This document shows, in pieces, positions 1 to 64,000 of a DNA stretch of 64,000 bases. The first letter of the stretch is position 1; every line of letters begins with the position of its first letter. The stretch covers positions 46,174-110,173 of the forward strand of contig JBBIQY010000001.1 in the NCBI GenBank assembly GCA_037442085.1. Direction: 5' to 3'. A program made the translations under genes and the position numbers. The notes beneath the pieces are model-generated. The model did not search any database. It was not told the DNA's origin and saw only the letters and a program-made list of their open reading frames with translations. The stretch is from Anaerolineae bacterium (GTDB taxonomy: Bacteria; Chloroflexota; Anaerolineae; Anaerolineales; UBA6663).

Positions 1-408
1 CTGGTGCTGGCAGCCTTCGGCTGGCTGGGCGTGGCGCGGCTGATGCGCGGCATGGTGCTCTCCATCAAGAATATGGAGTATGTAGACGCGGCGCGCGCCC
101 TGGGCGTCTCGGACTTCGGCATCATCATCCGGCACCTGATCCCCAACGCCTTCGCCCCCATCATCGTGCAGGCCAGCCTGGCTCTGGCCGGCTTCGTCAT
201 CGTCGAGTCCGTGCTGAGCTTCCTGGCCTTCGGCATCCAAGACCCGACGCCGACGTGGGGCAACATGCTGTCGTTCACCCAGGCCTACATGTTCCAGTAC
301 CCGTGGCTGCCGCTGATCCCGGGCCTGCCCATTTTCATATGTGCCATGGCCTTCAACTTCGTCGGCGACGGCCTGCGCGACGCGCTCGATCCGCGGCTGA
401 AGCGCTAA
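1..408 (+). CDS. ABC peptide permease, C-terminal fragment (OppC/DppC family); 5' end outside window
   Basis: Frame is open from base 1 to the stop at 406-408. Translation (...RHLIPNAFAPIIVQASLALAGFVIVESVLSFLAFG...NFVGDGLRDALDPRLKR) is the conserved C-terminal half of OppC/DppC-type permeases. Two Opp/Dpp-type ATPase genes follow. Confidence 0.85.
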   Translation: MVLAAFGWLGVARLMRGMVLSIKNMEYVDAARALGVSDFGIIIRHLIPNAFAPIIVQASLALAGFVIVESVLSFLAFGIQDPTPTWGNMLSFTQAYMFQYPWLPLIPGLPIFICAMAFNFVGDGLRDALDPRLKR

Positions 409-438
409 CTCAAGCCGTAACAGATTTGGAGAGCATAG

Positions 439-1511
439 ATGGCTGAGGAGAAGATCAAATCGAACGGCGCCACGTCGAACATCCTGGAAGTGCGCGGCAT
501 CAAGACGTACTTCTATACGGAGGACGGCGTCGTGAAGGCGGTGGACGGCGTGGATTTCACCGTTCGGCGCGGCGAGGTGCTCGGCCTGGTCGGCGAATCC
601 GGCTGCGGCAAGAGCGTCACCTCGCTCTCGATCATGCGCCTGATCGGCCAGCCGGGCAAGACGCTCGAGGGCGAGATCATCTTCGACGGCAAAGATCTGC
701 TCAAGCTGTCGGAAGCCGAGATGGTGCACATACGCGGCAACCGCATCGCCATGATCTTCCAGCAGCCGCAATCCGCCCTCAATCCGGTCTTCCGCGTCGG
801 CGACCAGATCGCCGAAGTGCTCGACATCCATCGCTCGCTGGGCAAGGAAGCGGGCTGGCAGCGCGCCATCGAACTCCTGAAGATGGTGGGCATCCCGGAT
901 GCCGAGCGCCGCGCGCACGCCTTCCCGCATGAGCTATCCGGCGGTATGGCCCAGCGCGTGATGATCGCCATGGCGCTGGCCTGCGTGCCCGAACTGCTCA
1001 TCGCCGACGAGCCGACCACCGCGCTCGACGTGACCATCCAGGCTCAGATCCTCGACCTGATCCGCGACCTGCGCACCAAGTTCGAAGCTTCCATCATCCT
1101 GATCACGCATGACCTGGGCGTGGTGGCGGAGATGTGCGAGCGCGTCTGCGTGATGTACGCCGGGCAGATCGTCGAGCAAACGGATGTGCGCACGCTCTTC
1201 GCTGAGCCGAAGCATCCCTACACCAAAGGCCTGATCGGCTCCATCCCAGTGCTGGGCGTCATCAAGGATAAGCTCGATACCATCCCCGGCTCGGTGCCCA
1301 ACCTGATCAACCTGCCGCAGGGCTGCCGCTTTGCGCCGCGCTGCCAGGCCCGTCTAGATTATGGCCTGACCATCTGTACGGAAGTCATGCCTGAACTGAA
1401 ACCGGTTGGCAGCGAGCACCTGGTACGCTGCTGGTTGTATCACCCGATGCCGCAACACGGACATATCGCACCTTTGGCTGATCAAACCCCAGAGTCGCGC
1501 GAGGTGAGCCG

Positions 1512-1515
<4 letters not shown>
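439..1515 (+). CDS. Oligopeptide/dipeptide ABC transporter ATP-binding protein (OppD/DppD-like)
   Basis: 358-aa ORF with Walker [12 protein letters not shown] signature LSGGMAQR and Walker [13 protein letters not shown]. It has the C-terminal Opp-type extension (PKHPYTKGL...GCRFAPRC). ATGA overlap with the next gene at 1512-1515. Confidence 0.9.
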
Positions 1516-2531
<1,016 letters not shown>

Positions 2532-2656
2532 GCGGGCCTGGCGACTGAAGTCGCGGCAACGCGGCAACGCCGAAGCCCGCCGGGCCGGGGTCGCCGCCAG
2601 GCGGCTCTGCCGACGTGGGCGCGGTTCCTAACCGTCCCTCTCCACCGTTTTCCCGA

Positions 2657-2686
2657 TTGTTCCATCCCGCGCCGTCGTGCTAGAAT
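2657..2686 (+). promoter_or_regulatory. Putative sigma-70 promoter with extended -10 for the response-regulator gene
   Basis: TTGTTC (2657-2662), 18-nt spacer, TGcTAGAAT (2678-2686). Shine-Dalgarno AAAGGAG at 2707-2713 precedes ATG 2719. Pattern match only. Confidence 0.4.
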
Positions 2687-2718
2687 CGCGGCACCGCTCG
2701 TCTGCCAAAGGAGCCGCC

Positions 2719-3870
2719 ATGACGGCCAAACGGATTCTGCTTGTAGACGATCAACGCGAGATTACGCGCTTCCTCCGCTCGGCGCTGGAGACCCTCAACC
2801 GGGGCGACATTATCGTGGAGGTGCCCTCCGGGGAGGAGACTCTGCTGGAGATCGGGCGGGGCGGCGCCGACCTGTTGGTGATTGACGTGCGCCTACCCGG
2901 CATCAGCGGCCTGGACGTGGTGCGCCGGCTGCGTCGCGCCAATTCACGCGCTTCCGTCATCGTCATCAGCGGCGTGGCCGACGCACGGCTGGAGGCCGAG
3001 GCGCAAAACCTGGGGGTGCTGGCCTTCCTGCGCAAGCCGCTCAACGTCAACATCTTCCTCCCGCTGGCCGAGCGCGCGCTTGGCGCCCCTACCGGCGAGC
3101 TGGAAGCGCCGCCGCCCGAAAACGATCAGCCCGCCATCTCCGAGCGATTGTCCACCCTGCGCCGTGACCTGGGCGCCAGCGCCGTTTTCCTGGTGGACAT
3201 GCAGGCGACGATTGCCGTGCGCGCCGGCGACATCACGGATGTTGACCTCGACCCCCTGATGGTGGAAGTGGTCACGGCCATGATCGCTTCGCTCAACATC
3301 AGCCGTCTGGTCGGCGGCCTGATCCCCACCAACATCCATTTCTTCGACGGCGATGAGTACGATGTGTACGCTGTCAACGTCGGTCAGTACTACTCTATCG
3401 TCATCGTCTTCGACGGCGAGCGGGGGGCCGGCCAGATGGGCCCGGTGATGCGCTATGGCCGCCAGTGCGCCGACGATCTGCTCAACTCGCTGGTCATGCT
3501 GGGCGTCAAGACGGAGGCGACCTCCGTGTTCGCACCGCGCGCTACCGGGATGCTGCGGCCCGTCACTACGCCGTTGCAGCCTGACAAGGCTGTCCCGGCG
3601 TCGGCCAATGCCCCACCGGATGTCTCTCCAGTTGCTGCGCCGGCGCTCGCCCGAGCCGCGCCTACCGAGCCGACCCTGCCCCCGGTCGCAGAGAAACCCC
3701 TGACCGAAGCTGAGTTGCAGGCGCTCGACCGGGCGCTGGCCAGCCTCAATAGCCAGGACGCGCAGGCCTTTTGGGAGTCTTTGGAGACAGCTGCCGAGAT
3801 CGAGCCGGTGCGCGCCGACGCGCTCTCCTTTGAAGAAGCGGAAAAGCTGGGCCTGGTGGAGAAAAAGTGA
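2719..3870 (+). CDS. Response regulator: N-terminal receiver domain, central Roadblock/LC7-like region, Pro/Ala-rich tail
   Basis: I prefer ATG 2719 (with SD) over the GTG at 2677 in the ORF track. REC motifs: KRILLVDDQ, DLLVIDVRLPGISG, VIVISG, FLRKP. The central segment AVFLVDMQATIAVRAGD...YYSIVIVFDGERG resembles MglB/Roadblock folds (inference). No DNA-binding output domain is visible. Confidence 0.8.
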   Translation: MTAKRILLVDDQREITRFLRSALETLNRGDIIVEVPSGEETLLEIGRGGADLLVIDVRLPGISGLDVVRRLRRANSRASVIVISGVADARLEAEAQNLGVLAFLRKPLNVNIFLPLAERALGAPTGELEAPPPENDQPAISERLSTLRRDLGASAVFLVDMQATIAVRAGDITDVDLDPLMVEVVTAMIASLNISRLVGGLIPTNIHFFDGDEYDVYAVNVGQYYSIVIVFDGERGAGQMGPVMRYGRQCADDLLNSLVMLGVKTEATSVFAPRATGMLRPVTTPLQPDKAVPASANAPPDVSPVAAPALARAAPTEPTLPPVAEKPLTEAELQALDRALASLNSQDAQAFWESLETAAEIEPVRADALSFEEAEKLGLVEKK

Positions 3871-3941
3871 TCGCGTAAATGAGCCGCCAGGTCAGTGCGT
3901 AACCATGAAACGCTTCGCTTGAGCGCTTTCGCCCGGTTACA

Positions 3942-4060
3942 TGTTGATCGTGTGCACGCCAAAGATGTCAGTGACAGCCGCATCCTGAGCGGAGCGGGCT
4001 GCTTTTGCCCGCGCAGTCGAAGGAGCGGCTGACAACCTTTGCGTGCACACCGTGTTGATC
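3942..4060. repeat. MITE-like long hairpin element flanked by 8-bp direct repeats
   Basis: TGTTGATC occurs at 3942-3949 and again at 4053-4060. The inner arms GTGTGCACGCcAAAG (3950-3964) and CTTTGCGTGCACAC (4037-4050) pair over 14 bp with one bulge. A second stem pairs CAGCCGC (3975-3981) with GCGGCTG (4025-4031). An apical hairpin is GCGGGC-tgctttt-GCCCGC (3994-4012). Confidence 0.4.
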
Positions 4061-4086
4061 CGAGTCCGCGTGTGCCTGACCGGCCA

Positions 4087-4095
4087 TGCTATAAT
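4087..4095 (+). promoter_or_regulatory. Putative extended -10 promoter of tRNA-Gln
   Basis: TGcTATAAT at 4087-4095, 11 nt upstream of the mature tRNA 5' end. No convincing -35. Confidence 0.4.
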
Positions 4096-4106
4096 CTCGC
4101 CGTGAT

Positions 4107-4178
4107 TGGGGCATGGTGCAATTGGCAGCACACCGGACTTTGGATCCGTTAATCCTGGTTCGAGTCCAGGTGCCCCAG
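4107..4178 (+). tRNA. tRNA-Gln (anticodon UUG)
   Basis: Hand-folded cloverleaf. Acceptor stem TGGGGCA/TGCCCCA has U1-A72 and discriminator G73, as in bacterial tRNA-Gln. Anticodon arm is CCGGA-CTTTGGA-TCCGT (loop CU-UUG-GA). T arm is CCTGG-TTCGAGT-CCAGG. CCA is not fully encoded (GCCT follows). Confidence 0.85.
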
Positions 4179-4348
4179 CCTGAGCCTGACGCTGACAGTG
4201 CGGCCCCTGGTCGCACTGCAGGGCCGGGCGCGTGTATGAGTTCGACTTGGGAAGGCCCTCACCAGCGCTTGCCCGCCGGCGTCTCTGGCCGCTGCGGGCT
4301 TTCTTTACACCTGCGCGCTCACTCTCTCACTCGAGTCAAAGACAACCT

Positions 4349-5704
4349 ATGACGCTAGCTGCTGTCATCCTGGCGGCGGGCCAGGGCACCCGCTTCAAGT
4401 CGTCCCTGCCCAAAGTTCTGCATCGGTTGGGCGGACGGCCGCTCGTCCGCTATGCGGTGGAGGCCGCACAGTCCGTCGCCACTCTGCCGCCGGTGCTCGT
4501 CATCGGGCATGGCGCTGAGGCCGTGCGCGCCGAACTGGGCGACCGTGTGCTCTATGCCGTTCAGGCAGAGCAGCTTGGCACCGGCCACGCCGTGCTCCAG
4601 GCCGCTGAGCTGCTGCGTGGGCGGTGCCAGCGCGTGCTCGTCACCTACGGCGACACGCCGCTGGTGCGAGCCGAGACGTTGCACGCGCTGGCGGAGTCTC
4701 AGTCGCAGAACACCGGCCCGATCACCCTGCTCTCGATTGACGCGCCGCAACTGGACGACTTTGGCCGCGTCGTTCGCGATGCGCAGGGCCGCGTCACGGC
4801 GCTGGTGGAAGCCGCCCAGTGCACGCCCGCCCAGCGCGATATCCCGGAGCGCAACGCCGGCGCCTACTGCTTCGATGCGGCGTGGTTGTGGGCGCACCTG
4901 CCGCGCCTGCCGCTCTCCCCCAAAGGCGAGTTTTATCTGACGGACACGGTGGCGCAGGCAGTCGCGGAAGGCTTGACGGTGGCGGCCATCAAGACGACGG
5001 ACGAGGCCGAGACGCTCGGCGTGAACACCCGCGCGCAACTGGCTCAGGCCGAAGCACTTTTGCGCCGGCGCACCAACCAGCGATGGATGGCGGAAGGCGT
5101 CACCCTCATTGACCCGGCCACGACCTACATCGAGCCGAGCGTTACCCTCGGGCGTGATACCGTGATCTGGCCGAACACGCACCTGCAGGGACAAACGACC
5201 GTCGGCGAAAACTGCGTCCTCGGCCCGAACACCATCATCCGTGACACGACGGTTGGCGCCGGCTGCCGCATCGAGTACGCCGTGCTGGAGGGCGCCTGGC
5301 TGGCCGAAGACGTCGAGATCGGCCCGTTTGCGCACTTGCGCCAGGGCGCGCGGCTGGAGCGCGGCGTCCACCTGGGCAACTTCGGTGAGGTGAAGAACAG
5401 CACGCTCGGACCGGGCGTGAAGATGGGCCACTTCAGCTATATCGGCGACGCCATCATCGGCGCCGAGACGAACATCGGCGCCGGCACGATCACCTGTAAT
5501 TACGACGGCGCCAGGAAGCATCGGACGGTCATCGGAGAAAACGTCTTCATCGGCAGCGACACCATGCTCGTGGCGCCGCTGACGGTGGGCGAGGGCGCGC
5601 GCACCGGGGCCGGCGCGGTGGTGACCAGGGACGTGCCCGCGCATTCGCTGGCGGTGGGTGTGCCTGCCCGCGTGATTCGGAAACTCAAGGCCGACGCGGG
5701 CTGA
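4349..5704 (+). CDS. glmU: Bifunctional UDP-N-acetylglucosamine pyrophosphorylase / glucosamine-1-phosphate N-acetyltransferase
   Basis: I prefer ATG 4349 (MTLAAVILAAGQGTRFKS, the LxxGxGTR motif at the N-terminus). The upstream extension from 4232 looks non-coding. C-terminal hexapeptide-repeat left-handed beta-helix (…IGDAIIGAETNIGAGTITCNYDG…). Length of 451 aa is typical. Confidence 0.9.
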   Translation: MTLAAVILAAGQGTRFKSSLPKVLHRLGGRPLVRYAVEAAQSVATLPPVLVIGHGAEAVRAELGDRVLYAVQAEQLGTGHAVLQAAELLRGRCQRVLVTYGDTPLVRAETLHALAESQSQNTGPITLLSIDAPQLDDFGRVVRDAQGRVTALVEAAQCTPAQRDIPERNAGAYCFDAAWLWAHLPRLPLSPKGEFYLTDTVAQAVAEGLTVAAIKTTDEAETLGVNTRAQLAQAEALLRRRTNQRWMAEGVTLIDPATTYIEPSVTLGRDTVIWPNTHLQGQTTVGENCVLGPNTIIRDTTVGAGCRIEYAVLEGAWLAEDVEIGPFAHLRQGARLERGVHLGNFGEVKNSTLGPGVKMGHFSYIGDAIIGAETNIGAGTITCNYDGARKHRTVIGENVFIGSDTMLVAPLTVGEGARTGAGAVVTRDVPAHSLAVGVPARVIRKLKADAG

Positions 5705-5740
5705 GTGGGAGGCAGCGTCAGGCGGCCGGGGTTTTTTTCG

Positions 5741-7129
5741 ATGTTGGACTATTCACTGGGGATCGGCATCATCGCGGCTTTGCTCCTGTTGAACGGCTGG
5801 CTCTCCGCGGCGCGCGCCGCGCTGGTGAACGCCTCGCGCGGGCGGCTGCGGCAGATGGCGCAGGAGGGCGTGGGCGGCGCGGCGCGCGCGCTGCGCGTGG
5901 CGGAAGATGCCACGGCGCTGCTCTCCACGATGCGCTTCTCGCAAACGTTCTGCCGCTTTGGCGTGGCCGGCCTGGCGGCCCTGCTGTTCACCCGCCGCCT
6001 GACGGAAGCCTTCGGCGACGGCCTGTCCCTGGATCCGCGCTTCCAGTTCCTGGTCTTCTTCCTCATCCTGCTGGTCGGCACGATGATCGTGGTCAGCCTC
6101 GGCGAATTCCTGCCGGAAGCGCTGGCCCTGCGTGCGCCGGAGGACGCGGCGCTGTTTTTTGCGCCGTCGGTGGCGTTTTTGGAATGGCTGCTCGCGCCGG
6201 TGGTGCGCGTCTCGCTCTGGCTGGCGTCGCGGGCCGCGCCCTCCCTCAAGGGCCAGCGCCTGCCGCTCGTCACCGAAGAGGAAATCAAGACGCTGGTGGA
6301 CGCCGGCGAGGAGGGCGGCGCTATCGAAGAAGACGAAAAAGAGATGATCTACTCGATCTTCGAGATCAGCGACACCTGGGCGCGCGAATTGATGGTGCCG
6401 CGCATTGATGTGTTGGCCCTCGATGTGAACACGCCGCTGCCGGAAGCGGTTGACGCGCTGCTGGCCGCCGGCCACAGCCGCGCCCCTGTGTACGAGCACT
6501 CGATTGATAACATCCTCGGCGTGCTCTACGTCAAAGACCTGCTCAAACAGTGGCGCGGCGGCAACCTCGACGTCAGCCTGCGCGCGCTGCTGCGCCCGGC
6601 TTACTTTGTGCCGGAAACCAAGAAGGCCAACGAACTCCTGGCCGAGCTGCAGCAGAAGCGCATCCACATGGCCATCGTGGTGGACGAATACGGCGGCACG
6701 GCCGGCCTGGTTACGCTGGAGGACATCGTTGAAGAGATCGTCGGCGACATCCGTGACGAGTATGACACCAACGAAGAGGCCTACGTCGAACGCGTCAGCG
6801 ATACGGAATACGTCTTCGACGCGCGCCTGGACCTGGACGAGGTGAACGACCTGCTCGGGCTCAATCTGTCGTCCGAAGACGCCGACTCGCTGGGCGGCTT
6901 TATCTACGGCCAACTCGGCCACATCCCGACCCTGGGTGAAAAAGTGCTGGCCTCGGGCGTCACCTTCGAAGTGCTGATGGTGACGGGCCGCCGTATTCGC
7001 AAAGTACGGGCGACCCTGCCAGCCCCGCTGCGGCCCGAGTCGCCCGAAGTGCCCGAACCGCGTAAAATCAATGGCACCCGGCCGCTGACGCATCCGACGC
7101 TGCCGGCTGAAAGCCCGACGAATGAATGA
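5741..7129 (+). CDS. CNNM/CorC-family membrane protein (DUF21 TM domain, tandem CBS, CorC_HlyC)
   Basis: Hydrophobic N-terminal DUF21-like region, then MVPRIDV...CBS pair...[35 protein letters not shown], then a C-terminal transporter-associated domain. The start is uncertain (GTG 5705 or ATG 5741). Confidence 0.85.
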
Positions 7130-7547
7130 CGCCGACATCGCCCATCTGGCTGCCCGCGCCCTGGAGGCCCGCCGATGGGCGTATGCGCCCTACTCGCGCT
7201 ACCGCGTCGGCGCGGCTTTGCTGGCGACCTCCGGCAAAACCTACGACGGCTGCAATGTGGAAAACGCTGCCTACCCGGCGACGATCTGCGCCGAACGTGT
7301 GGCCGTGTTCAAGGCCATCTCCGAGGGCGAGCGTCAGTTCACGGCCATCGCCGTAGCCACCGAAAACGGCGGCTCGCCGTGCGGCGCGTGCCGCCAGGTG
7401 CTGGCCGAGTTTGCGCCCGACCTGACCGTGTTCATCGTCAATGGGCGCGGCGACGTGACAAAACAAACCACAGTCCGCGAACTGCTGCCCGACCACTTTG
7501 GGCCGGCACAGTTGAGCGTGACCGGCGACGATGAGCGACCAGCCTGA
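7122..7547 (+). CDS. cdd: Cytidine deaminase
   Basis: 141 aa with zinc-ligand motifs CAERVAVF and PCGACRQVLAEF. The start overlaps the CorC stop. Confidence 0.9.
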   Translation: MNDADIAHLAARALEARRWAYAPYSRYRVGAALLATSGKTYDGCNVENAAYPATICAERVAVFKAISEGERQFTAIAVATENGGSPCGACRQVLAEFAPDLTVFIVNGRGDVTKQTTVRELLPDHFGPAQLSVTGDDERPA

Positions 7548-8280
7548 ACCGAAACCCGACAGTACGCCCGAACCCGGCGGATTGAATGTGAGCGGTGGCC
7601 GCGATGTCAACGTCGGCGGCGACGTGGCCGGGCGCGACGTGGTCAAGACCACGACGACCATCACCGGCTTCAGCGAGCAGGCCGTGCAGCGTTTGCTGCT
7701 CATAGTTGGCGCATTGGTCTTCGTCACGGCAGCCTGCTTTTTTTCCGGCGGGCTGGCCGTCGGCTTCTTCGCTTTCGATGCGCTCAACAAACAGGTCGGC
7801 TCTTCACAGGAAGCGGCTCTGCGGTTTCAGGCCGGCCTCAACCAGCTCAACGCCCTTCAGCCCGGTCAGCCGTTCACCTTTGCCTTCAGCGAAGATGAGA
7901 TCAGTTCCTATGTGCGCTTCATTGCCGGTCCGCAGCTGGGTTTTGCGCCGGATAGCGGCCGGGCGCGCCTGGTGACGGATGCAGTTAGCGGTGAGACCCG
8001 GATCGTCATCGCCGGCCAGCTGCGCGACGCCGGCAACTTGCCCGTGGTCGCCACGCTCGACCTGCAGAACACGCCGGGCGCGCCTTTCCGCATCCGCTCG
8101 GCGGCGGCACAGGTGCTCAACACCGGCACAGCCTTTGGCTGGGTCGTCGTGCCCACACCGATAATTCAGCCGGTGCAGGATCGGCTCAATACGTTGCTGG
8201 GTGAGGTGACGCTGACCAGGGCCGTCAGCGACAACGACCCCGTGAACCCGACCTGGCAAATCAGCGGGGTTGTGCGATGA
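7531..8280 (+). CDS. Hypothetical single-pass membrane protein
   Basis: 249-aa ORF that overlaps the cdd stop and the next gene's start. N-terminal G/D/V-rich motif LNVSGGRDVNVGGDVAGRDVV, then a TM segment (LLLIVGALVFVTAACFFSGGLAVGFFAF). I recognise no family. Confidence 0.6.
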   Translation: MSDQPEPKPDSTPEPGGLNVSGGRDVNVGGDVAGRDVVKTTTTITGFSEQAVQRLLLIVGALVFVTAACFFSGGLAVGFFAFDALNKQVGSSQEAALRFQAGLNQLNALQPGQPFTFAFSEDEISSYVRFIAGPQLGFAPDSGRARLVTDAVSGETRIVIAGQLRDAGNLPVVATLDLQNTPGAPFRIRSAAAQVLNTGTAFGWVVVPTPIIQPVQDRLNTLLGEVTLTRAVSDNDPVNPTWQISGVVR

Positions 8281-8837
8281 GGCCGAGCGGCCGGGCCGTC
8301 AGGCGGCCCTCGGGCTTCACCGGCTGGCGCTGGGAACTGCTGGGGAACGTCACGGGGCGCACGCTGGAGGTAGGCTGCGGCTGGGGCCACAACTTCGACC
8401 ACTATCCGGCGGCGGCTTCGGTCGCCGCTTTTGATTACGACCCGGCTCGCGTGCGCGACGCAGCCAAACGGCGCGCGCCCATCCCACTCTCCATCGCCGA
8501 TGCGCAACACCTGGCCTGGGCCGATCGCCAGTTCGACTCGGTCGTCGGCACGCTCGTCTTCTGCTCCATCCCGCGGCCGGAATCGGCCCTGGCCGAGATC
8601 CGGCGCGTGCTCAAGCCGCAGGGCCGTCTCTTCCTGCTCGAGCACGTGCGCAGTCATCACGAGTGGCTGGGCGCGGCGCAGGATGTGCTCAACCCCGCCT
8701 GGCACTGGGTCACCGGCGGCTGCAACCTCAACCGCGACACCGAGAGCACGCTGCGCGCCGCCGGTTTCACCGTCGAACGCCGCCAGGTGAGATACGCCGG
8801 CCTGCTCAAGCTAATGGTGGCTCGTCCCCTGGCGTGA
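8277..8837 (+). CDS. Class I SAM-dependent methyltransferase (Methyltransf_11-like)
   Basis: 186 aa. Motif I is LEVGCGWGHN; post-II/III is LKPQGRLFLLEH. ATGA-type overlap with the upstream ORF. Confidence 0.75.
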   Translation: MRPSGRAVRRPSGFTGWRWELLGNVTGRTLEVGCGWGHNFDHYPAAASVAAFDYDPARVRDAAKRRAPIPLSIADAQHLAWADRQFDSVVGTLVFCSIPRPESALAEIRRVLKPQGRLFLLEHVRSHHEWLGAAQDVLNPAWHWVTGGCNLNRDTESTLRAAGFTVERRQVRYAGLLKLMVARPLA

Positions 8838-8887
8838 CGGCGTGCCCGCCCCGCCTCGCTTGGATGGGTCTCGAGAGAGGTGGACGG

Positions 8888-8893
8888 TATAAT
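8888..8893 (+). promoter_or_regulatory. Putative -10 box (TATAAT) 6 nt upstream of the recO GTG; possible leaderless transcript
   Basis: TATAAT at 8888-8893, then caccct, then GTG 8900. No SD and no convincing -35. Confidence 0.35.
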
Positions 8894-8899
8894 CACCCT

Positions 8900-9691
8900 G
8901 TGCCAATTCGCGAACGAACCTATCGCACCGAAGCCATCGTGCTGCGGCGCAAAGACATCGGCGAGGCCGATCGTATCCTCACGCTGCTGACGCCGGAGCG
9001 CGGCAAAGTGCGCGCGGTAGCCAAGGGCATCCGCAAGCCGCGCTCGCGCAAGGCCGGGCATCTCGAACTGTTTACGCGCGTGAATCTGCTGATCGCCACC
9101 GGACGTGACCTGGGCATCGTGACGCAGGCGCAGGCGGTCAACGTCCATCGTCCGCTGCGCGAAGACCTGCTGCGCAATGCTTACGCCTCCTACGCCGTCG
9201 AGTTGATGGACCGCTTCACGCCGGAGCAGCAGGAAAGCCCGGAGCTGTATCACTTGCTGGCGGCGATGCTCGCCTGGCTGAGCACGGATGTGGATGTGGC
9301 CGTGGCCGCCCGCTACTACGAATTGCGCCTGCTGGCGCTGGCCGGCTACCAGCCGGAGCTGCGCCGCTGCCTGGTCGGCGGCGAAACCATCGTGGCGGAG
9401 GACCAGTTTTTCTCCATGGTGCAGGGTGGGGTGGTGTGCGCCAAATGCGGCAAGAGCGCCATCATCGGCGACCGTCGCCGGCCGGGCCTCATGCCGATCT
9501 CCACCGAAGCGCTCAAGTACCTGCGTTACTTCCAGTCGCAGCCATTCGAAAAAGTCGCCCGGCTGTCGCTGAGCGCCGGCGTGCTCGGCGAGATGGAGTT
9601 CATCCTCCAGCGCTACCTCACCTACCTGCTCGAGCGGCGATTGAAGAGCGTGGAGTTCTTGAAACTGATCCGGCGTGAGACGCTGGCCTAA
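8900..9691 (+). CDS. recO: DNA repair protein RecO
   Basis: The conserved N-terminus starts at VPIRERTYRTEAIVLRRKDIGEADRILTLLTPERGKV (OB fold). The 263-aa length fits RecO. The 79 codons upstream in the ORF track (from 8663) are Arg/Pro-rich junk overlapping the methyltransferase. Confidence 0.85.
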   Translation: MPIRERTYRTEAIVLRRKDIGEADRILTLLTPERGKVRAVAKGIRKPRSRKAGHLELFTRVNLLIATGRDLGIVTQAQAVNVHRPLREDLLRNAYASYAVELMDRFTPEQQESPELYHLLAAMLAWLSTDVDVAVAARYYELRLLALAGYQPELRRCLVGGETIVAEDQFFSMVQGGVVCAKCGKSAIIGDRRRPGLMPISTEALKYLRYFQSQPFEKVARLSLSAGVLGEMEFILQRYLTYLLERRLKSVEFLKLIRRETLA

Positions 9692-9706
9692 TCTCTCAAA
9701 TCTCGA

Positions 9707-12700
9707 ATGTCAAAATCTCCTCTCACCTTCCAGCAGATCATTCTCGCCCTCGAAAAGTTCTGGGCCGAGCATGGCTGCGTGATCTGGCAGCCGCACCACA
9801 CCGAAGTCGGTGCCGGCACCATGAACCCCGGCACGGTGCTGCGCGTGCTTGGGCCGGAGCCGTGGAACGTCGCCTACGTCGAACCGTCTATCCGCCCGGA
9901 CGATGGCCGCTACGGCGAGAACCCCAACCGGCTGCAACAGCATTACCAGTATCAGGTCATCCTCAAGCCCGATCCCGGCAACCCACAGGAGCTCTATCTG
10001 CGCTCGCTGGAGGCCCTGGGCATCAACCCGCGTCGGCACGATATCCGCTTCGTCGAGGACAACTGGGAGTCGCCCGCGCTCGGCGCGTGGGGGCTGGGCT
10101 GGGAGGTCTGGCTGGACGGGCAGGAGATCACGCAGTTCACCTACTTCCAGCAGGCCGGCGGCTTTCAGCTCGATCCGGTCTCGGTGGAACTCACCTACGG
10201 CCTGGAGCGCATCGCCATCGCGCTGCAAAACGTCGCCAACTTCCGCGACATCGTCTGGGCGTGCGACCCGCTGACGGGTCGAAGCATCAGTTACGGCGAT
10301 GTGAATTTGCAGAACGAGTTCGAGCAAAGCAAGTATTACTTCGAAATCGCCGACGTGGGCCGGCTGCGCGAGCTGTACGCGCACTATCGCGCCGAGGCCG
10401 AGACGGCGCTGTCAAACGGCCTGGTCCTGCCCGCGCACGATTGCGTGCTGAAGATGTCGCACACGTTCAATGTGCTGGACGCGCGCGGCGCCATCGGCGT
10501 CACCGAGCGGCAGGCCGCCTTCGGCCAGATGCGCGGCCTGGCGCGGCGCGTGTCGGAGGCGTACCTCGAACAACGCAAACAGTTGGGGTATCCGCTGCTT
10601 GCAGAGACTGCCGATCGCCGGCTGCCGACCGCAGCGGTCAGTGGCCCGCCGTCTGCGGTTGTGGATCAGCCCGCGACGTTGCTGCTCGAAGTCGGCGTCG
10701 AGGAAATGCCCGCTGCCGACGTGGCGTCTGCGCTGGCCCAGTTGCACGACCTCGCGCCGAAGATGCTGGCCGAGGCGCGGCTGGAGCATGGCCCGGTGAG
10801 CGTCTTAGCCACGCCGCGCCGGCTGGCGGTGCTGCTGAGAGACCTCGCGCCGCGCCAGCCCGACCGGGAAGTGGTGGTGAAGGGCCCGCCCGTCGCGCGC
10901 GCCTTTGATGCGACCGGCCTGCCCACACCCGCCGCCGAAGGTTTCGCCCGCAAGCACCACCTCTCGCCTGCCGCCCTCGAACGGCGCGTCCTGGATGACG
11001 GCGAGTATGTCGTAGCGGTGATCAAGGAAACCGGCCAGCCTACCCCCGCGGTGCTGCGCGAAGCGCTGCCGAAACTCATCAGCGCGCTCAAGTTCGAGAA
11101 AACCATGCGCTGGCGCGCCGGCGACCCGACCACCTTCTCGCGGCCCATACGCTGGATCGTGGCGTTGTTCGGCGAGACGGTCGTGCCGTTCGAGTTCGCC
11201 GGTTTGCAATCCGGCAATGTGAGTCGCGGCCTGCGCCCGCTCGGCTCGCCGGCCATCCCCCTCACAAGTGCCGATGACTATCTCGCCGCCATGAAGAAAG
11301 CAAAGATCGAAGTGGACCCGGAGAAGCGCCGCACGGCCATCCTCAGACAGGCGCGCCGGCTGGCGAAGCAGGTTGGCGGCGTGATTGCGGACGAGGGCGT
11401 GCTGGACGAAGTCACCCACCTGGTCGAGCGCCCGACCGCGCTGCTCGGTTCCTTCTCTGCAGAGTCGCTCGCCCTGCCGCGCGAAGTCCTCGTGGCGGTA
11501 ATGAAGAAACACCAGCGTTATTTCCCGGTCGCTCTCCCCTCTCCCGGCGGGCGAGAGGGCGTTGAGGGAGGGGTGCTCCTGCCGTACTTCATCGCTGTCC
11601 GCAACGGTGACTCGAAACACCTCGCGGTGGTGCGCGAGGGCAATGAACACGTCATCCGCGCGCGCTTCGCCGACGCCGACTTTTTCGTGCGCGAGGATCG
11701 CAAGCTGAAGCTGGCCGATTTTCGGCCCAGGCTCAGCACGCTGACCTTTCAGGCCAAACTTGGCTCGATGTTGGATAAGTCGGAGCGAATCGAAGCGCTG
11801 ACCGTGAAGCTTGCCTCGGCGCTCGGCCTGGACGCAGCGGAGACTCAGACCGCGCAGCGGGCGGCCCACCTCAGCAAGGCCGACCTCGCCACGCAGATGG
11901 TGGTGGAGATGACGTCACTGCAGGGTGTCATGGGTTATGAGTACGCGCTGCATTCCGGCGAGCCGCTCGAGGTCGCGGTCGCCATCCGCGAGCAGTACGG
12001 CCTCCCACAGTCCCGGCCCGGCCTGGCTCTCGCCCTCGCCGACCGGCTGGACTCGCTGGCCGGGCTGTTCGCCGCCGGCCTCGCCCCCACGGGCTCCGCC
12101 GACCCCTTCGGCCTGCGCCGCGCCGCCCTCAGCGTCAACCAAATCTTGCTCGATCACGACCTGGACTTCGACCTACGCGCCGCGCTCCAGGCGGCCATCG
12201 AATTGCTGCCAGATACTGTTCGCCCGATCTCCAACTCTCTGATCCCCGATCTTTTGAGTTTCCTCACCGGCCGCCTGCGCGGGCAATTGCTGGAGCAGGG
12301 TTATCGCTACGATGTGGTCGAGGCGGTGCTGGCCGAGCAGGCGCACAACCCGGCGCGCGCGCTGGCGGCAGTGAAGCAACTGGCCGGCTGGGTGCAGCGG
12401 GCGGATTGGCCGCAGATCCTATCGGCCTATGCCCGCTGTGTGCGCATCACCCGCGACCAGAAAGAGCAATACGCCGTTCGCCGCGAGCAGTTGACTGAGT
12501 CGGCGGAAAGGGAACTCGACGCGATCTCACAATCCATACCATCCGTGCAATCCGTTGACGAGCTTTTTACCCGGCTCCTGCCCCTCATCCCCGCCATCAC
12601 CAAATTCTTCGACGAGGTGCTGGTCATGGCCGACGATCCGCAGGTGCGCGCCAACCGCCTTGGCTTGCTGCAGCGCATCGCCGGCCTGGCCAGGGGCGTG

Positions 12701-12730
12701 GCGGATTTGAGCAAGCTGGAGGGATTTTAG
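9707..12730 (+). CDS. glyQS: Glycine--tRNA ligase, fused alpha (GlyQ) and beta (GlyS) subunits
   Basis: Single 1007-aa frame. Residues 1-~290 are GlyQ ([61 protein letters not shown]). Residues from ~330 are GlyS ([12 protein letters not shown]...HQRYFPV...[10 protein letters not shown]...). Confidence 0.9.
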
Positions 12731-12837
12731 CCGCCAGCCGGCACGCGTCGGCGGGGTCGGAAACGGACGGCAGAAGATCGAACGACCGCCCTCGGCTATA
12801 ATCGCCCGACGGTCATCATTCATCCGTCACCCTCGGC

Positions 12838-14790
12838 ATGTCCGTCATAGACGACATCAAGGCCCGCATTGATACGGTGGAGCTGATTTCGCAGACGGTC
12901 AAGCTGCGCAAGTCGGGCCGCGCCTACATGGGGTTGTGCCCCTTCCACGTACACAAGAACAACACGCCCTCCTTCGCCGTCTGGCCGGATACAGGCACCT
13001 GGCGCTGCTTTGGGCAGTGCAACGAGGGCGGCGACATCTTCAAGTTCGTCATGAAGCGCGACGGGCTGGACTTCTTCGGCGCGCTGCAACTGCTGGCCGC
13101 ACAGGCCGGCGTCGAACTCAAGCCGCGCACGCCCGAGCAGATCGAGCAGGACGATCACCTCCAGCACCTGCGCCAGTTGCTCGAGGCTGCCGCCGTTTAT
13201 TACCATCACCTGCTCAAGAACGCGCCGCAGGCCCAGCCGGCCCGCGACCACCTGGCGCAGCGCGGCCTGACCGACAAGGCCATCGAGATGTTTCAGCTCG
13301 GCTACGCGCTCGATGCCTGGGATGCGGCGCTCAACTACTTCAAAAGTAAAGACTACACGATTGATGATTTGCTCGCGGCCGGCCTGATTATCGAGAAAGA
13401 GTTGTCCAATCAGCAATCAGCAATCAGCAATCAGCAATTGGTCCGTCACTTTGACCGCTTCCGCGATCGGCTGATGATCCCGGTGCGCGATGAGCAGGGC
13501 CGGATGACGGGCTTTCAGGCGCGCGCCCTGCACCCGGACGCCATCCCGAAGTTCATGAACAGCCCGCAGACCGCGCTCTTCGACAAGGGCCGCACGCTGT
13601 TCGGCCTGCACCTGGCCCGCAAGGCCATCCGTGAGGCAGGCGCGGCCGTCGTCGTCGAGGGCAATTTGGACGTTATCGCCGCGCACCAGGCCGGTTTCAG
13701 CAACGTGGTCTCGTCGCAGGGCACGGCCCTGACCGAGCACCAGTTGCGTCTGCTCAAGAAACACGCCAAGCGCATCCTGCTGGCGCTGGACGCAGACGAG
13801 GCCGGCGACGCCGCCACGTTGCGTGGGCTGATGGTAGCGCGCGAGGCCTTCGATCGCGAAAGCGAGGTCAGTTTCGACCCGCGCGGGCTGGTGCGGGTGG
13901 AGGGCCGGCTGGGCGCGGACATTCGCATCATGACGCTGCCCCCCGGCCTCGACCCGGACGACGTGATCCGGCGCAGCCCGGAAGAGTGGCGGCGCTGCGT
14001 GGAGGCCGCCGAACCGGTCGTGGAGTACGTCATCCGCGTGCTGACCGCCGGCAAGAACCTGGATGATCCGAAGACCAAGGCCGAAGTGGCCGACGCTGTG
14101 CTGCCGCTGATTGACGATGTGGCCGACTCGATCGAGCGCGATACGTACCGGCAGAAGCTGGCGCGCCTGCTCAAAATCAACGAAAACCTTCTGGCCTCGC
14201 GGACGCCGAAGCCAGCCCGGCGCCCAACCGCGCCGCGACCGGCCGTCGCACCCCAGCCTCCCACTGCCAGGTTCGAAGCCTCCAAGCTGGAAACGTATTG
14301 CCTCAGCCTGCTTCTGCGCCAGCCCGAGGCCCTCTACCAGCTCGACCGGGACTTACAGTCGCTCGGCCTGGACAAGCTCGCTCCGGACGATTTCATGGAC
14401 ACCGAGCTGCAGCTGATCCTGCAGGCTTTGCACGCCGCCCTCGAGCAAATTGACGTTGAACCTTCCGAACATTTGCGGCATAATCTCGGCGCGCCATTCC
14501 AGGCTCGGCTGGAGGCGCTGCTGGCCGCCGACGTGCGCCAGGCCGATGATCTGAAGCTCAAAGACGATTTGCTGAATTCTGCGTTGCGGCTGCGTCGGCG
14601 CGCGCTGGAGCAGCAGTTGAACCGGCTGCGTTTCCTGGCCGAAGACGCGCGCGAACAAGGCGATATGCTGGCTGAACTCTATCAGGCGGAGCTGGTGCGG
14701 TTGGCGAGCGAGCGCGCCAAGGTGGACCGCGCTTTTTCGCCCCGGACGCGCAGCAAAGGCGCCCTCCCCAAGCCCGTCGCGCGACTCTAG
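12838..14790 (+). CDS. dnaG: DNA primase
   Basis: CHC2 zinc finger [31 protein letters not shown]-polymerase core [15 protein letters not shown]...[27 protein letters not shown]...[18 protein letters not shown] at 12797-12802 lies upstream. Confidence 0.9.
13407..13434 (+). repeat. Four perfect tandem heptamers CAATCAG (plus partial fifth CAATTG) inside dnaG
   Basis: Read directly from the sequence: caatcag x4 at 13407-13434. Encodes [11 protein letters not shown] in the loop preceding the conserved FDRFRDR motif. Confidence 0.9.
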
Positions 14791-14830
14791 TGGTAAGATT
14801 CGCCTCATTGCGTTTCAAAATAGCGGTGCG

Positions 14831-16483
<1,653 letters not shown>

Positions 16484-16490
16484 GTGAGTT

Positions 16491-16552
16491 GACCGACCGT
16501 TGGCCGTCGCCCACGGACTGCCATCCGTGGTCGGCGGTCTTTCTATTTGTTG
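16491..16552 (+). terminator. Putative intrinsic terminator after rpoD
   Basis: Inner stem CCACGGA (16511-16517) / TCCGTGG (16524-16530). Outer pairing GACCG (16491-16495) / CGGTC (16535-16539). Followed by TTTCTATTTGTT. Confidence 0.5.
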
Positions 16553-16562
16553 AGGCGCCGCG

Positions 16563-17387
16563 ATGACTGGGAACCTTGTCCTGCTCGCCGTTGTGGCGCA
16601 TCCGGACGACGAGTTGTCGGCGGGCGGCGTGCTGGCGAAGTATGCTGCCGGTGGAGCGCGCTGTTTCGTCGTTTGCGCCACGCGCGGCGACGGCCCGGAT
16701 GCGCAGATCAAGAACGAAGCCGCCACGCGTGAGACCTTGGGGCAAGTGCGTCTGCAGGAGCTGGCCTGTTCTTGCGCCACACTGGGGATCGAAGCGCCGC
16801 GTTGTCTGCACTACCAGGATGGTGGGGTGGCGCAGGTCCCGCCGGAGGCCGCTGCCCGCGATGTGGCCCGGTTGATGCGTGACCTGAAGCCGACGCTCGT
16901 CATCACCCACGACCCGGGCGGCGGGTACGGCCATCCGGACCATATTGCCGTCTCCACCTTTACCACGCGCGCTTTCGAGCTGGCCGCTGACCCCAGCGTT
17001 GACCTGGGACTGCCGCCGCACCAGCCGGCCAAACTATACTACTTCGCCATACCCCGCAGCTTCAGGGAGCATGTCCCGGCCTTCCGCGACCGCCGGGCGG
17101 AGATCGGCGGACGGGTGCTCGGCTTCGTCGGCGTGCCGGATGAACAGATCACGACCGAGGTGGACATCCGCGACTGGCTGGAGCGAAAACTGGCAGCGCT
17201 CGCCTGCCATCGGACGCAATTCGATATCGACTCGGCCACCGGCCAGCCGAAAACCTTCATCACTTCGGTGCCGGAAGCGCAACGGCTGAGGTTATTCGGC
17301 TACGAGCGCTTTGTGCTGGCGCGGGCCCTCACCGGCTTTCCCCTCAATGGCCTCAAAGAGACTGATCTGCTGGCCGGACTGAGCTAA
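16563..17387 (+). CDS. PIG-L/LmbE-family N-acetylglucosaminyl deacetylase
   Basis: 274 aa. Motifs VVAHPDDELSAGG, ATRGDG and GHPDHIAV are typical of the LmbE/PIG-L family. Confidence 0.8.
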   Translation: MTGNLVLLAVVAHPDDELSAGGVLAKYAAGGARCFVVCATRGDGPDAQIKNEAATRETLGQVRLQELACSCATLGIEAPRCLHYQDGGVAQVPPEAAARDVARLMRDLKPTLVITHDPGGGYGHPDHIAVSTFTTRAFELAADPSVDLGLPPHQPAKLYYFAIPRSFREHVPAFRDRRAEIGGRVLGFVGVPDEQITTEVDIRDWLERKLAALACHRTQFDIDSATGQPKTFITSVPEAQRLRLFGYERFVLARALTGFPLNGLKETDLLAGLS

Positions 17388-17470
17388 GTCAACGGGAAGT
17401 TGACACAATCGTTACAACCCCGACTTTTAAGGGGCAAAGCATATCCAAACCTGTTTAGTCGCATTGCTTG

Positions 17471-17479
17471 TGATAAAAT
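17471..17479 (+). promoter_or_regulatory. Putative extended -10 promoter of the nuo operon
   Basis: TGaTAAAAT at 17471-17479, about 47 nt upstream of the nuoA ATG (17526). No clear -35. Confidence 0.35.
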
Positions 17480-17525
17480 TCCCACACTTCCACCCCGGCT
17501 TGTCCTGTCTGTGCCGAAAGCGTCT

Positions 17526-17882
17526 ATGCTCACGGATTATCTGCCGATTGCGGTTCTGATTGCGGTTGCGACGATCCTGGCGGTGCTGGTTATCCTCATC
17601 GGCCATGCGTTCGGCCCGCGCCGTCCCAGCAGGCGCAAGGGCGAACCGTACGAGTCGGGCATGCGCTCGCTCGGCCCGGCAGTGCGCCGTATGCCGGTGC
17701 GCTTCTACCTTATTGCCGTCCTGTTCATCCTGTTCGATATCGAAGTGGTGTTCTTTCTGCCCTGGGCCGTGGTGTTCCGCGAGCTGGGCGCCTTCGCCTT
17801 TGTCCAAATGCTGATTTTCGTCGGTGTGTTGCTAGTCGGCTTTGCCTGGGCATGGAAAAAAGGAGCGCTGGAGTGGGAGTGA
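17526..17882 (+). CDS. nuoA: NADH-quinone oxidoreductase subunit A
   Basis: 118 aa from ATG 17526 (MLTDYLPIAVLIAV...). Three TM segments and the NuoA/ND3 motif YESG...FDIEVVFFLPWAVVF. The upstream part of the listed ORF (from 17400) is non-hydrophobic leader. Confidence 0.88.
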   Translation: MLTDYLPIAVLIAVATILAVLVILIGHAFGPRRPSRRKGEPYESGMRSLGPAVRRMPVRFYLIAVLFILFDIEVVFFLPWAVVFRELGAFAFVQMLIFVGVLLVGFAWAWKKGALEWE

Positions 17883-17892
17883 TTCTGACTCC

Positions 17893-17920
17893 AAATTCCT
17901 AACTCCTAATTCCTAATTCC
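17893..17920. repeat. Four tandem heptamers (AAATTCC TAACTCC TAATTCC TAATTCC) in the nuoA-nuoB spacer
   Basis: Read directly from the sequence. The A/T-rich array ends 10 nt before the nuoB ATG (17931). Confidence 0.85.
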
Positions 17921-17930
17921 CGCATGCGAT

Positions 17931-18416
17931 ATGGGCCTCGAACAAAAACTCGGCAACCTGGGGATAGTGACCACCACGCTCGAGCAGGCCGTTAACTGGG
18001 GCCGCACCGGCTCGATGTGGCCGATGCTGTTTGGCCTGGCCTGCTGCGCGATCGAGATGGCCAGCACCGTGGCCGCGCCGCAGAACGACCTCGCACGCTT
18101 CGGCATGGAGCTGATGCGCGCCTCGCCGCGTCAGAGCGACTTGATGATCGTGGCCGGGCGGCTCTCGCGTAAGATGGCGCCGGTGCTGCGCCGCCTTTAC
18201 GATCAAATGCCGGATCCGAAGTGGGTGATCGCCATGGGTGACTGCGCTTCCTGCGGCGGCATATTCAACAACTATGCCATTGTGCAAGGCGTGGATGAGA
18301 TTGTGCCGGTAGATGTGTATGTGGCCGGCTGCCCGCCGCGCCCGGAAGCGCTCATGCACGGCATCCTTACGCTGCATCAGAAAGTGCGGCAGGAAAAGTT
18401 GAAGACCTGGGCGTGA
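17931..18416 (+). CDS. nuoB: NADH-quinone oxidoreductase subunit B
   Basis: 161 aa with cluster N2 cysteine motifs [17 protein letters not shown] and GCPPRPE. Confidence 0.93.
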
Positions 18417-18419
18417 TCA

Positions 18420-18457
18420 TTGGGTGATTGAGTGATTGAGCGATTGAAATCACCCAA
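18420..18457. repeat. Hairpin (10-bp perfect arms) enclosing three tandem octamers in the nuoB-nuoC spacer
   Basis: TTGGGTGATT (18420-18429) is the reverse complement of AATCACCCAA (18448-18457). Between them lie GTGATTGA GTGATTGA GCGATTGA (18424-18447). Confidence 0.8.
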
Positions 18458-18484
18458 TCATCAGTCGCTAAATTTCCGATTAGC

Positions 18485-19006
18485 ATGTCCGTGATTGAAC
18501 AGGCAATAGCCGCGCTGCGCGAACGGTTCGGCGGCGCAATTGAAGACGTGGTGGAGTTTCGGGGCGAGACCACGGTAACGGTGGCGAAAGCCTCCGTGGC
18601 GGAGGTATTGCGCTTTCTCAAGGAGGCGCCCGACCTGCGCTTCACCTTCCTCGCCGACCTGACCGCCTACGACGACTACCCCACCGAGCCGCGCTTCAAA
18701 GTCGTGTATCAATTGCGCGAGATGACGGGGATGACCAACCTGCGGGTGAAGTGCGCCGTGCACGGTGACGACCCGTCCCTGCCCAGCGTCACCGGCGTCC
18801 ATCGCAACGCCAACTGGCAGGAACGCGAACTCTTCGACATGTTTGGTATCACCGTTGTCGGCCATCCCGACCTGCGCCGTATCCTGATGCCCGCCGACTG
18901 GGAAGGCCATCCGCTGCGCAAGGATTACCCGCTCGGCTACGAGGAAGTGCAGTTCACCTTTAACTTCGACGAGATTGACCGCAAGAAACCCTATGCGAAA
19001 GAGTAG
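18485..19006 (+). CDS. nuoC: NADH-quinone oxidoreductase subunit C
   Basis: 173 aa with 30-kDa subunit motifs [13 protein letters not shown] and [12 protein letters not shown]. Confidence 0.92.
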
Positions 19007-19036
19007 CGAGAAGTCGGAAGCCGGAATGATAAGAAC

Positions 19037-19114
19037 CTAAACCGAGGAACCGGCGAAGGCATTGCCCTCGCCAGTCCCGGATCAACCCGCCAAGGCGAGG
19101 TTTAGAGATAAGCT
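19037..19114 (+). repeat. 78-nt structured intergenic repeat, copy 1 (nuoC-nuoD spacer)
   Basis: CTAAACCGAGG...GGCGAAGGCATTGCCCTCGCCAG...GGTTTAGAGATAAGCT. It aligns without gaps, at roughly three quarters identity by eye, to 37069-37146. It has terminal inverted CTAAAC/GTTTAG and a central GGCGAAGGC-att-GCCYTCGCC palindrome. Confidence 0.75.
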
Positions 19115-19141
19115 CTAAGGCTGACTCCTGACCCTTGACTC

Positions 19142-20392
<1,251 letters not shown>

Positions 20393-20450
20393 CGGAGAGC
20401 CGAGGGTCGTCATCCGACGGTCTGGCTCCCTGTTTTCTATCACCAAGATC

Positions 20451-20990
20451 ATGCTGGCTGAAAAATACGCCGATCAGATCCGGGAGATCCTCAACCGTTA
20501 CCCGCCGGAGCACAAACGCTCGGCCGTGATGCCGTTGCTCTACCTGGCGCAGAGCGAGTACGGCTATGTGACGCCTGAGGCAATGCGCGAGATCAGCGCG
20601 ATCACGGGCGTTGCGCCCACCGACGTGGCGAGCGTCGTCGGCTTCTACTCGTTGTTCCATGATCAGCCGGCGGGCAAACGCCGGGTGCAGATCTGCACCG
20701 ACCTGCCGTGTGCGCTGCGCGGCGCCGACGAGTTCGCGGCGGCGTTGCTCGAGCGCCTGGGCGTGAAGTGGGACGAGACGACAGCGGACGGCGCGTTCAC
20801 CGTCGAGCACGTCATGTGCATCGGCGCCTGCGACAAGGCGCCCTGCTTCCAGATCCAGGACCGCACCGGCCTCCACTTTCACGAGAGCGAATCGCCGGAG
20901 AAGCCGATGACGGTGGAGCAGGCGATCCGAATTTTGGATGAGCTGAAGAGAGAAGACGAGGGATCGGAAATCGAAGACTTCAATCTCTGA
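20451..20990 (+). CDS. nuoE: NADH-quinone oxidoreductase subunit E
   Basis: 179 aa from ATG 20451 (MLAEKYADQIREILNRYPPEHKRSAVMPLLYLAQ). 2Fe-2S cysteines CTDLPCALRG...CIGACDKAP. The listed ORF start at 20361 overlaps the nuoD end and is unlikely. Confidence 0.9.
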   Translation: MLAEKYADQIREILNRYPPEHKRSAVMPLLYLAQSEYGYVTPEAMREISAITGVAPTDVASVVGFYSLFHDQPAGKRRVQICTDLPCALRGADEFAAALLERLGVKWDETTADGAFTVEHVMCIGACDKAPCFQIQDRTGLHFHESESPEKPMTVEQAIRILDELKREDEGSEIEDFNL

Positions 20991-21006
20991 TCCCCAATCC
21001 TGATCT

Positions 21007-22344
21007 ATGCCGTACATCCTTTTGCGACACCGCGACACCCCCGACATTCACAAGCTGGATGTCTATCTGGCGCATGGCGGGTTCGAGGCGTTCAAGAAGG
21101 CCGTTACGCAGCTAACGCCGCAGCAGGTGATTGACGAGGTCAAGGCCTCGGGCCTGCGCGGGCGCGGCGGCGCGGGCTTCCCCACCGGCCTAAAGTGGTC
21201 GTTCCTGACCAAGGACTCCTTCCCGCGCTATGTCACCATCAACTCGGACGAGTCCGAGCCAGGCACGTTCAAGGACCGCGAGATCATGACCCGGAACCCC
21301 TTCCAGTTCCTGGAGGGGGCGATGATCACGGCCTACGCCTCGCGGGCCAACGTGATCTACAACTACGTGCGCGGCGAATACTGGGACATCGTCGCCGGCC
21401 TCGAGAAGTGCGTGGCGGAGCTGTACGCGCGCGGCTTCCTGGGTCGGGACTTGTTTGGCACGAGCTACTCCCTCGACTTCTATCATCACCTGGGCGCGGG
21501 CGCGTACATCTGCGGCGAAGAGAGCGCGCTGCTCGAGTCCCTCGAAGGCAAACTCGGCCAGCCGCGCCTCAAACCGCCCTTCCCGGCGGATAAGGGCCTG
21601 TACAACAAGCCTACGGTCGTCAACAACACCGAGACGGTGACCAACGTGCCCTACATCCTGCAGCACGGCGCGGCGGAGTTCAAGAAATACGGCACCGAGA
21701 AAAGCCCCGGCACGAAAATCTTCTGCCTCTCGGGCCGGATCAACAAACCGGGCAACTATGAACTGCCGCTGGGCGTGACCCTGCGTGAGCTGCTCTTTAC
21801 GCAGGGCGGCGGCCTGCCGGGCAACAAAAAAGTGAAGGCCGTGATGCTGGCCGGCGCGTCCTCGGTGGTGCTGCCGGTGGATGAGTCCGTCCTGGATCTG
21901 CCGCTTGATTATGAATCGGTGGCAGCCAAGGGCGCGATGCTCGGCTCGGCCTCGGTCATCGTGCTGGATGAGACGGTGGACCTGGCCTGGGTGACGCTCA
22001 AGACCACCCGCTTCTTCAAACACGAGTCGTGCGGCAAGTGCACCCCCTGCCGCGAGGGCACATACTGGATGCTCAATATCCTGGAGCGCCTTAACCGCAA
22101 CGAGGTGAACAAGGCCGACGTGGACCTGCTGGCCAACGTCGCTGCGCAGATCCAGAACAAATGCCTGTGCCCGCTGGGCGAATTCGCGGTGACGCCGATG
22201 CTCTCAGCGCTCAAGGCCTTCCGCGCCGACTTCGACGCACATACCCGTGATGCTGCGCCGAAGAAAGCGGCCCCGACGGCGAAGCCTGCTCCGGCGCCAC
22301 GGCCTGTCGCGAAAAAGGAAGAGGCGCTGGCTAAAGGCCGATGA
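21007..22344 (+). CDS. nuoF: NADH-quinone oxidoreductase subunit F
   Basis: 445 aa with the FMN/NADH site GLRGRGGAGFPTGLKW and the N3 cluster ESCGKCTPCREG. Unusual Lys/Ala/Pro-rich C-terminal tail (AAPKKAAPTAKPAPAPRPVAKKEEALAKGR). Confidence 0.93.
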   Translation: MPYILLRHRDTPDIHKLDVYLAHGGFEAFKKAVTQLTPQQVIDEVKASGLRGRGGAGFPTGLKWSFLTKDSFPRYVTINSDESEPGTFKDREIMTRNPFQFLEGAMITAYASRANVIYNYVRGEYWDIVAGLEKCVAELYARGFLGRDLFGTSYSLDFYHHLGAGAYICGEESALLESLEGKLGQPRLKPPFPADKGLYNKPTVVNNTETVTNVPYILQHGAAEFKKYGTEKSPGTKIFCLSGRINKPGNYELPLGVTLRELLFTQGGGLPGNKKVKAVMLAGASSVVLPVDESVLDLPLDYESVAAKGAMLGSASVIVLDETVDLAWVTLKTTRFFKHESCGKCTPCREGTYWMLNILERLNRNEVNKADVDLLANVAAQIQNKCLCPLGEFAVTPMLSALKAFRADFDAHTRDAAPKKAAPTAKPAPAPRPVAKKEEALAKGR

Positions 22345-22449
22345 GTTTATGGCTGATCTTGTGACCCCGACGATTTATGAATTTCATCCTTCATCCTTCG
22401 TCCTTCATCCTTCGATGAGTTTATGGCTGATCTTGTAACCCTGACGATT
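22339..22449 (+). repeat. 37-bp direct duplication of the nuoF-stop/nuoG-start junction flanking a 4x heptamer array
   Basis: cgatgagtttatggctgatcttgtGacccCgacgatt (22339-22375) is repeated at 22413-22449 with 2 mismatches. Between the copies lie tatgaattt plus CATCCTT CATCCTT CGTCCTT CATCCTT (22385-22412). Confidence 0.9.
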
Positions 22450-24897
22450 GACGGCGTCAAAGTCTCCGTGCCGAAGGGCACCCTGATTGTAGATGCCGCC
22501 AAGCGTATTGATAACGATATCCCCGTCTTTTGCTACCATCCCAAGCTGAAGCCGGTGGGGATGTGCCGGATGTGCCTGGTGGAAGTGGGCCGCGTGCAGC
22601 GAGACCGCGTCACCGGGCAGGTGGCGCTGGACGAGCAGGGTCATCCCAAGCTCGCCTTTGGCCCGAAGCTGGAGACTGCCTGCACCACGCCCGTCGAAGA
22701 GGGCATGGTCGTCATCGGCAACAGCCTCAAGGTGAAAGAGGGCCGCGACGACATCATTGAGTTTCTCCTGACTTCGCACCCGCTCGACTGCCCGATCTGC
22801 GACAAGGGCGGCGAGTGTCCATTGCAGAACCTCACCCTGCGCCACGGCCCCGGCCAGAGCCGCTTTCTCTTCGAGGAGAAAATGCGTCTGGAGAAGCACG
22901 TGCCCCTCGGCCGGCCGGATGAAGCCCTGATCTACCTTGATCGAGAGCGCTGCATCCAGTGCGCGCGCTGTACGCGTTTCTGCGACGAAATCGTGGACGA
23001 CCACGTGCTCGGCTTCTATGAGCGCGGCCGCAAGCTCGAAATCATCACCTTCTCCGAGCCGGGCTTCGACAGCAAGTTCAGCGGCAACACCACCGACATC
23101 TGCCCGGTAGGCGCGCTGACCACGCGCGACTTCCGCTTCGGCGCGCGCCCTTGGGAGTTGATGTCGGCGGCTTCGATCTGCAATCACTGCCCGGTCGGCT
23201 GCAATGTGGCGCTCAGCAGTCGGCGCGAAGCGAAGAGCGGCGGCCGGCCCGTCATCAAGCGCGTCATGCCGCGCCAGAACGAGCAGGTCAACGAGATCTG
23301 GATATGCGATAAGGGCCGCTTTGGCCACCACTTTGTGGAAAGCGCCGAACGGCTGCGCACGCCCCTCATCCGCCGGAACGGCGCGCTGACGCCGGCGACC
23401 TGGGCGGAGGCGCTCGCCCTCATCGGCGAGAAGTTCAGGGCGGCAGGCCGAGGGCTGACCGCCCTGCTCGGCGACCGACTGGCGAATGAAGACTTGTTTG
23501 CGGTGAAGAAGGTGGTCCAGGGACTCGGCGGCGGGGTCGAGTTGAACTCGAACATGGGCGGCGGCGATCTGGTGCAGCTGGTCGGCGTCGGCGTGGGCAC
23601 AAACTTCTCCACCCTGGGCAAGGGCGCGGCCATCCTGGTGATCGCCTCCGATCTGGAAGAGGAAGCGCCGATCTGGTGGCTGCGCGTGAAGCAGGCCGCC
23701 GACCGGGGCGCGACGCTCATCGTCGCCAACGGCCGCCCGACCAAGCTCGACCGGGCGGCGACGTTCAAGGTACGCTACGCGTATGGCCACGAAGTGGCCA
23801 CTGTGCTCGGCATGTTGGTGGCCGGCTCGAGCGAGGCGGCGGATGCGTTCGCCAAAGCCGAGGATGCCCTGATCCTGTTTGGTCGCGAAGGCCTGGACTT
23901 CGCCGGCAGCACGGCGCTGGCTCAGGCCTGCGCCAACCTGCTCATCACCACCCAACACTACGGCAGACCGAATAACGGCCTGATCGCGGTCTGGCCGCGC
24001 GCCAACACGATGGGCGCGTGGGATATGGGCGTGCTCCCCTCGGGCCGCAGCCTGGAGGCTGCCTTCGCCAATGCGTCCGCAGCCTGGATCATCGCCGCCG
24101 ACCCGGTGGGTGACGGCGCGCTGGAGGTGCTCCCTGCCTTCACCGTTGTGCAGGAGTTATTCCTCACTGAGACGGCCAGACGTGCCGACGTCGTTCTGCC
24201 GGCGGCGGCCTGGGCCGAGCGCGAGGGCACGTACACCAACGGCGAACGGCGTGTGCAGCGCTTCTACCCGGCGGTCCCCGCCAAGGGCGAGAGCAAGCCG
24301 GACTGCGAGATCGCGGCCCTCATTGGCGCGCAGATCGGCGTCGGCGTGCCGCGCTTTCCGGCGCAAATCTTTCTGGAGATTGCGAAGACCGTGCCGGCAT
24401 ACGTCGGTCTGGACTACGGCGAGCTGGCGAGAGTGGAGAAGCAGTGGCCAGACGTGGGCGGGCGCGACTCGTATTACGGCGGCACATCCTATAATAACGA
24501 GCAGGGCCTGGGCGTGCCGCTCAAGTCCGGCGCCGAGCGCGGGATAGCGCTCACACCGCACGAAGTCAAATCTCCCGTCCCCACGCCGGCGGGCCTGACG
24601 CTCATCCCTACGACCTGGCTGTATGACCGGGGCACGACTTTTCAGCCATCACGTTTGATGCATCCGCGCGTGCCGCCGCCGCACCTCGTCGTGCATCCCG
24701 CCGACGCGGCGCAACTGGGCGTGGCGGATGGTGATGAAGTGGCGGTGAGTTTCGACGGTGCGAACGTCGTGGTGAAGGCGCGGGTGGCGGAGCACGCGCC
24801 GGAAGGCGTGGTGTTGATGCCGCGCGGCCTCGGTGTCCCCACACCCGCCGAACCAACGCCGGCGATGATTGCGCCGGCGGTTGCCGTTGTAAGCTGA
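22423..24897 (+). CDS. nuoG: NADH-quinone oxidoreductase subunit G
   Basis: 824 aa. N-terminal 2Fe-2S ferredoxin fold (CYHPKLKPVGMCRMCLVEV), HPLDCPICDKGGECPLQ and CIQCARCTRFC. The C-terminal part is molybdopterin-oxidoreductase-like. Confidence 0.93.
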   Translation: MADLVTLTIDGVKVSVPKGTLIVDAAKRIDNDIPVFCYHPKLKPVGMCRMCLVEVGRVQRDRVTGQVALDEQGHPKLAFGPKLETACTTPVEEGMVVIGNSLKVKEGRDDIIEFLLTSHPLDCPICDKGGECPLQNLTLRHGPGQSRFLFEEKMRLEKHVPLGRPDEALIYLDRERCIQCARCTRFCDEIVDDHVLGFYERGRKLEIITFSEPGFDSKFSGNTTDICPVGALTTRDFRFGARPWELMSAASICNHCPVGCNVALSSRREAKSGGRPVIKRVMPRQNEQVNEIWICDKGRFGHHFVESAERLRTPLIRRNGALTPATWAEALALIGEKFRAAGRGLTALLGDRLANEDLFAVKKVVQGLGGGVELNSNMGGGDLVQLVGVGVGTNFSTLGKGAAILVIASDLEEEAPIWWLRVKQAADRGATLIVANGRPTKLDRAATFKVRYAYGHEVATVLGMLVAGSSEAADAFAKAEDALILFGREGLDFAGSTALAQACANLLITTQHYGRPNNGLIAVWPRANTMGAWDMGVLPSGRSLEAAFANASAAWIIAADPVGDGALEVLPAFTVVQELFLTETARRADVVLPAAAWAEREGTYTNGERRVQRFYPAVPAKGESKPDCEIAALIGAQIGVGVPRFPAQIFLEIAKTVPAYVGLDYGELARVEKQWPDVGGRDSYYGGTSYNNEQGLGVPLKSGAERGIALTPHEVKSPVPTPAGLTLIPTTWLYDRGTTFQPSRLMHPRVPPPHLVVHPADAAQLGVADGDEVAVSFDGANVVVKARVAEHAPEGVVLMPRGLGVPTPAEPTPAMIAPAVAVVS

Positions 24898-24925
24898 TCG
24901 AGGCCGGGTTGTTGCTGGGAAGATT

Positions 24926-26086
24926 ATGACCATGGACTGGGTTCTGATCGTCGAATGGCTTGTCAAATCCCTCATCAGCACCGTCGTGCTGCTGACCGGC
25001 TTCGCCTACCTGACGTGGGCCGAGCGCAAAGTGGCGGCCAAGTTGCAGACGCGCATCGGCCCCAACCGCATTGGGCCGTTCGGCTTATTGCAGCCCGTGG
25101 CGGACGGCATCAAGCTGATTTTCAAGGAGGAACTGATCCCAGCCGGCGCGGACCGCTTCATTTTCCTGCTCGCGCCGATCATCACCGTCATCCCGGCGCT
25201 GGTCATCATGGCCGTCATTCCCTGGGGGCCGCCCGTGCCTGTGCCGTGGCGTTCGCCGGATGATCCCATGCCGCTCGGCCTGGCCGACCTGAACGTGGGC
25301 ATGATGTACATCCTGTCCGTCGCTTCCGTCGCCGTGTACGGCGTGACGCTGGCAGGCTGGGCGTCCAACAACAAGTACGCCACGCTGGGCGGCCTGCGCT
25401 CCGCCGCTCAGATGGTGAGTTATGAGTTGCCGTTGGGCCTGGCGATTGTCGGGCCGCTGATGCTGGCCGGCTCGATGAGTATGCTGGACATCGTCAACGC
25501 GCAGAGCGGCGTATGGTTCATCGTGTTACAGCCGCTGGCGGCGATCATCTTCTACCTCTGCGGCCTGGCCGAGACCAACCGCGCGCCCTTCGATATGCCG
25601 GAGGCCGAGCAGGAGCTGACCGCCGGCTACCACACCGAATACTCCGGTATGAAGTTCGCGTTGTTCTTCATGGCCGAATACGTCAAGATGATCGGCGTCA
25701 GCGCCATTTTCGTCACGCTCTTCCTGGGCGGCTGGCAGGGCCCGTTCGTCTATCAGCTCCCGTGGCTTGGACCGATCTACTTTTGGGGCAAGGTCATCGC
25801 TTCGCTGATCTTTATGATCTGGACGCGTTCCACCCTGCCGCGCCTGCGTTACGATCGGCTGATGGCACTCAACTGGAAGGTGCTGTTCGAGCTGGCGCTG
25901 GCCAGTGTGCTGGTGACCGGCGCGGCGCTGCTGGGCGATCAGCTGATCCTGGGCGGGATGTTGGGCCTGATCGGCGTGGGAGTGGTCATTGGCACGCTGT
26001 GGAGTTGGTCGCGCTCCCGGCGCCGGGCGCCGACCACTCCCGCGCTCCCTGAAGGGGATGGGGGGGCGGCGGTGGCGCGGCGTTGA
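24926..26086 (+). CDS. nuoH: NADH-quinone oxidoreductase subunit H
   Basis: 386 aa, polytopic. NuoH/ND1 motifs ERKVAAKLQTRIGPNRIGPFGLLQPVADGIKL and ETNRAPFDMPEAEQELTAGYHTEYSGMKFALFF. Confidence 0.93.
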   Translation: MTMDWVLIVEWLVKSLISTVVLLTGFAYLTWAERKVAAKLQTRIGPNRIGPFGLLQPVADGIKLIFKEELIPAGADRFIFLLAPIITVIPALVIMAVIPWGPPVPVPWRSPDDPMPLGLADLNVGMMYILSVASVAVYGVTLAGWASNNKYATLGGLRSAAQMVSYELPLGLAIVGPLMLAGSMSMLDIVNAQSGVWFIVLQPLAAIIFYLCGLAETNRAPFDMPEAEQELTAGYHTEYSGMKFALFFMAEYVKMIGVSAIFVTLFLGGWQGPFVYQLPWLGPIYFWGKVIASLIFMIWTRSTLPRLRYDRLMALNWKVLFELALASVLVTGAALLGDQLILGGMLGLIGVGVVIGTLWSWSRSRRRAPTTPALPEGDGGAAVARR

Positions 26087-26115
26087 CGAAGGCGCGTTAT
26101 TTTTAGGAAGCCGAG

Positions 26116-26613
26116 ATGTTCGACATTCTCAAAGGATATTTCACGACTGCGAAGAACGTCGTCAAGCCTCCGGAGACATACGAGTATCCCGAGGTCAAGA
26201 AGCCGGTGGCCCAGCGTTTCAAGGGCCGTCATGAACTGAAGCGTTACGACAACGGGCTGGAGAAGTGTATTGGCTGTGCGTTGTGCGCGGCGGCCTGCCC
26301 CGCAGACGCCATCTTTGTGGAGGCCGGCGAGAACACCGACGAGGCGCGTTACTCGCCCGGCGAGCGCTACGCCAGCACCTACGAGATCAACCTGCTGCGC
26401 TGCATCTATTGCGGTTTCTGCGAGGACGCCTGCCCGACCGAAGCTATCGTGCTGGAGAACAACTACGAGCTATCCTACTACGACCGGCGCTCGTCCATCA
26501 TCACCAAGGAGCAGTTGCTCGTGCCCGTGCCGGAAGGCGGTCGGCCCACACCGCAGCAGGTGCCGGAGCATGCCTTTGACCGGGCCATCCCGGATATGAA
26601 CAACCCCGATTGA
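26116..26613 (+). CDS. nuoI: NADH-quinone oxidoreductase subunit I
   Basis: 165 aa with two 4Fe-4S ferredoxin motifs, CIGCALCAAACP and CIYCGFCEDACP. Confidence 0.93.
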   Translation: MFDILKGYFTTAKNVVKPPETYEYPEVKKPVAQRFKGRHELKRYDNGLEKCIGCALCAAACPADAIFVEAGENTDEARYSPGERYASTYEINLLRCIYCGFCEDACPTEAIVLENNYELSYYDRRSSIITKEQLLVPVPEGGRPTPQQVPEHAFDRAIPDMNNPD

Positions 26614-26691
26614 TTTTCGATTTTTGATGGCTGATTTCTGATTGCCAGTCAATCTGCAATCCGCAATCTGCGATCTGAAATCTGCAATCAG
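26608..26691. repeat. 84-nt block of twelve in-phase heptamers filling the nuoI-nuoJ spacer
   Basis: Left six units: gattgat tttcgat ttttgat ggctgat ttctgat tgccagt. Right six units: CAATCTG CAATCCG CAATCTG CGATCTG AAATCTG CAATCAG (26650-26691). CTGATTG at 26638-26644 is the exact reverse complement of CAATCAG at 26685-26691. Confidence 0.85.
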
Positions 26692-26693
26692 AG

Positions 26694-27230
26694 ATGCCGA
26701 GCTTTCTTTCCCCCGAGTTCATTGCCTTCGCCCTGCTTGCCGCCGTCGCCCTCGGCTCGGCGGTGATGATGCTGCTGAGCAAAAACGCTGTCCACTCGGC
26801 GCTGTGGCTGGTGCTGAACTTCGCTACCGTGGCGCTGTTCTTTCTGTGGCTGGGCGCGCCGTTTATCGCCATGGTGCAGGTGACGGTGTACGCCGGCGCG
26901 ATCATGGTGCTCTTCCTCTTCGTCATCATGCTGCTCGGCGCGGAGCTGGTGAAACAGGAACGCAATGTCCTGCGCAACCAGCCGCTGTGGACGCTCTTCC
27001 TGGCGGTGTTGTTCGTCGGCCTGGCGGCCTTTTTCTTTCTGAGCAACGGCGTCGGCCCGGCGCCGCCCGCCTTCACCGAGGCAGCGGCGGCGCGCGCCTT
27101 TGGCGACCCGCAGGCCATTGGCCGGACGCTCTTCACCGACTTCGTGCTGCCGTTTCAGGTGGCGGCGTTTTTGCTGATCGCCGGCCTGGTCGGCGCCATT
27201 GTGCTGACGCGCGATGAGGAGAAGCCTTAG
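26694..27230 (+). CDS. nuoJ: NADH-quinone oxidoreductase subunit J
   Basis: 178 aa, hydrophobic NuoJ/ND6-like (…VHSALWLVLNFATVALFFLWLGAPFIAMVQVTVYAGAIMVLFLFVIMLL…). Position in the operon supports the call. Confidence 0.9.
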   Translation: MPSFLSPEFIAFALLAAVALGSAVMMLLSKNAVHSALWLVLNFATVALFFLWLGAPFIAMVQVTVYAGAIMVLFLFVIMLLGAELVKQERNVLRNQPLWTLFLAVLFVGLAAFFFLSNGVGPAPPAFTEAAAARAFGDPQAIGRTLFTDFVLPFQVAAFLLIAGLVGAIVLTRDEEKP

Positions 27231-27273
27231 TCGTCGGTCTCCGGCAGACGGATGACTGAGTATTGATGCTCGC

Positions 27274-27585
27274 ATGTTCCCCACCCTTCCCACGTCTTAC
27301 TTCGTTCTGCTTTCGGCGGCATTGTTTGCGCTCGGGGTTACCGGCGTGCTCACGCGCCGCAACCCGCTGATCGTTTTTATGTCGGTGGAGTTGATGCTGA
27401 ACTCGGCTAACCTGGCGTTCATTGCTTTCGCGCGGCAGTTTCTGGATGTGCGAGGACAGGTGTTCGTCTTCTTCATCCTCGTGGTGGCAGCGGCGGAAGT
27501 GGCAGTCGGCCTGGCCCTCATCGTTGCCATCTTCCGCACTCGCCAGAACATCAATCTGGATGAGCTGAGTCAGCTGAAAGGATAG
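27274..27585 (+). CDS. nuoK: NADH-quinone oxidoreductase subunit K
   Basis: 103 aa, three TM segments. NuoK/ND4L motifs [17 protein letters not shown] and [19 protein letters not shown]. Confidence 0.92.
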
Positions 27586-27638
27586 CCAATCTCTGCTCTC
27601 CAATTTCCTTGGTTTGGCGATTGGAGAGTAGAGATTGG
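27586..27638. repeat. 19-bp-arm hairpin occupying the nuoK-nuoL spacer
   Basis: CCAATCTCTGCTCTCCAAT (27586-27604) and ATTGGAGAGTAGAGATTGG (27620-27638) are reverse complements with one mismatch. The loop is 15 nt. It starts 1 nt after the nuoK stop and ends 8 nt before the nuoL ATG. Confidence 0.85.
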
Positions 27639-27646
27639 GGAAACCA

Positions 27647-29599
27647 ATGTTCGCTCTCGTCCCCCTCCTCATCCTCATCCCGCTGGCGGGGTTCGCCGTC
27701 AACGCCCTGTTTGGCAGGTGGCTGGGTGGTGCGCGCGCCGGGCTGCTGGCCGTTGGCGCCTCGGTTGCCTCGTTCGGCATTGCGCTGACACAGTTCGCGG
27801 CGCTGGCAGGCAACGGTTTTCAACCGGTCACCGTCCCGTTCGCCACATGGCTGCACGTCGGCGCGTTGCGGGTGGAATGGTCGTTCCTGGTGGACACGCT
27901 CTCGGTCACGATGATGCTGGTGGTCACCGGCGTCGGCGCGCTCATCCACCTCTATGCGCTGGGTTACATGCGCGAGGACGTGCGCCACAACGGCGACGAG
28001 GGTCGTTACACGCGCTTCTTCGTCTATCTCAACCTGTTCCTCGCCACCATGTTGGTGTTGGTCAGCGGCGATAGCTTCCTGACGATGTTCGTTGGCTGGG
28101 AGGGCGTGGGCCTGTGTTCGTATCTGCTCATCGGCTTCTGGTTCGAGAAGGGCGAGGGCGGCCTGGGCAACGCGCGTGCGGCGATGAAAGCCTTCGTCGT
28201 CAACCGCCTCGGCGACTTCGGGCTGATGCTCGCGATGTTCCTGATCTTCTGGAGCTTCGGCTCGCTGACCTTCGCCGTCGTGTTTGAGCGGCTTGAGACG
28301 GTGCGGCTGGAAGCGTGGGTGCTGCCGGCCATCACGCTTCTCCTGCTGCTCGGCGCGACCGGCAAGAGCGCACAAGTGCCGCTGTACGTCTGGCTGCCGG
28401 ATGCCATGGCCGGCCCGACGCCGGTCTCCGCCCTCATCCATGCCGCAACGATGGTGACGGCGGGCATCTATATGATCACGCGCACGCACCTCCTGTTCGA
28501 AGCCTCGGCGATCAGCCTCAGCGTGGTCGCCTGGGTCGGGGCCATCACCGCCCTCTTTGCCGCCACCATCGCGGTTGCGCAGATGGACATCAAGCGCGTG
28601 CTGGCCTATTCCACGATCTCGCAGCTCGGCTTCATGGTCGCGGCGGTGGGTTTGGGCGCGTACGTCGCCGGCATGTTCCACCTGGTGACGCACGCCTTCT
28701 TCAAGGCGGTGCTCTTCCTCGGCTCCGGCTCGGTCATCCAGGCGCTCGAACGCGGCGCCCACCACACACACGATCATCTTGATCCGCAGGACATGCGCAA
28801 CATGGGTGGGCTGTGGGCGCGGCTGCCGGTCACGAAGTGGGTTTACCTGATCGGCGCGCTGGCGCTGGCCGGCCTGCCGCCGCTCTCCGGCTTCTTCTCC
28901 AAGGACGAAATCCTTCTGGATGCCTTCACGCACAACCGGCCGATCTTCTTCATCCTGCTGCTGGCTGCGTTCTTGACCGCGTTCTACATGGGTCGGCAGT
29001 TGCTCATGGTCTTCTTTGGGAAGCCGCGCACCGCAGCCGCCGTGCACGCCGCCGAGAGTCCGCCGGTGATCACCACGCCGCTGATCGTGCTGGCCATCCT
29101 GTCCGTGGCCGGCGGCGTACTCAACCTGCCACAGTTCAGCGAGGCAGGCTATACGGGCGCGCTGGCCTTCAAGACCTGGCTCGGCTACACGCTGGGCAAG
29201 GCAGAGGCCCCGCTGTTCAACTGGCTGGTCGCGGGCCTGGCAACGGCGCTGTCGCTGGCGGGGTTGGCGCTGGCCTATGCGTTGTATAACCGGGCATACG
29301 CTAGCGCCGCTGACCGCGACCCGTTACAAAGCCCGCTCTTCGAGGTGCTGCGCCGCAAGTGGTATGTGGACGAATTGTATGGCGTGTTGTTCGTCAGGCC
29401 GTTCGAGGCGCTGGCGCAGCTCACCGCCCGCGCCCTTGACCTGGGCGGTATTGACATGACGTTCAACAGCCTAGGCGACCTGGCCCGCCAACTGGCGAGC
29501 CGCTTCTCGCACTTTCAGTTGGGTTATGCCCGCGGCTATGCGCTGGTCATGTTCCTGGGCGTGGTGGCGGTGCTGGCCTATTTTTGGGTGGTGAAATAA
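27647..29599 (+). CDS. nuoL: NADH-quinone oxidoreductase subunit L
   Basis: 650 aa from ATG 27647 (the track's TTG at 27635 lies inside the hairpin). Motifs WEGVGLCSYLLIGFW and KSAQVPLYVWLPDAMAGPTPVSALIHAATMVTAG. Confidence 0.92.
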   Translation: MFALVPLLILIPLAGFAVNALFGRWLGGARAGLLAVGASVASFGIALTQFAALAGNGFQPVTVPFATWLHVGALRVEWSFLVDTLSVTMMLVVTGVGALIHLYALGYMREDVRHNGDEGRYTRFFVYLNLFLATMLVLVSGDSFLTMFVGWEGVGLCSYLLIGFWFEKGEGGLGNARAAMKAFVVNRLGDFGLMLAMFLIFWSFGSLTFAVVFERLETVRLEAWVLPAITLLLLLGATGKSAQVPLYVWLPDAMAGPTPVSALIHAATMVTAGIYMITRTHLLFEASAISLSVVAWVGAITALFAATIAVAQMDIKRVLAYSTISQLGFMVAAVGLGAYVAGMFHLVTHAFFKAVLFLGSGSVIQALERGAHHTHDHLDPQDMRNMGGLWARLPVTKWVYLIGALALAGLPPLSGFFSKDEILLDAFTHNRPIFFILLLAAFLTAFYMGRQLLMVFFGKPRTAAAVHAAESPPVITTPLIVLAILSVAGGVLNLPQFSEAGYTGALAFKTWLGYTLGKAEAPLFNWLVAGLATALSLAGLALAYALYNRAYASAADRDPLQSPLFEVLRRKWYVDELYGVLFVRPFEALAQLTARALDLGGIDMTFNSLGDLARQLASRFSHFQLGYARGYALVMFLGVVAVLAYFWVVK

Positions 29600-29674
29600 C
29601 CGCCGGCCTGCGTGCGGCCGGGTTCCGGGCCGGGCGTGCGTTGCGGGCTTCGTGATGCAAAGCGTGTCATCTTC

Positions 29675-31192
<1,518 letters not shown>

Positions 31193-31205
31193 CGAGTGGA
31201 AATTA

Positions 31206-31457
31206 ATGCACCACTCAGCGCTGGGTGACTTTGCGACGCGAGAAGCAGAGCAGTTCTATATCGAAAGTCTGCGCCGGAAGAGCGTCGAGCAACGCGTCCG
31301 CATCGCGATGGAGCTTTGGCAAATGGCAGTCGAGATGGCCTGCGCCGGGGTTCGACGCGATCATCCTGACTGGTCTGAGGCTCAGGTGCGCGGCGAAGTC
31401 GCTCGGCGCATCCTGCTGCTCGATGGAACAACACCGCCTGCTGCTGCAAGCAATTGA
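31206..31457 (+). CDS. Small helical hypothetical protein (83 aa), upstream partner of the nucleotidyltransferase
   Basis: ATG 13 nt after the nuoM stop. Translation: ...SVEQRVRIAMELWQMAVEMACAGVRRDHPDWSEAQVRGEVARRILLL. The 3' end overlaps the next ORF by 35 nt. G+C is lower than in the flanks. An antitoxin-like role is inference only. Confidence 0.55.
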   Translation: MHHSALGDFATREAEQFYIESLRRKSVEQRVRIAMELWQMAVEMACAGVRRDHPDWSEAQVRGEVARRILLLDGTTPPAAASN

Positions 31458-31971
31458 AGCCCTGGACCAGGCCGGCATTCCTTACGCCATTACCGGTTCA
31501 TGGGCTTCGATTTCCTACGGGATGCCGCGAACCACGCACGATATTGATATTGTCGCAGACTTGACTGTGGATCAAGCTCGACAACTCGCGCAGGCATTTC
31601 CACCGCCATTTTATGCTGATGCTGTATGGATCGAAGAAGCGGCAGCGCTGAAACAGTTTTTCAATGTCATCGATCCGACAACCGGCCTCAAGGTTGACTT
31701 TTGGCCGTTGGAGGACACGGACTTTGCGCGGGAGCGTTTCGCCCGGCGACAGCGTGTGTCGGTCTTTGGCAAAGACATTTGGATGCTGTCGCCAGAAGAT
31801 GTGATCTTGTCCAAGCTGCTTTGGTATCAGCAATCGGAAAGCGATACGCAATGGCGTGACATTGTGGGCGTCTGGCGTGTCCAGCAGGAAAAACTTGATC
31901 TCGACTACCTGCGCGGCTGGGCCGTGCGCCTGGGTTTAACAGATCTGCTCGAGCGCGTCACCCAAAGCTGA
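31423..31971 (+). CDS. Minimal nucleotidyltransferase-fold protein (MNT/AbiEii-like), 182 aa
   Basis: Starts MEQHRLLLQAIEALDQAGIPYAITGSWASISYGMPRTTHDIDIV, which is G-S-x13-D-x-D, the Pol-beta NTase signature. The in-frame region upstream (from 31225) is Ser/Arg/Cys-rich junk. Hand-counted G+C is 48-53% in 31501-31680. Confidence 0.7.
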   Translation: MEQHRLLLQAIEALDQAGIPYAITGSWASISYGMPRTTHDIDIVADLTVDQARQLAQAFPPPFYADAVWIEEAAALKQFFNVIDPTTGLKVDFWPLEDTDFARERFARRQRVSVFGKDIWMLSPEDVILSKLLWYQQSESDTQWRDIVGVWRVQQEKLDLDYLRGWAVRLGLTDLLERVTQS

Positions 31972-31994
31972 CTACTTGCTACTTTCCAGGTCTC

Positions 31995-33431
31995 ATGACT
32001 CAAACCGACTTCATCGTTCTCCTCCCTGCCCTCCTCCTCGCCGCGTGGGCGTGTGTGTTGATGCTGGCCGATTTGTTCGTGCCCGCCAACCGCAAGCAAC
32101 TCACCGGCTGGCTGGCGCTAGTGGGCGTGCTCGGCGCGGGAGCGGGCCTGCTCCCCTGGCCGGCGGGCGGGCGGTGGGAAGCGTTCGGCGGGTTGATCGT
32201 GGCGGACGGCTTCGCCGCGTTCCTCACGCTGCTCTCTCTGTTCAGCGCGGCCATCGTCATCCTGCTAGCGCTCAGCTACCTGCCCCGAGCCGGCCTGGCG
32301 CGCAGCGAGTTTTACATCTTGCTGTTGCTCTCCGTCAGCGGCATGGTGTTGATGAGCCAGGCCGCCGACCTGCTCATCGTCTTCCTGGCGCTGGAGCTGC
32401 TTTCCATCCCGCTCTACATCTTGGCCGGCCTGGCGCGCCCGCGCCTCGCCTCCGAAGAGGCGGCGATGAAGTATTTTCTGCTGGGTGCTTTTGCCTCCGG
32501 CTTCTTCATCTACGGTGTGGCGCTCATCTACGGCGCAACCGGCTCCACCAGCCTGGCGGAGGTTCTGGCGGCCGAGCGCAGCCTGCTGCTGATGCTCGGC
32601 GCGGCGTTGCTGCTGGTGGGGCTGGCCTTCAAAGTTGCCGCCGTGCCTTTCCATATGTGGACGCCGGATGTGTATGACGGCGCACCGTCGGTGGTGACGG
32701 CCTTCATGGCGGTCGGCGCTAAGGTGGGCGGGTTCGCCGCGTTGCTGCGGCTGTTCGTTACCGCCTTCCCGGCAATCACGCCGCAATGGGCCGGCGCCCT
32801 GGCGCTCCTCGCGGCGCTGACGATGATTCTGGGCAACTTCGCCGCCATCGCCCAGAGCAACATTAAACGGATGCTGGCCTACTCCAGTATCGCGCACGCG
32901 GGTTACCTCCTGATGGCCCTGCCGGCGGCCAGCAATGCGCAGTTGAGCGGCGCAGCGGTAGGCGCGGCGCTGTTCTACCTGCTGGCTTACGCGCTGACCA
33001 CGCTCGGCGCCTGGGCGGTGGTCTTGGCCGTCGAGCGGCGCGAACGGGAGGGCCTGGCGCTCGACGACTACGCCGGCCTGTTCAACCGCCAGCCGGCCCT
33101 GGCGCTTGGCATGGCCGTGTTCATGGTCTCGCTCACCGGCCTGCCGCCGACTTCCGGTTTCATCGCTAAGGTAACGGTGTTCCAGGCCGCCGTTGACGCC
33201 GGCTATCTCTGGCTGACGGTGATCGGCGTAGTCACCTCGCTGGTCTCCGCTTATTACTATCTGCGCGTGGTGGTGCTGATGTTCATGCGCCCGGGTGCGG
33301 GTGACGTGCAGTGGCAGCCGCTGATCACCGCAACCGTGGGGGCGGCTGCCGTGGCGACGTTCCTGCTTGGCCTGCTCCCCGGCCCACTGCTGCAACTGGC
33401 GCAGCAGTCGGTCGTGGCATTTATCCGCTGA
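31995..33431 (+). CDS. nuoN: NADH-quinone oxidoreductase subunit N
   Basis: 478 aa, polytopic. Motif FKVAAVPFHMWTPDVYDGAPSVVTAFMAVGAKVG. Confidence 0.92.
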   Translation: MTQTDFIVLLPALLLAAWACVLMLADLFVPANRKQLTGWLALVGVLGAGAGLLPWPAGGRWEAFGGLIVADGFAAFLTLLSLFSAAIVILLALSYLPRAGLARSEFYILLLLSVSGMVLMSQAADLLIVFLALELLSIPLYILAGLARPRLASEEAAMKYFLLGAFASGFFIYGVALIYGATGSTSLAEVLAAERSLLLMLGAALLLVGLAFKVAAVPFHMWTPDVYDGAPSVVTAFMAVGAKVGGFAALLRLFVTAFPAITPQWAGALALLAALTMILGNFAAIAQSNIKRMLAYSSIAHAGYLLMALPAASNAQLSGAAVGAALFYLLAYALTTLGAWAVVLAVERREREGLALDDYAGLFNRQPALALGMAVFMVSLTGLPPTSGFIAKVTVFQAAVDAGYLWLTVIGVVTSLVSAYYYLRVVVLMFMRPGAGDVQWQPLITATVGAAAVATFLLGLLPGPLLQLAQQSVVAFIR

Positions 33432-33554
33432 GCGCAGACTGCAAGGAAGATGTGCGACTTTAACCTGACCCTTCTACACCGCTTACTCTTCGTTAACAAG
33501 CATCCCCCTATACTACGCTCGATCTTGGCGAAGTAATCAACCCGGAGGTTTCCC

Positions 33555-34274
33555 ATGTTGTTCCCGATTTTTGACCCGTTGTATTTGATCCTGACCATCC
33601 CGGCCCTACTGTTCGGCTTGTGGGCACAGTGGCGGGTGTCCTCGGCGGTGAACAAGTATTCGCAGGTCTTCACCGGGCGCGGCAACACCGGCGCCGCTGT
33701 CGCCCGCGCGATGCTCAACGCCTATGGCTTGCACAACATCAGAGTAGAGCGCACGCCCGGCTTCCTGAGCGACCACTACGATCCGCTGAGCAGGACGCTA
33801 CGCCTCTCGCCACAGAACTATGACACGCCCTCGGTGGCAGCGGTGGGCATTGCCGCACACGAAGCCGGCCACGCCCTCCAGCATGCAGAAGGTTATGCGC
33901 CGCTCCAGATTCGTTCGGCTCTGGTGCCGGTGGTGCAGTTTGGCTCGTTCCTCGGCCCGTTGGTGTTCATGGCCGGCTTCTTCCTGGCTTCGGCGGGTAG
34001 CGCGCTGGGCTGGAATATTGCCCTGCTCGGTGTGTTGCTCTTCGGGGCGACCACGCTCTTCTCGCTGATCACGCTGCCGGTGGAGTTCGATGCCAGCCGC
34101 CGCGCCAAGGAGATCCTGGTCAACGCCGGCTTCATCACGGCAGATGAAGGCTCCGGCGTTGCCAAAGTGCTGGATGCCGCCGCGCTGACGTACATCGCCG
34201 CGCTGGTCTCGTCCATCGCCACCCTGTTGTACTATGTGATGCTGCTGGCGGGCCTGCGCCGCAGTGAGGAGTAA
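33555..34274 (+). CDS. Membrane zinc metallopeptidase (YugP/Zn_peptidase_2 family)
   Basis: 239 aa. HEAGHALQH zinc motif, N- and C-terminal TM segments, GGAGG SD at 33544-33548. Confidence 0.8.
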   Translation: MLFPIFDPLYLILTIPALLFGLWAQWRVSSAVNKYSQVFTGRGNTGAAVARAMLNAYGLHNIRVERTPGFLSDHYDPLSRTLRLSPQNYDTPSVAAVGIAAHEAGHALQHAEGYAPLQIRSALVPVVQFGSFLGPLVFMAGFFLASAGSALGWNIALLGVLLFGATTLFSLITLPVEFDASRRAKEILVNAGFITADEGSGVAKVLDAAALTYIAALVSSIATLLYYVMLLAGLRRSEE

Positions 34275-34301
34275 GCGCCGCCGCTGAAAGTGCTGAAAGA
34301 A

Positions 34302-34331
34302 AAGGCGGCTGCCCGCACGGGCAGCCGCCTT
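34302..34331. terminator. Bidirectional intrinsic terminator between convergent genes
   Basis: AAGGCGGCTGCCCG-ca-CGGGCAGCCGCCTT (arms of 13-14 bp). Followed by TTCTTGTT on the + strand and TTTTCTTTC on the - strand. Sits between the stop at 34274 (+) and the stop at 34350 (-). Confidence 0.7.
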
Positions 34332-34349
34332 CTTGTTCCGGGCCGCAGC

Positions 34350-35492
34350 TCAATCCTCCTTTTCGATACGGCGTGCGATCAGCGTGCCGTCAGGCAACTG
34401 CCAGGCTTTGACCTCCACCAAGTCTCCCAGTTGCGGGTTACCGCGAAACTCGGTCTGCGCATTGACGACCACGGCCCGGCCACCGATCACCCACACATCG
34501 CCGGTGGATTCGACGACGCCCTCGAACTCGATCTCTGCCGGCTCCGGCGTCTCGCTCTCTGTAGGTTGAGGCGTGTTGGAAGGGGAGGGGCCGGCGCCGC
34601 CGGACCCAGGCGTTGGTGTGGCTGCCGGCGGTTGGCTCGGTGTAACTGTAGCGGTGGGTGTGCTGGCTGGCGGCGCGGGGGTGTTGGTCGCCGGCAGGCG
34701 TGTGGCGGTTGGGTTGAGGGTATCGGTCGGCGTCACTTGCGGCGTCGGCGTGCTAACGATCAGCGATTGAGTTGGGTCCGGCGGTGTCGCGCTTGGCGTT
34801 GGCGCGATGCCCTCGATGCGTTTCTCCAACCGCGAGGCGACGATCACGCCATCCGCCTGTGTCCGACCCCAGACCTTCACCGTGTCACCGAGGCCAATAT
34901 CGCCCACCAGGCCGGCGCGCACCTGCACAGTAAAACCGGAAATGAGCCAGCGCTCGCCGGTGACGGCCTGCACCCGCCCGGTAAACTCGACCTCGACTTC
35001 GCGCCTCTGTGTGATCACGGCCTGTGTCTCCGCCAGGCGGCGTTGCTCAAACTGCTGTTCCAACACGGCTCGCGTAGGCGCATCGGCGAAGGTGAGCTGG
35101 GTTCGCTCGATCGCGCGTTTGACGGTGTAGAGGAGGTCGCCGGGCAGCGCCTGCGCCGAGACGGAGGCCGCGCCAATCCCGCCGGCGATTAGGACGAGGA
35201 TGATCAGGGCCAGCCGGGCAACGAGGGTCAGTTGCGGCCAGAAGGAAAAGCCGCGCCGCGTCTGCCGACGCAGGTCACGGGCGCGGGTCAGCAGTCTGGC
35301 CAGGCTGGCCTCTTCGCTTTGCTTTGGCACGCGCAGGGGCTGAAGCGGCCGAACGGTCTGTACGGTCAGCAGCATCGGGCGGAGGTCGTCGGCGAACTGC
35401 GGGTAGCGGGACAGTGCGGCGTCCAGCGGGACCCCGGCCTCGAGCGCTCGTAGGCAATCGTCAAACGCTTCGATCAGCTGCTCATCTATCAC
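34350..35492 (-). CDS. Membrane-anchored putative anti-sigma factor with two DUF5666-like beta modules
   Basis: 380 aa. The start overlaps the ECF sigma stop (ATGA at 35489-35492). Cytoplasmic helical N-terminus, one TM (LALIILVLIAGGIGAASV). Modules VEFTGRVQAVTGERWLISGFTVQV and IEFEGVVESTGDVWVIGGRAVVV are separated by a Pro/Thr-rich linker. No zinc-finger HxxxCxxC. Confidence 0.7.
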   Translation of the reverse strand: MIDEQLIEAFDDCLRALEAGVPLDAALSRYPQFADDLRPMLLTVQTVRPLQPLRVPKQSEEASLARLLTRARDLRRQTRRGFSFWPQLTLVARLALIILVLIAGGIGAASVSAQALPGDLLYTVKRAIERTQLTFADAPTRAVLEQQFEQRRLAETQAVITQRREVEVEFTGRVQAVTGERWLISGFTVQVRAGLVGDIGLGDTVKVWGRTQADGVIVASRLEKRIEGIAPTPSATPPDPTQSLIVSTPTPQVTPTDTLNPTATRLPATNTPAPPASTPTATVTPSQPPAATPTPGSGGAGPSPSNTPQPTESETPEPAEIEFEGVVESTGDVWVIGGRAVVVNAQTEFRGNPQLGDLVEVKAWQLPDGTLIARRIEKED

Positions 35493-36037
35493 GATGTCTT
35501 GTCCAATTCAACTAGACGTCTCAAAGAAGCCACCGCCCGAAACTGCAACACCTTAACTGCATTCACCGATTTACCCAGGCTCTGCGCCGTTTCTTCCACC
35601 GACAGCCCCTCACCAAAACGCAGCACCAGTGTGTGTTGCTGTTCGGGAGTAAGCCGGCGCAGCGCCGTGCGTACCGCTCGCGCCTGCAGGTTGTGTTCAG
35701 CCTCGGCGCTGGTCGTGCTGGGCGCGGCGAAGGTTTCATCCAACTCAGCCTGTTCACGGGGCGCATGGCGGAAATGATCGGCCACCAGGTTGCGGGCGAC
35801 GCCAAAGAGCCAGCCACGCAAGGTGACCTGCGGCGTGCGGCCCGTGTGGAGGTTGTCCAAGAAACGAAGGAAGACCTCGCTGGCTAGATCGTCGGCCACT
35901 TCGGTGCGCCCAGTGCGATACAGAACGTAGCGGTAAATCTCACCATAGTAACGGTTGTGAATCTCACTTAGGGCGTGCTCATCCAGCTGGCGGGCTTGCT
36001 CCAGCAGGGTTTTCTCATTTAGTTCTGCTGAGGGCAT
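35489..36037 (-). CDS. ECF-type RNA polymerase sigma factor
   Basis: 182 aa from ATG 36037. Region 2 is YYGEIYRYVLYRTGRTEVADDLASEVFLRFL. The region 4 HTH is LSVEETAQSLGKSVNAVKVLQFRAVASLRR. Confidence 0.85.
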   Translation of the reverse strand: MPSAELNEKTLLEQARQLDEHALSEIHNRYYGEIYRYVLYRTGRTEVADDLASEVFLRFLDNLHTGRTPQVTLRGWLFGVARNLVADHFRHAPREQAELDETFAAPSTTSAEAEHNLQARAVRTALRRLTPEQQHTLVLRFGEGLSVEETAQSLGKSVNAVKVLQFRAVASLRRLVELDKTS

Positions 36038-36044
36038 GTCGCCG

Positions 36045-36053
36045 ATTATAGCA
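36045..36053 (-). promoter_or_regulatory. Extended -10 promoter (TGcTATAAT) 7 nt upstream of the ECF sigma ATG; possible leaderless mRNA
   Basis: The minus strand reads TGCTATAAT (36053 to 36045), then cggcgac, then ATG (A at 36037). No SD. Confidence 0.4.
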
Positions 36054-36059
36054 ACGGTG

Positions 36060-36101
36060 AAAAACGGCGGTGCACGACACATCCCGCGCGCGTCGTGCAC
36101 C
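36060..36101 (-). terminator. Intrinsic terminator after the DUF5666 gene
   Basis: Perfect 10-bp stem GGTGCACGAC (36069-36078) / GTCGTGCACC (36092-36101) with a 13-nt loop. On the minus strand it is followed by GCCGTTTTT. It lies 30 nt downstream of the stop at 36132. Confidence 0.6.
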
Positions 36102-36131
36102 GTTCATTTTTGCCTCAACCCGATGATCGCC

Positions 36132-36971
36132 CTACGGTTTGTCTTTGCCACTGCGGTCGTCGTCATCGTCGTCATCGTCATCGTCGTCATCATCACCGCC
36201 GCGGCCACGTCCTCTATGATCGTCGTCGTCACCCCTTCGGTCATCGTCGCTGCCGCCGCGACCACTGTGGTCATCATCGCTGTCGGCTTTCTCGATCTCG
36301 CGAGCGATGACCGAGCCGTCGGCCTGGAGGCGGCCTTCGATCTTGACGGCGCTGCCGACCTGGGGGTTGCCCTTGATCTCGGTCTGGGGGGTGACGATGA
36401 CGCGGACGCCGTTGACCGTCCACACTTCGCCGCTGATGGCGCTGACGGTGCCGGTGAACTCGACCTCGTTGCCGGCCACAGGCGTCCGGGTCGCGGCCGG
36501 GAGGGCCTTGATCTCGCGAGCGATGACCGAGCCGTCGGCCTGGAGGCGGCCTTCGACCTTGACGGCGCTGCCGACCTGGGGGTTGCCCTTGATCTCGGTC
36601 TGGGGGGTGACGATGACGCGGACGCCGTTGACCGTCCACACTTCGCCGCTGATGGCGCTGACGGTGCCGGTGAACTCGATCTCTGCTCTAGCCATAGCGG
36701 TCGGGGTGGGGACGGGCGTGCCCGTCATGCCGGGCTGCGGAGTATGGGTTGGCTCGACGGTGCCGGTGCCGCCAATTTGCGTATGCGTCGGCTCAAGCGT
36801 TCGAGTCAGGCTGTCATCCATGCCACGGCTTGCCGGCTGGCGGGCCGCCGATCGCAGGACGTTGGCCTCATCTGGAAGTGTCATGGGCGCGCAGGCGGCG
36901 AGCAGCAGACCCGCAAAGAGCGGAAGCACTCGAAAGAGACGCCAGAAGGATGAAAAGACGGGGTTAAACAT
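36132..36971 (-). CDS. Secreted protein with two near-identical DUF5666-like modules and an Asp/Arg/Gly tail containing a 13-Asp run
   Basis: 279 aa. N-terminal signal/TM (LFRVLPLFAGLLLAACAP, lipobox-like). Duplicated module EFTGTVSAISGEVWTVNGVRVIVTPQTEIKGNPQVGSAVK.EGRLQADGSVIAREI. C-terminal tail DSDDDHSGRGGSDDDRRGDDDDHRGRGRGGDDDDDDDDDDDDDRSGKDKP. Confidence 0.8.
   Translation of the reverse strand: MFNPVFSSFWRLFRVLPLFAGLLLAACAPMTLPDEANVLRSAARQPASRGMDDSLTRTLEPTHTQIGGTGTVEPTHTPQPGMTGTPVPTPTAMARAEIEFTGTVSAISGEVWTVNGVRVIVTPQTEIKGNPQVGSAVKVEGRLQADGSVIAREIKALPAATRTPVAGNEVEFTGTVSAISGEVWTVNGVRVIVTPQTEIKGNPQVGSAVKIEGRLQADGSVIAREIEKADSDDDHSGRGGSDDDRRGDDDDHRGRGRGGDDDDDDDDDDDDDRSGKDKP
36294..36683. 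repeat. Tandem duplication, period 216 bp (72 codons), inside the DUF5666 gene
   Basis: 36294-36467 and 36510-36683 (174 bp each) differ at only 2 positions by eye. The 42-bp linker between them is unique. Confidence 0.9.
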
Positions 36972-37068
36972 AAAACCTCTCTCTGTTGGATGTCATTTCA
37001 CCCTTACAGTCGGAGAGGCTGGCGAGGAGTTACGGGATGGAAAATGAGAGTGGGGTAAGCGCCTGTCT

Positions 37069-37146
37069 CTAAACCGGGGGTCTGGCGAAGGCATTGCCTT
37101 CGCCAGACCCGCAACAGCCATCCGGGGTGAAGTTTAGAGACAAGCT
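37069..37146 (+). repeat. 78-nt structured intergenic repeat, copy 2
   Basis: GTCTCTAAAC (37066-37075) pairs perfectly with GTTTAGAGAC (37132-37141). The central 15-bp hairpin is GGGTCTGGCGAAGGC-att-GCCTTCGCCAGACCC. Same orientation and length as 19037-19114. Confidence 0.75.
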
Positions 37147-37177
37147 TTATAGTGAAAAGTTGGGGGTCGGTTAACCC

Positions 37178-38125
37178 CTATTCCTGCCTTTCTACTTTTC
37201 TGACTCCGTCTTCCCTCGTGACCTGGTAATGGTCGAAATCCCGCGCGATGCGGGTGTTGGGAAAGATGCGCTGCGCTTCCTCGAGCACATCGCGCTCACG
37301 GGTGCGGCGCGAGAGGTGGGTAAGGAGCAGGCTGCCGACGCCGGCCTCCCGCGCCAACAGCGCGGCGCGCGCCGCGGTCAGGTGGCCGAACTCGCGCGCC
37401 AGGGCGTCTTCCTCGCTAAGGTAGGTTGCTTCGATCACCAGCGCGTCCGCGTCGCGCGCGACCTTCACCAAGTCGCTCGTTTCGCCGCAGTCGCCGACGT
37501 GCACCAGCCTGACGCCTTTGACCGGCGGGCCGAGCACCTCTTGTGGCTGAACGAGGCGGCCATCGGGCAGGGTGACGGCGCGGCCCGCCACCAGATCACG
37601 GCGGATCGGCCCGGCAGGCACGCCGAGCGCCTCGGCTTTCTCGACCAGAAACGGGCGCTTGCTTTTCTCCTCGAAAACGAAGCCGAACGAATCCGGGCCG
37701 CGGTGCTGGACGGGGAAGGCCGTCACCGTGAAGAACTTGCTCTCGAAGATCGGGCCGGGCTTGATCTCGCACAGTTTCAGCTCGAACGGCAGGCGCGCGC
37801 CCTTGAGCACGATCTCGTAGAGCAGCACGCGGATGCGCTCCAGCGCCCAGCGTCCGCCCCAGATCTCCAGACGCTCGGCGGTCTCCCAGCGGGTAAAGGT
37901 GGAGACCAGGCCGGCCAGCCCGAGGATGTGGTCGAGGTGACCGTGCGTGATGAGCACGCGCTCCAGCCGCTTGAAGCCGAGGCCCGACTGCAAAATCTGG
38001 CGTTGCGTGCCCTCCCCGCAATCCACCAGGAAGCGGTACTCGTTGTGCATGATCATCTGCGCGCTCAAGCTGCGATGCACCGATGGCGCAGAGGCGGAAG
38101 TGCCGAGGAAGACGATCTCGAACAT
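37178..38125 (-). CDS. rnz: Ribonuclease Z (tRNA 3' endonuclease)
   Basis: I prefer the start at MFEIVFLGTSASAPS (38125); the track starts 10 codons earlier at 38155. Metallo-beta-lactamase motif ITHGHLDH. Length of about 315 aa and the overall pattern are typical of short RNase Z. Confidence 0.85.
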   Translation of the reverse strand: MFEIVFLGTSASAPSVHRSLSAQMIMHNEYRFLVDCGEGTQRQILQSGLGFKRLERVLITHGHLDHILGLAGLVSTFTRWETAERLEIWGGRWALERIRVLLYEIVLKGARLPFELKLCEIKPGPIFESKFFTVTAFPVQHRGPDSFGFVFEEKSKRPFLVEKAEALGVPAGPIRRDLVAGRAVTLPDGRLVQPQEVLGPPVKGVRLVHVGDCGETSDLVKVARDADALVIEATYLSEEDALAREFGHLTAARAALLAREAGVGSLLLTHLSRRTRERDVLEEAQRIFPNTRIARDFDHYQVTREDGVRKVERQE

Positions 38126-38163
38126 AAGGCGTGAAAGCGGATTGTACCATCCCATTTCAAGTA

Positions 38164-38252
38164 AGACCCGCAGGGTTGTGGAAACCTGCGGGTCTGGCCC
38201 CTCTTTCTCCGTTCGAGTGAGACCCGCAGGGTTGCGAAAACCCTACGGGTCT
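38164..38252. repeat. Two tandem palindromic (REP-like) units
   Basis: AGACCCGCAGG-gttgtggaaa-CCTGCGGGTCT (38164-38195) and AGACCCGCAGGGTT-gcgaa-AACCCTACGGGTCT (38220-38252). They lie between the PCu(A)C stop and the rnz start. Confidence 0.8.
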
Positions 38253-38271
38253 GGATGGGAGGCGGGAGTGG

Positions 38272-38805
38272 TTACGGGCTGTGCATCGGCGCCTCGCGCA
38301 CCTCGGCTTCAAAGGTCACCGAGCCGGCTTTCTGGAAGTTCAAGGTGAGCGAGACCTTCTCGCCGACTTTGAGATCTCGCTTGAGGCCGATGAGCATGAC
38401 GTGAAAACCGCCGGGCTTCAGCTCGGCGTGGTCATTGGCCGGAACGTCAATGGCCGGCACCTGGAACATCTTCATCACGTCGTTTTCCATCTTGACGTTG
38501 TGCAGCTCGACGGCCTGCGAGACATCGCTGGAGGCGCTGATCAGTTGGTCGGCCTCACCACCCTCGTTGTGGATGGTCATGTAGGCCGCGCTGTTCGCGC
38601 CGCCCATCTCCATGCCGCCCATTTCGGGCGTCGTGTTCGGCATGCCAGCAGCGGGCAGGCTGGCCGCTCGCACCCAAGCATCGGTGATTTTCAGGTTGCC
38701 AACGGTCGCAACGGCGTCATGGTCGTCGTGTTTCTCGGTGGTTGCCGGCGCACAGGCGGCCAGCAGTGCAGACAAAAAGATCACAGCAAAGGATCGCTTG
38801 AGCAT
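38272..38805 (-). CDS. Copper chaperone PCu(A)C (DUF461) lipoprotein
   Basis: I prefer the start at MLKRSFAVIFLSALLAAC (lipobox). Conserved pattern ITDAWVRA...AAYMTIHNEGGEADQLISASS...VELH...M..M...IDVPA...ELKPGGFHVMLIGL with Met/His copper ligands. Confidence 0.8.
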   Translation of the reverse strand: MLKRSFAVIFLSALLAACAPATTEKHDDHDAVATVGNLKITDAWVRAASLPAAGMPNTTPEMGGMEMGGANSAAYMTIHNEGGEADQLISASSDVSQAVELHNVKMENDVMKMFQVPAIDVPANDHAELKPGGFHVMLIGLKRDLKVGEKVSLTLNFQKAGSVTFEAEVREAPMHSP

Positions 38806-38913
38806 TGTCAAATCTCCAAGTTCTGCGAACATGCCTTAACCGGCGCTAGCCGGTCACGGCGTGTGTGGCATGATCCACGATGGTCGAGCTGAGTGTGTGA
38901 CGGAGGAAGCGGA

Positions 38914-39276
38914 CTAGGCCCGCGGGGGCGGTGGCTCCGGCAGGGGACACCAGCCGCCGGCCAACAGGTGAGCCGGCGTGAAGCGAATGGTCAGGCCGGA
39001 CTGCAAACGCCGGAGTAGTGTCGCGGCATCTTCGACAACCGGCAGCGTCGTTGCCCCTGTGTTGGCGCGGAGCAGGACCAGCAGGACGGTGTGTGGGTGC
39101 TCGTCGTGTGCAGCAGAGTCGGCCGGGTTGCGCGACCGTGTCGAGTGATGCAGATGTGCGAACGGCGGCTGGCCAACCAGCCCGCACAGGCACAGGCTTG
39201 GCTGAGAGACAGCAAAGTAAGCGGCCAACAGGCCGGTAAAAACAGAAGCAAGAGCGGATGGACGCTGGCGTTGCAC
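38914..39276 (-). CDS. Hypothetical small His/Cys-containing protein upstream of PCu(A)C (possibly DUF2946-like)
   Basis: 120-aa GTG-initiated ORF. Signal-like N-terminus (LASVFTGLLAAYFAV), CLC and HLHH...HDEHPH. Third-position G+C is only moderate, and three competing ORFs overlap the region. The DUF2946 link rests on size and neighbourhood only. Confidence 0.3.
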   Translation of the reverse strand: MQRQRPSALASVFTGLLAAYFAVSQPSLCLCGLVGQPPFAHLHHSTRSRNPADSAAHDEHPHTVLLVLLRANTGATTLPVVEDAATLLRRLQSGLTIRFTPAHLLAGGWCPLPEPPPPRA

Positions 39277-39341
39277 GGCTGGGATTCTATCAGGGATTGA
39301 TTGTCTTTGACCACCAGCCGCGCCTTGCTATTCAGCCGCCG

Positions 39342-40247
39342 TTACTCCGCCACAAACGCCCCATTCCTCAGCGTCAGCCGCTCGATGATGCGCGCGTCGG
39401 TGGGCGAGTCCGTGGGCCGTGTGCAGGCCGTGACCGTAATCCAGCGAGACAACGGCCCCTTGACCACTTTCTTGGTCAGCGTGTCTTCGATCTGGAAAAT
39501 GCCGGCGGAGTTGTTCATCACGACCGTGATCTCGACCGGATAGCCGTTGCCGGGGGCGATGTGCACTTCGTCAATGGCGAGCGCGGAGACCGAGTGGATG
39601 TCCACCTTGCCCAGGTCGAACGCTTTGCGCCCCCGGCCTTTGGTCACATCCGTCCCGTCGGCGACGGCGACGATGCCGGCTTCCACCGTGAGCGGCGGCG
39701 GGTCGAAGTCGTGCGCGAGGATGGCGTGCAGGATGAAGGCGCGCAATTGCACACGTTTCTCCACGTCCGGATAAATCTGCGGCATCAGCCGGTCGAGCAT
39801 AGGCTGCGCCAGGCTGAGGCCAAGCATCTCGTGGTACTTGCGGTGCACCTGATTGCCGATGTCGTGCAGCAGCGTGGCGGTCGCCGTCACCAGGCAGGCG
39901 TCGTCCAGGTCGCCCGCGCCGGAGGCCACCACGTCCGGCGTCACTTTCGCCTCGGCCAGCAGATGAAAGATGCGGATGGCATTGGCGGCGGCAATGAGCG
40001 AGTGCGTCATGCCGTGGTCGTTATAGTTGAGCTTGACGGCGGTCAGGTAGTCGGCCATGTCCCAGTTGGCGATGGCCTCGGCGTCGGTGGTCAGCAGCTC
40101 CCACATGCGCCGGGTCTTGGGGTAACGCCCCCAGAGGGGCTCGATGGCGGCCAGCGTTTCGTTCATCAACTGTTCGTAGGAGGTGGGCAGCATGATGACG
40201 ACGCCGCGATTGCGATAAATGCGCGTTTCGTGGTGGGTGAGGGGCAT
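39342..40247 (-). CDS. HD-domain metal-dependent phosphohydrolase
   Basis: HD motifs NDHGMTHSL...LLHDIGN...HAILAHD. I prefer the start at MPLTHHE (40247), because the 17 upstream codons of the listed ORF are encoded by a heptamer repeat array. Confidence 0.7.
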   Translation of the reverse strand: MPLTHHETRIYRNRGVVIMLPTSYEQLMNETLAAIEPLWGRYPKTRRMWELLTTDAEAIANWDMADYLTAVKLNYNDHGMTHSLIAAANAIRIFHLLAEAKVTPDVVASGAGDLDDACLVTATATLLHDIGNQVHRKYHEMLGLSLAQPMLDRLMPQIYPDVEKRVQLRAFILHAILAHDFDPPPLTVEAGIVAVADGTDVTKGRGRKAFDLGKVDIHSVSALAIDEVHIAPGNGYPVEITVVMNNSAGIFQIEDTLTKKVVKGPLSRWITVTACTRPTDSPTDARIIERLTLRNGAFVAE

Positions 40248-40265
40248 GTCGGTCTCCGCGTAATT

Positions 40266-40316
40266 CGTGTTGCGTGTTGCGTATTCCGTGGCGATCAATC
40301 TCTAATCTCTGATCTC
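40266..40316. repeat. Period-7 tandem array spanning the DUF2723-stop / HD-gene-start junction
   Basis: CGTGTTG CGTGTTG CGTATTC CGTGGCG (40266-40293), then CAATCTC TAATCTC TGATCTC (40296-40316). Confidence 0.75.
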
Positions 40317-42899
40317 CACGACTCCCAGCGGCGCGGTCGGGCCGAGCTGCGCCAGGCGCGGGTCGAGCAGAGGCAGCGTGCGTTGGGTAAAGGCATCATA
40401 CCAGCCGAACGTCAATTGTGCGGGGCCGGGTGCAGCGTCGGCGGGGACGGTGAGGGTGTAGCGATCGCGCAAGCGGCTCCCGGCGATCCACTTGAGTGTG
40501 GGCAGGCCGCCGCCCACCGGCACGGTGTCCAGCTGCGCCCGCCAGCCGCTCCCGGTCAAATCCACTTTCGCGACCAGGTCCCGCACCAGCGAACGTGCGG
40601 CGATGAATTCCACATCCACCGTGACGGTCTCGCCGGGACGGGCCGTGGCCGGCCAGAACTCGGCGCGGGTGAGGGTGAGCTGGTCGCCGAAGGGAACGTA
40701 GCGGGAGGTGGTGGAAAGTAGGGGGTGGAAGGGAGATAAGGCGGGCGCCGAGTCCGAAATGGTCGTGAGGTAACCGGCCGGCGTTTGCCAGTGCTGGAAG
40801 AAGCGCGGCGACTCGGGTAGCGAGTAATCGGCGTCTTGCCCAATGAGGTTGCCGTGCTCAGCGACGCGGAACTGCGGCTGAGTCGTGACGGGCGGCGCGG
40901 CGCGCGGCGCGACGGTTAAGGTGGCCAGCGCGGCCTCGGCGAGCCGAGCGCCGTTCGGCAGATAGGCGCCGGCGACCAGGGTGTAAGTCCCCGGCGCAGC
41001 CTCCGGCAGCAGCGTCACCGTGTACCGTTCGGCCAGTATCTCGCCCGCAACGTAGCGCGCGGCGGGCACGCTGATATCCTGCTGGCCGTAGAGCAGACCG
41101 TCCGGCCCGAGAGCGTGGACGAAGAGGCTGAGGTCACGCGGCGCGCCGTTGACGCGCCAGGCGGCGATCAGGTCAACGGATGAGCCGGATGAGAGGATGG
41201 AGGGAATGGAGAGTGGTCGGTGGCCGAGAAAGTCAAGGTCGCCGAAAGTCTGCGCGCCTCGTAAAGCGGGAGGGGTTTCGGTGAGAGGTTGCGCGTAAGC
41301 GCGCCAGGCAGGGAAAGGCAGGGTCGCGAGTGGCGCGAAGCGATAGCCGCTGGCTGCGTACTCATTCGAGAAAAAACTAACGACGAGGACGGGGCGCGCC
41401 GGCAGATTAAGCCCGATCTCATCCACCCAGTTCTGGGCGTACGAGATGCCGCGCGGCACGACGTAGCGCACTTCCACATCCGGGCGGCGGCCCTCCACCT
41501 CTCGCAGATACCAGAGCGGCGTTGCCCAGTGCCAGGGCGCGAGGATGATTGCGCCATGCGGCGCTTGCTCCAGCAGCGTCTGTGCGAACTCGCGCGTGGA
41601 GTCATCCTGCGCCAACTGTCGGTAGCCGGGGAAGGTTGCCCGAAACTGAAGGCCGAGACCGCCGAGCGCCAGCGCCAGCAGCGGCAGCGCCAGGAGGGCG
41701 CGGGCCGGCGGGTGGAAATCCGGCGCTGAACCGGCAGGCGGCGCAGCCGGTGTGAAGTCCAGCCAGCGCAGTATCTCGGCGAAACCAAAGCCCATGAACA
41801 CGGCCAGCAGCACGAAGGCGGGCAGCAGGTACTCGGTCGTCTGCGGCGCAGCGTAGGTGATGGAGACGAAAGTGTGCGCGAGAAACGCGATCAGCAACGC
41901 GACGCCCAATCCTCGATCTCGGCTGACGACGCTTACCGCTCCGAACGCCGCCAGGGCCAGCAGGCTCCAGTGCCACTGAAAGTTGAGGAGCACCCAAAGC
42001 ACACGCAGCCGGTCAGGGAACAACTCCGGCGTGGCGAAGGCCAGCACCGCGCTAAGAAAGTTCCGGGCGAGCACCTGATCGAGGAAGCCCTCCCACGTGC
42101 CCAGGTTGGGCGGCGCGCCGTAGGCGTTGGCGCGGAAGGGGAAGTAGGCCCACGCCAGGAAAGGCAGCAGCCCGAACAGCAACGGCCACAACTGCCGTGC
42201 CATGAGCGCCAGGCCGAGGCGCTTCGACAGGCCGCCCGCGTACACCAGCCGCGCCACCGACCAATCGCTCTGTGCGTACACGAGCAGAGCGTACAGGCCG
42301 AGCGTTGCCACGAGAAAGATCGTCGAGCCGTGGTGCGACACGGCCAGGCCGGAGGCGAAAGCGAAGAGAGCAAGGGCCCTCGCCCCGGCGTCCTCTCTCC
42401 TCAATAGGGAAAGGGTGACGTACCGGGCGAGGCCAAGCAGGGCGAGGGCGACGGCGCCGGCGGAGAACATGCGCACATTGGCGGTGGTAGCCTGCGCCCA
42501 AAACGTGGTCGCGAAGCCTAGGGCCAGCGCGGTGAAAAGCCCGGCCAGCCTGGATCCCGTCCACGCGCGCACCGAGCCGCTGACGCCGACCAGGGCCAGC
42601 GCAGCCAGCAGCGCGGAAAGGACGTTGATGGCGACCGCCGGCGAGACAAAGGGCAGGCGCGAGATGAGCCAGCTCATCAGGGTGTAAGTGGCGAAGCCGG
42701 GCGGGTGCGCCACGCCGAGCAGCGCGCCGGTGATCTGAAACTCGCCCGAATCGGCGGGGAGCAGGCCGGGCGCCAGGGTGAAGGTATACAAGCCAAGCGC
42801 AGCCAGAAAAAGGAGGAAGGAAGAAGGGGGAAGGAAGAAGGGCCGGCCCCTTCCTGTTTCCTCCTTCTCTCTCCCTTCTGCCTTAGGCCACTGCTTCAT
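40302..42899 (-). CDS. DUF2723-family (TMEM260/PMT-like GT-C) polytopic membrane glycosyltransferase with large C-terminal extracytoplasmic domain
   Basis: 865 aa. N-terminal signature TFTLAPGLLPADSGEFQITGALLGVAHPPGFATYTL matches the DUF2723 D-x-G-E / HPPG motif. More than 10 TM segments, then about 400 aa of non-membrane region. The start is uncertain (it overlaps the GT4 stop by 17 nt). Confidence 0.75.
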   Translation of the reverse strand: MKQWPKAEGREKEETGRGRPFFLPPSSFLLFLAALGLYTFTLAPGLLPADSGEFQITGALLGVAHPPGFATYTLMSWLISRLPFVSPAVAINVLSALLAALALVGVSGSVRAWTGSRLAGLFTALALGFATTFWAQATTANVRMFSAGAVALALLGLARYVTLSLLRREDAGARALALFAFASGLAVSHHGSTIFLVATLGLYALLVYAQSDWSVARLVYAGGLSKRLGLALMARQLWPLLFGLLPFLAWAYFPFRANAYGAPPNLGTWEGFLDQVLARNFLSAVLAFATPELFPDRLRVLWVLLNFQWHWSLLALAAFGAVSVVSRDRGLGVALLIAFLAHTFVSITYAAPQTTEYLLPAFVLLAVFMGFGFAEILRWLDFTPAAPPAGSAPDFHPPARALLALPLLALALGGLGLQFRATFPGYRQLAQDDSTREFAQTLLEQAPHGAIILAPWHWATPLWYLREVEGRRPDVEVRYVVPRGISYAQNWVDEIGLNLPARPVLVVSFFSNEYAASGYRFAPLATLPFPAWRAYAQPLTETPPALRGAQTFGDLDFLGHRPLSIPSILSSGSSVDLIAAWRVNGAPRDLSLFVHALGPDGLLYGQQDISVPAARYVAGEILAERYTVTLLPEAAPGTYTLVAGAYLPNGARLAEAALATLTVAPRAAPPVTTQPQFRVAEHGNLIGQDADYSLPESPRFFQHWQTPAGYLTTISDSAPALSPFHPLLSTTSRYVPFGDQLTLTRAEFWPATARPGETVTVDVEFIAARSLVRDLVAKVDLTGSGWRAQLDTVPVGGGLPTLKWIAGSRLRDRYTLTVPADAAPGPAQLTFGWYDAFTQRTLPLLDPRLAQLGPTAPLGVVEIRD

Positions 42900-44037
42900 A
42901 CGCTGCCACGGTCTCGCGCGCGGTGCGCTCCCAGGAGAACTTTTTGGCGCGTTCCAGTCCGCGCGCGCGCAGGTGCTCGGAGACGCTGGGCTCGACCAGG
43001 CAGGTGATCAGGCCTGCGCCGAAGCGGCGCGCGTCCTGCGGGTCAATGAGGTAGGCCGCTTCCCCGACCACTTCGCCGATGGCGCCGGCGCCCGAGGCGA
43101 TGACCGGCACGCCGCAGGCCATGGCTTCCAACGGGGGCAGGCCGAAGCCCTCATAGCGCGAGGGGTAGGTGAACAGCGCCGCGCCGCGATACACCGCCGG
43201 CTTGTCGGCCTCGTCAATCGGCCCGATGAACCGCACGGCCCCGCTCACGTTGAATTCCTCGGCCAGCGCGCGGTAGTCCTCGAACAGGCGGCCATCGGGC
43301 TGGGGCAACGCGCCGGCCAGCACCAGCGGGTAGCTCTCGCCCACCGAGCCGGCGGCCCACGTCCAGGCGGCCAGCAGCGCGCGCACGTTCTTGCGTACAT
43401 CGAAGCCGCCCAGGTAGAGCACGTAACTGCCGGCCTCGACCGGCAGGTTGTATTTCGCGCGGACGGCTTCGTCCGCGCGCCAGTCGGACTGTGGGGTGTA
43501 TTGTGCGCCGGCGGCCAGCGCCACCACGCGCACCCTCGCCTCCGGCACACCCAGATGCTTCACGATGTCCGACTTCGATTGCTGCGAGTCCGCCAGCACC
43601 AGGGCCGCGCCGGAGACGGCGGCCGTTGCCAGCGCCGTGTACAGGCGCACGCGCCAGTCGCCGCGATACTCCGGCAGCAGGAGCGGGATAATGTCATGGA
43701 TGGTGACGACGATGGGGACAGGCGAGCTGAGCGGCGGCGCCCAGTGTGGCACATGGGCCAGGTCGGCCTTCAGCGCGCGGCAGGCGGCGGGAAAAAGCCG
43801 TTGCTCGAAGCGCACCTTATCCAGGTTGCCCCGCCCGCAACGCACGACATGCAGCGCGACTCCGGGCCGGGCGGGCACCGGCTCATCAGGGGTCGGGACG
43901 ACCGCCACATACTCGTGCTGCGGCGCGACCTGAGGGAGATGGGTAAGTAGGGCGTTGAGATATTGGCCGGTTCCGCTGTACCTGTCGTTGACGAGGAACC
44001 AGCCGTTGAAGGCGATTTTCAATCGGGCGATCCTCAT
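42883..44037 (-). CDS. Glycosyltransferase family 4 (GT-B, retaining)
   Basis: I prefer the start at MRIARLKIAFNGWFL (ATG at 44037, ATGA overlap with the DnaJ stop). C-terminal EGFGLPPLEAMACGVPVI E-x7-E motif. The 83 upstream codons in the track are Arg/Ala/His-rich and overlap the DnaJ gene. Confidence 0.85.
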   Translation of the reverse strand: MRIARLKIAFNGWFLVNDRYSGTGQYLNALLTHLPQVAPQHEYVAVVPTPDEPVPARPGVALHVVRCGRGNLDKVRFEQRLFPAACRALKADLAHVPHWAPPLSSPVPIVVTIHDIIPLLLPEYRGDWRVRLYTALATAAVSGAALVLADSQQSKSDIVKHLGVPEARVRVVALAAGAQYTPQSDWRADEAVRAKYNLPVEAGSYVLYLGGFDVRKNVRALLAAWTWAAGSVGESYPLVLAGALPQPDGRLFEDYRALAEEFNVSGAVRFIGPIDEADKPAVYRGAALFTYPSRYEGFGLPPLEAMACGVPVIASGAGAIGEVVGEAAYLIDPQDARRFGAGLITCLVEPSVSEHLRARGLERAKKFSWERTARETVAAYEAVA

Positions 44038-44606
44038 CGGAGGCGGCGCAGCGAGGCAGCGATCAGCGCCAGCATGATGGCGATGAACAGCGGCGCCAGC
44101 AGGTACGAGCCGACCGTGAAAATGAAGGAGACAGCGATCCAGAAGAAACGCCAGAAGGCAACGAGCCAGGCCGGCGCGAAAATGCCCAGCCCGACGACCA
44201 GGAACAGTGTGCCCCACAGCGTCAGCGTCAGCAACAGCCGGCGCACGCGCCGTGAGAGGTAGCTGCCGAGTTCGGCATCGCTCCACTCATGCGGCGGGCG
44301 TTGGGGGTAGGCCCACGGGTTGCTGTCGTAGTCATGGGCGGGGCGTCGAAAACGCGCCTCGGTCTCAGCGCGGCGCTCGACATCCAGCAGCAGGTCACGG
44401 GCGGCGTTGAGCGTGCGCATCTGCTCGGCGGCCCAATCCTTGCGTTCGGCGGGCTGAGTGTCCGGATGAATTTGTGCGGCCAGGCGACGATAGGCGGCGC
44501 GCACCTCGTCGGCGCTGGCGTCCGGCTTCAGGCCCAGAACCTGATAGGGATTCGTAACGGTCACGGCGAGAATTATATCTAAACGCTGGTCGTCAACGAA
44601 TGCCAA
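44034..44606 (-). CDS. J-domain (DnaJ-like) membrane protein
   Basis: 190 aa. J domain NPYQVLGLKPDASADEVRAAYRRLAAQIHPD with the HPD tripeptide. Two C-terminal TM segments. No Gly/Phe or zinc-finger regions, so it is not canonical DnaJ. Confidence 0.8.
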   Translation of the reverse strand: MAFVDDQRLDIILAVTVTNPYQVLGLKPDASADEVRAAYRRLAAQIHPDTQPAERKDWAAEQMRTLNAARDLLLDVERRAETEARFRRPAHDYDSNPWAYPQRPPHEWSDAELGSYLSRRVRRLLLTLTLWGTLFLVVGLGIFAPAWLVAFWRFFWIAVSFIFTVGSYLLAPLFIAIMLALIAASLRRLR

Positions 44607-44663
44607 AACGGATTGGCGGATACGAACGAATGCCCCTCAGTGGCCTCACTCTCCTCAGCGCCT

Positions 44664-45833
44664 TCAGTGTTGCTCCCTCACTGCCCCCCACACTATTACA
44701 ACCACCAGCACATTGATCAGCGCCGCCGCCAAGCCCACCCACTGGAAGCCGGCCTTGAACAGCCACGCGCCCAACAACGCACCCGCCATGCGCCCCAGAC
44801 TGTGTAGCGCCCCGCTTGTGCTTACCACTGTGCTCCGCGCCTCCGGCACCAGCTCGGTGAGCAGGGGGATATTGGCAACGATGCCGATCTCGAAGCCGAT
44901 ATAAACCAGAAAGATGCCACCCAGCGCCAGCCACAGATTGCCGCTGAGAAACGGCAGCAGCGCATACGCCGCCGCCGCCAGTACGGTCGCCGCCAGCACC
45001 ATTCGCCGTTTGCCCACCCGGTCCGCCAGCGCCGCCACCAGGCCCTCGCCTGCCAGTTCCGCTGCGCCGATCACGGTCACCGTCAGACCCAGCTCCGCCA
45101 CGCGCAGATCGAAGGTTTGCTCCATCCAACCCCCATATACCACGTTCAGCATCTCATTGCCCAAGGAGGTCAGCCCGCCGAAGCTGATGACGGCCAGCAG
45201 GTGCGGCTGCAACAGCGCCCGCCATTGAACCGGCTCCGTGCGCAACGGCGAGGCCGTGCCGCTCGCCCCGGCCACGACCCGCAGCACCCCGAAGACAGCC
45301 ACCAGGCCGAGCACCGCCAGCGGCGCAAACGGCGCGCTCCAGCCAAAGCGCGCGATGAGCAGGCCCAGCAGCGGAATGCCGACGAACGTCGCGCCCGCCC
45401 AACCAAACTCGGTGATGCCCATCACCCGCCCGCGCCGCTCGTAAGGCGTCTGGTCGCCCAGATGCGCCAGCAGCGCCGGATCGAACAGGGCCTTGGCGAT
45501 CAGCGCGGCAAAGACGGCTGCGACGAACGTGATGAGTGACGGCCACAGCGCCGCTGCGCCGAAGCCCGCCGCGAACACCAGCAGGCCGAGCGCCATCGCC
45601 AGGCGCCGCCCGAAGTGATCGGGCACCAGGCCGAACAGCGGCCCGGCCAGCCCGAAGGCGCCGCGTAACGCCAGTAGTTGCGTCACCGTCTCCGGCGTCA
45701 CGTCCAGCCCTCGACTGAACGCGGGCAGAAAAGGGTAGACCATCCGATAAGCGGTGTTGAGCAGGATGCGGATGGGCGTGGTCACCGCCAGTTGTGCGAC
45801 GAGGGAAGATGTGCGGGTTGTCTGCGTGTTCAT
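44664..45833 (-). CDS. MFS transporter
   Basis: 389 aa with about 12 hydrophobic segments. MFS loop motif GLVPDHFGRR. Confidence 0.8.
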   Translation of the reverse strand: MNTQTTRTSSLVAQLAVTTPIRILLNTAYRMVYPFLPAFSRGLDVTPETVTQLLALRGAFGLAGPLFGLVPDHFGRRLAMALGLLVFAAGFGAAALWPSLITFVAAVFAALIAKALFDPALLAHLGDQTPYERRGRVMGITEFGWAGATFVGIPLLGLLIARFGWSAPFAPLAVLGLVAVFGVLRVVAGASGTASPLRTEPVQWRALLQPHLLAVISFGGLTSLGNEMLNVVYGGWMEQTFDLRVAELGLTVTVIGAAELAGEGLVAALADRVGKRRMVLAATVLAAAAYALLPFLSGNLWLALGGIFLVYIGFEIGIVANIPLLTELVPEARSTVVSTSGALHSLGRMAGALLGAWLFKAGFQWVGLAAALINVLVVVIVWGAVREQH

Positions 45834-45926
45834 GGGGAGCGCCGATTATACTCTCGCTGTTCGGCATCGAATTGCGCGAATGGGTTAGCGCAAAGCCGGT
45901 CATCACTGCGGCCCGGCGTCCTTGCG

Positions 45927-45956
45927 TTGAATTTCCGCGCCCGATGCGGTTACAAT
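45927..45956 (+). promoter_or_regulatory. Putative sigma-70 promoter, -10 box 6 nt upstream of GTG start (leaderless candidate)
   Basis: TTGAAT (45927-45932), 18-nt spacer, TACAAT (45951-45956), then cggcct, then GTG 45963. Confidence 0.45.
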
Positions 45957-45962
45957 CGGCCT

Positions 45963-47270
45963 GTGTCCAAGCCGGATTTGCGCGCTGATTTGCGCGCTCG
46001 CCTGCAACGTTTGCGCCCGAGCAAACGCCCGCCGCAACCCGCAGAGCGCCTCCCCCGTGTGTCGGGTGAACTGATCTATGAGCCGCTCCCCGACCTGCTC
46101 CTGCCCGGCATCGAGCAGCACACCCCCGAGGGACCGTTTCAGCTCATCGAAGAACGTTATCCGCTCACACATCGCCACGGCCATCTGACCTTCGACGCCC
46201 TTCTGGCGCAACGGCCTGAGACCCTGGCTCGGCTGGCGCGCGCCCCCCAGTTCGCCGGCGCGGACTTACGCGGGCTGGCCTTCATTGACACCGAGACCAC
46301 CGGCCTGGCCGGCGGCGCGGGCACGTTCGCCTTCCTGGTCGGTGTAGGCACCTTTGAAGCCGACGCCTTCGTGCTGCGCCAATACTTTCTACGCCAGCCG
46401 GATGAAGAGCCGGCCATGCTGGCGCAGCTCTTGCAGGACCTCTCGGCGTGTTGCGGCTGGGTCACGTTCAACGGCCGCGCCTTCGACCTGCCGCTGCTCG
46501 AATCCCGGCTGACGCTCAACCGCCGGCGCGGCGCCCTGCTCCAGCGCCCGCACCTGGATCTGCTCTCCCCCGCGCGCTGGCTGTATCGCGGGCGGCTGGA
46601 CTCCTGCGCGCTCAACTCACTGGAGCGACATGTGCTCGGCGTGCCGCGTACGACGGACGACGTGCCCGGCGAGCTGATCCCGCTGATGTACGTCAACTAC
46701 CTGCGCACCGGCCAGACCCACGAGATGCGGCGCGTGATCTACCACAATGCCATGGACAGCCTCTCGCTGGTGACTCTGGCCGCGCATCTGCTGGAGGTGT
46801 TTGCCACAAGCGACGACAGACCACAGACGTCAGACCACAGACCGCCGTCCGCTGCCCGCGGTCAGCGGTCTCCCGAAGAGTGGCTGCGGCTCGCGCTCTG
46901 GCACGATCGCGAGAACCGGCCCGCTGACGCCGAAGCCGCTTATCGGCGCGCCCTGGCCGGGCGGCTGTCGCTGGAGGACCGGAGAACGGCGCTCACTCGC
47001 CTTGCTGCGCTGCTCAAGCGCCTGCAGCGCCGCGCCGAGGCCGTGCCGCTCTGGGAACAACTGGCCTCCTTCACCGTGGATGATGTGCTGCCATGTGTGG
47101 AGCTGGCAAAGTTCTATGAGTGGAAGGCCAACGACTTAATGCAGGCGCTGACGTGGGCGCAGCGCGCCGAGGCCATCCTGGCTACGCTGCCCGCCAGCTG
47201 GCGGCGCGCCGAAGCGCAGACGGCCCTCGCGCGGCGGCTGGAACGGATAAAGAGTAAGCTCGCGGAATGA
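45963..47270 (+). CDS. RNase H-like (YprB/PF13482-type) exonuclease domain protein with C-terminal TPR-like region
   Basis: I prefer GTG 45963 (VSKPDLRADL...). Exonuclease motif GLAFIDTETTGLAGGAGTFAFLVG...VTFNGRAFDLPLLE...YHNAMDSLSL. C-terminal helical repeats (EAAYRRALAG...). The upstream 95 codons overlap the divergent MFS gene. Confidence 0.75.
   Translation: MSKPDLRADLRARLQRLRPSKRPPQPAERLPRVSGELIYEPLPDLLLPGIEQHTPEGPFQLIEERYPLTHRHGHLTFDALLAQRPETLARLARAPQFAGADLRGLAFIDTETTGLAGGAGTFAFLVGVGTFEADAFVLRQYFLRQPDEEPAMLAQLLQDLSACCGWVTFNGRAFDLPLLESRLTLNRRRGALLQRPHLDLLSPARWLYRGRLDSCALNSLERHVLGVPRTTDDVPGELIPLMYVNYLRTGQTHEMRRVIYHNAMDSLSLVTLAAHLLEVFATSDDRPQTSDHRPPSAARGQRSPEEWLRLALWHDRENRPADAEAAYRRALAGRLSLEDRRTALTRLAALLKRLQRRAEAVPLWEQLASFTVDDVLPCVELAKFYEWKANDLMQALTWAQRAEAILATLPASWRRAEAQTALARRLERIKSKLAE
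46817..46844 (+). repeat. Four tandem heptamers CAGACCA CAGACGT CAGACCA CAGACCG inside the exonuclease gene
   Basis: Read directly from the sequence. Encodes RPQTSDHRP in the linker between the exonuclease and TPR-like parts. Confidence 0.85.
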
Positions 47271-47384
47271 ATCAGGTGAAAGGGGGAGTGGAAGAAGAGG
47301 GGAAACCCGTCGTTCACCCCTTCGCCCGCCCGATCCTGCACCCCGGCATCGGTTAACTCGACTTGAGACAGAAATCCCGTCTGC

Positions 47385-47412
47385 TTGCATGAATCCTATG
47401 CTCATGTAAGAT
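47385..47412 (+). promoter_or_regulatory. Putative sigma-70 promoter of the Atg22-like MFS gene
   Basis: TTGCAT (47385-47390), 16-nt spacer, TAAGAT (47407-47412). GGAGG SD at 47430-47434 precedes ATG 47443. Confidence 0.4.
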
Positions 47413-47442
47413 TCGGCATCCGCTCCCTTGGAGGAACAACTT

Positions 47443-48870
47443 ATGGCCGCCATGGTCAACGACCGACGCGAAATCACCGGCTGGGCGATGTACGACTGGG
47501 CTAACAGCGCCTTCAGCACGACCGTGGGCACTGTCTTTCTTGGGCCATACGTGGCCAACCTGGCGCGCGCCGTCGCCGAGGCCGATTTTCTCGCGCGCTA
47601 CGGCATTCCATGGAGCGAAGAGATCGCCAGCCAGTATCCACCGCTCACCGCTTCCTTCTTCGGCCTCCCGATCGCGCCGGATTCGTTCCTGCCCTACGCC
47701 GTCTCCTTCTCGGTCGGCCTGCAGGTGCTCTTCCTGCCCATCCTCGGCGCAATTGCCGATTACTCCCACCTGCGCAAACGCCTGATGCAATTGTTCGCCG
47801 TCTTCGGCGCGCTGGCGACCACGGCCATGTTCTTCGTCGTGGCCGAGACATGGTGGCTGGGCGGCGTGCTCTTCATCATCGCCAACCTGTCCTTTGGCGC
47901 GGCCATCGTCTTCTATAACGCCTACCTGCCAGACATCGCCAGCGAGGAGAAGCGCGACAGCGTTTCGTCGTTTGGCTGGGCGATGGGCTATCTCGGCGGC
48001 GGGCTGCTGCTGCTCGGTAACCTGGCGCTCTTCCAATTGCGCGGGTCGCTGGGGCTGGACACGGGGATGGCGGTGCGCCTCAACCTGGCCTCCGCCGGCC
48101 TGTGGTGGCTGGGATGGAGCCTGTGGACTTGGGCGACGTTGCGCTCACGCCATGCGCCGCGCGCTTTGCCCCCCGGCGAGAATTACCTGACCGTCGGCTT
48201 TAAGCAGTTGCGGCAGACCTTCAGCGAAGCGCACAAATACCCGCACACCATCCGTTACCTGCTCGCGTATCTGATCTACAACGATGGCATCCAGACGGTG
48301 ATCGTAGTGGCCGCTATCTTCGCCGCCGCGCCCGTCCTCCAGGGCGGGTTGGGCATCGAGACCGGCACACTGACGCTCATCATCCTGATGATCCAGTTCG
48401 TGGCCTTCTTCGGTGCGCTGTTCTGGGGACGGCTGGCCGGCTGGATCGGCGCGAAGAACGCGCTGGTGGTGGCACTCACCATCTGGTCGGCGGTGGTGAT
48501 CTACGCCTATTTCGGGATGCAGGGCGATAGCCGCGTGACCGAGTTCTGGATTCTGGGCGCCTGTATCGCCCTGGTGATGGGGGGCAGCCAAGCCATCAGC
48601 CGCAGCCTGTTCGCGCAGATGATCCCGCCCGGCAAAGAGGCCGAGTTCTTTTCGATCTACGAGATCAGCGAGCGCGGCACGTCGTGGATCGGGCCGCTGA
48701 TCTTCGGGCTGGTGAACCAGTGGCTGGGCAGCCTGCGCCCGGCCATCCTGTCGCTGATCTTCTTCTTCGTCGTCGGCCTGGTGCTGCTGGTGACCTTCGT
48801 CAACGTGCCGCGCGCGATTGCGGAGAGCGGCCAGCGCGAGGCGCGGGCGGCCGCCGGTGCGGGAGATTGA
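47443..48870 (+). CDS. MFS transporter, UMF1/Atg22-like family
   Basis: 475 aa from ATG 47443. N-terminal ITGWAMYDWANSAFSTTV is the family hallmark. About 12 TM segments. Confidence 0.8.
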   Translation: MAAMVNDRREITGWAMYDWANSAFSTTVGTVFLGPYVANLARAVAEADFLARYGIPWSEEIASQYPPLTASFFGLPIAPDSFLPYAVSFSVGLQVLFLPILGAIADYSHLRKRLMQLFAVFGALATTAMFFVVAETWWLGGVLFIIANLSFGAAIVFYNAYLPDIASEEKRDSVSSFGWAMGYLGGGLLLLGNLALFQLRGSLGLDTGMAVRLNLASAGLWWLGWSLWTWATLRSRHAPRALPPGENYLTVGFKQLRQTFSEAHKYPHTIRYLLAYLIYNDGIQTVIVVAAIFAAAPVLQGGLGIETGTLTLIILMIQFVAFFGALFWGRLAGWIGAKNALVVALTIWSAVVIYAYFGMQGDSRVTEFWILGACIALVMGGSQAISRSLFAQMIPPGKEAEFFSIYEISERGTSWIGPLIFGLVNQWLGSLRPAILSLIFFFVVGLVLLVTFVNVPRAIAESGQREARAAAGAGD

Positions 48871-48930
48871 AGCGGGGGGCACGGAAGACGACGGTTGAAA
48901 ACCGCTTGACTCTTGCCAACCGTTTCCCCA

Positions 48931-48959
48931 TAGACAAACGCCTCGCGATTGCCTAAAAT
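48931..48959 (+). promoter_or_regulatory. Putative sigma-70 promoter, -10 box 7 nt upstream of GTG start of the kinase (leaderless candidate)
   Basis: TAGACA (48931-48936), 17-nt spacer, TAAAAT (48954-48959), then cggcggc, then GTG 48967. Confidence 0.4.
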
Positions 48960-48966
48960 CGGCGGC

Positions 48967-51249
48967 GTGGCTTTGGAAATCGGAACCCTACTCGCTGACC
49001 GCTACCGGATCGAGCGCGTGCTCGGCCAGGGTGGCATGGGCGCCGTCTACCTGGCGACCGACGAAAACCTAGGCACGCACGTCGCCGTCAAAGAAAACCT
49101 CAACGTCTCGCCCGAGTCCGAGCGTCAGTTCAAGCGTGAGGCCATGCTGCTGGCCTCGCTGCGCCATCATCACCTGCCGCGCGTGACCAATCACTTCGTC
49201 CTGGCCGGCCAGCAGTATCTGGTGATGGACTATGTGGAAGGCGAGGACCTGCGCGAGCGGCTGGAACGCCTCGGCCCGCTGCCGGAGGCCGATGTGAAGT
49301 TGTGGGGCGCGCAAATCTGCGATGCCCTCAGTTACTTACACAGCCGCAACCCGCCCGTCGTCCACCGCGATATCAAGCCCAGCAACATCAAGCTCAACTC
49401 GCAGGGCGAGGCCATTCTTGTGGATTTCGGCATCGCCAAGTCGGCCTCCGGCGACAGCAAGACGACGACCGCCGCCGCCGCCTTCACGCCCGGCTACGCG
49501 CCGCCCGAACAGTACGGCATGAGCAAATCGCGCACCGATGCGCGCACCGACCAGTACGCGCTGGCCGCCACGCTCTACCGCCTGCTCACCAACGAGACCC
49601 CGCCCGACAGCCTGGAGCGGCTGATCGGCAATGCCACACTGCTACCGCCGGACCAGTTGCGGCCCGATCTCTCGCCCGCCGTCGCTCAGGCCCTGGTGCG
49701 CGGGCTGGCCCTCAAGCCGGAGGATCGCTTCGAGACCGTGGCCCATTTCAAGGCCGCGCTCTTCGGCGAGACGCTGACAACGGTCGCGCCGGCCAGCCTC
49801 GGCTCAACCACCGAGCCGAAGCAAGATGCCACGCGGCTGGCTGCCTCGCCCGGCACAGTCATGCCCACCATCCTCGCCTCGACGCGTGAAGCCGAGGCGC
49901 GGGGAGCTGCTGCATCGGCGACCGGCAGCCGCGCCAAACCGGCGACGGCACCGGTCATCGCCGAACACGCTCCCGCACCCGCGCGCGCCCAGCGTCCGGC
50001 CTGGCTTATCCCCGCCGCCATTGGCGCCGTCGTCATCTTTCTGTTCGGTGCAGTGGCGCTGGGCAGCGTGTTGGCCGGCGGCTTGGTTGGCGGGCAAGCC
50101 ACGGCCACTTCGGCGGTGGCGGCCGTCACGCCGGCGACCGTGGCCCCGGCCCCAACCGTTGCACCGCCGACAATGACGCTCGCGCCGACGGCCACCACCG
50201 TGCCGCCGACGGCGACCACCGCCCCAACCGAAACACCCGCGCCGCCCACGCCGACCGAGGCTGCCTCGCCTACCTCGGCCATTGCCTCTGTCGCCGCCGG
50301 CGGGCGCATCGCCTTCATCAGCAACCGCGACGGCCAGTTCTTCCAGATCTACACGATGAACTCGGATGGCAGCGACGTACGGCCGTTGACCACCGACCCG
50401 CGCAACAAATGGTCGCCGGAGTGGACGCTCGGCCAGCTCGGCCCCTTGCCCGGCCCGCTGCTCACCTGGAGCCCGGACGGGACGCAACTGCTGTACACAG
50501 CGGAGGTCGCGCCCGGCGGCCCGATTGATTTGTGGGTGATCAACGCCGATGGCTCGAACCCCGTGAACATCACCGCGCCAGATCGGGCGGGGCGGCCCAA
50601 CGAGAACGATTTCCATCCGGCCTGGTGCTCGGACGGCACGATCGCCTTCGCCTCCATCCGCAACAATTATCCGCAGATCTTCATCATCACGCTGGAGAAC
50701 CGCACGCCGCGCAACTACAGCTCCACCCGCTCCAACGTGGTGGAGTACAACCCGCTCTTCTTCCCCGACTGCCGGCGCATGCTGGTGATCTCGACGCAGA
50801 ACGGGGCGGGCGAGCTGTGGCGCATCTTCCCCTCGCGTGGCGCGCAGGCGCTGATGTGGGCGACCTTCCCCGCTTTCCCCGGCGCCAACAACGAGAACAG
50901 CTACCGCTCTTTCCTGAGCGAGCTGTCGCAGGGCAATGTGATCGTAGATGCCGCCCTCTCGCCCGATGGGACGCGCTTCGTCTTCACGCGCGAAAGCCCG
51001 GGCAACATCGGGCGCAACATCATCCTGACGACGGTGGAGAACAGCCAGCTGCAGATGCGCTTCAAGCAACTGACCGAAGGCCGCAGCGACGTCCAGCCGC
51101 GCTGGAGCCCGGACGGCAATTACCTGGTCTTCGCTTCGCGCCGCGCCGGCGGCAATTTCCAGATCTTCCGTATGACGGCGGAGGGCGAAGACGAAGTCAA
51201 CCTGAGCAATAACACCTTCATCGAGCTTGGCCCGGCCTGGCAGCCGTGA
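48967..51249 (+). CDS. Ser/Thr protein kinase with TM segment, Pro/Thr/Ala linker and C-terminal TolB-like (PD40) beta-propeller
   Basis: Hanks motifs GQGGMGAVYLA, VAVKE, HRDIKPSNIKL, DFGIAK, GYAPPEQ. TM segment AWLIPAAIGAVVIFLFGAVALGSVLAGGL. C-terminal repeats IAFISNRDGQFFQIYTMNSDGSDVRPLT, WSPDGTQLLY, WSPDGNYLVFASRRAGGNFQIFRM. The start could be TTG 48949 or GTG 48967. Confidence 0.88.
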   Translation: MALEIGTLLADRYRIERVLGQGGMGAVYLATDENLGTHVAVKENLNVSPESERQFKREAMLLASLRHHHLPRVTNHFVLAGQQYLVMDYVEGEDLRERLERLGPLPEADVKLWGAQICDALSYLHSRNPPVVHRDIKPSNIKLNSQGEAILVDFGIAKSASGDSKTTTAAAAFTPGYAPPEQYGMSKSRTDARTDQYALAATLYRLLTNETPPDSLERLIGNATLLPPDQLRPDLSPAVAQALVRGLALKPEDRFETVAHFKAALFGETLTTVAPASLGSTTEPKQDATRLAASPGTVMPTILASTREAEARGAAASATGSRAKPATAPVIAEHAPAPARAQRPAWLIPAAIGAVVIFLFGAVALGSVLAGGLVGGQATATSAVAAVTPATVAPAPTVAPPTMTLAPTATTVPPTATTAPTETPAPPTPTEAASPTSAIASVAAGGRIAFISNRDGQFFQIYTMNSDGSDVRPLTTDPRNKWSPEWTLGQLGPLPGPLLTWSPDGTQLLYTAEVAPGGPIDLWVINADGSNPVNITAPDRAGRPNENDFHPAWCSDGTIAFASIRNNYPQIFIITLENRTPRNYSSTRSNVVEYNPLFFPDCRRMLVISTQNGAGELWRIFPSRGAQALMWATFPAFPGANNENSYRSFLSELSQGNVIVDAALSPDGTRFVFTRESPGNIGRNIILTTVENSQLQMRFKQLTEGRSDVQPRWSPDGNYLVFASRRAGGNFQIFRMTAEGEDEVNLSNNTFIELGPAWQP

Positions 51250-51259
51250 TGCACACACG

Positions 51260-52141
51260 ATGGGTGAAGCGCGTTCATCCGTTTCGTCAAGCCTGCATCC
51301 ATTCCCTCCGTTGTTGCTCCTTCATACGCTGCGCAACGCGCTCGATTACCCGCTGCGCCAGTTCTTCCGCTGGCGGCGCGCCGGCCTCAGCTTCCGCAAC
51401 GAGCCGAAGGACAATCTATTCGCTCATCTGCCCGCCGCGCAGCGCGCCGAGGCGCAGGCCGCCGCGGACCGGTTGCTGGCGCGTTACCCGCTCGATGACC
51501 TGCAGGCGCACAGCACCCGGTGCAACTTTCGCGAGAACCTGTTTTATCTGGAGCTGCTCGAACGGGCGTTGAACGCCTCGCAGAATCTGGCCGGCCTGCA
51601 AGGCCGATCGGCTCTAAATGTTGCCGACATTGGCCCGTCGCACTGGTTCTACGTCCACGCGCTGTACGCGCTGTGGCGGTGCTGGGGCAGGGGCGCCGAG
51701 CCGCCGCGCGACGTGACCCTGATCACCTTCGAGAGCGACGCCTTCCGCGTGTACGTGGATTTTTACTCGCGCTGGGATTATGCGCACGCCCATCGGCGCG
51801 GCCTGCCCGAAGAGCGCGTACGCTACGAGCCGCGCGCCTTCACCCGTCAGCCGGCGATGTTCGACGCGGTGACCATGCTCTTCCCGTTCGTCTTCCTCAA
51901 AGATCACCTGGCGTGGGGGTTGCCGCGTGGCGCGTTCAACCCCGCGCAGTTGCTGGCCGATGCCTGGGCCAGCCTCAAACCCGGCGGCGTGCTCATCCTC
52001 GTGAACCAGGGCGAGGCCGAGCACACGGCCCAGCGCGAGATGATGACGCAGCAGAACATCCCGGTGAGCGCCGCCTTTCGCCATGACTCGCTGCTGTTCG
52101 AGTACGACCTGCCCCGATTTGGGCTGGTGGGCGTTCGTTGA
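51260..52141 (+). CDS. Hypothetical protein, possible Rossmann/class I methyltransferase-like fold
   Basis: 293 aa from ATG 51260. Weak motif I-like LNVADIGPS and LKPGGVLILVN. The family is not confidently recognised. Confidence 0.55.
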   Translation: MGEARSSVSSSLHPFPPLLLLHTLRNALDYPLRQFFRWRRAGLSFRNEPKDNLFAHLPAAQRAEAQAAADRLLARYPLDDLQAHSTRCNFRENLFYLELLERALNASQNLAGLQGRSALNVADIGPSHWFYVHALYALWRCWGRGAEPPRDVTLITFESDAFRVYVDFYSRWDYAHAHRRGLPEERVRYEPRAFTRQPAMFDAVTMLFPFVFLKDHLAWGLPRGAFNPAQLLADAWASLKPGGVLILVNQGEAEHTAQREMMTQQNIPVSAAFRHDSLLFEYDLPRFGLVGVR

Positions 52142-52237
52142 CCTTTCTATCGCGGAAGCGCGGCATGCCGCCGGTGCGCAAAGAGACGCCGACCAACCCC
52201 GCGTTTGCCGCGCCCATACGTTGAGAGGCCCGGCCGC

Positions 52238-53444
52238 ATGCCCGAACCCCCGTCCCTGGGCCAGCGCGCTTTTGAGCACATCGAGTATCTAGCCGCGAAG
52301 CTTGGCCCGCGCCCGGCGGGCAGCGCGACGGAGCGAGAGGCGTTCGATTATCTCGCGGAACAACTCGGGCAGTGGGGCTATGCCGTCGAGGCTTTGCCTG
52401 CGCCGTTCGCTCCACACCCGCGTTTCTTCGCTCGGTTTGCGCTCGGCGGAGTTGCTCTGCTCGCGGGTGGCCTCGCCCTCCTCGGCTATCCGCTGCCGGC
52501 GCTGCTCGTTCCGATCCTCATCGCCCTCCTGCCCGACCTCGCGCGTGAAATGATTCGCCGCGCGCCGCGCCCGGCCCAGAGCCGGAATCTTCTGGCCTTC
52601 ACCTCGGCGGATACGACGGCGCCCACGCTCCTGCTCGTTGCACATGTGGATAGCGCGCCGGCCAGCGCCTTCACTGCGCCTGCCGTGCTGTGGCTTCACC
52701 AGAACATCATGTTTATCGCGCTGCGCGTCGCCTGGGCGGTGGCCGCGGTCGCGGCCCTGCAACTGATCGGCCTGGACGTGCCGCCCTTCGCTGTCTGGCT
52801 GGCGAGCGGCACCGGCATGTTGGTGGGCGGCGGCTGGGTGTTGCTGGAAGCGTTGAGCCAGCGGGGGCGCGGCGCGCGCTGGTCGCCGGGTGCACACGAT
52901 AACGCCTCGGGTGTCGGTGTGCTGCTGGCGCTGGCGGAGTACTACGCCGCGCAGCCGCCAGCCCGCCAGCGCGTGGGCTTTGCGTTTACCGGGGCAGAGG
53001 AGACCGGCCTGCACGGTGCGGAGGCGCTGGCTGCGCGACCTGAACTGGCGGGGCAGCGGCTGGCCGTGCTCAACCTGGATATGGTTGGGGCCGGCCCGGT
53101 GTTGCGCTACGTCACCCAGGATGGCGCGTTGCGCCCGCGCCCGACGAACACGCGCCTCAACGACCTGATCCGGCAGGCGGACCCAGGCGCACAGCCGATC
53201 TCTTACGTGCTGCGCAGCGGCGATTACCTGCCCTTCCTGCGGCGGGGCCTGCCCGTGAGTTAGCGGCGCGCGCGCTGCCGAACGGGCTTATCACACGGTC
53301 AACGATTCGGTTGAGAAGATTGAGCCGGAGGCGCTGGAACGGACGGCGCAGGCCGTCGTCAGGGTAGTGGCGCTGGCGGAGCTACAAGGCTTCCCGCCGC
53401 CGCTCCCCGTTCCGCTTGGGAGAGGGGCCGGGGGCAAAGGTTAG
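52238..53444 (+). pseudogene. M28-family membrane aminopeptidase, apparently interrupted by a 1-nt frameshift near 53256-53262
   Basis: The main frame (ATG 52238 to TAG 53261-53263) carries M28 motifs LLLVAHVDSAP, GAHDNASGVGVLLALAE, FTGAEETGLHGAEAL, LNLDMVG and GDYLPFLRRGLPV. The family's C-terminal motif continues in the +1 frame from 53259 (VSGARAAERAYHTVNDSVEKIEPEALERTAQAVVRVVALAE...) to TAG 53442-53444. Confidence 0.6.
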
Positions 53445-53452
53445 CCGAACGC

Positions 53453-53809
53453 TCACGTAAACGAACGCGGGCTCCCTGAGCCCGCGGGATGCGGCGTGTC
53501 CTCCATATGCTCGGCGAAGAGCAGCGTCACCGCGTTGGGCGTGTTCTTGGTGATGCGGACCAGGCATTGCCCGGCTGCCACGCCCTGCGGCGACTGCATC
53601 GCCGTCGTCAGCGCCGCCTTGTCCTCGAAAATCAGATCGTGGATCAGCCGAATATTGGCCGGCCCGGCCGGCCCACCGTCCACGTGGCTGACGATCACTA
53701 GTTGCAGGCCGGGCAGTTGGTCAGCCAGCGGCACGAATTCGCTCGACCAGCGCGTGACGATATCGGGGGTGGCCGGGTTCTCGTGAAAGATCAAGGTCAG
53801 TTTGTACAT
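53453..53809 (-). CDS. EthD/Dabb-like small alpha+beta barrel protein
   Basis: 118 aa. MYKLTLIFHENP...F...Y...H.PL and overall size resemble the EthD (TIGR02118-type) family. Recognition is moderate. Confidence 0.6.
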   Translation of the reverse strand: MYKLTLIFHENPATPDIVTRWSSEFVPLADQLPGLQLVIVSHVDGGPAGPANIRLIHDLIFEDKAALTTAMQSPQGVAAGQCLVRITKNTPNAVTLLFAEHMEDTPHPAGSGSPRSFT

Positions 53810-53833
53810 GACAGCAGCCGGCGGGGCGCGTCT

Positions 53834-55204
53834 TCAATAATTCCGCAGGTCCACCCTGGCGGCATTCTCGAACTTCGCCAGCTTCTCCAGAAAGACCAAC
53901 TCGACGCCGGAGTGAGTGGGGCCGTTGCGGTGCTTGGCGACGATGATCTCGGCCAGGCCCTGCCGTCCCGGCTCCTTCTCCGGGTCGGCGCGGTGGATGA
54001 ACATGACGATGTCGGAGTCCTGCTCGAGCGAGCCCGACTCGCGCAAATCCGAAAGCATCGGCCGCTTGTCTTGGCGCTGTTCCACCGCGCGTGAAAGCTG
54101 CGCGCCGGTCAGCACCGGCACATTCAATTCGCGCGCCAGTTGCTTCAGGCCGCGCGAGATGGCCGAGACCTCCTGCACGCGGTTCTCATGCCGCCGCCCG
54201 TCGCCCTGCATCAGTTGCAGATAGTCTACGATGACCAGGTCGAGGCCCAGCTCCTGCTGCAGGCGGCGGCACTTGGCGCGCAGCTGCAGCGGTGTGAGGG
54301 CCGGCGTATCGTCCAGGAAGACGGGGATGTCGCGCAGGACGTTGTGGGCCTGGGTGAAAAGCGGCAGCTCGTCGTCGCGCAGTTGGCCCAGACGCAGGCG
54401 CTGTGAATCAATGCCCGTCTCCTGCGCCATCAGGCGCTGCACCAGTTGCTCGTTGCTCATCTCCAGCGAGAAGATGGCGACGCGCTTGCGGTGCAGTTGC
54501 GCGGCGTTCTTGGCGATGCTGAGCAGGAAGCTGGTTTTGCCGGAGCCGGGCCGCCCGGCGATGATGAGCAGGTCGGATTTTTGCAGGCCGCCCAGCACCT
54601 TGTCCAGATCCACGAAGCCGGTCGGCACGCCGAACAGCTCACCCTGGTGCTCCAGCCGGTACTCCACCTGCCGGTAATACTCGTGCAACACCTCGCCGAT
54701 GGGTTTGAGGTCCTTGTTCAGCCGCTGTTCGCTGACGGCGAAGACCGCTGCCTCGGCCTCGCTGACCACCTCCTCCACATCACGCGCTTCTTCGTAGGCC
54801 AGCTTGGCAATCTTGCTGGCCGCCTCCAGCAGGTTGCGGCGCATGGCGTCGCGTTGGACGATGCGCCCGTAGGCCTCGGCATGCAGCGACGAGGGGACGG
54901 TGTTGATCAGCTGCGTGAGGTAGGCGACGCCGCCGGCCTCCTCCAATTGGCCGCGCCGTTCCAGTTCCTTGGCGACGGTGATCAGATCCAGCGGCAGGCG
55001 TTGATCTTGCAGGTGGGCGAAGGAGTCCCACATCCAACGGTGTTTGACGAGGTAGAAGTCCTCGGGGCGGAGGAAAGAGGCGACCTCGAAGTAGGTTTCC
55101 GGGCTGATGAGCACGCAGCCCAGCACGGCCTGCTCGGATTCGAGAGAGTACAGCGTCGTCCGCAGGGCAGCGGGCCCGAGGTCAAAGGTCTCGGCGTCGG
55201 ACAT
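53834..55204 (-). CDS. dnaB: Replicative DNA helicase
   Basis: 456 aa from ATG 55204. N-terminal domain SEQAVLGCVLI. Walker A GRPGSGKTS. DnaB motifs SLEMS, VIVDYLQLM, SQLSR-like AQLSRAVE. No intein is present. Confidence 0.92.
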   Translation of the reverse strand: MSDAETFDLGPAALRTTLYSLESEQAVLGCVLISPETYFEVASFLRPEDFYLVKHRWMWDSFAHLQDQRLPLDLITVAKELERRGQLEEAGGVAYLTQLINTVPSSLHAEAYGRIVQRDAMRRNLLEAASKIAKLAYEEARDVEEVVSEAEAAVFAVSEQRLNKDLKPIGEVLHEYYRQVEYRLEHQGELFGVPTGFVDLDKVLGGLQKSDLLIIAGRPGSGKTSFLLSIAKNAAQLHRKRVAIFSLEMSNEQLVQRLMAQETGIDSQRLRLGQLRDDELPLFTQAHNVLRDIPVFLDDTPALTPLQLRAKCRRLQQELGLDLVIVDYLQLMQGDGRRHENRVQEVSAISRGLKQLARELNVPVLTGAQLSRAVEQRQDKRPMLSDLRESGSLEQDSDIVMFIHRADPEKEPGRQGLAEIIVAKHRNGPTHSGVELVFLEKLAKFENAARVDLRNY

Positions 55205-55216
55205 GGGCGTGCAATG

Positions 55217-55246
55217 AAAAAGCCAGGCCAACGAGCGCGGCCTGGC
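55217..55246 (-). terminator. Putative intrinsic terminator between the nuclease gene and dnaB
   Basis: The minus strand reads GCCAGGCC-gcgctcgtt-GGCCTGGC followed by TTTTT (55221-55217). It lies 36 nt after the stop at 55282 and only 12 nt before the dnaB ATG. Confidence 0.4.
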
Positions 55247-55281
55247 CGAAATGACGACGCGGGCCGGCCGCGTCAGAGGCG

Positions 55282-55818
55282 TTAATCGTCGCCCTTCTGC
55301 TTGCCGCTCTCCAGGTCGTCCAGGTCGAGCGTATCGAGGAAGTCCTTGAAGGCGTCCAACTTCTCATCGCTTTCCGCCTGACGCGCGCCGCCGGCGCTCT
55401 CCTCCATCTCGACCTCGGCCTCCGGCTGAACGGCGGCCTTGTCCATCACCGCTTCCTCGATGTAGATCGGCACGCGCACGCGCACGGCCAGCGCAATCGC
55501 GTCCGACGGGCGCGAGTCGATCTCCAGCGTTCGCCCGTTGGCCTCGACGATGATGCGGGCGTAGAAGACCTCGTTCTTGAGTTCGGAAATGACGATCTGC
55601 TCCACCGAGCCGCCCAGCTGGCTGATGACGTTCTTGAGCAGGTCGTGCGTTAGCGGGCGCGGCACTTCCTGCTCCTGCAGAATGATGGTGATGGCATCGG
55701 CCTCGAACGGGCCAATCCAGATGGGCAGATAGCGATCACTGTCCACGTCTTTGAGGATGACGACGCGATGCTGCGACATCAGGCTGACGCGGATGCTATC
55801 AATCGTAACTTCGATCAT
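55282..55818 (-). CDS. Bifunctional nuclease (BFN/DUF151 family)
   Basis: 178 aa. [45 protein letters not shown] is the DUF151 core. Acidic C-terminal tail. Confidence 0.8.
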
Positions 55819-56047
55819 GCAGTTGACCTCGTCAAATGTAAGTAGGATTTTAGCATAAATGACGGGCAGTCCGATAGGCGCGGATCAGCGCAGGGTGCAT
55901 TTCTATTATTTGGCAGGCTGCGCCCTGAGCGGAGCGCCGCTCGTTGAGCGGCGCGCAGTCGAAGGGCGGCCAAAAATCTGGAATGCACCCATCAGCGCAG
56001 GGTCGCGGCTTGTTATACTTGAGGCGTGTTCAGGCTGCGAGGTGACG

Positions 56048-56848
56048 ATGCCGTTCTCGAACGAGATGATTGTGGCCGGAACTGCGGGGGCATTGCTGGT
56101 AGCTGGGTTGGTGTTGATCCTCGCCGGACTGCTGACGTTGCGCCGCCAGCACCGCGTCACGCTCTTTCGCCAGCAGCGTCAGGCGCGACTGCGCGGCGCG
56201 AACCGCGTGCTCGTCGGCGTTCTGCTCGTGATCGTCGCCGGCCTGGCCGCCGCCTTCGGCCGGCCGGTGATTGAGACCTTTGCGCCGCCCACCGCCACGC
56301 CGACCCGTTCCCCGATGCCGACCGCTACCCCCAGCTCTACCCTGACTCCGACCCTCACACCCCCGCCCTCGGAGACCCGCCCGCCGACGAACACGCTGCC
56401 GCCTTCGGAGACGCCGACGCCCAGCGTAACGCCCACGGCCACCCTCAGCCCGACGCCGGCCCTGCCGCGCGCTCAACTGACGCTGCCGGCGGGCACGCTC
56501 ACCGTCACGCCGCCGCCGCAGGCCGTCATCGCTAATCTGCGCGTGGGCCGCTTCAACGCCTGCCGCAGCGAAAGCGGCGTGGCGACCACGTTCAGCGCCA
56601 ATCCTAAAACACTCTACGCGCTGTTCGATTACAACAACTGGTTGCCGGGCGTACGCTGGTCAAACGTCTGGCGGTACAACGGCCAGCCGATGTTGGTGGA
56701 GACCTTGTTGTGGGACGGCAGCACGGGCGGCTGCGGTTTCGCCGACTTCGATAACGGCGGCCAGCCTTGGCCGGCGGGCGAGTGGGAGGTGCAAATCTTC
56801 ATCGGCGATCAGTGGCTGGACACGGCGCGGTTTACGATCACCCCTTAG
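56048..56848 (+). CDS. Hypothetical single-pass membrane protein with Pro/Thr-rich linker and C-terminal globular domain
   Basis: I prefer ATG 56048, directly before the TM segment (IVAGTAGALLVAGLVLILAGLLTL). PT-rich stretch PTATPTRSPMPTATPSSTLTPTLTPPPSETRPPTNTLPPSETPTPSVTPTATLSPTP. The track's start at 55859 cannot be excluded. Confidence 0.6.
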   Translation: MPFSNEMIVAGTAGALLVAGLVLILAGLLTLRRQHRVTLFRQQRQARLRGANRVLVGVLLVIVAGLAAAFGRPVIETFAPPTATPTRSPMPTATPSSTLTPTLTPPPSETRPPTNTLPPSETPTPSVTPTATLSPTPALPRAQLTLPAGTLTVTPPPQAVIANLRVGRFNACRSESGVATTFSANPKTLYALFDYNNWLPGVRWSNVWRYNGQPMLVETLLWDGSTGGCGFADFDNGGQPWPAGEWEVQIFIGDQWLDTARFTITP

Positions 56849-57771
56849 CCCGGCCTGGCTGCAAGCTGCGCCGCAACCTGCGCCGCGACCCGGGCGTTGT
56901 TCTGTAGCAGCGCCAGGTTGGCGGCTTTGCTTTCCCCGTGCGTCAGCTCGGCCACGCGGGCAAGCAGGAACGGCGAGACGGCCTTGCCGCGCAGGCCGCG
57001 CGCTTCTGCTTCCTGGATGGCGACTGCGATGGCGCGCTCCATCTCATCGGTGGGCCGGGCGGCCTCCGCCGGGCAGGGCACGCAGACCAGCATCCCCCCG
57101 CCCAGACCCGAGTCCCACAGCGCGCGCGCTAGGGCCGCGACCTCTTCCGGCGAATCGGCGCGCGCCTCCAGCTTCAAGCCGCTGCTGCGCGAGTAGAAGG
57201 CGGGAAACTCGTCGGTCTGGTAGCCGACGACGGGCACGCCGTGAGTCTCCAGCCATTCGAGCGTGGCCGGCAGATCGAGGATGGCCTTGGCGCCGGCGCA
57301 GACCACGATGACAGGCGTGCGCGCCAGCTCCGGCAGATCGGCGGAGATGTCGGTGGCGGGGCCGCCGCCCGCAGCGCGATGCACGCCGCCGATGCCGCCG
57401 GTCGCGAAGATACGCAGGCCGGCCCAGTGTGCGGCGATCATCGTCCCGGCGACGGTCGTCGCGCCGTCGCGTTTGTGCGCGAAGGCGATCGGGAAGTCGC
57501 GGCGGCTGACCTTGAGCACGGCCCTGGCGGTTGCCAGATGTTCGAGCTGGGCGTCGTTCAGGCCGATGTGCACCTGTCCGTTGAGCACGGCGATGGTGGC
57601 CGGCTCTGCGCCGTTGGCGCGGACGGTGGCCTCCATCCGGCGGGCCAGCTCCAGGTTCTCCGGCCAGGGCAGGCCGTGGGCGATGACGGTGGATTCGAGC
57701 GCGACGAGCGGGCGGCCTGCCTCGAGCGCGGCGCGGACAGCGGGATGAAAGACGAGAGAGGGGATGGGCAT
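56845..57771 (-). CDS. psuG: Pseudouridine-5'-phosphate glycosidase
   Basis: 308 aa. VALESTVIAHGLPWPENLELA...NGAEPATIAVLNG...GGIGGVH is typical of the PsuG/IndA family. Its stop overlaps the convergent gene's stop. Confidence 0.88.
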   Translation of the reverse strand: MPIPSLVFHPAVRAALEAGRPLVALESTVIAHGLPWPENLELARRMEATVRANGAEPATIAVLNGQVHIGLNDAQLEHLATARAVLKVSRRDFPIAFAHKRDGATTVAGTMIAAHWAGLRIFATGGIGGVHRAAGGGPATDISADLPELARTPVIVVCAGAKAILDLPATLEWLETHGVPVVGYQTDEFPAFYSRSSGLKLEARADSPEEVAALARALWDSGLGGGMLVCVPCPAEAARPTDEMERAIAVAIQEAEARGLRGKAVSPFLLARVAELTHGESKAANLALLQNNARVAAQVAAQLAARPG

Positions 57772-57819
57772 GAAGTTGAGGGAGAACGCGCTCGCCGGGG
57801 GGTGCCGGCGACGCCTCGG

Positions 57820-59352
57820 CTAGCGGGGCGCGGGCGGCGGTGGGCCAAAGCTTTGCGTCAGGTCGGGCGCCGGAGTGGGCTTTGAGACGTACGTATCGGA
57901 AGGGGCGGCGGAGGGGCCGGGCGGCGTTGACGCCGACGGCCGGCCTGCCTGTTCCGGCTCGTGATCGTTGCCGCCGAGCGTGCGCGGCCTGCCGAGTTGA
58001 TCGAGGTAATCCAGCGCTGCGTCAATGTCCGGCTCGATGGGCACTTTGGCGCTCCGGCGCATCTCGCGCAGTTTGATTGCGTACAGGCTGACGATGTTGA
58101 ACGGCAGCGGCCATTCGCTGTGGGGCAGAAGCTGCGGCTTCTGTGGCTCAGAAGTGGTGGTCGTGCGTGTGTGCTTGTTCCAGTATTCTTCGATATGTTT
58201 GAAGAAATCCCACCAGGTGCGACGGCGCGCACTGCGCGTCTCGTTCTCCAGCGTGGTCGCGCTGATCTTGGTCAGCTCGATGAATTCCTTCTGCCAGGAG
58301 TCGATCAGCTCCTGCGACACCTCGGCCGGCGTTTTGAGGGTGCCGACGCCGATCCAGATCAGCTGCACGCCGATTTGCCGGCAGCGGCGCGCGAAAGATT
58401 CGGTGTAGAACGAGAGCGTCAGCTCGCGGCGCGGGTTGGCCGTGGCGGCGGCGCGCGAGGTGGGCGGGCTGCTTTGCACGACACTGGCAGTGTGGCTGCC
58501 GGTGGAGGGCGGCGGCGGCAGCATGCCTTTCTGCTTTTGGGCGATGAGTTCCTTGAACCGGTGCCGCCCGATGTAATGGGCGATCTCGGCGCGGGCCAGG
58601 TCGGCCACCACCTCCGTCCACGGGCGCGTCGTATGGCCCGGCCCGGCCAGCTGGCCGTAGATCAACCGCCGCACGGCGAGCGGGTCATAGGGATAGGGAT
58701 TGTGCTCGGTGCGCTTCTGGTGGCTGAAGACGCGGAAGGCCACCTGCGCCTGCACGGCGGTGACCGGGATACCGTCCCGGGTATAAAGCTGCAGATCGCC
58801 CAGCTCGCGGATCTGGTCGCGCAGATCAATTACTTCCTCGCGCAGCCGCTCGAAGCCGTGCAGGAACTGGCTGCGCTTGGCGGCGTAGATGATGGAAGCG
58901 TTGTTGACCAGCTCGAACAGCGCCGCGTTGCCCAGGTGGATCTTGAGCAGACCCGGCCCGCCGAAGACGCTGACCCGGCTCTTCTTGCTCTGGGGCGCGA
59001 GCGCGCCGTCCTTGATCTCGATTTCGTCGTAGACGAGGCCGAAGAGCGCGCCCCACAGATACTCCATCGTGCGGAAGGCGCTTTCCGGGGAATCCTCCAG
59101 GTTGAAGAGGTCGTTGAGCCGCCGGGCGCCGCCATAGAGCACGGCGAAGACAACAACGGTGGGCAGAAACCAGTGGCGCAGCACCGTGAGCACATCCGGC
59201 GCTGGATATTCCAGCACAACGGCCACCGCCAGCAGCACCAGGAACCCCGCCGTGACCGCCACCAGCCGGAAAAGCGGGCTGGTGCGATTGCGGCCCAGCA
59301 GCAGGTCCCATGCCCGCTGTGACGTGGAGCGCGCGTCGCGATACCGTTTCAT
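57820..59352 (-). CDS. Membrane protein with divergent, split SPFH/band-7-like domain and Pro-rich C-terminus (pair member B)
   Basis: 510 aa from ATG 59352 (MKRYRDARS...; ATGA overlap with the upstream gene's stop at 59349-59352). Two N-terminal TM segments. GPGLLKIHLGNAALFE...LRDQ...LQLYTRDGIPVTAVQAQVAFRV and later IGVQLIWIGVGTLKTPAEVSQELIDSWQ resemble the two halves of an SPFH domain. The 197 upstream codons in the track are Arg/Ala/Gly junk overlapping gene A. Confidence 0.6.
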   Translation of the reverse strand: MKRYRDARSTSQRAWDLLLGRNRTSPLFRLVAVTAGFLVLLAVAVVLEYPAPDVLTVLRHWFLPTVVVFAVLYGGARRLNDLFNLEDSPESAFRTMEYLWGALFGLVYDEIEIKDGALAPQSKKSRVSVFGGPGLLKIHLGNAALFELVNNASIIYAAKRSQFLHGFERLREEVIDLRDQIRELGDLQLYTRDGIPVTAVQAQVAFRVFSHQKRTEHNPYPYDPLAVRRLIYGQLAGPGHTTRPWTEVVADLARAEIAHYIGRHRFKELIAQKQKGMLPPPPSTGSHTASVVQSSPPTSRAAATANPRRELTLSFYTESFARRCRQIGVQLIWIGVGTLKTPAEVSQELIDSWQKEFIELTKISATTLENETRSARRRTWWDFFKHIEEYWNKHTRTTTTSEPQKPQLLPHSEWPLPFNIVSLYAIKLREMRRSAKVPIEPDIDAALDYLDQLGRPRTLGGNDHEPEQAGRPSASTPPGPSAAPSDTYVSKPTPAPDLTQSFGPPPPAPR

Positions 59353-60683
59353 GCCGCGCCTCCGAACGTCGTTTCCTTCACATCGTTCTGGCGCAGCCAC
59401 ACTTCCATCTCGACCAGCGTCTTGCGCATCTCTTCGCGCTCCGTGCTGAACTCCAATTCGCTCAACACGCGCCGCGTGCCTTCCACCAGGTGATAGCCGG
59501 TCTCGGCGGCGCCCGGCGCGGCGCCCTCCGCCAGTTGTGCGCGCAGCCACTCGGTCGTCGTGCGCAGCAGGTGCAGTTCGGCCTGCTGGCGGCCTTCGTT
59601 GCGCGCCGCCTTCAGGTCGGGGTGCTGCTCCTCCACTGCCTTCTTCACCTGCGCCCGCCACTGCTCCTGCAATTGCAGGATGCGCTTCTGTTCCACGGCC
59701 GGCTGAAGTTTGAGGTTCAGCAGACGCACGCTCAACACGCGCAGGCCGCGCTCCCTGAGCACCTGGTACTCGTGTGACTGGCCGCCCTCGGCCCAACCGG
59801 TGAGCCGGTGCTCGATCTGGTATTGCAGGTCTTCCAGCAGGGCGAATCTCGGATCGGGGTCGTTGAAAAGCTGCTCGAGGTCTTGCTGGGCCAGCAACTC
59901 GCGCCAGACATCGGCGGCCAGCAGGCCGGGCAGGCGTTCCCATTCGCTGGCAACACGGTCGCGGTAGGCACGCCCGTAGACGGTGCGGTAGGCGTTTTCC
60001 GGGCTGAAGCCGAAGGGCGGCGTGTTGGGGTCGTGCCAGTCGCGCAGTGGGTTGCGCTCGCCGCTATCCAGCAGGAAGACCACGCGCAGGTCGGCTTCGA
60101 CTTCGATGCCGTCGCGGGTGAAGGCTTTGACGCCCGGCTCGATGCGCTCCTGCTGGCGCAGGTCGAGCGTGCCATCCTGGGCGATGTATTCGCCCTCTTC
60201 GGTGAAGACGACGCCCGGGCCGCAGGCGCGCTTGAACTCGGTATCGGTGCGCAGGACGACGCCGCTGGCGCTATCCACCAGGATGACGCCCGCGGCGATA
60301 TTGCGCCGCTCCTTTTCAGCGGCGCTGCCCACCAGCCGCCCGTTGCGCACCAGGATGGCGGGCCCGGACGTGCCCAGATAAAAATGCTCCCACGCCAGGC
60401 GACGCTCCTCCGGTGTGTTGACCGGCAGCACGAATTGCGAGACCAGGGCGGAAAAGGTCAGGTAGGTGAAGGCCGTGGCGAGAAAGACGATGCCCAGTGT
60501 GGCGACGGGCCGGGTGAGCGCAGACAGCGCCTCGGCGCCGCGCGTCGGCTCCGCGTACCAGTTGCTCAGCGCGCCATACAGGGCAACCAGTTCGGCCTGG
60601 AAAAGAAAGAGAAACCCGCCCAGGGCGAGGAGGGCAGCGACTCCCTCGAAAAACCAATTCTGGCGATAAAACGGGCGTCTCAT
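59349..60683 (-). CDS. Membrane protein with divergent SPFH/band-7-like domain and coiled-coil C-terminus (pair member A)
   Basis: 444 aa. Two N-terminal TM segments. GVILVDSASGVVLRTDTEFKRACGPGVVFTEEGEYIAQDGTLDLRQQ...FTRDGIEVEADLRVVFLL and GLRVLSVRLLNLKLQPAVEQKRI resemble SPFH. Gln/Glu/Arg-rich helical tail. TACAAT (60698-60693) lies 9 nt upstream of the ATG. Confidence 0.6.
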   Translation of the reverse strand: MRRPFYRQNWFFEGVAALLALGGFLFLFQAELVALYGALSNWYAEPTRGAEALSALTRPVATLGIVFLATAFTYLTFSALVSQFVLPVNTPEERRLAWEHFYLGTSGPAILVRNGRLVGSAAEKERRNIAAGVILVDSASGVVLRTDTEFKRACGPGVVFTEEGEYIAQDGTLDLRQQERIEPGVKAFTRDGIEVEADLRVVFLLDSGERNPLRDWHDPNTPPFGFSPENAYRTVYGRAYRDRVASEWERLPGLLAADVWRELLAQQDLEQLFNDPDPRFALLEDLQYQIEHRLTGWAEGGQSHEYQVLRERGLRVLSVRLLNLKLQPAVEQKRILQLQEQWRAQVKKAVEEQHPDLKAARNEGRQQAELHLLRTTTEWLRAQLAEGAAPGAAETGYHLVEGTRRVLSELEFSTEREEMRKTLVEMEVWLRQNDVKETTFGGAA

Positions 60684-60795
60684 GTCGCTGGGATTGTAGA
60701 GCGAAAAACCCCAGGCTCCAAATCGGCGCAGCCGAAATGTGCGTGCCGGGGCCGTCCGCCGCGCGCAAGCGGAAACTTGCGCGGTGGTTGGTGGT

Positions 60796-63700
60796 TCAGG
60801 GAAGCTGAAATTGTTCCAACACCACCCGGCCCTCGGCGAAGTGGGGGGTGGTCAGGCGCTCGCCGGTGTCCGGGCGATAGAGGCCGGCGGAGAGCGTGTA
60901 TATGCCAGGGGCCAGGTCGGCGGGCAAGGCAAGGGGTCGGGGATCTGCGATGTGCTCGCCCGGCAGCCAGCCGGTGGTGCGTCGCCCGCCGTTGGCCGGT
61001 GTTCCGTCCGACTGCGCCATGATGATGCCGTCGGCATTCGTCAGGTGGACGAAGACGTGATAGGGCGCATCGAACAGCGCCTCGGCGCGCCAGACCAGGG
61101 TGAGCGGAAAAATGTCGCCCGGTTTCAGAGCGAGAGGCGCATCAAAGCCATAGAGCGTGGCCGGGCCGAGATCGGCGCTGACGGCGCGGCCTACCGGCGG
61201 GGCGAGGTAGACACGCGCCGGCGCGCTGACCTCCAGTTGGCCCAGCTCGAAAGTCTCCGTGCCGGCTTGCAGCGTCCAGGTGTAACGCCCAGTGCCCAGA
61301 TCGGCGGGCAGGCGCACCGAAAGTTGATGGCGCGTGACCGCTTCGAGATCGGTCGCCCCGGTCTTTGTGTGTGGAACGATCCGGTCGTTGCCGGACAGGT
61401 GGAGGCGGTTGCCGAGCTTCAGGTTGAACGTTGAGAGCGGTGGTGTGCCGCGCCAACAACTGGTCACCAGGAGGTCATCGCCGGGCGCAGCCTGGGCCTG
61501 GCTGAAGGCGACGAACTGAAGTCCGGGCGCGGCAGAGCCGGTCGCGCCCTCGCAGGCGCGGTGTGAGGGCGAGGTAATCGTCACCGTTCCAAATTGGAGC
61601 TTGCCCAAACTGCGAAAGTCGTAGCGCGAGAAGACCTCGACCTGGAGCAGATATTCGCCGGGCGGCGTGCCGGCCAGCGGGGTGACCCGGTATGGGTCTA
61701 GGACGTACTGATCCGGCGGCCAATGATCGGTGCCGGGCGTGAAGCGCCAGTCGCGCGGGCGCGGCGTCTCGCGCTCGCTCCAGATGAAACCGCGCGCATC
61801 CACCAGCCGCACGTCGAAACCGTAGGGCACACCGAGCGGGCGATTCGCCCTCCAGTACAGGCTGACGGTGAAGGTGTCATCCGCACCGATCTTGAGCGTC
61901 GGTAGAGGCGCAGGGCTTGCGTCCCAGCCCAATAGCGTCAGCTCGTCGGCAAAGTTGTGATTGAGGGGGACGACGACGCCCCGTAACCCTTCCGGTGTCA
62001 ATCCGTGGCGCAGCAGCGGCGTCAGGCCGGCGTCGTAGATCAGGGGGCGGGCGAGGGCGAACGTGAGGGCGACAGTGGATAGTAGAAAATAGAAAGTGGG
62101 TGTCTGCTTCTCTTCTCTTTGCCGCTCGCTATTCTCTGCGTGCCGGCGCCCGCCGGTCACCAACACGATGACGGCGACGCTCACGCCCAGGGCCGATAGC
62201 AGATTGCCCGTTGAGCGTGGCCAGGTATCGGCCAGCTCGAAGGTGAGGGTGTGCGTGCCTGCCGGCAGGTCGAGGGCCATCAGACCTTCCGGCCGGGTGA
62301 TGCGCAGCGCGATCGGCTGGCTGTCGAGCGTCGCCTGCCAGCCCGGAAAGTAGAACTGGTTGTAAGTGAAAGTGATCGCTGTCTCGGCGGCGATGGTGAA
62401 CGAGTCGCGTGTGGGCGAGAGCGGCCTGTGAGTGACCGTGGCGCCGGGCGCGGCGTAGCGCGGACGCCGGCTCGGGTCGCGGCGCGCGCTCGCGTCGGCG
62501 GGCAGCTGCTGCACGGCGCGCGGCAGGTACTCGCCCACCGTCGTCGTGCCGATGAAATCCGGCGGTATCTCGAACGCGGCCATGTCTGCCACGGTGGGGT
62601 ACGGCGGGACAGGCTCAAAGGGCGGTGAGGCGAAGGGCAGGCCGGCGATGACCAGAACGCCGATGACAATCGAAACCATGACCGCAGACGGCGGACGGCT
62701 GACAGCGGTCGGCGGTCTGCTGAAGAGCGCCCCGGCCAACACGGCGACGAAGAGCGCGATCGGCCCGAGCAGGCGCCATGGAAATAGCGTCAGGCGCAGC
62801 AAGGGCAGGTTGTCCCACAGCGGGCGGCTGATGGGATGGAGCAACAGTACGGCGAGCGCAGCGGCGAAGGTGAAGAAGAGCAGGGTGGGACGTAGGGAGT
62901 GAGAAGTAGCGCGGCTCAGCGCCAGCCCGGCGATGAGCAGGGCGGCCAGCGGCAGCGGGCGCACGACCGGCGGGTTGAGTAGATCGGGATCTACGGGCAG
63001 GCGTGGCCAGGCAATCAGCTCGCCCAGCGAGAGGAAGTTGTTGGTGTACAACATCCCACCGTTGAGCGTGCCACGTTCGGTCTGCACGAACGGCGCCTCC
63101 AGCAACGCCGGCAGCCAGAAGAAGGCGGTGAGGAAGAAGGCCAGGACGAAGGCTGAAGGAACAAGTACGAGTGAGGCGATCTTTGTCCTGCTTGCCGCCG
63201 CTTGCTTGCTGAACTGCCAGGCGCAGAATACACCATACGCCATCACAAACGGCATGGCCTGCAACGTGACGCCATGATGGGCGAAGAGGCAGGCGCCCAG
63301 CGCCAGCCCGGCCCAGACCATCGAGCGTAATTGGCCGTGCGCAGCGCGGCGCAGGTGGAGCAGGGCCAGCGGCAGCAGCGCCAGCGCCAGGGACTCCGGA
63401 GCCGAGCCGCGGATGTGCGCGTCGTATAGCAAATATGGGCTGTAGAGATAGGCCACGCCCGTCACCAGGCCGGCGGAAGATTCGTCGAACAATTCGCGCC
63501 CCAAGGCATAGGCATTCCAGGCCGAACCGACCAGGGCCAGGGCGCAGATGAGCTTGTAAGCGGTCAAGGCGCTGACGCCGGCCAGAATCGCGAGGGCGAC
63601 CGCCGAATGCGAAAGATACGGGAAATAGTTGAAGATCGGGTAGCCGTAGCCGAAGACCAGATCGGGCGCCCAGCGTGGCAGCAACTGGCCGGCCCGCAGC

Positions 63701-63852
63701 AACTCCGCCAGTTGCACTGCCCGATAAACGTGGGTCAGGTGATCGTTGCTGCGTGGCAACCCCTCGTGCAGGAAGGGCCAGAGCGCGGGCAAGGCCAGGA
63801 CCGCCAATATCGCATGGTTGAAAAACCTGTGATAGAGTGGAGGCCGAGCCAT
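60796..63852 (-). CDS. Large polytopic GT-C-like membrane protein with about 450-aa C-terminal beta-rich extracytoplasmic region
   Basis: N-terminal motif LPRSNDHLTHVYRAVQLAELLRAGQLLPRWAPDLVFGYGYPIFNYFPYLSH resembles the D/H...R...PRW...GYG..F.FY.PL signature of COG5617/YfhO-like glycosyltransferase-fold proteins. There are more than 12 TM segments. The start is ATG 63852 or GTG 63897. Confidence 0.65.
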   Translation of the reverse strand: MARPPLYHRFFNHAILAVLALPALWPFLHEGLPRSNDHLTHVYRAVQLAELLRAGQLLPRWAPDLVFGYGYPIFNYFPYLSHSAVALAILAGVSALTAYKLICALALVGSAWNAYALGRELFDESSAGLVTGVAYLYSPYLLYDAHIRGSAPESLALALLPLALLHLRRAAHGQLRSMVWAGLALGACLFAHHGVTLQAMPFVMAYGVFCAWQFSKQAAASRTKIASLVLVPSAFVLAFFLTAFFWLPALLEAPFVQTERGTLNGGMLYTNNFLSLGELIAWPRLPVDPDLLNPPVVRPLPLAALLIAGLALSRATSHSLRPTLLFFTFAAALAVLLLHPISRPLWDNLPLLRLTLFPWRLLGPIALFVAVLAGALFSRPPTAVSRPPSAVMVSIVIGVLVIAGLPFASPPFEPVPPYPTVADMAAFEIPPDFIGTTTVGEYLPRAVQQLPADASARRDPSRRPRYAAPGATVTHRPLSPTRDSFTIAAETAITFTYNQFYFPGWQATLDSQPIALRITRPEGLMALDLPAGTHTLTFELADTWPRSTGNLLSALGVSVAVIVLVTGGRRHAENSERQREEKQTPTFYFLLSTVALTFALARPLIYDAGLTPLLRHGLTPEGLRGVVVPLNHNFADELTLLGWDASPAPLPTLKIGADDTFTVSLYWRANRPLGVPYGFDVRLVDARGFIWSERETPRPRDWRFTPGTDHWPPDQYVLDPYRVTPLAGTPPGEYLLQVEVFSRYDFRSLGKLQFGTVTITSPSHRACEGATGSAAPGLQFVAFSQAQAAPGDDLLVTSCWRGTPPLSTFNLKLGNRLHLSGNDRIVPHTKTGATDLEAVTRHQLSVRLPADLGTGRYTWTLQAGTETFELGQLEVSAPARVYLAPPVGRAVSADLGPATLYGFDAPLALKPGDIFPLTLVWRAEALFDAPYHVFVHLTNADGIIMAQSDGTPANGGRRTTGWLPGEHIADPRPLALPADLAPGIYTLSAGLYRPDTGERLTTPHFAEGRVVLEQFQLP

Positions 63853-63878
63853 CGCAGCAAAGTATAGCGGATTGGAAG

Positions 63879-64000
63879 ATGACTGAGACGACGGCACCTC
63901 CGTTAGAACGCCCCAGGCGTTTGCATCTGGACTGGCTGCTCCTGGCCCTCAGCCGCCCGCGAGCCGCCTTCAGCCGTATTGCCCCCTACGACGGCGATGC
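63879..64000 (+). CDS. Partial ORF (5' end only), possible Yip1-like membrane protein
   Basis: ATG 63879, MTETTAPPLERPRRLHLDWLLLALSRPRAAFSRIAPYDGD..., running off the window. Too short for a confident call. Confidence 0.3.
   Translation, partial: MTETTAPPLERPRRLHLDWLLLALSRPRAAFSRIAPYDGD

Follow-up and report, generated by a model that had tools for sequence, protein, structure and literature searches.

A duplicated nuoF-nuoG junction bracketing a heptamer array in an Anaerolineae genome, a likely lineage-specific structural mutation

At the border between nuoF and nuoG in this 64,000-nt stretch of Anaerolineae DNA (the window, meaning the whole stretch analysed), 37 nt covering the nuoF stop and the nuoG start occur twice, with a spacer that carries a heptamer array between the two copies. 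The reading that we prefer, with a probability of about 0.55, is a lineage-specific structural mutation at an indel hot spot, and neither a mobile element nor a conserved regulatory module. The features of the region are as follows.

21007..22344, + strand: nuoF (NADH-quinone oxidoreductase subunit F, 445 aa), from the translation and Pfam Complex1_51K, SLBB and NADH_4Fe-4S
22324..22331, + strand: GCGCTGGC microhomology, breakpoint of a deletion of ~224 nt relative to L086/L087, from junction comparison
22339..22375, + strand: copy 1 of the junction repeat, with the nuoF stop, GTTT, the decoy ATG at 22349 and 8 more nuoG-like codons; native left-hand context
22349..22438, + strand: predicted decoy ORF, 29 codons plus TAA (22436-22438), product MADLVTPTIYEFHPSSFVLHPSMSLWLIL followed by the stop
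22376..22412, + strand: spacer between the copies, 37 nt, TATGAAT and then the heptamer array; unique sequence
22383..22414, + strand: heptamer array, TTCATCC phase, 4.4 copies, from TRF, repeat search and exact-repeat scan
22413..22449, + strand: copy 2 of the junction repeat, with 10 nt of leader and the first 9 codons of functional nuoG; native right-hand context
22423..24897, + strand: nuoG (subunit G, 824 aa), intact, from the translation and Pfam Fer2_4, NADH-G_4Fe-4S_3 and Molybdopterin; its ATG lies within copy 2

The nuo neighbours stand in the standard operon order nuoB-C-D-E-F-G-H, and the expected domains are present in F and G. NuoF has 7987 homologs at E<=1e-100, while 594 nuoG relatives were confirmed and the NuoG N-terminus MADLVTLTIDG is conserved. 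Repeat search in the window gave two copies with a start-to-start distance of 74 nt, identical at 35 of 37 positions (95%); they differ at G22363/A22437 and C22368/T22442, share a longest exact run of 24 nt and make up a structure of 111 nt in all. The nuoF end (its last two codons and the TGA stop, 22339-22344, with the TGA at 22342-22344) lies within copy 1. It turned out that the coordinates and sequences given for the junction in the original prediction are exact to the base, and so is its array phase CATCCTT CATCCTT CGTCCTT CATCCTT at 22385-22412. The repeat is not a product of chance, because it is the only sizeable local duplication in the 64 kb besides a 216-bp tandem, and 18 of 20 block shuffles contain no local repeat of 14 nt or longer.

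An assembly artefact is hardly credible as the source of the duplication, because NCBI contig DAOTZK010000076.1 and the independently built Logan assembly of SRR11582161 show the same junction base for base (three assemblies with the window) and the longest exact run common to both copies is so short. The copies also differ at two positions, and the complete structure is short enough to fit into one ordinary short read, although every source is a short-read metagenome assembly and all may go back to one sample. The doubt about assembly that the original prediction had raised is thus answered in favour of a real duplication. The source organism is uncultured and known only from MAGs. Two metagenome scans, one with the two variants of the copy (TTTATGGCTGATCTTGTNACCCNGACGATT) and one with leader and start codon together (AAAGGCCGATGAGTTTATGGCTGA), returned no matches and hence no further alleles of the same species.

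To place the duplication among relatives, we compared the junction across Anaerolineae nuo loci. The closest relatives, L086 and L087 (95.2-95.7% nucleotide identity in nuoF/nuoG), carry the junction once and lack the array, which is the state that the original prediction had suggested looking for; a single junction copy is also found in L083, L004, L003, L005 and L085. No self-duplication of the nuoG start was detected in 68 other Anaerolineae nuo loci by an ungapped test, nor in 26 loci by a gapped test. Because the closest relatives are single-copy and the 68 other loci lack the duplication, comparison identifies the 74-nt insert as derived and lineage-specific, with a polarity that rests on two lineages close enough for the purpose. 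The flanks fit this polarity, each being native context: the left flank of copy 1, GCTAAAGGC, matches the nuoG leader of L086/87, and copy 2 runs on as GACGGCGTC, the same in all relatives. Copy 1 has CCG (Pro) at a position where a conserved Leu codon is expected and where copy 2 and all close relatives inspected have Leu; the Pro codon occurs in no relative's nuoG, and we infer a derived change, as expected for an unconstrained copy. The copies diverge at 2 of 37 positions (5.4%) vs 10.4% at fourfold-degenerate sites between this lineage and L086, which suggests that the duplication is not recent and that the event is old enough to have been tested by selection.

The nuoF stop has a history of its own. 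In L086/87, nuoF ends in EEAVAASD with a TAG stop and is followed by a 228-nt spacer ending in gcgttggctaaaggccgaTGAgtttATG. Relative to them, a deletion of ~224 nt in the window has fused nuoF to the tail (ALAKGR and stop) of a small ORF upstream of nuoG. The original prediction took the stop in copy 1 as the real nuoF stop; the stop is indeed there, but it is itself derived, since the present tail EEALAKGR comes from this deletion. The NuoF C-terminus is GD in 8 of the 13 next-closest homologs. Generally, the nuoF-nuoG gap among relatives ranges from -4 to >1400 nt, with a methyltransferase gene in one relative and spacers of 228-423 nt in others, and in this comparison the junction stands out as an indel hot spot of the clade. 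Several further candidates at this junction were rejected. In L088, ATGGCTGATCTCAACCC lies 45 nt upstream of nuoG and might be a second decoy in decay, but its score merely equals the shuffle maximum; around the 228-nt spacer of L086, a putative diverged duplicate of the nuoF 3' end is not significant (p about 0.1). Pfam searches with the small spacer ORFs of L087 and L088 gave no matches, and the idea that the L088 spacer ORFs are toxin-antitoxin fragments is unsupported by them.

The array itself tells how the spacer reached its present length. TRF calls it at 22383-22413 with period 7, 4.4 copies and 91% matches, i.e. at least three head-to-tail 7-nt copies, as in heptameric simple sequence repeats (SSRs). 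It is intergenic and ends 10 nt before the nuoG ATG, a start without a strong Shine-Dalgarno (SD) sequence (predicted anti-SD pairing -2.2 kcal/mol). An exact 14-nt tandem within it (22387-22400 = 22401-22414, TCCTTCATCCTTCG twice), which the original prediction does not mention, has as its last 2 nt (CG) the first 2 nt of copy 2. Since the tandem thus runs 2 nt into copy 2, the sequence indicates that slippage lengthened the array in situ; as this growth crossed into copy 2, the spacer would originally have been shorter and the equality of repeat and spacer (37 = 37) coincidental.

Heptamer arrays are common in intergenic spacers of the clade, and in this operon they normally lie directly against start codons. 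Among 98 tandem arrays with at least three copies, from 86 records, 65 have period 7, and dozens of different heptamers occur. The arrays turn over fast, so that the unit sequence differs even at orthologous spacers. At other nuo spacers whole units have been gained or lost relative to L089, with no duplicated unique flanks; the junction array itself has no orthologue for such a copy-number comparison. In operon spacers of filamentous Anaerolineae, heptamer arrays are abundant, quickly replaced and often paired into long hairpins.

On this basis we propose the following history. The ancestor would have been similar to L086/87, with a small ORF ending in GCT AAA GGC CGA TGA, followed by GTTT and the nuoG ATG. 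The ~224-nt deletion, between GCGnTGGC microhomologies, would then have fused nuoF to the tail and made the 4-nt junction between nuoF stop and nuoG start. A replication or repair error would have duplicated 37 nt, from -10 to +27 of nuoG, leaving a short filler (<=16 nt) at the joint, and the filler would have been extended by heptamer slippage, by 7 nt and then by 14 nt, to the present 37 nt. This is not a simple tandem duplication with adjacent copies, as a 37-nt spacer lies between them, of which at least 14 nt come from later slippage. Other sources of the spacer were tried and rejected. A 74-nt tandem model does not hold, as the spacer agrees with the 37 nt downstream of copy 2 at 7 of 37 positions (manual alignment). 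A fold-back origin of the filler through an inverted template switch gives by hand only ~9/13 matches, with gaps, to the reverse complement of the repeat start, far below the 95% of the direct copies. The spacer and array have no second copy in the window or in 87 other loci, and no donor for the spacer or for the initial filler TATGAATTTCATCCTT was found in the window or in 89 loci. Many loci give 14-nt matches to GAATTTCATCCTTC on their opposite strand, but these recur at a similar offset, ~6 kb past nuoG, and resemble conserved coding sequence more than a donor.

The duplication creates a decoy ATG in the full ancestral context, as the original prediction had noted and as sequence and translation bear out. 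The predicted decoy ORF starts 4 nt past the nuoF stop, is +2 out of frame vs nuoG and extends 13 nt beyond the final base of the nuoG ATG, a 16-nt overlap of its stop relative to that ATG, which is the geometry of a relay or upstream ORF (uORF), with the start near the upstream stop and the stop overlapping the downstream start. Its peptide has no Pfam match, and the ORF is absent from L086/87 and all other loci examined. Predicted SD pairing is -4.9 kcal/mol for the decoy and -2.2 kcal/mol for the true nuoG start; the scoring used the canonical 16S tail in place of the organism's own, and as every nuo gene here pairs weakly, the scores do not discriminate between starts. The spacer is unstructured (z = 0.25 and -1.2), and searches at the junction for RNA structure, known RNA families, promoters and terminators found none. 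In copy 1 the whole initiation context of the ancestor is preserved immediately after the nuoF stop, and copy 1 should for that reason still recruit ribosomes. These would read the 29 out-of-frame codons of the decoy ORF, crossing the array, and stop 13 nt into nuoG. Copy 2 would be the working nuoG start; as at several other nuo genes of the genome, an unstructured, pyrimidine-rich array precedes it, and nuoG would probably be initiated there independently, with a possible addition from reinitiation after the decoy ORF. Overall, the arrangement is most likely almost neutral in effect. Because many relatives have nuoG across similar spacers with no bridging ORF (40-151 nt in at least 9 relatives, all with nuoG intact), a relay is not needed for nuoG expression in the family, and the decoy ORF is probably tolerated and not required.

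The other explanations have to be weighed against the mutational history. It is unlikely that the decoy is a selected regulatory uORF, a development of the coupling or attenuating uORF in the original prediction, which would hand ribosomes leaving the nuoF stop on to the nuoG start (termination-reinitiation), or divert them and attenuate NuoG, with the heptamer number setting frame and outcome. The close spacing of the decoy to both genes would suit such a role, as would the full ancestral leader and the better predicted SD pairing. Frame arithmetic also agrees with it: before the 14-nt expansion the copy starts would have stood 60 nt apart, a distance at which decoy and nuoG share a frame, and both out-of-frame phases meet a stop within 16 nt of the ATG. 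Besides, the duplication, although deletable, has been kept about as long as this lineage has been apart from L086. However, the structure occurs in one lineage only, relatives with spacers of 40-151 nt keep nuoG intact with no bridging ORF, chance alone would leave the array open to translation since none of the three frames of CATCCTT contains a stop, and 29 codons with 2 substitutions are too little for a test of selection. The original prediction also offered an insertion of the array with a long target duplication, as a clue to how such arrays arise; a pre-formed heptamer cassette, or heptamer-adding break repair, would have entered a 37-nt staggered cut whose overhangs were filled in to give two copies. 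We regard this as distinctly improbable, and the data do not support it. The direct repeats do bracket the insert exactly, the spacer has no homology to the sequence it displaced, and rapid array turnover with changing units at orthologous spacers, together with a related AAGGATG array at another nuo spacer in L003, would agree with arriving cassettes. But known bacterial transposable elements make target duplications far shorter than 37 nt, and the spacer ends carry no terminal inverted repeats. The other heptamer arrays in the window have no flanking direct repeats >9 nt, the array changes relative to L089 show no duplication of flanks, and the tandem reaching into copy 2 implies that part of the spacer, 14 nt at the least and probably 21 nt, postdates the junction.

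A further alternative, illegitimate recombination between two alleles, one with the compact junction and one with an array directly upstream of CGATGAGTTT-ATG, would have stacked both junctions and made the mismatches allelic. The region is highly polymorphic among relatives, arrays next to start codons are usual in the operon, and the first mismatch codon reads GTG, GTA or GTC, depending on the relative; yet an allele with an array upstream of the leader was not found in any collection searched, and the Pro codon of copy 1 has no counterpart, so we consider it very doubtful. A bolder combination would take the locus as a snapshot of the birth of a heptamer array in Chloroflexota, in which repair of a widely staggered break duplicated 37 nt and seeded a tract that then expanded, while decoy ORF and array length formed a frame switch, one phase giving a NuoG N-terminal extension of 20-27 aa and the other two a relay uORF. 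We hold this to be a long shot; if it were true, expression of a core respiratory subunit would vary with repeat number. Some points also speak against the structural mutation that we prefer. The initial filler has no donor in the window or the 89 loci, and as plain tandem duplication gives adjacent copies, filler at the joint would be an extra assumption; the 37/37 match of repeat and spacer length is treated as coincidence; and the persistence of a 37-nt repeat that is easily deleted may hint at selection, which would favour a functional uORF.

The duplication alone matters little, being a single structural mutation that one uncultured lineage tolerates. It is of use as a natural experiment on translational coupling, in which a full ancestral nuoG initiation region stands 74 nt upstream of a truncated working copy, so that reporters could show how much leader an SD-poor Chloroflexota gene needs. 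The steps of array growth can moreover be put in order (filler, +7, +14), which adds evidence for in-place slippage over cassette arrival, and the wider pattern of heptamer arrays in Anaerolineae operon spacers may be of more interest than the duplication.

Compared with known systems, the array resembles the intergenic heptameric SSRs described as TAACTGA repeats in Beggiatoaceae, Cyanobacteria and Bacteroidetes (PMC4679880) and as GGGAATC and GGGGAYT in Xanthomonas and Nostoc (PMC4692102). The dominance of period 7 here (65/98) matches the known over-representation of heptameric SSRs, which has been put down to polymerase slippage (PMC4692102). As in those SSRs, e.g. cyanobacterial STRR, 7-nt units form short tandem arrays of about 2-6 copies, lie between genes near start codons that lack a canonical ribosome-binding site, differ in copy number and sequence between close relatives and sometimes occur as inverted pairs. 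Unlike them, the arrays here have no single dominant unit, their host is a GC-rich Chloroflexota (Anaerolineae), a phylum for which we found no description of heptameric SSRs in the literature searched, and this array lies inside a duplicated gene junction, with one copy on either side, an arrangement not reported in PMC4679880 or PMC4692102.

With the target-site duplications of transposable elements the locus shares direct repeats that exactly flank an insert; it departs from such elements and from MITEs in the atypical 37-nt repeat and in an insert that was partly made in place by slippage and has no inverted ends, coding capacity or other copies.

Translational coupling by termination-reinitiation operates at overlapping or close stop and start codons in bacterial operons, and short uORFs can relay or divert ribosomes. 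The 4 nt from nuoF to the decoy and the 16-nt overlap at the decoy stop would fall within the known reinitiation range, but, unlike the ORFs of such systems, the predicted decoy ORF would be an accidental by-product of the duplication and is not conserved. Replication slippage or template-switch duplications with filler share with this locus the local scale (74 nt), the direct repeats and slippage in the same tract. The copies here, unlike those of plain slippage duplications, are not adjacent, and the 37-nt unit has no clear microhomology; the 216-bp tandem duplication nearby indicates that such duplication events do occur in this genome.

The nuoF-nuoG region was re-read base by base, and the original prediction, a 37-nt duplication of this junction that creates a decoy start and brackets a heptamer array, proved exact. 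nuoF and nuoG were identified by the Pfam domains that their gene calls carry and by the standard nuoB-C-D-E-F-G-H order.

Features of the duplicated nuoF-nuoG junction
21007-22344: nuoF, with its TGA stop within copy 1
22339-22375 (copy 1) and 22413-22449 (copy 2): 37-nt direct repeat, 95% identical, 74 nt start-to-start (repeat search)
Between the copies: 37-nt spacer, TATGAAT followed by the heptamer array
22383-22413: heptamer array, period 7, 4.4 copies (TRF)
22349 to 22436-22438: decoy ORF from ATG to stop, translation MADLVTPTIYEFHPSSFVLHPSMSLWLIL*
22423-24897: nuoG, with its ATG start within copy 2

The copies differ at two positions (G22363/A22437 and C22368/T22442). Apart from the junction duplication and a 216-bp tandem, exact local repeats of at least 14 nt within 400 nt are limited to heptamer-type arrays and a few 14-15-mers; because 18 of 20 block shuffles gave no such repeat, chance origin of the junction duplication is excluded. 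An assembly artefact also appears very unlikely. The junction is base-for-base identical in NCBI contig DAOTZK010000076.1 (GCA_034434215.1) and in the Logan assembly of SRR11582161, and NuoF and NuoG identical to those of the window lie on a 135,979-bp contig. The longest exact run common to both copies is 24 nt, and the entire structure spans 111 nt. By coordinate arithmetic, DAOTZK010000076.1 appears to end at about window 36457, inside the 216-bp tandem (36294-36683; 1.8 copies, 98% identical), so the window itself seems to derive from a further assembly. This tandem lies within a minus-strand gene (36132-36971) and doubles a domain of about 72 aa (EVEFTGTVSAISGEVWTVNGVRVIVTPQTEIKGNPQVGSAVK...), and an ECF-type sigma factor-like ORF adjoins it.

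Closer relatives, whose nuo loci (handles beginning with L) were collected through NuoF homologs, are L086/L087 (nucleotide identity to the window 95.2% in nuoF and 95.7% in nuoG), L088 (87% and 82%) and L083 (85% and 84%). All carry a single junction copy without the CATCCTT array. No locus's own nuoG start was found duplicated upstream in 68 other loci (ungapped search) or 26 loci (gapped search), the window being the sole positive. The duplication is real, and the 74-nt insert is therefore a derived feature confined to the lineage of the window, an uncultured member of the Anaerolineae (Chloroflexota). Copy 1 retains the native left flank GCTAAAGGC and copy 2 the native right flank GACGGCGTC... 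The second mismatch falls in a codon that encodes Leu in copy 2 and in every close relative inspected; copy 1 has CCG (Pro) there, a derived change as expected of an unconstrained pseudo-start. Since the copies differ at 2 of 37 positions (5.4%) against a fourfold-degenerate divergence of 10.4% between the window and L086, the duplication is probably not fresh, and its age is of the same order as the window/L086 split, with very wide uncertainty.

Across 80 genome loci (NuoG identity 53-72%), nuoF and nuoG are separated by anything between -4 and more than 1400 nt, mostly -4 to +40. The clade has a hot spot for insertions at this junction: L084 holds a 231-aa SAM-methyltransferase gene here (1747-2442; Pfam DOT1, Methyltransf_25), in L088 the spacer (1878-2300) is 423 nt long and contains two small ORFs without annotation, and in L085 it measures 262 nt (2061-2322).

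The nuoF end was remodelled as well. In L086/L087, nuoF ends in ...KKEEAVAASD* (TAG), resembling the family-typical (A/V)GD terminus of 8 of the 13 next-closest NuoF homologs, and a 228-nt spacer follows, whose last part ...gcggcgttggctaaaggccgaTGAgtttATGgctgac... runs from the final codons of a 41-codon ORF (...AALAALAKGR*) through GTTT to nuoG. The window's nuoF ends in ...KKEEALAKGR*, joined at GCGCTGGC (22324-22331) to exactly the tail of that ORF. When window 22324-22344 is set against L086 4320-4566, this is most simply explained if the window's lineage lost about 224 nt between GCGGTGGC and GCGTTGGC by a deletion at GCGnTGGC microhomology, which would have fused nuoF to the tail of the small ORF standing between nuoF and nuoG in L086/L087; the nuoF stop in copy 1 would thus itself be recently acquired.

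As for the origin of the structure, it had been proposed that the repeat array was inserted with a long target duplication. The comparison disfavours such an entry of a pre-formed array with 37 nt duplicated. Neither the window-L089 array differences nor the window's other arrays are flanked by duplicated unique sequence of more than 9 nt, and the nuoF-nuoG spacer has no inverted ends and no second copy, nor was a donor for it found in the window or in 89 loci. Most telling of all, an exact 14-nt tandem (22387-22400 = 22401-22414) runs into copy 2, its final two bases being the first two of that copy, so by its position this expansion must postdate the contact of array and copy 2. Once this expansion and one 7-nt unit are taken away, at most 16 nt of filler remain, which suggests that the equal length of repeat and spacer (37 = 37) is a coincidence of later growth. 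The evidence favours a local 37-nt duplication with a short filler at the joint, which in-place slippage would then have lengthened into the heptamer array.

The other proposal was that the decoy ORF couples or attenuates nuoG translation. Only 4 nt separate the nuoF stop from the decoy ATG, which has kept the ancestral initiation region in full; of that region the true nuoG ATG keeps only -10 to +27. Predicted anti-SD pairing, assuming a canonical 16S tail, is weak for all nuo genes (-4.9 kcal/mol for the decoy, -2.2 for nuoG). The geometry would allow a relay from nuoF termination to reinitiation at 22349, termination at 22438 and back-reinitiation at 22423. An open decoy ORF is expected, because all frames of CATCCTT are free of stops. 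Compared with shuffles, the junction RNA shows no excess of structure (z = 0.25; spacer alone, z = -1.2), and neither an Rfam match nor a coding-strand promoter or terminator was found at the junction. Nine relatives with 40-151-nt spacers, several of them array-filled, have no bridging ORF, so nuoG can evidently start on its own behind such spacers, and a putative uORF role would not be required in these relatives. By frame arithmetic, the two ATGs would have been 60 nt apart and in frame before the 14-nt expansion, which predicts an N-terminal extension of 20 residues that repeats the first strand of NuoG; in the present phase no such extension arises. Compared with known uORFs, the decoy ORF has the geometry but lacks the conservation. 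The rearrangement is most likely near-neutral and tolerated, and its decoy ORF possibly translated but dispensable.

Heptamer arrays are a property of the clade: among 98 tandem arrays with at least three copies found across 867 kb of nuo loci, 65 have period 7, and their units are of dozens of kinds. In the window, the nuoA-B, nuoB-C, nuoC-D, nuoF-G and nuoI-J spacers carry arrays, which as a rule stop 0-12 nt short of the start codon; besides nuoF-G, the array-bearing spacers lie at 17890-17920, 18419-18480, 19112-19141 and 26611-26689, and in L089 (93.7% identical over 21 kb) at 6840-6910, 7400-7478, 8085-8136 and 15757-15800. One 8-mer array occurs among the otherwise heptamer arrays of nuo spacers. 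Between the window and L089, arrays differ by whole-unit gains or losses and point changes, and some spacers hold different units altogether, as in nuoA-B with TCCTAAT in one and CAGTAGC/CTACTGA in the other. For operon DNA that is conserved in other respects, this turnover is very fast.

In four loci of other Anaerolineae, the nuoF-nuoG spacer contains two inverted heptamer arrays, such as CTGATTG... and ...CAATCAG (L005 3920-4000, L008 3917-4000, L027 3850-4000, L051 3775-3845). The two that were folded give long hairpins with almost perfect pairing (L005, -49 kcal/mol, z = -10.3; L008, -43 kcal/mol, z = -5.3), predicted to be REP-like intergenic hairpins made of heptamer repeats. In the window, the arrays of the nuoI-J and nuoB-C spacers have weaker folds (z = -2.4 and -2.7). 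A perfect CAATCAG array (4.6 copies, 13407-13438) lies in frame in dnaG and encodes 11 residues where L089 has 36 nt of unrelated sequence, and protein length is kept (650 against 649 aa). L089 also has a 149-nt segment upstream of dnaG (1547-1695; insertion point window 12753), absent from the window, with a strong inverted repeat GGTGACAGTCACCGGGC ... GCCCGGTGACTGTCACC. At 42806-42885, a purine-rich array (GAAGAAG/GGGGGAAG) and then its pyrimidine-rich complement (CCCCTTCCTGTTTCCTCCTTCTC) make up a long inverted repeat, imperfectly matched, close to where a minus-strand, 865-aa TMEM260_N-domain ORF has its 5' end. The nuoM-nuoN interval (31206-31971) holds an 83-aa ORF, whose L089 counterpart matches Pfam Rv0078B, and 476 nt extra relative to L089 (31464-31939) with an ORF of about 170 aa absent from L089; these may be a toxin-antitoxin-like pair inside the nuo operon.

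The junction duplication belongs neither to transposable-element insertions nor to simple tandem duplications, and adds one more case of ordinary processes. TAACTGA heptamer repeats are known in Beggiatoaceae, Cyanobacteria and Bacteroidetes (PMC4679880). Heptameric SSRs are also known in Xanthomonas and Nostoc, and the excess of heptameric SSRs is usually put down to slippage (PMC4692102); no description of such repeats for Chloroflexota was found in the literature searched. The window's array groups with these intergenic heptameric SSRs, namely cyanobacterial STRR, TAACTGA repeats and the Xanthomonas/Nostoc repeats, for which overlap with ribosome-binding sites, inverted pairs and rapid variation have been noted (PMC4679880, PMC4692102).
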